A stretch of DNA of 64,000 nt from Octopus sinensis (taxonomy: Eukaryota), in the NCBI RefSeq assembly GCF_006345805.1, contig NC_042998.1, positions 67,580,001-67,644,000 on the forward strand, written 5' to 3'. Position numbers and translations under genes: made by a program. Below the pieces are notes generated by a model that did no database searches, was not told where the DNA came from, and saw only the letters and a program-made list of their open reading frames with translations. Each line of letters opens with the position of its first letter. The first letter of the stretch is position 1. Below, piece after piece: positions 1 through 64,000 of this stretch.

Positions 1-60
1 CGCATTGTGTCCAGCGATGTGTAGCAACATCTGATAGCCTGGTCGGTCACGGTGATCACG

Positions 61-462
<402 letters not shown>

Positions 463-1956
463 TTGCCGTCTCATTCTATTTTCAGATATGCACATTTCAA
501 ATGTTTATTTGTTTTCTTGTTTTTTGTTTTTGTTTTTTGCCTCTTGCTTTGTTTGTTTTATGAGGGTTTTTTTTGTTAGGGTCGTGGGTAGGGATCGGAT
601 TGTGCATTCTGTTTTGAAAATAGTTGGTTTCCTATGATTACCTGGTCCATATAGTCTTTTTTTTCGTTCAACTAGAATTTCATTCCGAGGTTTGCTAAAA
701 GGAAAATATTGTAAAACCCAGTGGGAATCTTGTTCTGGATATAATGGGAGATAACTCAATATTAGAATATATTTTTTTTAAAGTTCACTACTGTAATATT
801 TCACCAATGCATTGGCCTAAAGGGCAAAGATAATTATCTCCGATATATTAGATTCCGAATAAACTTGAAATTGCTAACACTATGCTTCATAACTTACACA
901 ATATCTCTTTGGAGGTTTGATTTTATTATCAATTTATTTGTATAGATAATATCACTGACATATAAATCTGTAGACATAGTTTTCCGAGTTTTATTGCATT
1001 GACTTGCTTCCCACGATATATTTTGTATTTTTTTAAATGAAATATAAAATAACATTATAGTCATTCTCAGTAGCATGGGGGTTCCTTGTATCCGTAATAA
1101 ATACACTTTGTGTTATTTTATTTTCTTTTGTTTCTTTTACAAAGATCGCAAATAAGAATTTCCAATGTATAGTTTTTCACATAAATGCAGATAGGTTTTC
1201 TCTTACAAACATAAGGATGAACAAAATATCAACTGAATGTTGTTTTTGTTTTATTTTTGTCAGGTTTCAAAGCCGTCTTATCAATATTGATAACTACAAT
1301 CACTACTTACTTTCTCTTGAGAGATTCTGACTGGCTTGTCTATCATTCGAAATCACTTATTTTATGTGTTCCAGTAATATTGACTAGCATAACTGTAATC
1401 TAAATAATATCTTGTTTTAAGAGAAAATGTCGGGTAGTCACACTGCCAATCATTTCCGAATCATTCTCAATATTCATTCCATTACCATCTGAAGTATATA
1501 AGTATATAACATTCTATCGCACATCACCTACAATACGATCAATCGCAGCTAAAGCGACACAAGTCAAAGCTGAGGTATTATTGTTTTCACGTTACTTAAG
1601 ATTATAAAACTCTTCATTCCGATGTATCAGACACATCTACGAACTTAACTTAGATAATTTACTTTTGGCAAAAGGTAACTACATTGTTACAGAACAGTAA
1701 ATAAATATCTTGATGAAATGCCAACCCGAAACTAATGCATTACTACGTTTATTATCTTGTCCGTCCTTTTTACACACACACGCACACGCAGACACACACA
1801 CACACACACATTTATATATATATATATTATATATATATATATATATATGTATATACACATATATAGGGAGAGAGAGAAAGGGAGAGGGAGAGATATACTT
1901 ACATATATATACATAGATATATGTATACATATATATATATATATAATGAGTGTGTA

Positions 1957-1996
<40 letters not shown>

Positions 1997-1999
<3 letters not shown>

Positions 2000-2306
2000 T
2001 TTGTTCCTTTTATTTATTCTATGGGATTCAGCCAGAGAGGTGGAAGCCATGCTGGTGCACCATCTTTACTGTATCTGAGGATTTTTCTAGTATTGCATCT
2101 GGTGAACAAAATAGCGAGCTGGACGTTGCCGCTAGTCTTTGTGCCTACTGCCGCGATTTCGGATCTTCCGCTATTGCAGACAAAAAAATGTCTAGACGTT
2201 TTTTGATGACTTCCATGTCTACACCTTACAGTTCTACACCTGATGTTCTGTGGTAGGGAATTAAAAAGATGTGGTCCCTTGAATCCCAAGCTATCATTAT
2301 AAGATA
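1997..2306 (-). mobile_element. CR1-clade LINE 3' fragment
   Basis: Minus strand encodes 'SLGFKGPHLFNSLPQNIR' and, after a frameshift, 'KKRLDIFL', the typical CR1/L2 ORF2 C-terminus. Its 3' end abuts (TA)n. Confidence 0.7.
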
Positions 2307-2327
2307 ATATATAGACACACACACACA

Positions 2328-2363
<36 letters not shown>

Positions 2364-2539
2364 TATATATATAATATAAGATATAAATCAGATATATAAG
2401 ATATATATCAGATATATATATTATATATATAATATATATATTATACATATAAGAGATATATTATATATATGATATATTTATATATATATATATATGATAT
2501 ATATACATCATATATGTATGATATATATGCAATATATAT

Positions 2540-3053
2540 ATATTTAAATATCGATACTATCAAGTGGCCAGCATAGGAATAAATACCATACAAAGGTAAT
2601 AATTTTTTACAACTATAAATACGAGTGTCTGAGAGACACCACCATGCCGAAATAGCAGTCAAATCCCTGACTCTAAAAACCACTTTACATGTCCATATCG
2701 CACCATGAGATAAGACAGAGGGACAGAATAGAGTAGCAAAAAGATATTACTGAATAATTCAAGATCCTGGATTTCTAGATTTGCTTCAAATAAGCTCTGC
2801 CTTCATCAGTTGAATATATCAGATGGGAACATAAGTACAAATATATATATACAGAACACATGTTTATACTTACATATACGAAGGTTCATACATACATATA
2901 TATGCACGTATGTACAAGGCCAGTTTAAATCGCCTGCCAACCACCTCATAGGCGCGATATGGTCAAAATAAACACCGCAGTAAATATAGTGACGAACTAT
3001 ATAAATTTATAAATAAGGATAATATCGATATTTAAATATCGATACTATCAAGT
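2540..3053 (-). mobile_element. Short hammerhead-containing element (retrozyme or Penelope pLTR-like) bounded by 26-bp direct repeats
   Basis: atatttaaatatcgatactatcaagt occurs at 2540-2565 and 3028-3053. There is an internal HHR motif and the element is flanked by (TA)n. Confidence 0.6.
2757..2815 (-). ncRNA. Type I hammerhead ribozyme motif
   Basis: Minus strand reads AUUCAA CUGAUGA [AGGCAGAGCUU-AUUUG-AAGCAAAUCUA] GAAA UCC-A-GGA UC UUGAAU. Helix I is 6 bp, helix III is palindromic (AUCC/GGAU), helix II is imperfect. Confidence 0.7.
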
Positions 3054-3989
3054 ATATATATATATATATTCTGTATGTATCATTTTAGAGAGTTTGTATG
3101 AGAATAAATCTTTTATGTCAATATAACTCTTAAAAGAAAGAGAAAATAGTTTCTGTATATTTTAAACTCCTATTAAATATATTGTTCTTGTTTACTTCAA
3201 TGATTTGTTTTCAGACATTCATTTACGTAACGAGATTAATAATTCTTTCTTCACCTCTCTTTTTATACTTGTAGCTGCCAATGGGAACACTGAATAAGCG
3301 GTTTTTTTAGCTGGAAATAAAAGCCAACTTGCGATGAATGATGTACATTAGTGTTCAGTGACCGGAGATGCGGAAACGAGCAACATATCACGTGATTCCA
3401 AAGTTACATCTGACATCCGATTCATCTTGATGGTGTAGTCCCTCATCTAGAATATACATCAATGTCTGGGTTGAAATGGTGTCAAGCATACTCGATGGAT
3501 ATTTTAAACTGTTCTGGTATATGTTTCGTTTTTCCGCCGAGAATATGAAATTATTTCAGCTTATTTTAGTTTTCCACAATTAATATTTTCGTTTATAGAA
3601 AATTTCCCACTTTCTGTTTATTTATTCCAACACCACTTATTTGAAAGCAAATCCCCAAACCAGTTATTGATCATTGGTCAGTAGAGTTGTCATATGTCGT
3701 GCCAGAGCATATGATACGCAGTAAAAATGAATATATGCTGGAAAATACAAATGATACAATGAGATAGAAAGTGCCTGTTTCATACTGAAAGGTATTGTCT
3801 CTATCTATATTGGTATTTCTTCATCTATTCGTTCTTCTCTGTCTGAAAAATATAAATATTTATATTTGTGTATGCTGGCACCTATGACGGTAGGTGTGTG
3901 AGTATGTGTCGATATACAGATATGTATCCTCTGGCTTCGTAAAGAAAATTCAGAATGCTGTTGTGATATATTTTATTCTAGTTTCAAAC

Positions 3990-4024
<35 letters not shown>

Positions 4025-4114
4025 CATTTGATCTTATTCTAAAATCATATTGTCATCAAAAAAGGGTTTGGCCGAGTTGTGAAATAAAAGAAAATACTTA
4101 TATAAACTCACAAC

Positions 4115-4534
4115 ATGGCCCATATTAATACTTGTATCTTACTGCTGTTTATTGCATTGAATTTATCAGCTATTGAAAGTCTCAACCAAGGAACACCACC
4201 GACAGTTAGTATGGCTGTATTAGTACCTGAGAGCCCTTTTAAGAAATCTCAACTCATTGGATATATTATACGCTCAATCAATCAATATCGACGCAAACAA
4301 CTGCCATTTAAACCAACCGGTTACCTACAGTCTATTAAATCTGGGAGTACTAAAGAAATACTGGATGCTTTTTGCAATGATTTCTTTCGGAACAATACCA
4401 TAGCCATAATGTATATTAACAACCAAGTCATATTACAAGGGGACCCCTCTGCGGGGAGTTATGTAACTCAGTTGGCGCACGCAGTTGGAATACCCGTCAT
4501 TTCCTGGAATCCCGATCGTACCATGGCCATTCAG
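4115..4534 (+). CDS. Nmdar2: First coding exon of an NMDA-type ionotropic glutamate receptor subunit 2 (GluN2/Nmdar2-like): signal peptide plus start of the amino-terminal domain
   Basis: ATG at 4115 and hydrophobic signal peptide (MAHINTCILLLFIALNLSAIES). Motifs 'ILDAFCNDFFRNNTIAIMYINN' and 'SYVTQLAHAVGIPVISWNPD' closely resemble the invertebrate NMDAR2 ATD (ILxxLCxEFL..VSAILY; YFLQLAGYLGIPVISWNAD, recalled). Strong phase-0 donor CAG|GTAAGT at 4534/4535 after 140 codons. Confidence 0.88.
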
Positions 4535-6229
4535 GTAAGTAATCAATTTTTAATCTCTTCCAATTAACGTTAACTTTGTTTTCAGATTTCCATTAGAAGT
4601 AATTCTAATTTAACAACTTGTCTAGCACACTTACCATCATTGAAATGACAGAATTACTTCTAAGAAAAGAAATTCTCTTATGTAATAACATTAGAATCGT
4701 ATTGTTTAAGAATAGTTATTATTTATCCGAAATATTAGAGAATCAATATTGGAGTTATTGTTGTGTAGAGTCGATAAATCCATGTTTTACTTCCTAACTT
4801 TATAGCACAAAATGTTTATTGGTTTCTCTTTGACGTTTTATTGATTCATAAAAAAGGGGCATCATTTGACAATTGATATATGAATAAATTTGAATAAACG
4901 GAATTGAATAAATCCTTGCAAGTGTAGACTGGGGTATCTATGAAGTAGTAAAAGAAAAAATATCAAGAAATTTTCTACCTAAATTTCGCACAATATAAAA
5001 ATCAATATATTTCTTTCTTCTGCCATGCAAGCATTATGTTATATTGCGAAGGAAGATGAAAATCAAAACAGCAAAAAGCAGATCATGATGAACGTTTTTT
5101 ATGACTAATTCTATTCGAAAGTTGACGTGTAACAGTAGTAGTACAAAAGTTGATTCGAGATACCATTTAACAAAAAAACAGTTGAGTGAAAAAAATATAT
5201 TTATCCGTCTGTTTACGTTTACTGACATTAGTTTTACAAAGGGAGAGCAAAGATTTTCAAGTTGATATTCGGTCTGAAATTCTCGACTCTCGTATGAAGA
5301 GAACTTTTATCTTGACCTCTTTCCCTAAATGACAAATAAAATATTCTACAACAAAGAGAGACTTCTTCGTAACGTAATTCTTTAGCGTCATATATTCTTG
5401 AATTCTATACTCGATGTATTTTTCAACGAATTTTCAACTTAGTTTTGTCTTGTAGAAGTTGCATCTAAATTTTAATGTCTCTTTCTGTAATTGTTCTCAT
5501 AATTCTCTCCTCTAAAGACTAATATTTCTTACTGATAGTTTTACATTTGTCATTCATCATATTGCAAATCACATGCGTGCGTGCACATACGGCTTGTGTA
5601 AATAATGTATTTTTGTTGTTATCTAGCATTCTCATTTTCATTACTGCTGTAAATTTCCATGTTTATTTTTCCAGTATGACAACACACCCCGCTGTCACTC
5701 TGGTCGTTTTAATCATTATCTCATGTGTCCCTATTGTGATTAACAGCTTTGTTCTTAGTGTTGTTCATTATTGTTCATTTAGTATTACAGCCATTGTTTC
5801 TGGTAATGCTGGAATATATTTGAACAAGTACTCTGCATACCTTTACTATTTGTATTTTTGTTTGCTCTGCTCCACAGGAGAAAGTTAGCTATCACAATCG
5901 TTATGGGAATCATAGCCATGCGGAAATCAATTTTTGCCTTTCAGGCACAAGCAAATAGCAATTAACAATTTTCTCTTCTGTTTGTTATAATTAAGCTCTC
6001 CTCCTATTTCTTGACAAAATAACTGCAGTATAATCATTTCCAACAATAACTGATGATTCAGAGCGTGATAATAATTATAACTATATTACTATACTACACG
6101 TAGTGAAATATAACTATAACACAGCGTATAATCACACAAGTGCTCCTTCAATACGCAGGTTGTTTTCTTTTTGCATTTTTATTCTGTTTTAGCACTATCA
6201 ACAACAGCAACATCATCCTCGACAAAACT

Positions 6230-6975
6230 GGTTTGTTACCGGGAGGAGTATAAGAAAGGATGCGAGAACCGGCTACCCATCAATAAAGTCAATATGACGC
6301 GAAATCAAATCAATGATTATGAATCTATAAACAGCAGGGATCGAATACAAGAAGGTATTTTACAGGAAGCCGCACTTGTGGGTAAGGGAGAGCCTCAAGA
6401 TCTACATGGTTTGCCCAACAAGTGGCATATTTCTCACAAAGAGCGTGAAAATCTGAAAAGATACACTGAATTTTCTACCAAGACAAAAGAACTTAAGAAG
6501 TGGTATCTTCCAAGAGAACAAACTACTAACTCTACTCCTCTACATTTGCACCAGCACCACTTCATGGCAAACCACAATACAGCAATAGCCATGTATCTAA
6601 CTCATAGGATGCTAAAGCAAACCACCTTTTACTACACTGACGAGCAGATGACGGTTGTCAAGGGCCACAACTGACAGAAGAGTCAACTTAACATCATCAA
6701 AATCATCAGTCCTAACATCATTAAGTGTATTAAAGATAACTATAAGAGTGGAAAACTGACCAAGACTGCAATTATAAACTTTGATACTTACAAAGTAAGA
6801 AATATCAATAAAGATGGCACATACAGCTACCTGTAAGTGAACGGAGGATACTGCATACATCACTCAGCTGTGAATGACAGGGTCTGGAGAAAGAACTATT
6901 GGAGAGTGCTTATGGTGTTAAGAATTGAACTGAATGCTCCAGCTGACAGATTTAAATCTATGAATGCCTTAAAAA
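6230..6975 (+). mobile_element. Degenerate R4/Dong-like LINE fragment
   Basis: Decayed ORF. 'RKNYWRVLMVLRIELNA' near 6887-6938 resembles the post-RT KEYxxRxRxxLKxELN motif of R4-clade elements. Confidence 0.45.
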
Positions 6976-6979
6976 TACT

Positions 6980-7211
6980 TATTTATTTACTACCCACAAG
7001 GGGCTAAACGCAGAGGGGACAAACAAGGACAGACATATGTATTAAGTCGATTACATCGACACCAGTGCGTAACTGGTACTTAATTTATCGACCCCGAAAG
7101 GATGAAGGGCAAAGTCGACCTCGGCGGAATTTGAACTCAGAACGTAGCGGCAGACGAAATGCCGCTAAGCATTTCGACCGGCATGCTAACGATTCTGCCA
7201 GTTCGCCGCCT
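6980..7211 (-). mobile_element. tRNA-derived SINE family B, full length, with 19-bp TSD
   Basis: Head GGCGGCGAACTGGCAGAATCGTTAGC...GAGTTCAAATTCC (A/B boxes) and core GACTTTGCCCTTCATCCTTTCGGGGTCGATAAA. TSD tgaatg(c/t)cttaaaaatact at 6961-6979 and 7212-7230. Confidence 0.9.
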
Positions 7212-7329
7212 TGAATGTCTTAAAAATACTGTAGATATCTCTATTAGCCAAAGAGATATCTCTATTAGCCAAGAGATGGGGCAAAATACAATGTAGAGCT
7301 TTTCTTTTCGAAAGAAAAAAGAAGAAAAT

Positions 7330-7975
7330 AGAAAAAAGGAGGAAAAAATTCCGATCAATTTAACTCTATTTGGCGGTCCGGATCGAACCAGACTCGGAGC
7401 AGTTTCACCGGTCCGTCGGTCCAGCATCCCACAATGGAGACGCTGTTGGGTGGCATGGGCTTGCTTCTCCAGGTGCTGGGCCGCAAACTCACTGAATTTT
7501 ACCGGTTATGCTTCGTATTCTTTTATTGTATCGCTGACCCGGTCGATATGCCTGTTGCTCGATACTATGACGGTGACGTTGTCCGTGTATACAGACACGA
7601 GTCTCCCGCATCCCAGTTCTGGCAGGAGCCCTTCAGCGTCGCCAGCGCCCGCAGTATTGGCTCTAGAGTCAATACGTACAGAAGCGACGCGAGGGGCATC
7701 CTTGACGGACGGAACGCGTGATGTTAATTGATCTGGACAGATGACCATTTACACGATGCCCCTGTATAAGGCAGCAATCCAACCGGGAAAGACGGGACCG
7801 AAATCAGCCGCTCTAAGGATAGTCTCTAAGTATCGATGGTCGTCCCCATCAAAAGCTTTCGATTGATCCAAATTAATAAGCGCCCCACTAATTTCAGGTT
7901 CCTTAACTACTCTGTCTATGATGTATCGTATCCCATGGAGGTTGTCATGAATACTCCTGCCCGGAATCTGCCAGT
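7330..7975 (-). mobile_element. L1/Tx1-clade LINE fragment (RT subdomains) with an adjacent GC-rich segment
   Basis: 7750-7975 minus encodes 'IPGRSIHDNLHGIRYIID...ALINLDQSKAFDGDDHRYLETILRAADFGPVFPGWIAALY', which matches the LDQxKAFDRVxH..GFG..F..WI..LY RT motif. Confidence 0.8.
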
Positions 7976-8080
7976 TTTTTTTTATGACAAGTGCCACAAT
8001 ACTGTAGATACGTAGCTTCAACATAATAAAGTAGAAACAGAATGACACCAAGAGAATGAAAATTTTCAATAACAGTAATA

Positions 8081-8175
<95 letters not shown>

Positions 8176-8340
8176 GACACAGGAGTGGCTGTGAGGTAAG
8201 AAGCTTGCGTCTCAACCACTTGGTTCCGAGTTCAGTCCCACTGCGTGGCACCTTCGGCAAGTTTCTTCAACTATAGCCTCGGGCCTACCAAGGCCTTGAG
8301 AGTGGACTTGGTAGAGGGAAATTGAAAGTAGACCGTCGTA
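8176..8340 (+). mobile_element. tRNA-derived SINE family A, 5' half, next to (TAA)n at 8068-8173
   Basis: GGAGTGGCTGTGAGGTAAGAAGCTTGC...GGTTCCGAGTTCAGTCCCACTGCGTGGCACC; many homologues in the window. Confidence 0.85.
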
Positions 8341-8649
8341 TATATAATTAACAGCAGCAGCGCTACAGTTTGTCGTGAGAATGAAATATTAGTATGAATT
8401 TAGGACGACGAAGTTTATTTTCATTTTATTCTTTTTTGCCGACGCCATTGATATCCTGAAGTTAAGGCTTACACTTGTAGATATTTTCTATCTTTTCTCT
8501 TTCCAAATTCTCATAACTTATATACATTTTCCCATACACAACACAAAATTATGGGGGGAGTGTTATTACTATTGCTACAACCTACACACACGGTCACACT
8601 TATTTTATGCATGTATGTATATACATATATGCATAGGTATGTCTGTATG

Positions 8650-8680
<31 letters not shown>

Positions 8681-8749
8681 ATATATATATATGTATACAT
8701 ATATATACACACACATACATCTTTATATTATTTCAAAATTTTTATTTAA

Positions 8750-9085
8750 GTCATTAGATTGTGACCATGCTAGGGCAACACACAAATCGACCTCATTACT
8801 TATTTTGTAAGCTTCATACTTATTCTCTAGGCATTTTTGCCGAAATGCTTGGTTACACGTACGTAAACACACCAACAAAGGTTGCTTGTGGACATACACA
8901 GGAACGAAGAAAGGTAGCACACAAATACACACACATACATACACACACATACGCAGATATATACAGAAACCCGTCGTATATATATATATAGCTGAACGCA
9001 CTCGCCCAAGGTGCCATGTAGTGGGACTGAACCGGAAACCATATGTTTTGGAACAAAACTTCTTACCACACAGACACCCCTGCAC
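8750..9085 (-). mobile_element. SINE family A copy (internally disrupted)
   Basis: Reverse complement of the family A head (8990-9085) and tail (8750-8900), with an internal microsatellite. Confidence 0.75.
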
Positions 9086-9209
9086 CTGGGAATTCATAAG
9101 CACGTGTGATTCTTTATTTTTATTTGTTTAAATACATAAATATTGATACATCTGTCATTCAGTTAATGGCATCCATGATAGAGATATGTGGTAGAAAGTG
9201 TGACGCTAT

Positions 9210-9254
<45 letters not shown>

Positions 9255-9368
9255 ATATATACATACATATACATATATGTATGTATGTATGTATGTATGT
9301 GTGTATGTATGTATGTATGTGCGTGAGTATTTCTGTGTTTCCATACCTGCGCGTACACACACACAAAC

Positions 9369-9401
<33 letters not shown>

Positions 9402-9404
9402 ATA

Positions 9405-9460
<56 letters not shown>

Positions 9461-10829
9461 CGATATCAATATATATGCATACGTACACTCATGAACACAC
9501 GCATACATACATACATATATATATATATATAATGCATATATATGCATGCATATAACTATGTATGTATGTATATATACCGGTATGGCATATGTAATGATTA
9601 TAGTGTAATTTCAGAAAGCACTTCAATATATTTCTAGATAAGATATTTGACATTCGTATTACATTTCCATTTTCAGTATTTTGTAAATTGGTTTTTCGTT
9701 TTGTCTGCTGTTCCGGGTAGATTTGCTTTTAAAGCAGATTAAAGGTAATTCATAAGACATGTTTAAAATATTTTTTTATTAAATTTAGTCATTTTATGAA
9801 GTTTATTTCTGGGTTTGATAGTATGTTTTATAAATTAGTCTATTTATGTTATATATCTTGTCAGGTGTAGATTTTTCTCCGAGTATCACGTTCGAAAATT
9901 TGCTCAAGTTAATGTAGAAAAATTATTTCTGTCGCGAGCATTTTCTATTATTGTCAAAAACGTTGGAAGGTTGTATATACGCCTCTGCTACGGTATTAGT
10001 TTCAAAGTTATACCGATCTACGTTCTGAGATTAAATCTGGGAATCTATAAAACGTATTACTACTAATCAAGTCTCTGGGTTAATATTTATGTGTTAACTC
10101 TTCTTGTAGAAAAAATCAGTAGAGTGGACAGTAGGCAGTGAATTACCACTCTTGTCTGGAGCAGCTTCTGCATCAGGTTTCACTGTCATCTCAACATTCT
10201 GGTGCCGACGTCAGCACTTTAGATCGCAACATTTATGCGTGCTGTTGGTTTATTTCTTTCTCAGACTTCGTTTTTAACTTAGTGTTTATGTTTTCCTTCC
10301 AACATACCTTATGTCAGACTTTAGTGCAGGTTTATCCGTGATGGTAGAATCAAGGATGTAAGCTTATGGACTACCTCTAGTTCATAGCTGTCGATAGCAG
10401 TGACAGAGAAGTGCTCAACAACTTGAAACATCCCTTCTGTCTTCTTCAGGTCGACGGTCAAAGAAAAGTTTCATGAGGCTCTTCTGAAAATCCGTGAGAA
10501 ATGGCAGTTGCTAATACGTGTGTGTTGGCAGTGTTGCATCACTGGAATATAGAATGTCTCTGCTGAATAAGATACATTTCCAAATATAATTTATCGATGT
10601 GAAGAACATTTCATACTCAAGGCATTATCTACAAATGATTTTTCCTACATTCCCGGATGATATGACGAGAGTAGAACACTTTGTCTCATTTGAATCGTCT
10701 AGTTGGTCTCAGGAATAGCTATGCCTTATAATATCACTTGCACACACATTCACGCATTTTCATACATACACACGTACATGTATGTATGCATTTATACACA
10801 AAAACACATACGTAGACAGATAGACAAAA

Positions 10830-10860
<31 letters not shown>

Positions 10861-11462
10861 TGAATGTATATACGTATGCATATATATCACAAGCACCTGA
10901 TAAATTCAATATTGAATTTTCATCGGTGTTGGCTCATTTACGTTCCCGTACCATAATGGCTAGCTAAAAGAACCTACAGACTAAGATCCAAACGTTGAAA
11001 CATAAATGCTAACGTCGATTTGTTCGACTACACGTTTCAAAGTGTTGCCCCAGCAGGGCTGTGGTCCAGTAACTGAAACAAGAAAAAGATGAAAGATAAG
11101 CTATACGTGCTGTCGTTGAAACATGGTTGCATTTATATTTTAAAATAGAAATATGCAAAGCAAATATCATATCCATGTTTGAAGACTAAAGTAGAGTGAA
11201 AGTAAAATTACGTTTTTTAAATCGATAAAAATATATGTTTATCTAAAGAGTTTTAAGAGCTACTGTCTGGTTGAGAAACAGACTATGCATATAATATATA
11301 CATATATATATACATATATATATATATATATTATATATAATATATAAATATTTATATTATATATCATATATATATATATATATATTATATACATATGCTA
11401 TACATAATATATGTATGTATTATATACATAGATAAATACATATACACACCACACACACATAT

Positions 11463-11507
<45 letters not shown>

Positions 11508-12574
11508 TATATTATATATATATATATATATGTATGTATATGTATGTATATGTATGCGTACACACATACATACATATAAGCAGTTGTCAACATACCATGA
11601 AGCGAGTTTAAATTTCTTATTGATTAGATTTGTAAGCAAATGTATCTTGAAGTTTAAAATATGTATTCAGCTATTCAAATAAAGGGATATGAGAGGAATA
11701 AAATCCCAGTGCTTCTCCATTATGAATTGAAAGTTTAACAGAGCGTGATTAGATAAGCTGTGTGTTATACACACACACACACACACACACACAGATATGT
11801 ATATGCATATATACATGTGTTTATGTATGTATATATATGTATATATATATGTGTGTTTGTGCATATGTATATTATATATATATATATATATATATATTCT
11901 TACATAAATGTATGTAGGTATAAATATTTAGTTATTTATATGTGTATGTATGTGTGTATTTATGTGTATGTATGTACGGGAATGTATAGGTTTGTGTATG
12001 TGTGCATTTGTGTGCACATAGTTTCATTCTTGACCAATATATTAGACTATAAAATCATACTGTCTTAGCTAAATTTTCCCTGTATGTAATTTATTATATT
12101 GTATTATCTGTTGAAACATTTTCAGATGCATAACTTAGTATTTCTTAATGGGGTTTTAATGATTGTAAGCTTTTGTATAGTTAAAAATATAAAGCCTTGG
12201 TGTTTGTCATAGTTAAAAATATAAAAACTAGATATCTTTGATAAATATTCACATCGGTAAAAAAGAAAACTCTATTCAAACGCGTCTTATGAGTCAAGAA
12301 TCTAAGAAAACGGGGTAACAGAAATACAAGTAGCCGTAAATACCGATGGGAAGAAAGCCAGTTAAGTTTTATATTAGAGATCAGAATTAGACAGAATGGA
12401 TTATAGCTGAGACATGGGAAGTCAGCATCGTGTGAGAATTTTTGTTGAAGTTTTAACTATTTAAACATTCTGCTCTATGAAAATGTAGATGAAGAGGTAA
12501 TTTTTTTTTTTTTTTATCTTTTTCACAAGAGAAATAAGTCATCTGTAATATTGGTTTCATATTATAGCACAAGG

Positions 12575-12760
12575 TCGGAACTTTTTGTGGGGAAGGGCTA
12601 AGTAGATTAAATTGACCCCAGTGGTGCTTACTTTATCGACCCCGAAAAGATGAAAGGCAAACTCAATCCCGAGGTAATTTGAAGTCAAAACGTAAAGACA
12701 AACGAAATGTTTCTATGAATTTCGCCAACCGTACCAACGATTCTACCAGCTCACCACGTT
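12575..12760 (-). mobile_element. SINE family B, diverged
   Basis: TTTATCGACCCCGAAAAGATGAAAGGCAAA...TTTGAAGTCAAAACG core. Confidence 0.75.
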
Positions 12761-13614
12761 TTAAATGTTTTTGTCAAGGTAAAATAAACCCAGAATGATG
12801 ACACTGTTGTTACAGTAGTATATACATTTTTTTTATTTATCGAACTCGAAAGGATTGTCAACTGTAATGTTACCACTAATATTTTAATGATCTATGCTAG
12901 AACTGGATGAAATTCCAAATAGGAACTTCTATAATCCATGAGCACATATACCATTAATATACGTTCGACATTCATTGAATTATATCGTCATCTGGTGGTT
13001 TAACATTAAACAAATATGCACGAAACCTTCAGTTGCAATGTATTATCATAAACGGACTTCATGAAAATTTGTGCTATTCAAGTCGTACTGCCTATTTAAT
13101 TTTTCTTCGTACAATGGCTAACAGAATTGGTGTACGTATCAATAGGGCAGTAAATCTGAATTATGATGGTGGTGGCTTTGCAATCATGAAAAGTGGCTCG
13201 AATTCACTGCATGGTATGTTGACCCTTTTCCATAGCCTTAAGGTAACTCATTACTTTTGAGTGGAATTCGGTGAATACAAACTGTATAGAAGCCCGACAC
13301 ATTGATTGCACACTTATTCAGAAAAGTTACTGCCTTGGTACACGCTATATCACGCTAACTCTAACTCAGAATTCCGGTAAATGTAACCATGTCTTTTGAA
13401 TACTTAACAACTTTCACGTTAATTTAGGAGGAGATAATACAGTAGGTCGAACAGCTAATGTTACATCGTTGAATGACAGAAATCCATTGCATATACCCAC
13501 ATGTTTATTACATATACGTATACGTGGTGTGTGTGTGTGTTGTGTGTGGTGTGTGTGTGTGTGCGTGTGTGTATACCTGTGTGTATGCATGTGTGTATGT
13601 ATATATGTATGTAT

Positions 13615-13905
13615 TATAGCAAAGAAAAATGGTCACGTTGAGTGTAACAATGTTATTACTAAATGTAGATTACGTAATTGTCTGTCTTATGATGTTTGAG
13701 TAAATAATAAAATATTTGTTAGTAATATAACTGGAGAAAAGTTTATTATTGACAATGATGTAGCGTTTCATTGCAGGTCTCGTAACGCATTTCATCGAAT
13801 TCCTTGTTGTGAACATGGTATACAATATATAGGACAAACTACTCCGACATTGCACGAACGTCTAATGGACATAGACAGGCGTTGAAAATGAATTCCGTTA
13901 TTCTG
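13615..13905 (+). mobile_element. Penelope-like element GIY-YIG endonuclease relic (Cys-containing, Neptune-like linker)
   Basis: Translates to KCRLRNCLSYDV*VNNKIFVSNITGEKFIIDNDVAFHCRSRNAFHRIPCCEHGIQYIGQTTPTLHERL and, after a frameshift, NGHRQAL. This matches C.S.NVIY.I.C..C..QYIGQT...L..R.NGHR. Confidence 0.85.
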
Positions 13906-14925
13906 TTACGTATATCAGCCTTAATTAAGCTGTGGCCATGCTGGGGTACCACCATTGAAATATATTTATATACATTTTACAAAACATTGCTCTAGGTTTG
14001 GAAGGTGTAGAGTGCAAGTTATTGATCAGGTTGCGGGTACTGATTAAGGCACTAAGCCATTGCTTTTGATGAAAGAAACATTTCGGTTTAGAGTATTGCG
14101 TATTATTCATCTACTTACTCTGAATGGTAGGTTAAGAACACATTAAAAGAAAACAGTGCAGGCAACGTGTTTTTTCTCAGCCAATAATAGGAAGAAAACC
14201 TAGCCACGCTTTTAGATTAGATGACAGCAACAAGCTGGATATAGACATTTCTGAGATATGACGCAAACTTGAAATTTTATGTGGAAAAGAATACTATAAA
14301 CGTTTTGTTAACGACTTGTTCTCTGAGAGATGTAACACCCGTTAAGTAATTAATTGGTTATTTTCGTTACAGATTAATTAAAGCAGTCAAGGAAAGTGAA
14401 AATAAAGGAAAGACTAAATACATCAAGATACCTTTCATTTGTAATTCCATTGACACTATTTGCTTAGGTACAATAATTAAGAATAGGAGAACGGTGTTAA
14501 GTGTAAACAGACTGGTTAAGTGTAGCAAGTACGTGAACGTGAACCTGGCAAATAATCTTGAAACATGTGATTGCGATAAACCGGAAATTTGTTTCTGTGT
14601 GGACATGCATGATGGTAAGAGGGATTTTGACATTTGTATAAGTAGGGATTAGAGAATGATTATGGAGAATTATGCAAAATACAGTAAACCGTGTAGGATA
14701 TATCGCAGAAAGTAATTTTCAAATCGATCCACGGTTTTAATAAATCTTAAATAATAAGTTGAAGAGGAATTTGGAAAGAGGAGAAAAAGAATTACCTGTT
14801 TGTCCATGGTATGCACGAGATGATAGCAAGTGCGTATATATGCAAGTATGTATGTACATATGTATGCATCTATATCTATGTATCTATGTAGGTACATATG
14901 TGTTTATATATGTATGTATGTGTAT

Positions 14926-15113
14926 AGGCGTAACAGTGGCATTTGGTAAGTAGTTGCTTACCAACCACATGGTTCCGGGTCAGACCACTGAGTAGCACCT
15001 TAGGCAAATGTCTTCTACTATATTCTCGGGTTCGACCAAATCCTTGTGAGTAGATTTGGTAGGCGGAAACTAAAAAAAGCCGTCGTATGTATCCTGTATA
15101 TATATATATATAT

Positions 15114-15154
<41 letters not shown>

Positions 15155-15390
15155 GTGTGTGTGTGTGTTTGTGTGCTGTGTATTTGTGTGTCTGTGTTGT
15201 CCCCCCAACATCGCTTGACAGCCGATGCTGCTGTGTTTACGTCCCCGTAACGTAGCAGTTCGGCAAATGTGACCCTTAGGATAAGTACTAGACTTACAAA
15301 GAAATAAGTCCTGGGGTCGATTTGCTCGAATAAAGGTGGTGCTCCAGCATGACCACAGTCAAATGAGTGAAACAAGTAAAACAATAAAAG
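14926..15390 (+). mobile_element. SINE family A, full length, with internal (TA)n(TG)n microsatellite
   Basis: tRNA-like head 14926-15085, microsatellite 15095-15170, tail ending GGTGCTCCAGCATGACCACAGTCAAATGAGTGAAACAAGTAAAA. Confidence 0.88.
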
Positions 15391-15419
15391 AATATATATA
15401 TGTATAAATATATATATAT

Positions 15420-15570
15420 ACGCGACGGGTTTATTTCAATTTCTATGTACCAAATCTACATACAAGACGTTGGCCATCGGGGGCTATAATAGAAGACAGA
15501 TGCTCAGTGTGGCACGCTGTGGAACTGAACTCGAGACCGTCGGTTTTCGAAGCAAACGTCTAAGCACAGT
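15420..15570 (-). mobile_element. SINE family A head, inverted relative to the adjacent copy
   Basis: CGACGGGTTTATTTCAATTTCTATGTACCAAATC...GGAACTGAACTCGAGACC is the reverse complement of the family A head. Confidence 0.75.
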
Positions 15571-16050
15571 TCGTATTTAACAGAACCTAAATGATACGTT
15601 ACAAATATTATGAAGATCCATTTTTAGCTAGATTTTAAAGCAAGGAAGCGACGTCACTTGAGCCAATAGATGCAGTTTGCCTCTGACCTTAGTACCGCTC
15701 ACATTACAATGCACTTGCTAATGAATCTCTTCAAAACACTTTTATGCTCAATATATACTTGATAGCTATATATACACTTCAATCTCTACAAGTAGGTCTT
15801 TTGTTTCACTGATATTCAAAAGCAGTTTAGTGCTAGTAGCAGAAGTAGATTTAATATTTCTGCCATTTATGGCATCAAATATTTGGATGATGATCGCGCT
15901 GGAGTAAATGAGTCTAGTTTGTGGGGGTGTTGTGCATATCAGACTCTTGGTTGCTATTTTTGAGGTAGTTATGCTCGGAAACAAGCACATGCACATGTAC
16001 GTATACACACACACATACACACACACATACATACACACACACACACCACA

Positions 16051-16119
<69 letters not shown>

Positions 16120-16141
16120 ATGTGTATATGTATGTTTATAA

Positions 16142-16556
16142 GCGTGGCGTGGCTGTGTGTTAATTAAATTGTTTTTCGAGCACTTCGTTCTGGGTTCATT
16201 CCCATCGCGTGGCATCTTGGATAATTTTCTTTTATACCCTCGGGCTGAACAAAGCGCTGTCAGTGGTTCTGGTAGACGAAAACTGAAAGAAGCCCGTCTT
16301 AAATATGTGCAGGTGTGCGTGTGTGTGCGTGTGTGTGCGTGTGTACGCATGAGTGCGTTTATGCGCGTGTGTGTGTGTGTGTGCGTATGTGTGTAAGTAT
16401 TTGTGTGTCTGTGTTTGTCCCTCACCGCTGCATGACAACCGGTGTTGGTGTGTTTATGTCCTTGTAACTTAACAGTTCAGCAAAAAGGAAACGAAAGAAG
16501 AATTACCATACTTAAAAAATAAAGTACCGGAGTCGATTCGTTCGACTAAAGTTCTT
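16142..16556 (+). mobile_element. SINE family A
   Basis: GGCGTGGCTGTGTGTT head, (TG)n middle, TGACAACCGGTGTTGGTGTGTTTATGTCC tail. Confidence 0.8.
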
Positions 16557-17336
16557 CTTTATATGTAAAGAAGAGAAATTTGCTCTCTCTTTCTCTCTCT
16601 CTAGCTCTCTATTGCATTCTCCTTTTATCATTTCTCTTATTCATCGCTTTGTTCTCTCTTTCTACTCTCTCTTTCTCCCTAGCTCTCCAGGGTTCTCTCT
16701 TTTATTTATTTCTCGTATCCCTCTACCTTTCTCCCTTTCTCTCTCCCCTCTCGCTCTCACTAGCTCTCCACTGCATTCTCATTTTATTTATTTCTCTTAT
16801 TCCTCTCTCTGTCCATCTCTCTCCTCTCGCTGTCCATCTCTCTCCCTCTCTATCTCTGGTTCACTCACGGTTTCCATAAACTCAGTATGACAGCCAAAGC
16901 GTTATCCAACTAGAAGTTGCATTTCGCTGCAAAAAATTAATATCATTCACAATATTCCACCATATATATTCAATTACTCCACCGGTTGAACTACCAGGAT
17001 CATTGACCTAGTGTGTGTGGATGACTGAGTGTTCCACGGACAAGTGTACCATTGATGTAATTCTCAGATGGAACCAGCCTGACATAGTGAAAGAAAGTTT
17101 GACACCTTTGATCATTCCAAGTACAACGCATCCGATGCATGAGGAATTTGCCTCCTGCACTGCACCAACCCTGAATAACTGAATATTAAAGCGGATGGTT
17201 TAACTTCTTACAGGCATCTATAATAAATTCTGAATAACAAATGACTAATGTGGTCCGGTTTAGCTTTTATTATTTACTTCATTTACTATCTGGGTTTCCA
17301 GAAGCTGTGCTTTCTTCCAATATGTATTAGTATATA

Positions 17337-17722
17337 TGGAGGGGCAAAGGCCCAGTGGTTAGGGTAGCAGACCCGCGGTCGTATGATCGTGGTTTCGATT
17401 CCTAGACCGGGCGTTGTGAGTGTTTATTGAGCGAACACACCTAAACAGTCCCATGAGGCTCCGGCAGGGGATGTGGTGCACCCTACTGTACTCTTTCACC
17501 ACAACTTTCTCTCACCCTTTCTTCTTGATTCTGTTGTACCTGTATTTCAAAGGGCCAGTCTTGTCAAACTCTGTGTTACGCTGAATCTCCCCGAGAACTA
17601 CGTTAACTGTACACGTGTCTGTGGAGTGCTCAGCCACTTGCACGTTATTTTTTACGAGCAGGCTGTTCTGCGGATCAGATCGACTTGAACACTTGTCATC
17701 GTACCCGACTGAGTGCCACGAC
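17337..17722 (+). mobile_element. tRNA-derived SINE family C
   Basis: A box GGCCCAGTGGTTAGG and B box GGTTTCGATTCC. Its 3' part has diverged homologues at ~13345-13485 (+) and ~16960-17085 (-), and a head relic lies at ~47515-47600. Confidence 0.75.
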
Positions 17723-17757
17723 GAATAATATATATAAGCCTTCTGAAGAATTTATAT

Positions 17758-17802
<45 letters not shown>

Positions 17803-17805
<3 letters not shown>

Positions 17806-18025
17806 TTCTTTATTGCCCACAAGGGGCTATACATAGAGGGGACAAACAAGGACAGACAAAGGGATTAAGTCAATTACATCGACCCCAGTGCGTACTGCTA
17901 CTTTATTAATCGACCCCGAAAGGATGAAAGGCAAAGTCGACCTCGACGGAATTTGAACTCACAACGTAACGACAGACGAATACGGCTACGCATTTCGCCC
18001 GCGTGCTAACGTTTCTGCCAGCTCG

Positions 18026-18028
<3 letters not shown>
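17803..18028 (-). mobile_element. SINE family B, full length, inserted in (TA)n
   Basis: Highly similar to 6980-7211. Confidence 0.9.
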
Positions 18029-18081
<53 letters not shown>

Positions 18082-18199
18082 CTATATATATATTATACAT
18101 ATATATATATATATACATATAATATATTATATACATAGCATATATATATATACATATATATATTATTACAATATATATATATATAATATACTATATATA

Positions 18200-18253
<54 letters not shown>

Positions 18254-18307
18254 ATATATATCTTATATATATATATATAATATATAATATATATATATAT
18301 ATATATA

Positions 18308-18860
18308 GAATGCAATAAAACGATTCTGTTCAATCTCGTTCAACTCCATTTCTTCAATTCACTAATAATATTATATATATATATACACTAATATATATAT
18401 ATATATATATAGTATATATATATATATATAGAATATATATATATATATATATATATGTAATTATATATTAATATATTTAGTGAATTGAAGAAATGGAGTT
18501 GAACGAAGATTGAACAGAAATCGTTTTATTGCATTCTACACGTGTTTCGAAAGCCACAATTTACCAAATTCCGATTGAATAAGGAGACCATATTGTGTCT
18601 TTCTCTTCAGGAAGAAATAGGAAATCCGTTGGAAAAACAAAAACAGAACAGAGGCGGAGCAAAACAAATCGAACGAGGCTCCTAAGAGCCCATGGCCAAA
18701 CTGTTTATCAATGTATGTTGAAAACGGGTGGTGGGTGCGTTGAAGATTTTAACAGGTCAGGCAGCGGTCATTCTGGTGGGTGAGAGCACGGGGTGCTTAG
18801 ATGTTCTTTGTGATCGAGATTAATCTGCAACAAGATTATTCATCTTTCTATTTCACCAAA
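18308..18860 (-). mobile_element. Hammerhead-bearing element with an inverted copy of its 3' end
   Basis: Arms 18308-18365 (+) and 18477-18536 (-) are reverse complements separated by (TA)n. The HHR lies in the minus copy. Confidence 0.7.
18534..18613 (-). ncRNA. Type I hammerhead ribozyme motif with extended helix II
   Basis: Minus strand reads UUC CUGAAGA GAAAGACACAAU...AUUGUGGCUUUC GAAA CACGUG UA GAA. Core intact, helix II 11/12 paired, perfect palindrome ACACGUGU in helix III. Confidence 0.8.
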
Positions 18861-18899
<39 letters not shown>

Positions 18900-19724
18900 T
18901 ATATATAGTTATTCGTACACTCACACGCATGCATATTTATTTGTTTGTTTTTAGCTATTTTGTAGCAAAATCTAAGAGCACAAACATCGACTTCCTGCAA
19001 TCGTTATTTTCATGATTATTTACGTTCAGTTTTATAAGTCAACATATTTCCAACACCTCTCATATTTATCGATTGTTGCATTTCCAAAAACTCTAATATT
19101 GCAATATCACTTTCCTTGTAGCTTCAGTCACTTCAATCACTTCAATCACTTCAATCATATGGAATTGTTTCTCTAAGTGATTCATTTCATTTACAATCAC
19201 GTGTGGGGCTTTTTCTTTTTTTCTATTTTTGTTCTTTTTTGGGTTTTTTTCGGAACCAGAACTTAACACGTAAATCAACTTAATAGAATTTTCGAAACTG
19301 ACAACTTTGCAATAAATACCGACGTTTTTGTCATATTTTGTTTTTTAATAAATTAGTATTACTCTATATTTATATATGTTGATATCGTTTTATTATTTTT
19401 TTTCCAATACGCTACGTCTTTGTAAATTCTTTTTGTCTGAAGAAATATTTGCTATTTTGATGTTTTCAATTAGCAGACCCATCGGCATATGATTAGCTCG
19501 TTCACAATAAAATAAAAACAAAACAAAATTCTTAAAAAAAAATCTGAGACACGTTATGAATATTTCTAAATAATTCACTAATAAACAACTTTCAGAGTAA
19601 TGAAAATCTTCTACAACAAATTTCCTAACTTAATTTCAGGCACACACACACATATTCATAAATGACTATGCATATAGTATATATGGCATGCGTATATATA
19701 TGTAAATATGTGTGTGTGTGCATG

Positions 19725-19777
<53 letters not shown>

Positions 19778-20269
19778 CATGTACTAGATACATACACGCA
19801 CACGCACACACACACACATATATATGTATATCTAACATATATGCACATATACATAAGAATTTATATTCTTTGTGTGTTGTGTGTTTCTGTAAGCTTTTGT
19901 GTATGGGTGTGTACGAGTGTGTGTGTGTTAGTGCCTCTGTGTGTATTTGTGTGTGTGTGTGTGTGTGTTTGTGTGTGTGTATCTGTTTGATGTTGATCTT
20001 TCGATCCTACGTCACTCAGATATTCTCCCTTCAGAAATATTAAAGTATTTGGGGTCTTTATTTTTTTTCAATAGTTGCATCGAATTTAATAAGTTCCACA
20101 ATTTGAATTGAAAATTTTTTGTCACGTAGGGACTTCCATACACACACGCACACACACAGATACACACACATACATCACGCGCGCAGTATATACACGTGCA
20201 CACACTTACACATATATATATACACACATGCATGAAAACTGTACAGGTTGTGCGAATAATAACTGGTGC

Positions 20270-20530
20270 ATTGGGAACTGTAAGTACAGATATAGACAAA
20301 TGATCGAAGGAGACTGGAATAGAATGTCCTTGAGACGTATACAGAAAGCTTGACTTCTCGGGAACGATAAGATTATCAGGGGGGTTCTAAGCAGACTATT
20401 GAAAACCTGGAGATACTTAAGGTTATAGGTAGTAACACGCTACCCACATAAATCCTGCCAAGAATAAGACCAAACCTGATTAAAATCAACGATAGTAATA
20501 ATAATAATAATAATAGTAATAATAATATTA

Positions 20531-20575
<45 letters not shown>

Positions 20576-20714
20576 GTAATAATAATAATGAAAGTAATAA
20601 TAATAATAATAATAATAGTAATAATAATAATTGAAAGTAATAATAATAATAATAATAGTAATAATAATAATAACAATAGTAATAATGATAATAACAATAG
20701 TAATAATAATAATG

Positions 20715-20798
<84 letters not shown>

Positions 20799-22850
20799 GT
20801 TATTATTATTATTATTATTATTAGGAAACTATTACAGAAGAACCACTACAGGACTACAGAAATACCTACTTCAGAAGCAAAGCAAACTAATACATAGAGC
20901 CTCAAAACTCGAACAAATAAAACAAAAATTTCTGTGTTTAAGGTAGCTGACAAATACAAATAAGTACCTAATAACTATGAAGAAAAATAAGAAACAACAA
21001 AAGTTGTTAAACAACTGAAATCCAAACTAAAACTGGAACAGTAACGGATCATGATAAAACGATGGCTAGAAAAGACCCTACTTGGCAAATATTAGGTTAA
21101 ACTAAACAGAAAATAAATAGACAAAAGAAAATCCCAGCAATGGCCGAGAAGCTCAGGACTGGGACCAGAGACTGAAAGATTTTTAATTGCAGCACAAGAT
21201 CAAAGCCTTCCCACCAGAAATCACCAAAAATGAAAAGAAATACGAGTATCTGAAGAATATGTGGTAATTGACAAGAAACAATAAATCATATTGTCTCTGG
21301 CTGCCCAGTCTTGGCTAAGAAAAACTATATTGACGGGCATGAAACTCTAGTGTCATGTCCGTCAATATATGCCAACACTATGAAATAAGAACAGAAGAAG
21401 TTTGGTATTCACACAGAGAAAAGGCTACAGAAAATGAGAAAGCAACCACACTCTGGAATATTCCAATGCACACACAGAGAAGTCGAAGTTAATACGCTGG
21501 AAATAGTTGTCAGAGATCACCAAGAAAAATATTTTCTAATCGATTATCTATACCAAGATATGACAATGTTCCTCTAAAAGATAGGGAGAAACTTTCAGAA
21601 TACAAAGATCTGGAAAGAGACCTAACATGAACGTGGAGCCTAAAAACAGAAGCAATCCCGAAAACAAAAACAGCAGGAATTACAAGTATATGTAATTGCT
21701 TACCAGAAATTGCTGAACAAAAACTACAAATCTAACGTTCCTCAAAACGGTTCTGACTGTAAATGCAGATTCTGCGGCGCATTTGACGAAACAATAGGCA
21801 ATCTCGTTTCAGCATAACCTGTACTGACAGCAAAAGAATACAAAAATCGCCACGATAGGGTGGAGTAGAACATTGGAAAATATGTAAACGCTGAAAATCG
21901 TCACTCATGCTTACTGATATAAACATCATCCTGAGCCAGTTGTTGAAAGTTAAAATGTTACTATCCTCTGGGATTTTACAGTCAACATTGACAGAGCAAC
22001 CCACCCTGATCGACCAGATATAATTATTAAAGACAGAGAAGAAAATACATGTAGACTAATAGATGTAAGTGTTCCCATTGATAACATTATATCTATAAAG
22101 GTATTTGAGAAATTAAGTAAATATAAGTTCTTGAAAATAAAAATACAAAAGATGTGGCATCTCAAAGCAAGAGCTATTCGTGTTATTGTACGTACCTTAA
22201 GTATGATAAAAAAAAAAGGGGTCAGAAACACCTAGATAACATCCCAGGAGAACCATGTCTCAGAGAAATACAAAGGATTGTGCTGACAGTACTGCCCACA
22301 TTGTCAGAGATCACCAAGAAAAGATAGATGCGAATAGGCCAGGCATCATACTGAAAGACTTCAGACAAAAATCATGCCTCCTCATTGATATGACTGTCCC
22401 AATCGATATAAACGTATCTGTCAAGACCTACCAAAAACTGAGCAAATATAAAGATCTTGAAATAGAAATTAGTAAAATGTGGAACCTGATGACTAAATCA
22501 ATACCTGCTGTCATAGGTGCCCTGAGAATGATAGCAAAAGGGGCTGATTGCTACCTAGCTCAGATACCAGGAAACCCCCAAATTGCAGAAATTCAAAAGA
22601 TATTACTCGTGGGAACTGCCCATATCCTACGCAAAATACTTTCTATGTAATCTCAAGTTTTAAAACAAACATAATTTTCTTATGGATTCTTAAACATTCT
22701 CTAGAACAACACTAAGTACAAAACCAAATATATGGCACCCTAGGCATAAAACCAACATGAATTTCCAACTTGTTGTCTCTTGAGGTCTCTGGGTGAGACT
22801 TGGAGCCAACTAGTACAAATGTAAAGCAAAAATCAAACATAAAATAATAA
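20270..22850 (+). mobile_element. Cluster of R4/Dong-clade LINE 3' fragments (restriction-like endonuclease domain) around a (TAA)n/(TTA)n tract
   Basis: 22255-22650 encodes 'NRPGIILKDFRQKSCLLIDMTVPIDINVSVKTYQKLSKYKDLEIEISKMWNL..IPAVIGAL..IQKILLVGTAHILRKIL'. Parallel decayed copies at ~21170-21660 and ~21760-22290 (RPDIIIKD..LIDVSVP), and a 3' end at 20270-20490 runs into (TAA)n at 20495-20822. Confidence 0.85.
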
Positions 22851-22859
22851 TAACAATAA

Positions 22860-23245
22860 TCCTTTCTACTATAGGTAAAAGGCCTGTAGTTTGGGGGGAG
22901 GCGCATAGTCGATCACTTCGATCCCAGTGTTCAACTGGTACTTGTTTCATCGACCTCAGCGGAATTTGGACTCAAACGTAATTACGGACGAAATGCCGTT
23001 ATGCATTTCGTCCGGTGCGCTAACGATTCTGCCAACTCCCCGTCATAGCAACAATAACAACACCAATAATAATAATAATATAATAATAATAATAATAACA
23101 ATGAGTGTTTCTAATTTTGGCTGAAGGCCACCAATTTTCCTGGAAGGCTTCAGCTGATCACATTTTTCAAGTGGTACTTATTTTACCGACACCGAAATGA
23201 AGGAATGGAAAGCCGACCTCGGTTGGATTTGAACTCAGAAATTAG
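22860..23245 (-). mobile_element. Two diverged SINE family B copies separated by (AAT)n
   Basis: Cores at ~22930-22980 and ~23170-23240. Confidence 0.75.
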
Positions 23246-23989
23246 AGCCAGCGGAGAAGAAAAAGAACAAGAAGAAGAAGTAGAATGCCTCTATTTTCTG
23301 CATGACAAGTATGGTTTTATTCGAGAACAGCGGCGGCGGGTCTGGAAGCAGAGAAGCAAAGAAGAGAATTGCCTTCTGCAATGAAAAAATCTAAGGTTCT
23401 ACGATGTCATTATGACCTTAGGAAAAGAAACGCTTGTTAAATAACGTGGAGGAAGAATTAGAAAAGACAGCATGTCCTGTTGATGTATTGATGCGTCAAT
23501 TATAATAGACATTGTAATTTAACTTGGCTTTATAGAATGGGAGCAGAGAATGAGATAGGCATCTTTTCTACATCAATTATTTCACAAAAACCATAAAGAT
23601 CGTTGATGTACATATGCACACAAGAACAAACACATTTACTCACACAGGCACACGCATATATAAATATACAAATATACATGTGTATCTATAAAATGAGATA
23701 GAAAGTGCGGGAGGTTGTCTGCAGCCACACATGTATCGAAGTCTATAATGAATGTATTTCTTTTGTGCAAATCGATTGTACAAATGACAATTAACGTGAA
23801 AAATGCTTTTAGTGAGCTCCTCTTCTAATCGATTCGCACAAAAGGAATATTTTCCATATGTTTGTATAGCTTCCATATCTCTTACTGACCCACGATTACC
23901 CATACACACAGATATGTGTGTGTGATATATATATATATATATATACACATACACATTTGATGTGATACATACATATATATATATATATA

Positions 23990-24029
<40 letters not shown>

Positions 24030-24688
24030 AATACACATACGTGTGTGGTGGGGTGTACATGTATATATTTTCCTTTTTTGCTGTTTTACTCTATTTTGCC
24101 TTCTACCCATTTAAATATGTTTGATGAGAAGAATGCTTATCATAATTAATATGTTTCCGATTTCGCTAAACAAACAGACTAATAAACATCTACTCAGACC
24201 ATTAATTAATGCATACTTGCCTCTTGGCGTCAGTAAATTATGAAAAGCTTCTGTAGATGGATAAATCGCGTATTTTTCTATTGATTTTTATTTTAGATTT
24301 GTTCACCAAACGCGAAGCATTCATACATAATTACATCGCAAGCAACATGAAAAACAACTAGCCTAGACTCTTTATTAAACGGGAGATGATATTTTATTAA
24401 TTGCTTCTTACAAGTTGATCCCACTTATTTGCATAATACATCTACACACCAGTACACACTCATATGTATTTCACATATATTTCATTCTCTCACACACACA
24501 CACTCTCTCTCCTTCTCTTCCTCTCTCCTCATCCTTCTCTTTCTATCTCCTTCTTTCACTATATACATAAAATAGAAAGATGGATAGATAGATAGATTTA
24601 GAGATTGATTCTTAGATAAACTGACATATGTATTAACATAATTACACAGACACATGCACACACACACACATATATATATGTATATATG

Positions 24689-24824
24689 TAGGCGCAGGCG
24701 TGGCTGTGTGTTAAGAAGCTTGCTTCCCAACTACATGCTACTGAGTTCAGTCCCACTGCGTGGCACCTTAGGCAAGTGTCTTCTGCAACAGCCTCTGGTC
24801 GACGGAAACTGAAAGATGCCTGCA

Positions 24825-24908
<84 letters not shown>

Positions 24909-25081
24909 TAATCCAAACATGAAAACACAAAGAGAAAACACAACAACGCGAGTACGTGGAAGAAGTATAGTGCTACTGAATGCTCAGGAAAGGAAAGAAA
25001 GAAGCAGGATTTAACGTTTCGAGCGGAGCTCTTCGTCAGAAACATAGGAAAAGGAAAGATCCAAGGAAGGGAAGACGGAGG

Positions 25082-25122
<41 letters not shown>

Positions 25123-25238
25123 CGTATATGACTTAGTGTCTGTGTTCGTCCACCACAACCATCACCATCATTTGACAACCGAGGTTGGTGTGTTTACGTC
25201 CCCTTAACCTCGTGGTTCGGCAAAAGTGATGATGGAAT
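24689..25238 (+). mobile_element. SINE family A carrying a nested HHR element in its central (TA)n
   Basis: Head 24689-24825 and tail 25130-25238. Unrelated insert at 24905-25083. Confidence 0.8.
25009..25043 (-). ncRNA. Minimal type I hammerhead motif
   Basis: Minus strand reads GUUU CUGACGA A GAGC-UCC-GCUC GAAA CG UU AAAU, with palindromic ACGU helix III and a short helix I. Confidence 0.7.
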
Positions 25239-25436
25239 AAGCTTATAAGCCGTTACTGTACAATGACTAACGAAAATAGTTTAATGACGGAGCATATAAT
25301 CTCTCGATGGAATAACAAAGAGATGTGGTTTCGAGTCCCGCACGTACAGGAAAACATACTTTTTTCGTCGTGGGCTAATATGCCCCGTCATTAGACTATT
25401 TTCTTCAGTCATTGCACGGTGATCGCTTATAAGCTT
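25239..25436. mobile_element. MITE-like element with ~58-bp imperfect terminal inverted repeats
   Basis: aagcttataagccgttactgtacaatgactaacgaaaatagtttaatgacggagcata (25239-25296) matches the reverse complement of 25379-25436. It interrupts a SINE A tail. Confidence 0.75.
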
Positions 25437-25489
25437 CAAGCTTATAAAATACTATTACTAAAATTTACAGAATTTTTAAAATTGACGCT

Positions 25490-25649
25490 TTTCTTCAAAG
25501 CCACATGGTTCCAGGTTCAGTCTCACTGCGTGGTACCTTGAGTAAGTGTCTTCTACTTCTACTATAGCCCCGGCGGGCCGACCAAAGCTCTGTGAGTGGG
25601 TTTGGTAGACGGAAAATGAAAGAAGTTCGTCGTATGCACACATATATAC

Positions 25650-25690
<41 letters not shown>

Positions 25691-25880
25691 CGTTTGTGTG
25701 TGCGTGTGTGTGTGTGTGTGTGTTGTCCCCCACCATCATTTGACAACCGCTGTCTGTGTATTTACGTTCACATAACTTAGCGGGAATAAGTACTATGCTT
25801 GCAAAAATAAGTCCTGGGTTGATTTGTATGTCTATACGCATTCCTCCGGCATGGCCGGAGTCATAAAATAAATAAAAGAA
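25490..25880 (+). mobile_element. SINE family A
   Basis: CCACATGGTTCCAGGTTCAGTCTCACTGCGTGG head, microsatellite middle and conserved tail. Confidence 0.82.
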
Positions 25881-26518
25881 TGTTTATGTGTGTGTGTATG
25901 TATGCATGTGTGTGCGTATGTATGTATGTGTATATAGATATATATATATATTAACATGTAATTTTTTTCGCTATTATTACTTCGTCATACGGCATTTAGT
26001 TTCGTTTCTATCGGCGAGAGGAAATTTACGATTCTTCTTAAAATACACGTAAAAATAAGGGCTGTTTAAATACGTACCAGGTTTTAATTATTTTTGACAC
26101 GTTCTTCTACCATTTATGTGTGTTAATTTGCATATTTTAGAAACCGTTATAGAATTGCCATTATTATTTATTTGTCGTAAGAGCTGACCCCGATAACCAG
26201 TGTAGCATTTTTAATATGTAGAAGGAATTTTAAATTGATTTAATTCGAATAATATGTAAAATTACGATGTCGAAGTGACTGCTAAGACGCTAAGAAGCAA
26301 CAAAATCAATTAGAAAACTTATAGCAACAACATTAAAAACGACATCAATATAACAGTATCTCTATATGGGTATCTAAAGCGATAGAATTAAGAAGCTCTG
26401 TTGAACAGAACGCTGAAAAATGTAAGAGAGACACGGGGGAGAGACAGAGAAAGAGACAGACAGAGACAGACAGATTTGAGAAATTGGAAAATCGAAAATT
26501 CAAGAGAAACGGAGAGAA

Positions 26519-26553
<35 letters not shown>

Positions 26554-27016
26554 AGAGAGAAATGGCAAAATCGAAAATGTAAGAGAGATGGAGAGAAAGA
26601 GAGAGAAAAACAGAGACAGACAGACAGTGACAGAGGGTGCAAGAGATATTTGAGAAATGGGAAAATCGGAAATTTTTCTTTTACTACCAGAAACAATTGC
26701 TCTGCAGAACAAATTACTGGTGCTTATACGTCTACATATACATATGTGTGTGTCTCTCTATATATAGATAACTTTATATTTTTACTTTTATATTTTATGT
26801 TTCATTTTGCTTAAATCTCACCTACAATTTCGAGGACAAATTCGACTTCATGATTTTCTATTTATGGAAATATTGGTCCTTTTGTCCGAAACAACTGTAT
26901 GGGAATATGAAATATGAAATAAAAACTTAATCCATTTTTACATTCAATCTAATTCATTTATTTTATTCGATGAAATTTATTTAATAAAATAAGTCTGAAA
27001 TTGATTATTTCTTTAT

Positions 27017-27070
<54 letters not shown>

Positions 27071-27152
27071 TTGTAGCACATATATGTGTTTGTGTATGTG
27101 GGTATAGATAAGTAGACAGGCAGACAGACAGACAGACGACAGACAGACAGAC

Positions 27153-27225
<73 letters not shown>

Positions 27226-29367
27226 TAAATGTGTTCATTGTAAAATAAGATATCATATAAATTTAGTAGCTTATACAAATAAAATAGAAATTTATCTGTA
27301 CCCAGATGATTAATGTCTTAGATTAATTAATCATACTGCCACATTATACTAGATAGAAGTTGCTGAAAGTCAAATTGTTCGATTGGTCTCTTTTTTCTTC
27401 TAACAGTCATGCCTGGTGGCGTCTGTAACAGAGAACAGTTACGTCATTGGGTTTAAAGCCTGACTTCAGTTCATCTAATTCAAAATAAGCTCGGTGTTTC
27501 CGGTATTGATTAACATCAGGAAATATTCTCTCGCAAATTAATTCAGTTGATGATTTTGTAGCAGTGTTAGAGAGGCCATTTGAAAAATTTATGTACCAAA
27601 TGAAACCAATAACACAGACTACAAAAGACCTACGGGTGCAATAACCAAAGTTACGACAAAAGATACTAAAACGATATAAACCCAAGTGTTTTCGTCTTAA
27701 ATTCCGGCGTACACACATACAGAATGACATATTATTTCTTCATTTGACATTTCTCAATCAGCACAACTACATGTACTTGTAATTGTTATAAGAATTCTTT
27801 AAAAGTCTAATAGAAAAAATAATTGGGGTCATCGCAAACGATGCAAAGTTGAATCTACTTTAGCTTACAGCCAGATGTTTATATTATATACTATAGAAAC
27901 ATTTTAGGTTTTCATATCAGATATATATTTATAGGATTTCATAGGTGGTGTTCAATTCTTTTGAATCGATTCATTTATACGGCACACCAGTAATACAATA
28001 TTTGTTATAACCAGCCAAAGCGTAGGGTCCCTGTTTGATCGCCAGGTATGCGGATCATTGCTGCCAAATCTCCACCAATTCACAATTAACTATCAAACGA
28101 GCGATTGAGTAAATGCAGTTTTCGTAATACAATACTGAATAAAAGATATGATTATAGGTAGAATTAATCTAATCATTTGCCTGCTCTCTTAAATTGACCT
28201 AGAGATAAGCAATAATATATTTTGTATGAGAAATTTTTAGATAGACATATTGTTTCTAAATGGGAAATAATATTCCATTGCATAACGCATAGCACAACAT
28301 AAAGTATTTTCTGTTACTAGATAACCAAAAAACCAACAGCAGTTAACGAAAAAAGATTTGTGCATAGAATCAACTAATTTATATTCTCGACAGTATGTTA
28401 TATAATTGAATGGTTACGTTGCATTTTAAATATATTTTAAATATATTTTTATTAGTTATTCTGATGAGGAGAGGAGAATTCCTCGAGGCGTTCTGGGTCT
28501 CCCTGGTGTAGTATGTTTTATATATAATTTCTGAACACTCAGAATGCTTAATATTATATTGGAATAGTTATGAAAAAATTGAAAGTGTATAAGAAAGATA
28601 GAGGGAACAAGATAAGGAGGAGGGTATCAGAAACTGAGTAGATGGCAGGAAATTAGAAGACAGAGCCGAGCTAAGATGCCGAAATATGGAACTCAAGAAA
28701 GCGAGGATTGGTGGAAATATCGAATGCATGAGAAGTAAGGGGATTGCTTATAAGCTGTAGCGATAGATGGAGGGAGATGGAGTAGGGCAGGCCAAAAGTA
28801 AGCAAGAGTGTTTTTCATGTGTTTAATTACCTGCATGTTTGTATCCTATGTTAGTAGCAAAGTGGTAGAGATTCACAAAATGAGTAAATGCACGTATATT
28901 TTGTTCAGAGTCTGTTTATTTGTACCAGTTTATTTGTAATTAATTGTATTCGATAAGATCAAGTGTCAACTGCTATTGATAAAGACATCATTGATAAAGA
29001 CGACGATTTGCCGGAATCATTAGTGAATCGGAAAATAAAAGTGGTTTTGTGGTAATTATTCCGACTCTTTACTTTCTAAGTTTAAATACCGGCGAGGTCA
29101 ATATTGTCCTGGGGAAAGAGTGTAAATTAACCAGTTCACATAAGAACTGTTAGTTTTCTACCTAAAACTTAAATGATTATGTCACCGCCGCTAATATTGG
29201 CGAGTTGGCAGAATCGATAGAGGCGTCCGAAAAATTGTTCTGATGGAAAATCCTAGAGAGACCAACTTTACTTTCATTATTTTGCAGTCAATAAAATAAA
29301 TATTAGTCCAGTGCAGAGGCCGATGTTACCGATTATATCTCCCTAAAAAAATTAATGTCCTTGTGAC

Positions 29368-29400
<33 letters not shown>

Positions 29401-29746
29401 TATAATAATATAATAATAATAATATAAAAATAACAGGAACCAAGAGGTGGAACGAAACGACGAATCGGAACGAACCTGACGCGGGGCGCTGTCAGACAAT
29501 AATGTGATAAATAAAAATATATGCATACATACAAACATGTATGTACGTACCTACATCTACATGTATATATACATGCATATAAAAATAATTATACGTGAGT
29601 ACAGGACGCTACAATAAGACGTAGAAACGGGAAAAAACAAAAAAAACAAAAAACAGAAAACGAAAAAAAACAGTTACAGGACGTGCTACACAAGGAAAAA
29701 AACCCCGTCATCAGCTGTCGCTAGTGGAATCAAGCATGTTTATATA

Positions 29747-29854
<108 letters not shown>

Positions 29855-30585
29855 GTGGTATAGCAAGGCACGAATGTTTACTAGAAATAGCAGTCGTTAA
29901 TTTTACGACGCTATAGTAAAGCTTCACTGTATATATTCTGGCGAAGATGGATGCGTGCAGCGAACATTAAAAAAAATCATCTTACCTCTAGAAAGAACAT
30001 TAGATAAATAGACAACTCAGAATTGGATAATCTAGGACATAGGTTTCGGGCTCATCAAATAACGTTTGCTATCGTAAAAGTTATTAGTACTCCTCAGCTA
30101 GATTTGCCGAGACAAAATTTCAAATGTTGCTATATTATTTTATTAAGACAAGGGGGCGAATTGACAAAAGCTTCAGAGCGTCAAGAAAATAACTTGCGGC
30201 TCATTACCTTCTGCAATGCGTGTTGGTGTGTCTTTGTGTATGTATGTGTGTGTGTTTGTGCGTATGTAAGTGTGCGTGTGTGTGAGAGAGAGAGAGAGAG
30301 CCAGAGACAGAGACAGATTTTGCACTTAGCCTCAGATTGCTTGACTATCGATGTTGGTTTCTTTACGCCATTGAAATTAGGATTGGTAAGAGAGATCAAA
30401 TAATATATGTATCAGCCGTAAAAAATAATAACTGTTGAGTTGCAGTTTTTCAACTAAACATTCTGAGACGGTACTCCAGCAGAGCCACTCTCTAAAGCTG
30501 AAATAGATAAAATAATGTAAACTATGTATGCGTTTGAATGTGTGCGTGTGTATGTATGTATATATATATATATATATACACACAA

Positions 30586-30635
<50 letters not shown>

Positions 30636-32079
30636 TCACATACACAGTATTTGCTGACCTAAACTTTGGGAAACCATCTAATTACGCTTTAATATAAACA
30701 CATACATTATTGAGTAGGAAACGTCTTTAATATATATTAGTGTCTAGACGCAGAATGTCGTCGAATAACTCTCAAACTCTGTCTCAATTGAGCAGAAACT
30801 AACACAAACAACACACACCTACTTGCGCTCATATTCTCCCTCTTCACATATGTGCACACACATAAAATCAGCATACACACACACACATTTAATTTATCGC
30901 TACAATCACCTAGTTTTCTTTTACACTATCTTTTTGTAAGAACGTTTTTCGTTTTGTCTTGTTTTGTTTTTTTGGAAATAAATTACATTATCACAATAAT
31001 AACGCTGATGCTGACTTATATAACGATGGTGTAGAGGAATAGGAAGAAGTAGGAGTCGAAAGGCGAGAGGTCGAAACGAAGTGTTTGAGGAGGTGGAGAA
31101 TTAAAACAATGAACAAATGTTGTTGTTAAAATGCAACTCCCATGTATAATATATGAGCACATATCGTATATGTGCTCATATGCGCATAAGTATCTTAGCA
31201 TACAGCCACTTACTCATACTCATATATTATATATATACACAAGTATACACGTATTTATCGAGCTATTAGTATACATACGTGTACACAAATATATAAAAAC
31301 GCTCTGAGATTGATTCCATTTTGAGAAACTAAGTACGTTGCTTTGGTCTTAAGTTTTCTATTGCAGTTCCAATCACATTTAGGATACATTATAAGAATAT
31401 TAAACTGAACCAAGTTAAGAACTATTACTTTTATGTTATCGGCCCTTGGACGATGAAACAGAAAATACAATACGTAAATTGAGGAAACTAAGTAAAAATA
31501 TGGGTGTTTTGATTGACGTATTAGCAATTCTTTTAAATCTATATATTTTAAGAAGCTGATATAAATGTTGGCTGGTTGAGTTTCCGAGTCACGCTCTACA
31601 TCATAAGGCGAGAGTTGAGGACAGAGAGTGTAAAAGGGAGATTGATAGAGTTAACATAAGAGGTGCAGTTTGAGTTCATATACTAGGCTTAGTGACAGGT
31701 AGTGAGTGAAAGAACACTACTTGCACTCACGAAAAAACAGCGCGAGAGAATCGTAGTGTCAGTGAATGAAGAAGCGAGTGAATAAATTACAAATTGTTAT
31801 GGGAAGCGTTATACAAATATGCTTTACTTAATTTATTTTAAAGTAATCAATATATTTCTTTTGAAAATTGGTATTTATTTCACCTTGGAATTTAACAATC
31901 GTCAAATTATCATTATTGTATGTATGCCATATTTCTTGATATTATTCATGATGGCAAAGATATACTACAAAAGAGACCAGTCATGTGACGGGTAACCTAG
32001 TAAAAGTAATAACTATTTTGCATTTAGCATGTTTTAAGAATTATTTCCAAATGTGCCTAATCGCTGATAACATAGGCGC

Positions 32080-32273
32080 GAAGCTTGAAACTTGTGGAAT
32101 GGCGTTATTCAATTAAATTTACCAGAGAAACCTAATTGGAGCTCTATTTTATCGACCCTGAAAGGAAGAATTCAAGGTGACCGCGGAGGGATTTGAACTC
32201 AAAATGTAAAGACGGACGGAATGCAGCTACGCATTTTGCCAGGCGTGCTAACAATCCTGTCATGTCACCGCTT
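32080..32273 (-). mobile_element. SINE family B, diverged
   Basis: TTTTATCGACCCTGAAAGGAAG...GGATTTGAACTCAAAATG core. Confidence 0.72.
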
Positions 32274-32290
32274 TAATAATAATAATAATA

Positions 32291-32325
<35 letters not shown>

Positions 32326-33225
32326 TAATAATAATAATAATAATATGCCCTGATGCAATACCAGACACAGGCTCACATGGATTCTCATCTTTACTGATTA
32401 GAAGTGTTATCGTGTACATATTTGTGTCTTCGTATAAAGGATGGGCTACAGCAAATATTCTATTCAATTCCACAGATTTGCTCATCAGTTGCTTGACTTT
32501 AACCTGTTGAGCATGTCCCTTAGTGGCTGGCGATATGTGAATCTCTGATCACGAGCAGAAGCAGTGGGGGAGCATCATAGCCATGTGTTGAGAGGAATTC
32601 TTAGGGGTTTGAATAATTCACCTTTGGAAACATGGGCCTTTTGTTCATCATCCTTAAAGCAAAGCTTATTCAGGGGCATTTTGAACGGAATGGGCTACTC
32701 GATATGAATAAAATTCTAACTGGGCTCCACCTGCAAGGTCATGCGCTGTTTAACTTGATATTAGGTCACCATGTCGCGCACATATGGTGCTTGGTGTATC
32801 TTTATCAGACGGGTAGTCATGATGGGTATGTTGGGCTTCGTATATTTTACCTCGGTGTCACTCACTAAGAAGAAGAACCCTTCCTACTATAATAGTGGTA
32901 GTTTTCTTCAAAATTGCAACTAATGTGGCCATTTGCCGTATCCTCTACATATATATGTTACATATTTATCATATAATACCTCGATAATGTGTGGACTAAG
33001 ATCCCCGTTGACAGGCCGCTGATATTTATTGAGAGTTCATAGAGTAACTGCTGCATTTGTTGAGTATATAAACAGTTTGGCAGCTTGTTTCTCTGGAGAC
33101 TGTCAGAATGATGTAGACTCTCCTAATGGGAACCCAACAAGGCTCGAAAATCGATTGAGGTTACTTAGCCTTTTTTTTCAGTCTGCGGAGAAATGACTAA
33201 AATTTACCATGTTTATAATTATACC

Positions 33226-33256
<31 letters not shown>

Positions 33257-34739
33257 TGTATGTATGTATGTATTATGTATGTATGTATGTATATATCCAT
33301 CCATCCATCCATCCAGTTTAGAAACTGCAATTATCAGATTTGAATATCTTGTTGATAAACATCTTCTGAGGGAAGATTTTATTCAAACCCTTGGGTAAAT
33401 GCTAAACATATATATGTAGAAAGGAAAAGTGAAGTCTAACCTGGCGATATTTCGAATCAAAAGTTAAAGAGGGATAACAAAATACCGAAACTCTAATCCT
33501 GCCACTGAAATCTAATCCGGCAAAAGAAGTGCTGTTGCTTGAACTAAATCGTCGTCCGACTTTCTAGTGATGCCAACAAAATGTCCGTCATAGTCCAGCG
33601 CACCATCTTTGGGGTAAAATAACGCACTGGTCAATAGGGGAAATGACAACAAAGAGTGTTTTATATAATGAGTGATGTCGCTACTATGACATGACCATAT
33701 TGTCATTTTGTGAATGCAAAATATATTTGCTTACTGCTTATGCTCGATCAGGGCCAGTCTGACAAGTGTAACAGCAACAACTTAGATCAGCATACTTTTG
33801 AACTGTTTACTGTTAAATCAAATGAAAGAATTTAAAATTATGTCATTTTCTACATCTTCTCGCTCCTTACTTTCGTCAATATTTATTTTCCTCTCTGTCA
33901 TCTTTTGTTTCTTCCCCATCTCATTTTCTTTTTCCTCCATTTTCTAGAAGCACAACCAAAACCAAAAGCTAAAACCCGAGTGACTGAATTTTATCAATTC
34001 TTGATTTGAAGAACGCTTTTTTTTTTTCATTTCAAAAATGATAAAGGCAACGAAACTAAAATGAAGTAGAATTTCTTAAGACGTTCGAAAGAAACCGACA
34101 TCTTCTTTATGATACTTTATAAAGTGACTTCTTTCTGAGAGTTTAATTAAAAACAGACGGAATCTCTTCATGTGAGATGTATTTCATGATGTCAAAATTG
34201 ATACATTTATTAAAATACTGGGGCAGAATTTTGAAACAGACTAATCAACTTGGATTTATATTCGGTCCAGTCGTGTTTTTTATTCCATTTTATTTTACAT
34301 AATTTTCAACCATTGCCGTATTTATTATCAGATATAGACTACTTGTTTCAATTTTATGTTGATTCTAATGCAGTCTATTGGATATTATGGTGCATGTGTA
34401 GGTGTGTGCTAGTGATAGACAGATAGTTAAATATTAAGAGAAGAGGAGAGAGAGAAAGACAAAGGGAAAGAGAACGAGAAAGAGGGGGAGCATTTGTGTA
34501 TGTTTGTGTGTAAGCAACCACAGTGTTTTGTACGTATTTAGAGTTCGAATGCCTCTTTTTCTTTCTTTCTGTATTTATTTCTATTACTGTTGTATTTTTA
34601 TACACATGTTTGTTTTCATGTATTTTGTTTTGTATCTTTTTTTTCTCTTATTATCTCATTCTCCGAAATGGGATTGAATATTTAATGACAGAATAGCAAT
34701 CAAAAATGTTATCTCTGGTGAAATTCAAATATTCGCATC

Positions 34740-35120
34740 ACCATAATAACCGTCATGATAATTACCATCGTCATCATCATCATCAGCAGCAGCAACAGTA
34801 GCTACAGCAACAGCGTCAGCAACAGCATGGACATCAGTAGCAACAGTAAGGACATCATCGTCGTCATTAACTCAATCTACATCATCATCAGCATCATCAA
34901 TAACGTCAACTTTATAACGGTCATCATCAACGTCATCATCATTATTGTCGTCATCGGTAGCCATACCGACTACATTATTGATTGTTACCATCATCATCAT
35001 CGTCATCATCAACATCATTCTCATCCTCATCACCATCATGATCATCACCAGCACCATCATCATGAACATCGTCGTCGTCGTCATCTCAGTAGTAGTAGTA
35101 GTAGTAGTAATAGTATTGGT
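34740..35120. repeat. Degenerate (CAT)n/(CAG)n/(AGT)n trinucleotide low-complexity tract
   Basis: Directly visible; it generates spurious His/Ile/Ser-rich ORFs. Confidence 0.9.
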
Positions 35121-35759
35121 AGTAATCACCAGCCCCCGTCCTCATTAGACTCATCACCATTCTCATTATACATGGCGGCGACGTCAGCAGGTAATAATGA
35201 GTTTTAATTTTACAACAGATTACCGGATATCCGATTTTAGTATTATCAAAGAAAACGACAAGGGTAAAAAGAAGAGATTCCTGCCTATCTCCCCCCCCCC
35301 GCGTACAGACTTACATATAAACATACACATAGATATCCCCATACACAGGCATACAGATGCATACATATATGGTGCATTTATATATATATACATTGATAAA
35401 TGCAAGATCACACAAACAAGTGTACGCACGTACGCATAAACATTTTTACCGCAACATATTGAGGGCTGGCTACGTTTATGAACAATTTATCTGAGACTAA
35501 ATTAATCTATGATTCAAAGCACATATTTGCTTGCCATCAAATTTGTACACGGCAGATATAATTGAGAGTTCACCCGCGATTAGAGGATTCCTCTACTAAT
35601 TCTGTTAGATTCAGAAAGATAATTAATGAGAACAATTATTTCAGAAAATGGATGAATTCGTTCTGTCTTGATACAATGCAGCATCATTTTAGAAAAGAAC
35701 AGATATGCGTATGTATGTATTCATGAATGTAAGTATGTATGCATGTATATATATATATT

Positions 35760-35801
<42 letters not shown>

Positions 35802-35825
35802 GTATATGTATATATATAATGTATA

Positions 35826-35870
<45 letters not shown>

Positions 35871-35873
35871 ATG

Positions 35874-35932
<59 letters not shown>

Positions 35933-36156
35933 ATGTGTATGTATATATATATATATAATGCGTATGTGTATATATATATTTTGATTTTGATTTTGATTTT
36001 TCCAGTTTCAGCTTATGAGCTGTGGCCATGCTGGGGCACCGCCATATATAATGTATATGTATATATATATATAATGTATATGTATGTATGTATATATATA
36101 AAGTACATGTATATATATATATAATGTATATGTATATATATATATATAATGTATAT

Positions 36157-36194
<38 letters not shown>

Positions 36195-36823
36195 CGTACG
36201 TAAGTACGTATGTTTTATATAAATATATCGGTCTACTTATTGCTGCATATATGCATGTACATATGTATGTATCGTTTTATGTAAATATGTATGTACGTAA
36301 GTGTGTATGTATGCATGCATGTATGTATGTATGCATGCATGTATGTATGTAGACAGGCGTGGCTGTATGGTAAGAAGCATGCTTTCCAGCTACAGGATTC
36401 TGGGTCAGTCCCACTGCGTGGCACCTTTGGGAAGCTGACTGGCTAATCGATACAGCAGCGCTTGTTCTGGCACTGTTATTCTATATATCCCTGGTGGGGA
36501 GATGAGTCGCCGCTATCTCTAGCGAACAAGTGTCCATCATTGACAAAACCAAAGAAGGGGGTAATCGACACTGGAAGTGTCAGGTTTTTAACTCCCAACT
36601 AGCTAGTAAAACAAAAGTACATTTTACTACAGAAGTCAATATGTGAGCTTTACTCGTGGTATCTACTGCAGTATAGTGTGTTCTAACATCCATTTTCAAA
36701 TGGAGATATTACCTTTCGGTATTAATTCTGTCTTTGTTGCTAAAATGTATGTGTGCGCCCGCGTTGCTTCCGATGCATTTTCGTCTCGCGGTTTTCTCTG
36801 TCTCTCAATATTTCTCTGATTCA

Positions 36824-36873
<50 letters not shown>

Positions 36874-37136
36874 TTCACTCTCTCTCTCTCTCTCTCTCTC
36901 ATTCCATGTCTTCAATCTCATCACTTCTGTCGAAGAGCGTAAGCTGCAAACGTCAAAGAATTTTCCATTCTTTGTTGTTCCTTCACCTGTTTTTGCCTTT
37001 TGTTTATCATACATTGGGACCATATATATATGTATGTGTGTGTGTGCGTGTTTGTGTGTGTGTGTGTGTGCGTGCGTGTGTGTGTGTGTGTGTGTGTTGT
37101 GTGTGTGTGTGTGTGTGTGGTGTGTGTGTGTGTATA

Positions 37137-37960
37137 CGAGGTGGTGTCAAATAGTTCCCGGACTAGGTATGTATAATATACAATAACTTATTTACCAAAG
37201 TTTTAACACCACCTCCTTCGAAATAGTCATTTTGCGCAGCAATACACAAGACCCAACGTTCCTGCCACTTTCGGAATCTGGCTTGGAAGCCGTTTTCTGT
37301 AAGCGAGGCAAGAACCTTCCGCAATTCGTTCTGAATCTCGGCAACGATGTCAAACGATGATCCTTGAGCTGCATTGTCGTCAGGTGCTAAATCTGGCAAA
37401 TAGGGCTGGTGTGGAATCGATACCATGATATTTTTGGCGATGAACTCACGAGTGAAGAGAGCTTGGCGACAGGATGCATTGTCGTCGTGAAGAATCCAGA
37501 CGTTAGAATTACCTGCACGGACCCATATGACACATCAATAACACCAGTAATGTCATTTATTACCCTCCGACGGTCCTTATGCTCAAGCTGATGAAACTTT
37601 TCCACATTTCCAAGGGTGACGCTCGTGGCAGATCTTCGAGAGCGTTCATCGTCTACCACAGACGTCCTTCCGATTTTCAAGCGCCCGTGTCACTCGAAAC
37701 ATTGTGTACAACCGATTGTCTCGTCGCCATAAACTTGCCGAAGCATGCTCAATGACTCTGTAGCAGACTTTCCAAGTTCAATGCGTAATTCCACGTTGGC
37801 TCTTTGTTCAAATTTCCAGTCCTTGCCAAACGTCGCAGATTACAGCATACATGTGATCGCAAAAACACAAATTTCACAACTTGCGAAGTAATCACGGCGA
37901 TTCCCTCGGCACACTGCCTCATGAAGGTCATTGCTACCCCTCACGCTAATATCAAAGTGG
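37137..37960 (-). mobile_element. Mariner (Tc1/mariner) transposon relic, internally deleted
   Basis: TA + CGAGGTGGTGTCAAATAGTTCCCGGACT terminal sequence at 37135. Minus frames give 'GRTSVVDDERSRRS..VEKFHQLEHKDRR..INDITGVIDVSYGSVQVILT', 'LHDDNA', 'PHQPYLPDLAPDD' (YSPDLAP motif) and 'WQERWVLCIAAQNDYFEG'. Confidence 0.9.
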
Positions 37961-39233
37961 ACCCTGCATAAGTGCTTCTTTGGAGTTTGCCATAAACAAA
38001 TTTCACACACAAACATTCAGACGATTCATGTGTTTCGTACGAAACATATACCAATTCACAACAGTTCTGATCTCAATCCTCTTCTGTATATCTTCTTGTT
38101 TAAGTTGATAGGATGGTTGGTTTTGATGATGTTGTTTAACAACAAGTTAGACGCGATCCAGTGTAATTATGAGTAAGTCTGTTCCAGTCGTAGCTTCCCC
38201 ATCTGTATAGTTATGCCTCCATTTCCCGATATATTCATCCTTTTTATTACTGTTTTATTATTGTTATTGTTTATAAATCAATATGTTTTGGGTTCAAATC
38301 ACGTAGAAGTCAAATTTTCTTTTCCATCTTTTCGAGATCGATAAAATAACGTACAAATCATATATTGGAATTGTTTGAATCGAATAAACCCTCCACCCCA
38401 TCATAGCCACTGGCCTTCTGCCTCAATAAGTAACCATCATTTTTTACTTCTTAGTAAGTTAGTTTTGGAGCCAATTTATGAATACTTATGTGTTTGTGTG
38501 CGCACACGCGCGCTCTTTATGACTGTAAGTCTGTGTGTGTATTAGTAATTAAATCCATTTATGTACGAGAGAAATGATAGTAAAATTATATCTCACCTTG
38601 CAAAATGCAGTATTCGTTGAAAGGAGTTGGCACAGAAAAACACTGTCGAAAGAATGAACACCACGATCATGTGGAACTATCTTTCATCTTAGTTCTGCTC
38701 TATCTGGTCTCATATGCGACAACAGTCATATGTGGATTTGCCTACTTCATTGCACCTTCCCGGTTGGCTCAAATTCTTTAGACGTGTATGACTCTGTGTA
38801 TGTATCTTCCAATGACATCAAAAATAAAAATACTCCATTTCTTTCCGTCAGATTACGTATCACGAAATTATCCAATATATAATTCTAAAATTATTAATTG
38901 GCCGAAACATACCCTTAAATAGTTTGTAGTATACCAAAGGGAAGCAAGGTTCTATCTAGACTCAAGCAACTTACTAAAAATAACAGTTAACTTCCCTCAA
39001 ATTATATCCAAACTCTGAAACATGTTGAAATACAAAAGCAGTGTCCGAAGTGTAAACAAGATGATTATTTATGTAACATCTTTTATCGTAGTTCTACTCT
39101 ACCTGGTTTCACATGAAACTAAACACCAGCAACTTTTAATATTTTGCCTTATCTTTGAATATTTCCCGTTCAAATCTTCCTGATATAACATTCTATTAAA
39201 GCCTTTCAGACTCTGCAAACACCTTATTATTAC

Positions 39234-39272
<39 letters not shown>

Positions 39273-39273
39273 G

Positions 39274-39323
<50 letters not shown>

Positions 39324-40360
39324 GCAGAGGATGGAACATAACTGTAATTCTTCCCAGCAACCTTTTGTCTTGGACTTAATCTAAAAATCTGTTATATTCA
39401 GTGAATCTGTCGAAAAATGTTCACACATTCCCATCTCTTTTTCATTATATCTCTTTACGTTCTGCTTTCCAAATACAGAATATAGACTATTTTGCCGATA
39501 AAACTAAATATCTATGGCGTCCAGCGGTTTCACCTTAAACTTACCTTACAACATCGATGAAAAAATTCACTGTGTAAATGTCTGCCATAATCAATGCCGC
39601 CGACCGCATGTAACATTTGGTCTGGCAGATAAGTTGATTCTGAACTTCTTGTCGCAAATTAGCCACAAGAGATTATTCACAGGAGAATAATTATAAAAAC
39701 AAAGCAGCCATTTTTCTTTATCTCTATATCCCCGTGCGTATCGTCATGTCACATTCTGTTATGTTTACTGACACATGTAATGCTTCCCTTCAATAATTTT
39801 AAACAAGCATCACTTTCTTATAGACAGGCACCATTCTCTTCGTTTTATATGAAATCTCATACCTGCTTAATTCAAAGATTAAAGTTCCCGCAGACCAGAT
39901 TTTGCTTCAAGCAAACTTAGTCAATTTTGAAGAGTATTCTTATCTTTATGTACATTATTAGTTAGAGACGAGGGAAGGTTATGCGATAGGCATGACGTGA
40001 ATAACTGAATAAATATAGAAGACAATACTGCCAAATTTCGTCTCGAGGAAACATCAGTGAAGTGAGAGAACCACTGCTAACTTGAATAACATTGAACAAT
40101 TGCAGTTCGTACAAGCAAGGAGTTGTTTGGAAATTTAAAGGAGAAACATTAAAAATATATTTCCGTTTTCAAATACCCGTCAAATACAAGAAAATTTTCG
40201 CATATTTTGCCTCTGTACTCGAAAATAGGAAAAAGAAAACAATCAAAGCCTGTGATTGTGGGAAATAATAAATATACAGATGTCTATGTATCCATTATAT
40301 ATATATATATATATATATATATGCATCAAATGAAATAAAAAAACAGAACACAAAGGATGT

Positions 40361-40454
40361 CGCGGTACACCTGTTTCAAGCTTTATACAACAGCCTATTC
40401 TTACATCAATGTATAGTCGACATAACAGATGGTTTAAAGCTCTCTTCAGCCGCA
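40361..40454 (-). ncRNA. Type I hammerhead ribozyme motif with intact core
   Basis: Minus strand reads UGCGG CUGAAGA GAGCUUUA..(long loop)..UAAAGCUU GAAA CAGGUG UA CCGCG. Helix I is 5 bp, helix II is 8 bp, and the cleavage triplet is GUA. The 3' end abuts (TA)n at ~40320. Confidence 0.82.
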
Positions 40455-41190
40455 TACAATAGCTATACCAAAAACCTCCATCACATTATGAAAAAAACCG
40501 AAAATGTACATGAAGAAAATACATAAATTCTTAACTCGACAGCTGTTTGAGGAAGCTCGTAGTTACGTACTAATCGTAATATTCATAATTTGCAGCTGGA
40601 ATATGCTAAAATGCTTGGTATTTCTGTATGAAACCAGTAGTCAGTCACACAATGATATAACATTAAGACCAGCTTCCCTCCTCAAGAGAAAATTGGTAGA
40701 TGCAGTTCATACAATAGTGCTAACACCTGCCGCGATGAGGGACACGCGATCTCAGAACCTTTCTTGAATTGTGCAGAACCTAGAGAAAAACAATCCATCC
40801 TGAAGTTAGACGAGATGACCATGAACATAGTATATTCCCTTCGCCTTGGGACAATCTCAGATAAAGGCTGAAAGAAATTCTAAAGTTCTAAACACCATCT
40901 TTCCAAACAGCTGATTTCGAGAATCGTAAAAAAGAGTAGAAATTAGTATCAATATATATATTGAAGCAGATAAACATCGTTGTTTTATCTTTAACCTAAA
41001 AAAGGCCCTGTCCGATTAGATCTATCGTGTAACGTCCCACTAGCACAAATCCAGTGTAGATATATAGTAATTAGCATTACGTTTTCCATTATCATTTTCT
41101 ATGTTCATTTGCCGAACCACTCTTACGGGGACATAAACAAACCAGCATCGGTTGTCAAGCGATGGCTGGAGGACAAACGCACATACACAC

Positions 41191-41238
<48 letters not shown>

Positions 41239-41482
41239 GTATATATATATACATACACACATGTGTGTATATGTATATTATTTTTTTACAAAAGTAACAG
41301 GCTAGCAGTGACTTGCTCACCAAAACTTTGAAGTGTCTGTCACCTTTTTACTTGTAAAAATTATTAAATATAAACCTCAAAAAAAGGATTCAGTTATCCT
41401 TTTTTTGTATGTTGGTAATGTTTTATATAGAAATTACTTATACTGTATGTGTGTTCGCGAACGTGTTATATATGTATAAACA

Positions 41483-41528
<46 letters not shown>

Positions 41529-41593
41529 CAAATGTATATGTGTTGGCGTGTGTGTATTTATGCGTGTGCTAGTGTGCCTTTGTGTGTGCACAG

Positions 41594-41628
<35 letters not shown>

Positions 41629-42204
41629 AGGGGAGAAAGAGAGTTCGCAACGCGACTAAACGATTGAATCAGTGAAATAGTAAAAAGTGTATATCAGTCA
41701 CATTTATCATTGAATCGTAATACATTATTTTGTATATCTATATTATCAAATATCGTTATTTGTAAGCAATATTACTATAAAGGAAAACACTTATATCAGA
41801 CTATATTTCTACATTAAACATTACTCACGTACTTACAGAACATATTTGTTGTAAACATATGTACACCCGAAATTATCATACAAAACAAAATCTCACATAT
41901 TGATATCTGACATATATATGTGTGTGTGTGAGTGTGTGTGTGTGTGTATGTCTGAGCGTGTGTGTATGAGTGTAGGAGAGTGCGATAAAAAATAATCTTA
42001 CACAAGAGGTATTTGATTTCAAATTTGTACAGATCGATATCACTGAAGAAAATATCGAATATATGTATTTAAGATATGAAAATATTCATTCAGTTCTGAC
42101 TTTTTTCCAAAGCAAATATATATATATATTATATATATATATGCATATATGCATATATTAAGTATTTATATATAAGGTACATACACTCAAGCACACACAC
42201 AGAC

Positions 42205-42270
<66 letters not shown>

Positions 42271-43199
42271 CAACATGTATGTATATATATATATATTATA
42301 TATATATAGTTCGAAAGTAGGTTTGGTATCAATAAGTGAATTGACCAATATCATTTGATATTTTTAGGTAATACCTAAATCGAAATTGTTTGTAGATGTG
42401 ATCAATTGAAAAAGTTCAATACTGATCATTTGTACCTTACATCCTAGTTGTTCTTTCTTGTTAAGCGTGAACGACATTGTGAAAATACAAGTGCTGCTAT
42501 AAATATTTACACAATTCTTGTGAAAACAAGCAAATAGTTGTCCAGATCAAAATGACTGATGATATTGAAATCATTGTAAGCAAAACTTCCTGTAAAAGGC
42601 AATGAATATATTCTTAACTTTGTTATAAACACAAACATTGCCACGACTCATTTCTGCAAAAGAGATATTTTATCTTATTTTGCAGCCAGCACTTGGAAGT
42701 TTAATAACGATGTTCATCTAAATATTATTTATGAGGTTCAGAGTAGACATTTATCTTCCTTAATATTGAAATCTGTGATCAACAATGTGCAGTAATATTT
42801 GCAATATTACTGCTACTATATATATTTAGCAACCTAGCTCATAATAGCTATTCAAAAACCATTAAGACTTACCTTGAAATGTTAAATTAAAATGATACTG
42901 ACCCACTAAAGGAAGATACTACTATCCACTGTTCTTAATTGACAGAATGTTTAGAATTGAATAAAATACGAACCTGTAATTAATTCCTGCTCTTTTCGAC
43001 AGGAGTTCAAATCTCGCAAATTTCAACATTATATTTCATCCTTCCGTTGTCGACATGACGAAGTACCAACCAAATCCAGTACATTAGCAGATTATTTAGA
43101 GCGATAAGCAAAATAATTTTTGGTATTAATCTCGGCTCTCTAATCTGTGAGTTGAAATCCTTCCAAACTAAACATTCCATTCGCTCTTTCCAATATCGA

Positions 43200-43750
43200 T
43201 ATCCTGAAATGATCTTACATCTGCGACTTGTTCGTCACTTCGAATCCGCAACACTGCTAACACCACAATGCACGCATTTATCGATATAGCCAAGCCTGAG
43301 TTCATACTCTGTGTTAGTATAATACACTCACTACGGATCGGGTTAATGACTTTCGTCCCTTTCTCGAGACATTCTTATTTGACTTTTGTTCTTATCAAAT
43401 TCTTTGAAATGGGTTATTTCTGAGCGACCTTACTTTGCAAATCCAGTCCCTCGATACAGTTTTCCATCTCTTAGCAACAACCAGAGACACTTCCAAAATA
43501 AAAGTGTTATATGAATTAGCCATTGAGTTATTTGTTTCCTGCAATTTGTATTGTCGCTCATCATTTTGTACTTGAAATCTTGAACTCTTTCAGTGAATTT
43601 TTCGATATTTCAGGCTAGAGACAACATTCTGGCTTTACTACGCACAGCATCGATTAAAATAAAACAATATCACAGCGCTAGTAGTGTCTTCTGTTTTTGT
43701 CAAACATTTGCCTGCTTTCTTTCTTTGTAAATAGAGGTTAGCAATTTTAT
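43200..43750 (-). mobile_element. Degenerate R4/Dong-like LINE fragment
   Basis: Minus strand shows remnants of the CCHC-region motif (R...ES..H/P.I.SEC..L.Q...VH). Confidence 0.4.
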
Positions 43751-44095
43751 TTTAATGTGGTATACTTATGCAGTGTGAGTAGTTTAGTTCTGTCCAATTC
43801 CAGTAGTTTTGTCTTTGCCCATTCAAAGAAAAGAGAGCAAAAAATATAGGCAGAAAACAAATATTCGTTGTCTTGATAATATTACTTCTGGTTAGTTTTG
43901 TTTGTATCAGCTTCCTAACCCTTCTCTTATACTGTTTGTTTAGTTTCTCATTTCTCTTCCCATTATTTTGTTATACAGCCGAAACTTTGCATAGTCCTAC
44001 TTTTCATTTTCTTCCTGTGATATCATGTTATCATTATACTCCCAGATTAAATCTTTCGACCGCATTTTATAAAGCTTTACTGCAACTTCTACAAA

Positions 44096-44191
<96 letters not shown>

Positions 44192-44610
44192 TAGCAGAAT
44201 CGTTAGCACACGGGAATCTTGTTCATTTTCATGTTCTGGGTTCAAATTACGCCGAGGTAGACTTTGCCTTTCATCCTTTCTGGATTGATACAAAAAGTAC
44301 CAGTTGTACACTGGGGTCGATGCAATCGACTTGCTCCCTCCGACGAAATTTCTGGCCTTGTTCCAAAATTTAAAATCATTGTTATTGCTATCATTATTTT
44401 AAGGCGGCGAGTAGGCAGAATCATGAGGACGCCGGGAAAAATGTTTAGCAGCATTTCGTTCGTCTTAAAGTTCCCAGTACAAATTTCACCCAAGTCGACT
44501 GTGGTTTCATTCGTTCGGTGGTCGATAAAATATGTACCAGTTGCGAACCACGGTCGTTAAAATTGATTAGTTTCTCCCATCAAAATTGTAGGCCTTTTGT
44601 CAAAATTTGA
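44192..44610 (+). mobile_element. Two tandem SINE family B copies after (CTA)n
   Basis: GCAGAATCGTTAGCAC..GGGTTCAAATTACGCCGAGGTAGACTTTGCCTTTCATCC, and a second head AAGGCGGCGAGTAGGCAGAATC at 44401. Confidence 0.8.
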
Positions 44611-44739
44611 AGCAATTATTGTTGTTGTCGCTATTGCTGCTGTTGTTGTCGTTATTATTGTTGCTATTATTGTTGTTGTTGTTGTTGTTAAGCTATTACT
44701 TGTCAATTTAATTACCAGGAATATTAACTTCAGGTTTGA

Positions 44740-46030
44740 TGACATGTCTCTTCAAATCTTTCTTACAAAAATACAGAATTGCCGGTAGATAATATGATTC
44801 TCGGTAGCAATACCGTTCAGCCTCTTAGGTAGCATTTGGGTTTGGTGCCAATTTCCAACTTAGTCTATCACAATCACTTCAGTCTCTTTGGCTAATATTT
44901 CTCAATTTTCTAAATTTCTTTGGCAACCATTCAGTTGCCATTTTTGACCTTACACTGTTTTTGTTTTTTTTTAATCTCTTGAGTCATATCTGGTCTTCTT
45001 GATTCAGTAGTATTTTTATCTTTTACTTAATTCTGTTATAAGACTGCGGCTATAGTGGGGCACCGCCTTGATGAATTTTGTCGATGAATCGACCCCAGTA
45101 CTTTAAGCATGGTACTTGTTCTATCACTGCTAAGTTACACAAACATCACTTGTCAAGCGATGTTTGGGACAAACACAAGCACAAAGACGCATGCACACAC
45201 TCACACACATATATATATACATATAATGTATATATATATAATATATATATATATATAATATATATATATATATATAATATATATATATATATATGTAGGT
45301 AGGTATGTATATATATGTGTGTGTATATATAGATAGATAGAGAGAGAGTGAGAGAGAGATGTATATGCACATGGCGGATTTCTAAGTTTCTGTCTATCAA
45401 ATCCAATCACAAGACTTTGGTCGGCTCGAAGATATAGCAGATGACACTTACTCAAAGTGCCACGCAGTGAACTGAATCAGGAACCACGTGGTTGGGAAGC
45501 AAACTTCTTACCACATACCCAGAGTAGGGTCGGTCTCTATGGAGAAATACAATAAAATCCAGTAATTCTTATTCCCTACCAAAGCTTCTGGCTCGTGTCC
45601 AGACTACTTTTGTCTTGCTATGAATCCATACATTCGGCAAACATTCCAATGCATTCTTTTACTAACACAATGATGGCTGCATTTATACTCTTTTTATGAA
45701 AGCTTACTGCATCTAATTAAGAGTTGTCTAATATGTCTTCTGTTCCAGATTCTGTGTTCACTGTCTGACTGTCTTTTATCAATCTTTGCCTTTATCAAAT
45801 TCGTTGACCCTAGCGGTTGTAGTCAATGATTCGGTTTCTCATATGAAGTTTTTTTTTTTACTTTCAGCACATCTTTTATGCTGCCTGATTTGGCCCAATG
45901 TAAATTGCAGCTATTTTCAGTCTGATCTTCTTTTGTTCTTGAACTCTTCTACGATTTCAATAATTCCATTATTGTTATTATTTTGAGTACTCTATTTTGG
46001 TTCACTCCTTTCTGAAATAGTATTCTATAA
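44740..46030 (-). mobile_element. Degenerate R4/Dong-like LINE fragment interrupted by a SINE A copy (45030-45515, minus)
   Basis: Minus strand gives 'HWNVCRMYGF..HEPE' (~45590-45650) and 'ESRRPDM' (~44990). The SINE A head and tail are recognisable between them. Confidence 0.6.
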
Positions 46031-47786
46031 CACTTATTTTTCCGTTTCGAGATCTATAGGAATGGCCTTTGTTAGTTTGTTTATTATATTTGATATTTAG
46101 TTGGAAATTCTGTTGAGATTTGTCATGAAATAGGAGAGGTAAGGCAAATTCAATGGAGACACATTTACATTGTATTTATTAGAGCCCAGGTATTATAAAC
46201 AACAAATTGACTGACAGTATTTAATGGATACAGGGCGGTGGATGGACATATTGTGCCAATTTCCTCACTTATGATTAAAGAAAATCCAGTAAACCCGTCA
46301 TTTGACATACCATTATCGTAAAGCTTTAGTCCTAGTAATGTTTTAAACTACGTTGAATGAATTTCACTATCTCATGCTTGTATCTTAGTGAAAATGTGTT
46401 TGTATATTTCTACGCATACATTGATACATTTACGCTTTAATATGCAAATATGTGATCGTTACTGAAACATATTCAACAGAGTTTACATACTGATTCATTA
46501 CAGATCATCACTTAATAATTCCGATTAGATCTGTTCTCGGCAATTTCTAGCACCACAGGCAGGAGATGCTCCGGGGTTCCAGTAATTCCTTCGTTTGTTC
46601 GTTCGTTCGACCAATCCAATTAGCCATTCGTATTTCTCTTATCAAACACCTTATTAAGGATCAACATGTATTCTGTCGCAATCCCAATACACCATGCAGC
46701 AGTATCAAGGTGGTTTGATTGCAAATAAGAATACTGATTGAACAATGCTTCATTTAACTACTTCGTAGCCATAATTCTTCATGAACAAAGATGACCGTAG
46801 GCTTCCAGTAACAACAGACCACATAGTGTTGAATATAAATTGCAGCAATCCATAGTAAAAACAAAAATCGATCAGTTTGATCAAGTAAACAAATTAAGTA
46901 AGTTCTCAACCAATTAAGACTCGTAATCCACACTTTGTACTATCGGCCAACACCAAGATTGGTCGGAAAGATGTGGAAGGCATAGCAATTTGCAGCGATC
47001 ATTGATCGAGAAAACTACAGTTAACTACTATATCTTGCCAACATAAACATTCTTTTCTATGCCTAATATTTGTTTTCCAGTGAATAGAAAAATCTTAATA
47101 ATTACATTTACACACTATGCACAATAATGAATTGAATTCAATAAAAAAGAAATAAAATGGACACATGTGCTTGCTTACATATATTTGCATATGGACTTGT
47201 GTATATATGCTGTATAGAAATGTGTGTATGCGATAGAAAAGTCGTAACTTTTGAGTAAAATTAGTTCACGTCAGTATTTCGATTTCCTGTTGAAATTGTT
47301 TCACTTTGATTCTCAAAAACTAGTAAAAGCAAGAATAACGCCACAAAATGTTCAATGCCCTAGTAATTTTATTCTCCATATTTATGGTACGCGCATGTGT
47401 GTGTAGGTGTGTGTACATATGCAGCATAGAGTGAGTGCAAGAGAGAATGAGAAGCACAGGCAGACGGACAAAACCATATAGATATGGAAACATACAGACA
47501 TAAATACATATATATGCGTGGCCTAGCAGTTAGGGAAATCGATTAATAAATATGAAATCGTGGGATCGACATCTGGACCAAGCAATGCGCCGGACCTTGT
47601 GGAATACATTTTAAGTTTATCCACACAACATAACTGAAAATAAGTAACAATTCAGGGGTTCGATCGCTTTTTCATCCGCGATATTCTGCTCGATCAAAGA
47701 CATTGTCTGCACGCATCTACATATGAAACAATAACATAGTACATGGTGAAGACCATACAACTCTGCGACTGACAGCTACATGCTTA

Positions 47787-47851
<65 letters not shown>

Positions 47852-48311
47852 ATGTATGTATATATGTATGTATGTATGTATTTGTATATGTATACGCAGA
47901 CAGCTACGCCGGCAATCTGAATAGACGTCGTAAATATTTTATCGTTCTTTTTTCTCTGACCCCAGCATCTTTAATACTTATTCTTCTCTTTGATGAATGA
48001 AACAATCTACACTTTGAATATTCTTTTGTTTCATTGTTTATAATATCTATCTTTGTAGTCTACTCTTTTGATTCTCGTTTTTTTTAATTGACATTTCTAC
48101 GCCTTCTTCGTTCACGTACTTTCGCTTATCTGACTCGGCGTCTTTTCATTGATCATATATTTTTCTTCGTGATCTTACTCGTTTTATTCCTTCCATACAC
48201 ATACACGATATATATGGGTATATATATTATACATAATATATTTGAATATGGATATTTTATAATATATGTGCACATAAATATTCATATACATACATATATA
48301 TATATACATAC

Positions 48312-48365
<54 letters not shown>

Positions 48366-48389
48366 ATTTGACACTGAATTATTGGAAGT

Positions 48390-48432
48390 CCACCTGAAGA
48401 TTGTCGATCAAGACAAGAGACGATTGTAGTGG
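48390..48432 (+). ncRNA. Type I hammerhead motif with core mutation GAAA>GAGA, within repeat 48385-48525
   Basis: CCAC CUGAAGA UUGUC-GAUCAA-GACAA GAGA CGAUUG UA GUGG; homologous to 54012-54054. Confidence 0.75.
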
Positions 48433-48627
48433 CGGTTTTTTTGACTATTTATTAAAATTTTATGTATTGATTAAGTCTTTCCTTGTTTGTTTTGCAAAAT
48501 AGTGGTTTTGTCTCTAATAATATTTTATATATATATATATATATATTTACACATATCTGTATACACATACATATATCTATATCTATATGCATGTATGTAT
48601 GTATACACACACACACACACACACACA

Positions 48628-48674
<47 letters not shown>

Positions 48675-49328
48675 CAAGAATATAAAAAAATATCTGTTTG
48701 CTCCAAACTTCTGATACGCTCGTTTACTCCTCGGAGTGTCTCGCTAAACATATACTTTCAAACATCAGTATGTCCCCTCGTTGATAGTTGCTCTGATGTG
48801 TACAACAATCACATACATCCTACTTCATTGACGATCGACTTTGGCGATTCCAGAAAATCTCGCAAATACACACACACACACACATACACTCACATTTATA
48901 TACATACATTCAGATTTCACTTACGCAAAGCAAGACTATCAACCTAGTGTATATATCAATACACTAGGTTATACAGTACGGTCCAGTGCACAATGCTGGA
49001 TGAGTACAGATAGGTAATCGAAACTAAATGATGACAACTGAGAAACAAATATTACTTATTCAACTTCATTACCTTACAGTAGTTTCTACTCTTAGATGTG
49101 GTGAACTCTTAGTTGAGTACCAAGATAACATCCAATAGCTTCATGGGAGCCTTGAATATGAAGAGCTCTTTATTTGGGCAAGTTACATTTGCGGAAGGCA
49201 TAGGCGTTATGAGTGAGAAACTTTATGTTGATGGTTACGCAAGGAATCGATGCAAATGTGTCGAAACGATCGTCGTGATTAATATATCTCATGAATACCA
49301 ATTTGTGTTTTTATCCTTTATAAATATT

Positions 49329-49365
<37 letters not shown>

Positions 49366-49582
49366 AAAGCAGCATACATGCAGACTAACATATATAGATA
49401 CACATTCTCCAATATATAGGTGCGTACATATCCATTTACGTACATACATATATTTCTGTTTCTTTTTTTTTTGGTGTATTTTTAACAAATTAAATGAAAT
49501 AATGGTTCTATTAAGATTTATCTTGATATTGCCAAAGAAAATATAGAAAGAAAACAGTGATCGAAACGTGTGTAATATAGTT

Positions 49583-49637
<55 letters not shown>

Positions 49638-51579
49638 CATATATACATATATACACACACACATATATATATATATATACACATACATACATACATATAC
49701 ACACACACACATATATATATATACATTTATACATATGTCTATATAAAAGCATATATGTGCATGTATATATATACATGCGTATATATGTAAGTATTCTTAC
49801 ACTCACATACACACACACACTCCTGAGTATACAATAAAGACAGACACATATTCTTTTGAATATAGCAATCGAATAATGAGAGGAAGGATGGGAAAGATGG
49901 GGGAGAGGGAGAAGAAATGACAGACGTACAGAAAGCATGGTATTTGCTAATATGTTAATATTAGATAGTCCGTCTTTATTCATAATCTAAGCCATTGTGT
50001 CTTGACATCAGAATGCCACAAACTCGAAGATCAAACGATTGTTGTGATGACGTCGAAAGTCAAAAGTCATTCTTACTAAAGTAACCAATAAAAAAAATAA
50101 CGATTTCTTACTTAAACAGAAGTATGGTAATAAGATCGTGCAACCTTCGTGCTCTTTTGAATAGTTTTGTGGTCATACGTGCTCTTTTCAATGGCTTTGT
50201 AAGTGGACGTCAAAGAAACCATACATTGCAAGATAAACAAAAGGGGCTCTTTTATTCAGATAACATTTATTTTATTGACACCGATTTTTACGGTGTTCTT
50301 TAACTAGGCGGAGATAAGTAGCGCCCAGGGATCAATAGCAAAACCCTAGAGATTGGTGGGAGAAAAGTACAAAGACCTTCATATATTTATATCAGAGACT
50401 TGATGAGAATACTTGTACTAAATGCGCCAAAAGAACAGATGTGTGTAGTAATATAACGTGCGGTGGATGAAATATACCACCCACGAATAGATACAGTCCC
50501 TTCCTAGACTACTGCAATAGTTTTGCCGCCCAATTTTCAGTCACACTGTTTGAGCTGTCTTGTCACCTTAGCAGGAGACACATGCCCGATGATATACGCA
50601 TACGAATATTTCGGAAACCTGTGATTTTGAACAAATCCCCTACGAAGAGAAATATACGTCCATACCTGCTGGCTTCCGATTCTCACCAAAATGTTTGACA
50701 AATAGAATAATTTGGTTTGGTGAGCTGTAAATCCAATAAATCTATTGTTCGACCTCAATGTTTTGGGCTTGCTTCACCTCATCGCCGATTCGCATGGCTG
50801 AGCCCTGTATCTAAATACAATACAATCATAGTATAAATTATATTTACACAGTAAAATATACAAATTATTCTAATAACACACTCATAATTTTAGTGTGCTA
50901 CCAACATATTAACAGTATAAATAATGTTATTTTATCGTGGCCTTTTATAGTTTTAAAATCCAGATGTTAGATGCAGCAGATCAATGTCTATCGCCGTCTA
51001 CAGGTTCACCGAAACTAGTCAGAGAATGGCAGGTATTTACCTTCGCACTGCATGCCTGCATCTGTGCTAGAAATATTGGATATCAACGTTAAATACATCC
51101 AGTAATAAAATTCTGAATTGACATCACTTGCTTCGCGAGAATTAGGAGTGTCCATTCAACGTTATCCCTCACATTCTTCGTCTACTAAATTTCATTTGCA
51201 AACCTGGTCCGACTCGTGCCAAAAGGGCCTTGTATATAATGCCAGACAGTTGGATTCAGCTTGAAATCATATGGCATGTAGGCGAAAGAAATTCTGAACC
51301 ATACAGCTACCTAATCTCATATCAACCACTAGTCATGCATTTTCTCAGGTCAGCAATTCGTTCATGCCTGCACCAGGTGATTGAGATACATAGATACGTA
51401 ACTATAATTCCATTCCCAGAATATGAAACACTGAATCTTGTTCCAGAATTTCCATAACTTGTCTAAGTTTGCTGATAATTGTAATGTATAATTTCTCCAG
51501 AATGGAATCTGGTAGATTTGAGTTAATGTGTATATATTAACGTGCAGCACAAATTATAAGTTAATGTGTTTCAGGCGCA

Positions 51580-51625
<46 letters not shown>

Positions 51626-52105
51626 GTAACTCTACACTTTAACGGTTGCAAATGATAAAGCTTCAAAGTTTCTGGCTACCAATCAGTTTTCGGCTGTGAT
51701 TACTAATCAAACAGTGGTCTAGTTTAGCGTGTAAAACGGCGCCAATCTCTAAAGAGACATCCGACGGAAGAATGATTAACCCGTAACCAGCCAGAAAACC
51801 AGTCAGACAGCCAACCAGCCATAATAAGTAGAATAATGTTAGTTAGTTACAAGGCAGTTATCTATACAACAAACATCTGTACTACGGCTGATAAACATTA
51901 AACCATACTCACAGACACGCAGACTCACACAAACACACGCACATACGTGGTGGCATATATAGACTTAAAACAATAATCAATACTGTAAAGTAATTTAGGC
52001 AATTATTTCCATATATTTTGCCTACTTCAGCTGAAAATATTTTGTCCCAAACTACCATAAACTATATTCTCTGCTCTCATATCTCAGTAAATAATGCATC
52101 ATGCA

Positions 52106-52182
<77 letters not shown>

Positions 52183-52327
52183 GTGTATGTATATATACAT
52201 GTTTATGTATATATGTATGCATATATAAATGTATGTATGTATATATATATACATATATATATATATATGTGTGTGTGGTGTGTGTGTGTTTGAATGTATA
52301 TATATAAATGTATACATATGTATATAT

Positions 52328-52800
52328 CTATATATTTATAAGATACTTTGATAAGTTTCGGCCATTATTGGCCCAGGCCATGTCTAACTTAATAGCACTA
52401 CCTGGTGAAGTCTTCCAAGTCAGAATTTGGGCACTATGGCCCACTCAAGTAGAGAGTTATTGTTTACAGAGACATATCCGGGTGTAGGGGGTTTATTTGG
52501 GATTTCTTGAAGGAATCTGTCCAAAGACTTCTTGAACCCTATAGGGTCTGTTTCTGTTTTAAGTTTTAATGTGTTTTGGTGTAATGTTAAAGAGAGCGGG
52601 GCCAATTGAGGTGAAAAAATTGTGCCGTATTGTTGTTATGAGATGAGAGTGCGATTTTTGTTTTGGGCGGATGGCACGGGGCCCAAGCCTTGGATGTACC
52701 TTAAAGGTGATGCCAACATCATTTGGGCAATGCTGATGGAATATTTTCCACATCATGCAGATGATGTAGCGCACACGGCGCTAGCATCGCGGCGCTACAT
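52328..52800 (-). mobile_element. CR1-clade LINE 3' fragment
   Basis: 'RYIICMMWKI...FFTSIGPALFNITPKHIK' and 'FKKSLDRFLQEIPNKP..PGY...NNSL'. 3' UTR is shared with 55400-55465. Confidence 0.85.
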
Positions 52801-53056
52801 ATATAATTACAAATTTGTTATTTTACCAAATGGACCACAACTTCAATTTCAGGGCAACTTTATTTTCTAGAGTACACATGGAAAGTTATAGCCAAAATAC
52901 TAATCTAATAATACAAGCATTTTAAACCCTACTATAACGTACAATAAATCAAATTACATTAGAATTAATAATAAAGTATTAATTATTTAAATATATTGTT
53001 CAAATATATATACCCTACCTGTTATTAGTCTGTGAGGAAGGAAGATAGCATTGATC

Positions 53057-53141
53057 AACGCTACAAGTATTTCTACCCTGGTCGTTTGTTTTACCAGGTT
53101 ATACATAATACATAAATCCACCAGTGCGTCCTCAGGCTATT
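53057..53141 (-). ncRNA. Degenerate type I hammerhead motif
   Basis: Minus strand reads AAUAGC CUGAGGA CGCACUGGU...ACCAGGGUA GAAA UACUUG UA GCGUU. Core intact, helices imperfect. Confidence 0.5.
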
Positions 53142-53276
53142 TTTCTCTGTTCATATTATTATCAATGGATCCAACTCAATCCTACAAATTATATATATGC
53201 CTATATATATGTATATATATATATATATATAGTATATATATATGTATATATATGTATATATATATGTATATATATA

Positions 53277-53324
<48 letters not shown>

Positions 53325-53396
53325 GTATATATATATGTATTATATATGTATATATATATGTATATAATATATATGTATGTATATATGTATATGTAT

Positions 53397-53427
<31 letters not shown>

Positions 53428-53573
53428 TATAATATATATATGTATATATGTATATGTATATATATATATATGTATATATATGTATATATATATATGTCTG
53501 TATATAATATATATGTATATATATGTATGTATATATATATGTATATATATATATATGTATGTATATATATATG

Positions 53574-53604
<31 letters not shown>

Positions 53605-53803
53605 CTATATATATGTTATGCATATATATATATATGTATATATATATGTATCTATATATATGTATGCATATATATATGTATATATATGTATGTATATATA
53701 TATATGTATGTATATATGTATGTATATTTATATATATATGTATATATATATATATGTATGTATATATGTATGTATTTATATATAATGTATATATATATAT
53801 GTA

Positions 53804-54230
53804 TATATAATATAATTCGAGACAAAACCACTATTTTGCAAAACAAACAAGGAAAGACTTAATCAATACATAAAAAATTTTAATATAAAGAAAGAAACCG
53901 GCACTACAATCGTTTCATGTCTTCAATGACATTCGTCAGGTGGATTTTCGATCTCCTAATCTGTTTTAATTCATGACTTCATAAATTAAAACAGATTAGG
54001 AGATCGAAAATCCACCTGACGAATGTCATTGAAGACATGAAACGATTGTAGTGGCGGGTTTTTTCTTTATATTAAAAATTTTTATGTATTGATTAAGTCT
54101 TTCCTTGTTTGTTTGCAAAAATAGTGGTTTTGTCTCGAATTATATTATATAATATTTTACTATAAAATTGGATTTAATCCTAAATCTGATTTTTCCCTGT
54201 AAATTTGGATTTATTCCCTAATATTTATTA
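53804..54230. mobile_element. Head-to-head inverted duplication (~170-bp arms) of an HHR-bearing element; Penelope-like inverted structure
   Basis: 53804-53976 is the near-perfect reverse complement of 53979-54151. The + arm extends to ~54230. The structure is embedded in (TA)n. Confidence 0.85.
54012..54054 (+). ncRNA. Type I hammerhead ribozyme, intact (mirror copy at 53901-53943, minus)
   Basis: CCAC CUGACGA AUGUC-AUUGAA-GACAU GAAA CGAUUG UA GUGG. All core nucleotides are present, helix III ACGAUUGU is self-complementary with G-U pairs, and predicted cleavage is after 54050. Confidence 0.85.
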
Positions 54231-54303
54231 TTATATATGTAATATATATATATATGTATATATATGTATATATATATATGTATGTATATATATATATAGT
54301 ATG

Positions 54304-54337
<34 letters not shown>

Positions 54338-54652
54338 ATATGTATGTTTATGTATGTATATATATATATATATATGTATGTATATATATATATATGTATG
54401 TATATATATGAATGTATATATATATATGTATGTATATATATATATATATAATATATATATATATATGTATGTATGTATATATATATATGGATATATATAT
54501 ATGTATAGATATATATGTATAGATATATAGTATGTATATATATGTATATATATATATGTATATATATGCATAGATATATATGTATGTATATATATGTATA
54601 TATATATGTATATATATGAATGTATATATATATATATGTATATTATGAAATG

Positions 54653-54693
<41 letters not shown>

Positions 54694-54749
54694 TGTATAT
54701 ATGTATATATCTATGTATATATATGAATGTATATCTTATATATATGTAT

Positions 54750-55465
54750 CGCTCACAGCATTTAATATCAGAGACCTGGGTGTAATTGTAGATAACAATC
54801 TCAGTTGGAGTGCCCACATCAACAATAAGGTCGACATAGCTCGTAGGATGATCGCCTGGATCTTAAGTACCTTCCGGTCCAGAGAACGAGGTGTCATCAT
54901 TACACTTTTCTCCTCATTTGTACGGCCATACCTCGAATGCTGCTGCCCCCTGTGGGCTTCCCATACAAAACAAAATATCTCGAGGATTGAGTCACCCCAG
55001 AGAGGACTCAATAAACGAATTGAAGGCATGACTGATCTCGATTATTGGGACCGCCTGAAAGTCTTGAAATTCTACTCTCTGCAGCGCCGCCGCGAGCGGT
55101 ACATAATTTGTACAAAGTAGAGAATATACCGCCATCATTGCCCAAATGACCTGAACGTTAGTTTCAAGGTTCATCCAAGGCTGAGACTACGGGCCATACG
55201 TCCCTTGCCTAATTCAGGATCACAACATATAGTTATTCTGCTCTGCCCTGTTTAACATTGTCCCGAAAGAGATCAAAGAGGACAGATTCCTTCAAGGAAT
55301 ACCGGATAAGCCACCCATACCTGAATACAACTCACTCAACAAGAAATCACTACTTGAATGGACTATAAACAAATTTAGATAATACTATTTAGATAATACT
55401 ATCAGGTGGTGCTATTAAGTTAGACATGGCCTGGGCAAATCTTTGGTCGAAACATATGTAAGTTT
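54750..55465 (+). mobile_element. CR1-clade LINE 3' fragment (RT C-terminus)
   Basis: '[87 protein letters not shown]'; ends in (TA)n. Confidence 0.92.
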
Positions 55466-55496
55466 ATATATATATATGTATATAGATATGTGTATA

Positions 55497-55563
<67 letters not shown>

Positions 55564-55572
55564 GTATATATG

Positions 55573-55603
<31 letters not shown>

Positions 55604-56639
55604 GTTTATATATATGTATGTATATGTATGTATGTATATATATATGTATGTATACACACCTCATATTCAGTTATTTTTTAATTATATCGAGGGGAAGCTA
55701 ATTTTTCCCTTCGTGTATTTCATGGTTTATCTCATCATTAAACAGTTTAGCTTTCTTTCCCATTCACTTATTTATTTATTCCGCCCCTCATTTTCACGGT
55801 ACTCTAAACACCTAATCATCTAAATTGATTTAAGTGTAACTGAAACAATCTAAAAAATAACTGTGAACAATAAAATCCGATATGCTATTAATCGATAACA
55901 AAAACAAAACTAATCATAGCTTTGTTTCTCGATAATATTAAAGAGCATGAGAGAAGAGAGTGCGTTAAAAATATTTCGACATGCTTCACTGATGAAGAGT
56001 TGTTCAACCATGAATGCTATTTTATTAATTAATTCAAATTATCTGAATATATTTTTCAAATTAACGGACAAAAGTAAAACAATGCTACTTCTCTGTTGTT
56101 CAGTTATTTGGAGTTTGATTCCTTAGTTAATTAGAGCTTGTTTGTTTGTTTTTTACCTCAGACAAGTGCTTCACTTAGCTTTATTTGATACTTAAATACC
56201 GTTTAAGAGAAAAACGATCGGAGCCCTAAAAGTAGGGCAACGTTCATACTGAAATTTTGATATAAAGGTTTATGTGAGTAACGTTATAGCTCTATTATTA
56301 AATTCATTTCCCATTTACGTTTTAATGACAAGTTTGGAAATATTGATTTTATACATATATAGAATTCTATTAATTTTTAGGAATCATGAAATGTTCATAG
56401 TTTCTATAAGAGTTTAGAAATTATAAACAAAATGAAATTTTGAGAATCCCTACCAGATTATGGTGTTGTATGAGTATCAGCTTATTCTATTTCTCATTTA
56501 TCACCATACCATATACTCCACGAAATAGTTCAGCAAGCATGTAAAAATTTGTTAGCATTAGAGAGGGAGGAATGAAAAATATGCATTTGTGCATATCCCT
56601 GGGAAATGGACTTCGCAGTTGAAGTGAACTAGAAAAAGC

Positions 56640-57155
56640 ATCGAGTTGGCAGAATGGTTCCTGCGCCGGACAAAATGCTTAGCAGCATTTCTTCCGACTT
56701 TATGTTCTGAGTTAAAATGCCACTGGAGTTGACTGAACCCTTCATCCTTTCGGGGTCGTTAAAATAAGTGTTAGTTGATCACTGGGATCACTATAATCGA
56801 CTTACCTGCTTCCTCAGAATTATTGGCCCTGTGCCAATATTTGTTTACCAAAAAACTGTGAGCTGGCAAAACCGTTCGACTTTACCTTTCATCCTTTAAG
56901 GGCCAATAAAATAAGTGCTAGTTGAGCACTGGAGTTGATGTCGTTGATTAAAACCACCCACAAGATTTCAGGCCTTGTGTCTTATAGTAGAAAGTAGTTC
57001 TTGGGACATTTTACTTTCCATGTCCAACTGCTACCCAAGTCGACTTTGCCTTAAATTCTTTAGGAGTCGATAAAATATGTAGCCGACAAGTACTGGGGTC
57101 GATGTAATTGCCCTTTCCCTTCCATCAAGGTCGCTGACCTTGTGCTAAAATTTCA
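56640..57155 (+). mobile_element. Cluster of three diverged SINE family B copies (another at ~57640-57850)
   Basis: Repeated CGAGTTGGCAGAA heads and CCTTTCATCCTTT..GTCGATAAAAT cores. Confidence 0.75.
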
Positions 57156-57170
57156 AATAATTATTTGTTT

Positions 57171-57622
57171 CAGTTCTATATTTAAGAGATGAGGAATTAT
57201 GTGCATTATTTACATTCAACGGATAATTGTCCTCATCTTGTTTGATGTTAACACAACAATTCGGCTGGTATAACCTCCAGTCTTCTTCAGGTGTCTTGGG
57301 GAAATACGTCATATGTCCACGGGCATATGGCGTAGTGGTTAAGAGCACAGGCTACTAACCCCAATATTCTGAGTTCGATTCCAAGCAGTGACCTGAACAA
57401 CAACAACAACAACAGAAATAATAATAATAATAATAATAATGATAATAATAATAATAATAATAATAACAACATCTAAAAATACCTTAGGAATACGAACCCA
57501 GGTTCGAAATTTCCACAAGACACCTGATGAAGGCTGGATGGTATATCAGCCGAAACGTCTTAACAACAAACAAGATGAGGACAAATACCCGGTGAATGTA
57601 AATAATGTAAATAATGCACAAT
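57171..57622 (+). mobile_element. tRNA-headed SINE with hammerhead-bearing 3' tail, preceded by an inverted copy of the tail
   Basis: A box TGGCGTAGTGG (57328-57338), B box GAGTTCGATTCC (57371-57382), (AAC/AAT)n linker, then CUGAUGA A GGCUG..CAGCC GAAAC (57524-57556). The inverted tail copy at 57171-57305 carries a degenerate HHR at 57250-57295. Confidence 0.8.
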
Positions 57623-58651
57623 TATTTGTTTATCGAACACTGCGAGTTGGCAAAATCATAAGAGCTTCAGAGAATTGCCTTGAAGTTACATATTCCGACA
57701 AGTTATGTTCAACGATCAAATTCGCCTGCGGTAACGTTTGCTTTTCATCATTCCAGTGTCGATAAAATGAAATACCAGTCTTGTATTCGAGCCGAACGTA
57801 TTGAGTAACTCGTCACCTCAAAATTGCGGCTGTTGTTTGAATCAGAAATCATTATTTCTTTACTTAATCAAGCTCGCCACCTTATTTCATAAGTGATATA
57901 ATGCCACCCCTTATTTTAACCATTAATATATTCCAACTTTAAGTACAGAACCACTTAGTAATTTCGAAGAAATATGATAGATTTTCATGTGAAACATCCT
58001 GTATTCAGTTTCAAATTTGAAAAACGATTAAATAGAAATATGAATTGCAAATAAACGATTAAAATTGTGGAATAAACTAACCGATAAATTAGTAATCATG
58101 CTTAAAAGCGAATTCACCAAAGTTCACAAGTGAGTGGAATAATGATTAGGCTATAATTGCAAACAAGCAAGTACATGATTAATGAATGGTAGTGATTATG
58201 AAAATATTAATTAAATACAGGCAATCGATAATCCCTAAACGTATTATTCAAACAGCCTCGGATTTTATGGACGTATACTCACCAAGGGAATACCGCTTAC
58301 TCTAAAGGATACGTTATTTGTGGGGCGATATATTAAGGTCTATTGTTTCATTATCGGTCAGTGTTTGTTCTTATCGAAACACAGATACAAGCCTATATAC
58401 GGGGAGCTGCGTAGTAAGACAAAGAGAAAACAATTGATATAATTGGATGTTATCTCCTACTTCGTAATTAGTGTATAGGTATTTTATGGCTATTAAAACA
58501 AAATCTTCTATTAATACGAAACGTATGGTAACACTTGATAACGACATTATATCAGAAGTAATATGATAGTATCATATGCATATAACTTAACAGAATGAGA
58601 TAAAATAAATCCAAGGTTGTGAATAGTTTGCAGAACATTTATAACGAAAAG

Positions 58652-58699
58652 GTCTTACAGATGTTTCCGGGATATTTTATATATACTTTCATCAGAGAC
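58652..58699 (-). ncRNA. Degenerate type I hammerhead motif
   Basis: Minus strand reads GUCU CUGAUGA AAGUAUA-UAUAAAA-UAUCCCG GAAA CAUCUG UA AGAC. Core and helix I intact, helix II decayed. Confidence 0.6.
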
Positions 58700-59191
58700 G
58701 GTGCAAGAAAATGTCTGTGTGATATATGGTGTTTCTTATGTTTGTATGTATATATATATATATATATATATATAATTATATATATATATATAAGTTTCAA
58801 GGAAGCACTTCAATTAACTACCAGCTCATTGCACTAATTGAATAGGAGTAGGTCATCGGCAGTAATGAAGACGATGACCTCGCCCTGGTAAAGCTTACAC
58901 AACGCCCAATTGATTAGAAGGGGAGTGGGGGACTGAAACTGTGATCAACCATTTGATTTCAAATTTAAAATAATTCGAATTCAGTTTGAAAAGGTGGACA
59001 GCCGAAGTTTAGGATTGTTAAATGAGTATTGAGGCACATAATTCCTACTTATAGATCCTCTATAGTACTTAAGACGTTACGTGTTACCACAGTGTATTTA
59101 AAGACCATGTTTTTCACTTAGTCTCCTTCGGTGGGCAGATACAGGATCAACAGCCGGCCATATTTTATTATTTCCAAAATAATAAATCTCG

Positions 59192-59259
<68 letters not shown>

Positions 59260-59266
<7 letters not shown>

Positions 59267-59430
59267 ACAACTCGTGGTGTGCTTATGCTTTCGTAGATTA
59301 GCGGTTCGGCAAATTAATCGATAGGTGTAGTACCACGCTTTAAAAGATAAACTGATGGAATTTATTCATTAGACTAAAATTGCTCAAGATGGTGCCCCAG
59401 CATGACCGCTGTTTAATGACTGAAACAATC
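59260..59430 (+). mobile_element. SINE family A tail after (GT)n
   Basis: TTGACAAC..TTAGCGGTTCGGCAAA..GGTGCCCCAGCATGACCGC..TGACTGAAACAA. Confidence 0.75.
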
Positions 59431-60354
59431 AAGACACTAATGAGTTATTATTTAGGTATGGCTTGATTTGTATTTAATTTTCTTTACAAAGATTTGTAAC
59501 TCTTTCGGGGAACGGGGACGTTAATTTTAATTTCCTTTTTTTCTTAATCAGACGTTCGCGCCTTATTTCGGAAATTCATACAAAGCTCATTATTATGTAT
59601 TGAAATAACTATTACGTGAGAAATGAAAATTCACTTTATGTAGTAACTTTAGCTACGATTCTTCACACAGGAAAATAACAGTAATAGAAATAATTATGGT
59701 GCGTTCCATCCCACTGCAAATGTTAGTCGCTTATACTTGAAAGAGTTTCGAGGGAGAGAACTGAATACTTCTGATAGTGTAAATCTTGTCTCTTTTACTT
59801 GTTTCAGTCATTGGACTACGGCCGTTTTGAGTACCATCTTGACGCGGGAGAACCCCTTGGTGATGGGGCACTGTCTTGATGCTGAAGCACCACCTTGAGT
59901 ATAAATAGAATGTAAATTTTAACAAACTATTGCTTTCAATGAAATAAAGCAAGGCATTTTGTCTGGTGCTCCAACGCTTCTGTCAAGTGAATAATAAATA
60001 GAATGAGAAAGAACAGACAATTAAATACACGATCGCTCCGTTGGCGTGTCTGACATTTGAAGATTAATTAAAATACACAGGCCTTTGATCAATGAATGCA
60101 TGTTTTCAGACAGATTTTTTTTATTAATATGAAAGTGAAAAAGAGGAATCTGCGTCTGTAGACAATGGCACTACATCTTCAGAAATTGGATTAAATAACG
60201 TTCTCATGTAGAAGCATTTTGGAGGGAATCGAAAGCTGTAGTTTGATGTTAGACAAAAGGGTCCTAGAGGAACTTTATTCTTTTCTTTTTCTTCATAGCT
60301 GTGAAAAATGTTCATTCTACATTACGAAATGTTTTATTCAAAAATAGAGATTAG

Positions 60355-60520
60355 AGACGTATGTATGGCTACATGGTTAAAGAATTTGGTGTTGCAACCA
60401 CATGGTTCCAGATTCAGTCTCACTGCTTGCAGAATGTGGTTTAAAGTTGTTCAGCTGTAGCCTGCGTTGTCACCATATTCGTGTGGTTAAATACAGAAGA
60501 AATTTGTATGGAAATTTACT
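60355..60520 (+). mobile_element. SINE family A head, diverged
   Basis: TGGCTACATGGTTAAAGAA..CAACCACATGGTTCCAGATTCAGTCTCACTGC. Confidence 0.7.
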
Positions 60521-60571
60521 GTGTGCACACACATGCTCACACACACACACACTCATATATAAATATATATA

Positions 60572-60609
<38 letters not shown>

Positions 60610-60637
60610 TAAGTAATAAGGATGTCTAGGTATTAAG

Positions 60638-60724
60638 TGCATTACGCCCGTTTCAGACGGCTCCATTTAATCGATCAGTGCAACCATTACATCAGTTTGA
60701 TATACATCGCCTTCTTCAGTTGCA
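60638..60724 (-). ncRNA. Type I hammerhead motif within a ~270-bp element between (TA)n tracts (60606-60880)
   Basis: Minus strand reads UGCAA CUGAAGA AGGCG...CGUCU GAAA CGGGCG UA AUGCA. Core intact, helix II 5 bp, helix I has a closing mismatch. Confidence 0.72.
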
Positions 60725-60880
60725 TAAGACCATATAGCTTTTCAACATACACTAATACCTGGACATCCTTGTTAATTATTTGGTTTATATTCAACGTCGA
60801 ACTGTGGCGGAGAATACCGAACTGACGACTTAGTGCCTCAACTTCAGTACCTAACTGTAGTGAATTTTAATTATTTCTAT

Positions 60881-60969
<89 letters not shown>

Positions 60970-63227
60970 GAGAGAGAGAGGAGAGAGAGTGAGAGAAGAA
61001 ACAGATAGAGGGATACATATGTGGTCATAGACATATAGATAAACAGATGTATGTATGTGTGAGTGTGTGTGTGTGTCTGTATTTGTGCATGCGTATTCGT
61101 GCATGTGTATTTGTGTATGCCTTCACGCCTTGAGCGCACATCGCGCCAGTTTTAAAGAGACACACCGTCATAGAATCGATGTTGTATGATTGTAATGTTG
61201 TTAGAAACATTGTCCTGGCTAGATGTAATATATGACCATGATTATAGATAGGTGAACGTTGATGACCGAAAGACCATCAACCACAGATAATTTGCATGAA
61301 CAAAATTCCTCGACCCCTTCAAAGAGGAAAACATAGACGTTAAAACAATAACGATGATGATTAGGAAGATCAGTAAGAGGAGAGGTGTAGGGAAGGACGT
61401 GGAAATGAGATCAGTATGGTTACGTTCGTAATTTATCAAATAAAAAAAAAGCAGAAACGTGAGCAAAATTAAAGGTCTATCAAGTCAACAAAGGGACTTT
61501 GTAGGTTATTTCATATAAATCATATCCGATCATCTTATAAAAGAGAACGATGATTTGAATTATATAGTCTCGGTTATTTCTAAACAGACTGGATCGGAAT
61601 TCCTTTGATTGTATGTGTGCAAGATCTGTTTTGACCTGAGAATAAGTAAAAGCGATATCATAACGAAATTAGTATTGCAAGCCAGTATGAAACTCTAATT
61701 TTACAGCAGTTCTTTGATATATCATTTTGAAGAATTTTATTGAAGTTATTTCAATATCTAAGTGGTGCATGTCTTTAAACGTGAAGAGCCAGAGTTATGG
61801 AGACATTAGCTAGAAGAGGCATAGGAATGCCGTCTCGCCTCAGTCATTCTTAATTTTCGCTTAGTTACATACTTAACAAGCATTATATATAGACTATCTC
61901 TCGCTCTAAAATCTTTTGAGAGTAACTATACGAGATGAATACGATAACTTTCATTCGAAATAACTGTTTCAAGTAGCTCCTTTCTTTTTTTTTTTACTCA
62001 AATAAGCAATTTTATTGTATTACATTCAATTTCTTTTTACCATTTTCCTTTATCTTTCTCCCCAAAAGTATCCATTTATCCGGTGTGTATGAATCAATAC
62101 GCCCTTAATAAATCAATTGAATCTTTTTCTTTCATCTGACTGTGAATCAGGCTTTCGATTTCGAATTCCTATAAGTAAACAGAACTGACACAACAAAGCA
62201 GTTCACAAAATGGCCGTCTTTTCTCCATTATTCTAACAACCATTTCAGCGTGACCATACCAATTTGTTCTCTTTGATGTCCGGCTTTTCTTCTGGCTGTT
62301 TAATTTCTCTATATATTGATAAATCTTTCGCAGGCTCTTGACCTATAAATTTAAGAAGCTGACAAAGGTCAAACAATCACATTAACTCGCTCATTTCTTT
62401 TATATAATATACCTTCTCTCAGATGAAGTTTCCTTGCTCTCTCTCTCTCTCTCTCTTACCATAATCTCTGTTTTCCTCTTCATCTATATATCAATTATTT
62501 CTTTTTCAAGTGGTTTTGGACGTGGCAGACGAATGCAACATCAGTAGCAGTTCATTTACATTATGTAATTCGTTACATTAGTGATCCGAGTTCAAATTCT
62601 GCAGAGTTCAATTCCGTTTCTCAGGTTACTTGGAGTCGATATTGTCAGAGCTAATAATATTGCTAGGGTTTATTTAATTATGACACGAAGTAAATATTAA
62701 TATTATATTAAGTCAAAAACATTCAGTAACAATTTTCTTTCAATTGTTCCTTCCGTCTTTCTTCCATTTCTTCCTCCCTCCCTTTCTTTCTTTCTATCTT
62801 TCCTATCATACATTTCCGTGTAATATTTTCTTTCTATATTCTACACATCAGTCTACACATATTTAGTTCCCTTACCCAACGATAATTTCTTAACGGTCGC
62901 AAACAAATTTACGCAAAAATATGCAAGAGCCTCCCTTACATGCGAGACTACCTATACATATTTATATGTGCACAACTTCTATCAGTATATATATATGTAT
63001 ATATATATATAGAGAGAGAGAGACAGACAGAGAGACACAGAGAGAGAGAGACAGAGACAGAGAGAGGGAGAGACATATATAATGACATAGATAGATAGAT
63101 ATGTGCATACATATAAATGTATATATATGTGTGTATGAACATCTATATATACATACATATATACATATATATACAAACAGACACATACACACACACATAT
63201 ATATATATACATATCTATCTATCTATC

Positions 63228-63289
<62 letters not shown>

Positions 63290-63960
63290 TATATATATTT
63301 ATATGTATATATGTATATGCACATATATATGTATACCCAGGCATAAAAACATGAAAATTTGCAGCAGCTACGCAAGTATTACTCCCACATGCAGGTAACT
63401 TCTCATACACTCCGACAAAAATCGTCACGCATTTGCTTATATGCACTGCATAGTTTTGTGCTCCTACTGATAAGTACCAAGTATAAACATTATGTCGCAC
63501 ACAAATATATATCTTATTCTCTTATATTCGAACATACACACCTTGACATGTAGAACAAGACATGAGCACGTGCTTATCGACAAATGCGAATGAAAAATTC
63601 ATAACAATCCTATCCTCAAAATATTACATGCATGCAGTTGCTGTTGTCATTCTGATTCTCCAGAGCGTCGGCTGCGGGGTCACTCCGAAAAGCTTTATCT
63701 GCGACAATTTCATCTCAATCGAAGTAGAAGGGCTTTCTCCGTCTGGGTTGCGGATCCGGGGAATAAGCTGAACTCTTTACATGAACACCACCCTGTACAT
63801 AACTCCATGTCCCCCTACATGGCCTTGCGTTTTGCTTTTTTTAGCCAAAAAATTAACTAACTAACATATATATATATATATATATACATAATATATATAT
63901 ATACGTATATATATATATATATATACATAACATATATATATACGTAATATATATATATAC

Positions 63961-64000
<40 letters not shown>

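Follow-up and report, generated by a model that had tools for sequence, protein, structure and literature searches.

A tRNA-like head in the pLTR of an autonomous octopus Penelope element: a likely Pol III-type promoter and a probable origin of SINE-shaped copies

The question raised by this locus is whether a repeat that looks like a tRNA-headed SINE with a hammerhead tail is a SINE at all. In the window, which is the whole 64-kb stretch of Octopus sinensis DNA analyzed here, a head with A- and B-box motifs is followed by a simple-repeat spacer and a hammerhead-containing tail, and preceded by a short fold-back and an inverted copy of the tail. All of these parts, including the (AAC/AAT)n spacer, were found at the positions given for them by a sequence-only reading, which had interpreted the whole as a chimeric SINE; only the right edge, placed by that reading at 57622, had to be moved to 57619, since the target-site duplication (TSD) follows directly. 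The locus is no separate SINE but a single insertion in which two short copies of an autonomous Penelope-type element's front end lie head to head (Table 1). The tRNA-like head in the pLTR of this element probably acts as the element's own promoter, of the Pol III type, and the running off of internally started reverse transcription would then produce the SINE-shaped copies.

Table 1. Parts of the insertion and its target site (window coordinates).
Feature	Position	Strand	Remark
Left TSD, 12 bp	57159..57170	+	12-bp direct repeat
Inverted 5'-truncated pLTR arm with one-sided extension of ~30 nt at its outer end	57171..57305	-	92% to positions 129-263 of the family-consensus unit
Minimal hammerhead of the inverted arm, damaged core	57250..57295	-	
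Fold-back stub of 14 nt with 2-nt loop	57305..57320	+	Commonest 5' junction type in the family
tRNA-like head, forming nt 1-76 of the PLE unit, with an A box (57328-57338) and a B box (57373-57381)	57321..57396	+	
(AAC/AAT/GAT)n spacer in the 5' leader	57397..57466	+	3-148 nt long among copies
Forward pLTR 'tail' without extension	57467..57619	+	First ~43 codons of the PLE ORF, from 57490
Minimal type I hammerhead remnant; core 57524-57530, GAAA 57552-57555	57519..57561	+	Recurrent 3-nt deletion at the predicted cut site
Right TSD, 12 bp	57620..57631	+	

That 57171-57619 is a single insertion follows from the 12-bp direct repeat, which encloses the entire structure; the repeated sequence has two matches in the 64-kb window, against 0.11 expected. 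The inverted and forward tails are 84% identical over 110 nt. In the fold-back at the junction (57305-57318, loop AC, 57321-57334), 12 of the 14 pairs are of the Watson-Crick type and the other two are G-T; the hairpin has a folding energy of -18.2 kcal/mol (z-score -4.8), and none of 200 shuffled sequences was equally stable. In the forward arm, the PLE start codon is mutated. Unrelated dispersed repeats flank the insertion (56690-57150 and 57716-57779); they include a 55-nt core present three times and match many other places in the window. Further from the insertion, the window contains a stop-free stretch at 4106-4567 (+) without a Pfam match, which we take by eye to resemble the first exon of a glutamate-receptor-type gene, and a perfect hairpin at 53933-54022, with arms of ~34 bp, that is matched by miRNA models below threshold only.

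The family is large and dominated by short copies. Searches of the 2.7-Gb genome with the tail and with the head each gave more than 1,000 candidates, and from these 40 were scored and 30 retrieved; duplicate loci were left out of the family counts, and the window's own locus was retained. In 75 evenly spaced 10-kb stretches (750 kb), eight clusters were found, or seven loci if two pieces of L165 are counted as one, which extrapolates to about 25,000 loci (95% range 10,000-52,000); none of these eight clusters contained ORF sequence. Tails diverge from their consensus by 5.5% on average, and about half of the short copies carry the extension. Inverted tails proved common when counted, with 42 head-to-head pairs among 128 arms, and the Penelope-style character proposed for the inverted junction was upheld. 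The accompanying expectation that TSDs would be absent was not: duplications of at least 9 bp were seen at 15/30 inverted loci, compared with 3% for swapped flanks, besides the 12-bp pair at the window insertion. No head-to-tail tandem of short hammerhead units was seen among the short copies of L002-L060 and L096-L170, all of which are single or in inverted pairs.

The autonomous parent was reached from the sequence upstream of the head, which is common to five head-selected loci and was used as a query to obtain 30 loci. In 28 of these 30 endonuclease (EN)-selected loci (three of them duplicates of L077, and one the query itself), the end of an EN-like ORF is followed by the head. The head, thus, sits in the autonomous element's own pLTR and is not part of a chimeric SINE standing apart from its partner, and the possibility that the tail is the 3' end of an ordinary LINE can be rejected. 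One locus, L091, retains a decayed version of the whole body, with a reverse transcriptase (RT) match (PF00078, E 1.3e-7) and a C-terminus that lies nearest to GIY-YIG clusters in a protein atlas (0.97; PF01541 on 27% of members); a Pfam search of the L091 segment gave no GIY-YIG match. In a search with the front end of the body, the same repeat was found to precede it, and the head was reached in four copies (L178, L183, L187 and L194), two of which start at the head (+4 and -6) while two run into the end of a previous unit. The majority-rule unit is 2,650 nt long, with a single ORF of 835 codons, the ATG of which lies inside the 'tail', ahead of the hammerhead; the order is head, spacer, ATG, hammerhead, RT, GIY-YIG, stop, about 33 nt, and the next head. 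Because the same repeat flanks the body on both sides and the ATG lies in the tail, the head, spacer and tail together form the pLTR, or front end, of an autonomous PLE. The prediction that the mobilizing enzyme would be a Penelope RT/GIY-YIG protein, and that an autonomous Penelope element sharing the tail would exist, is borne out.

The element has the features of an EN+ PLE: a single ORF with an RT and with a GIY-YIG-like C-terminal end, the same repeat on both sides of the body, a minimal hammerhead, an inverted 5'-truncated copy and a one-sided extension. It may be placed with Penelope/Poseidon, a placement judged only by eye from the missing Zn-finger-like linker, which is present in three other PLE families of the genome. 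Structural (PDB) searches gave only weak RT matches, and protein searches gave seven relatives at 56-68%, without DNA context. The three other families (L130:7387-7929, L150:1260-1748 and L161:9567-9920) are observed alongside; two of them are young, with copies 96-98% identical and open frames of 774-776 codons, and in the rebuilt parts of all three neither an A/B-box head nor a standard hammerhead core was matched. Within the EN region, RNA reads show a 45-nt skip with GT..AG ends at L063:1655-1701 (21-26 reads per run), which may reflect the splicing of a host transcript through a copy.

The head itself is tRNA-like rather than a tRNA. It has textbook A- and B-box motifs, and in the consensus the boxes occupy head positions 8-18 (A) and 53-61 (B). 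They are better conserved than the remaining head sequence (variation of 4.8% vs 7.4% at non-CpG positions, P 0.005). The head does not fold as a tRNA (fold z-score +1.1), a default ARAGORN run found no tRNA in it, and the family consensus gave an ARAGORN match only at ps70. Rfam searches of the whole window and of two short stretches returned no tRNA and no hammerhead, only microsatellite-driven miRNA matches and noise. Comparison of the head consensus with genomic tRNAs of six sampled isotypes gave z-scores of 3-7, the best being tRNA-Arg(TCT) with 7.4, and the parent tRNA was not found among these six isotypes. The head also contains a short upstream ATG. In L091 and its relatives, the element's own sequence shortly before the head (~20 nt) looks like a decayed copy of the head start folded back, as though the present unit had come from an old fold-back junction.

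The 5' ends of the copies gather at the head. Among tail-selected head-bearing arms, 9/27 end within the head, 18/27 at -24..+9 and none upstream; the corresponding counts are 3/6, 3/6 and none for the random sample, and 1/35, 28/35 and 6/35 for head-selected arms. Arms that reach the start of the head stop at -24..+9 in 21/21 tail-selected or random cases and in 28/34 head-selected cases, or 49/55 in total, against an expected stop rate of 9.6% per 34-base window (ORF truncation of 0.003 per base, 26 copies); this is a strong excess, although paired arms are not independent. In RNA reads, depth drops about three- to four-fold at the head start, and the top loose end is the fold-back at -7; loose ends at the fold-back axis number 491, 377 and 388 reads in three RNA runs, which are expression-weighted and the source organism of which may differ from this octopus. 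In the strand test on these three runs, first mates were about equal on both strands, and the runs read as unstranded and fragmented, with no discrete starts. An A/B-box promoter, as in tRNA genes, would start RNA at just this point, and it seems rather probable that the head is the transcription start. Most letters of the fold-back loop correspond to bases that the element itself has upstream, or to the complement of these, which places the likely RNA start a few bases ahead of +1.

The sense strand of the 2.65-kb unit provides a weak indication of Pol III, in that it contains no TTTT run, against 2.9-4.6 expected (P 0.027, 0.005 and 0.004), whereas the ORFs of the three control PLE families of the same genome, which are about 30% identical to the element and have a different domain linker, contain 7, 5 and 10. 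With an earlier, incomplete consensus, the absence gave P 0.13 in a codon shuffle and 0.09-0.21 under Markov nulls, and GGGG runs are also absent from the sense strand.

The pile-up at the head needs no promoter, because the dominant end lies on a natural hairpin. It could also be explained by an ordinary Pol II-driven Penelope element that once captured a piece of a tRNA or SINE, with the ends collecting there through hairpin-favored fold-back or annealing, an explanation considered unlikely but the best of the alternatives. It accounts for the fact that fold-back at the hairpin axis is the most frequent type of junction, that a stub or fold-back is present in 29 of 51 non-PLE junctions, and that a second hairpin in the head (+17) also gathers head-to-head junctions (L009, L012 and L026), and it is in keeping with the Pol II-like character of the two PLE promoters studied, as described in the available portions of PMC2377424 and PMC8557442. 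It sits less well with the 22/51 junctions without a clear stub (by a crude classifier), with the hairpin at the head start of the intact element, which has only two 5-bp helices, and with a head in which the boxes are better kept than the remainder, in an element free of TTTT.

At the other end, the reads of the three RNA runs mark two 3' boundaries 34 nt apart. The extension is present in one arm in 29 of the 42 head-to-head pairs, in both arms in 12 (the aligner over-extends) and in neither in one. A one-sided 'tail' is known for PLEs (PMC8557442), and, for an element of the green anole, RT was found in vitro to start internally at two sites and to need template RNA beyond them (PMC11167929, as far as the accessible portions of both papers go). 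The two 3' ends and the one-sided extension match this PLE tail, for which the two internal RT start sites provide an in vitro explanation. In a comparison made to see whether both arms were copied from one template, the two arms of a pair agree in subfamily markers above chance (28/36, P 0.002, and 28/33, P 0.0002), with 8/36 pairs disagreeing; variants common to both arms amount to 6.4%, against 4.3% in permutations (P 0.065).

It could also be supposed that the short copies form a true SINE, whose own head drives Pol III transcription and which the PLE protein copies in trans. Short copies dominate, have intact boxes and TSDs, lack a terminator and carry the extension in about half the cases, all of which would suit a SINE. 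The comparison with ORF-linked copies points the other way: in a tree of 40 short and 21 ORF-linked arms the two kinds are mixed (15 changes vs 17.6 in shuffled trees, 52/500 as low), and no position separates them at P <0.012, uncorrected, with head-selected loci left out. The 61-row tree is star-like and weakly resolved (three starred branches of 58), so that the short copies appear to have no private lineage on a poorly resolved tree, and a weak SINE sub-lineage is conceivable. The unit has the A/B-box head of a SINE2, but it is not a non-coding unit sharing only its 3' tail with a partner, as a SINE2 would be, because the autonomous element contains the entire unit, together with the head, and has its start codon within it. 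Furthermore, the anole element needs template that continues past the RT start sites, which is where solo short copies end. A true SINE is, thus, judged improbable. An accidental nesting of a Penelope stub with an unrelated tRNA SINE can be dismissed, given that 90 of the 103 arms with a head have the tail after it, a consistent linkage that the sequence-only reading had anticipated, and that one TSD surrounds the whole.

The preferred reading, in which the pLTR bears its own Pol III-type promoter, can be set out as follows. RNA would start about 5-10 nt before the head, and reverse transcription would likely begin inside this RNA, a few hundred bases downstream of the head. The protein would nick AT-rich DNA and prime two cDNAs from two internal sites, as the anole element does in vitro. 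Most cDNAs would run off at the head, yielding SINE-shaped copies without a SINE lineage, and their ends would fold back, or anneal at the hairpin around the first base of the head, and be joined as an inverted pair. Short copies would mostly be dead ends. Copies bearing the ORF would require read-through from one unit to the next, which a TTTT-free strand would permit for Pol III. Transcription of the element from end to end by Pol III is possible but doubtful, and translation would be difficult from a Pol III RNA that has no cap and carries a short upstream ATG in the head. 

The hammerhead of the family is of the minimal PLE type, with an intact core in 86 of 116 motif matches. In the forward hammerhead of the window, 3 nt are missing at the predicted cut site and no stem I is formed; in the inverted one, GAAAC is altered, and, judging from these changes, both look damaged. 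The 3-nt deletion (window 57556-57561) is the commonest indel of the tail, in 26 of 144 covering matches, or 30/144 if those with a neighboring change are counted; eleven similar microhomology sites in the tail have 0-4 deletions each. It occurs in both subfamilies (9/40 and 19/70) and independently in the two arms of an insertion, with one arm deleted in 17 cases, both in 1 and neither in 18. It could be the scar of ribozyme cleavage followed by re-joining; the deletion takes out exactly one codon, in frame, and tolerated master variants would, therefore, also account for it. A template jump between different RNAs at the cut site was not supported, as flanking markers stay linked (12/14 deleted arms and 41/48 intact arms), and a pile-up of 5' ends at the cut site was unconvincing, tail positions 91-100 holding only five arms and the other 10-nt bins 1-7. 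The most far-reaching combination, an autonomous coding retrotransposon transcribed by Pol III end to end from an internal tRNA-type promoter, free of TTTT, with an internal RT start giving tens of thousands of SINE-shaped copies and a ribozyme-cleavage scar in the 3-nt loss, is offered tentatively, as a possible reading that is less likely than not.

The thousands of copies found here mark one 5' boundary, two 3' boundaries and a ribozyme cut site, which opens the promoter, the RT starts and the cleavage to separate tests and bears on how PLEs are transcribed and on why they leave inverted stubs. Should the coding RNA be made by Pol III, a SINE-type promoter would be driving a protein-coding retroelement, and there would be a direct path by which an autonomous element gives rise to a SINE. 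Some repeats listed as 'SINEs' in libraries for such genomes may, moreover, be PLE ends. If the Pol III reading is false, the element is an ordinary PLE with a captured piece of tRNA.

Several components of this system are already known: inverted pLTR insertions, minimal hammerheads, short pLTR-derived elements, and the Pol III hammerhead SINE-like repeats of schistosomes. Full-text literature searches and the available part of a recent octopus repeat annotation turned up no PLE described as having a tRNA-type head in its pLTR, a scope beyond which subscription papers, Repbase, Dfam or supplements may hold an entry. The comparisons that follow draw on the accessible portions of the papers cited. 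The octopus element shares with the EN+ Penelope/Poseidon PLEs (Poseidon_Ac from the green anole, PMC11167929; the insertion scheme of Craig et al., 2021, PMC8557442) a single RT and C-terminal GIY-YIG ORF starting in the pLTR near the hammerhead, at which the anole Poseidon ORF likewise begins (PMC11167929), as well as partial tandems, an inverted 5'-truncated copy, an extension of 30-40 bp at one end and AT-rich targets; it differs in a pLTR that opens with a tRNA-like A/B-box head followed by an (AAT)n leader, such a head being absent from the descriptions consulted, in 5' ends that pile up at this head and in a sense strand without TTTT. Its hammerhead has the short stem I, longer stem II, missing loop 3 and palindromic stem III (dimer type) of the minimal hammerheads found in metazoan PLEs (Cervera and de la Pena, 2014, PMC4209133), for which opposite-strand pairs 100-700 bp apart are mentioned and in the accessible text of which the word 'tRNA' does not occur; about one-fifth of the octopus copies differ in lacking 3 nt exactly at the predicted cut site.

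The view that a Pol III-driven, hammerhead-carrying class is rarely if ever described does not stand, given that a SINE-like class of this kind is known in schistosomes (PMC6765202). The schistosome Sm-alpha and Sj-alpha repeats (PMC6765202, PMC2770079) have in common with the octopus unit a tRNA-derived head, with apparent Pol III transcription in their case, a hammerhead, and the form of a short, high-copy repeat, but they are described as non-coding and in tandem, with no autonomous parent named, whereas the octopus unit is the front end of a coding PLE and occurs in inverted pairs. Non-LTR retrozymes (bioRxiv 10.64898/2026.07.22.740005) and the non-autonomous PLE derivative MRC1 (PMC8557442) are also short, pLTR-derived hammerhead sequences and proposed users of PLE enzymes. 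They form head-to-tail tandem arrays, whereas the short octopus copies, which have A and B boxes and apparently no lineage of their own, lie dispersed, singly or in inverted pairs.
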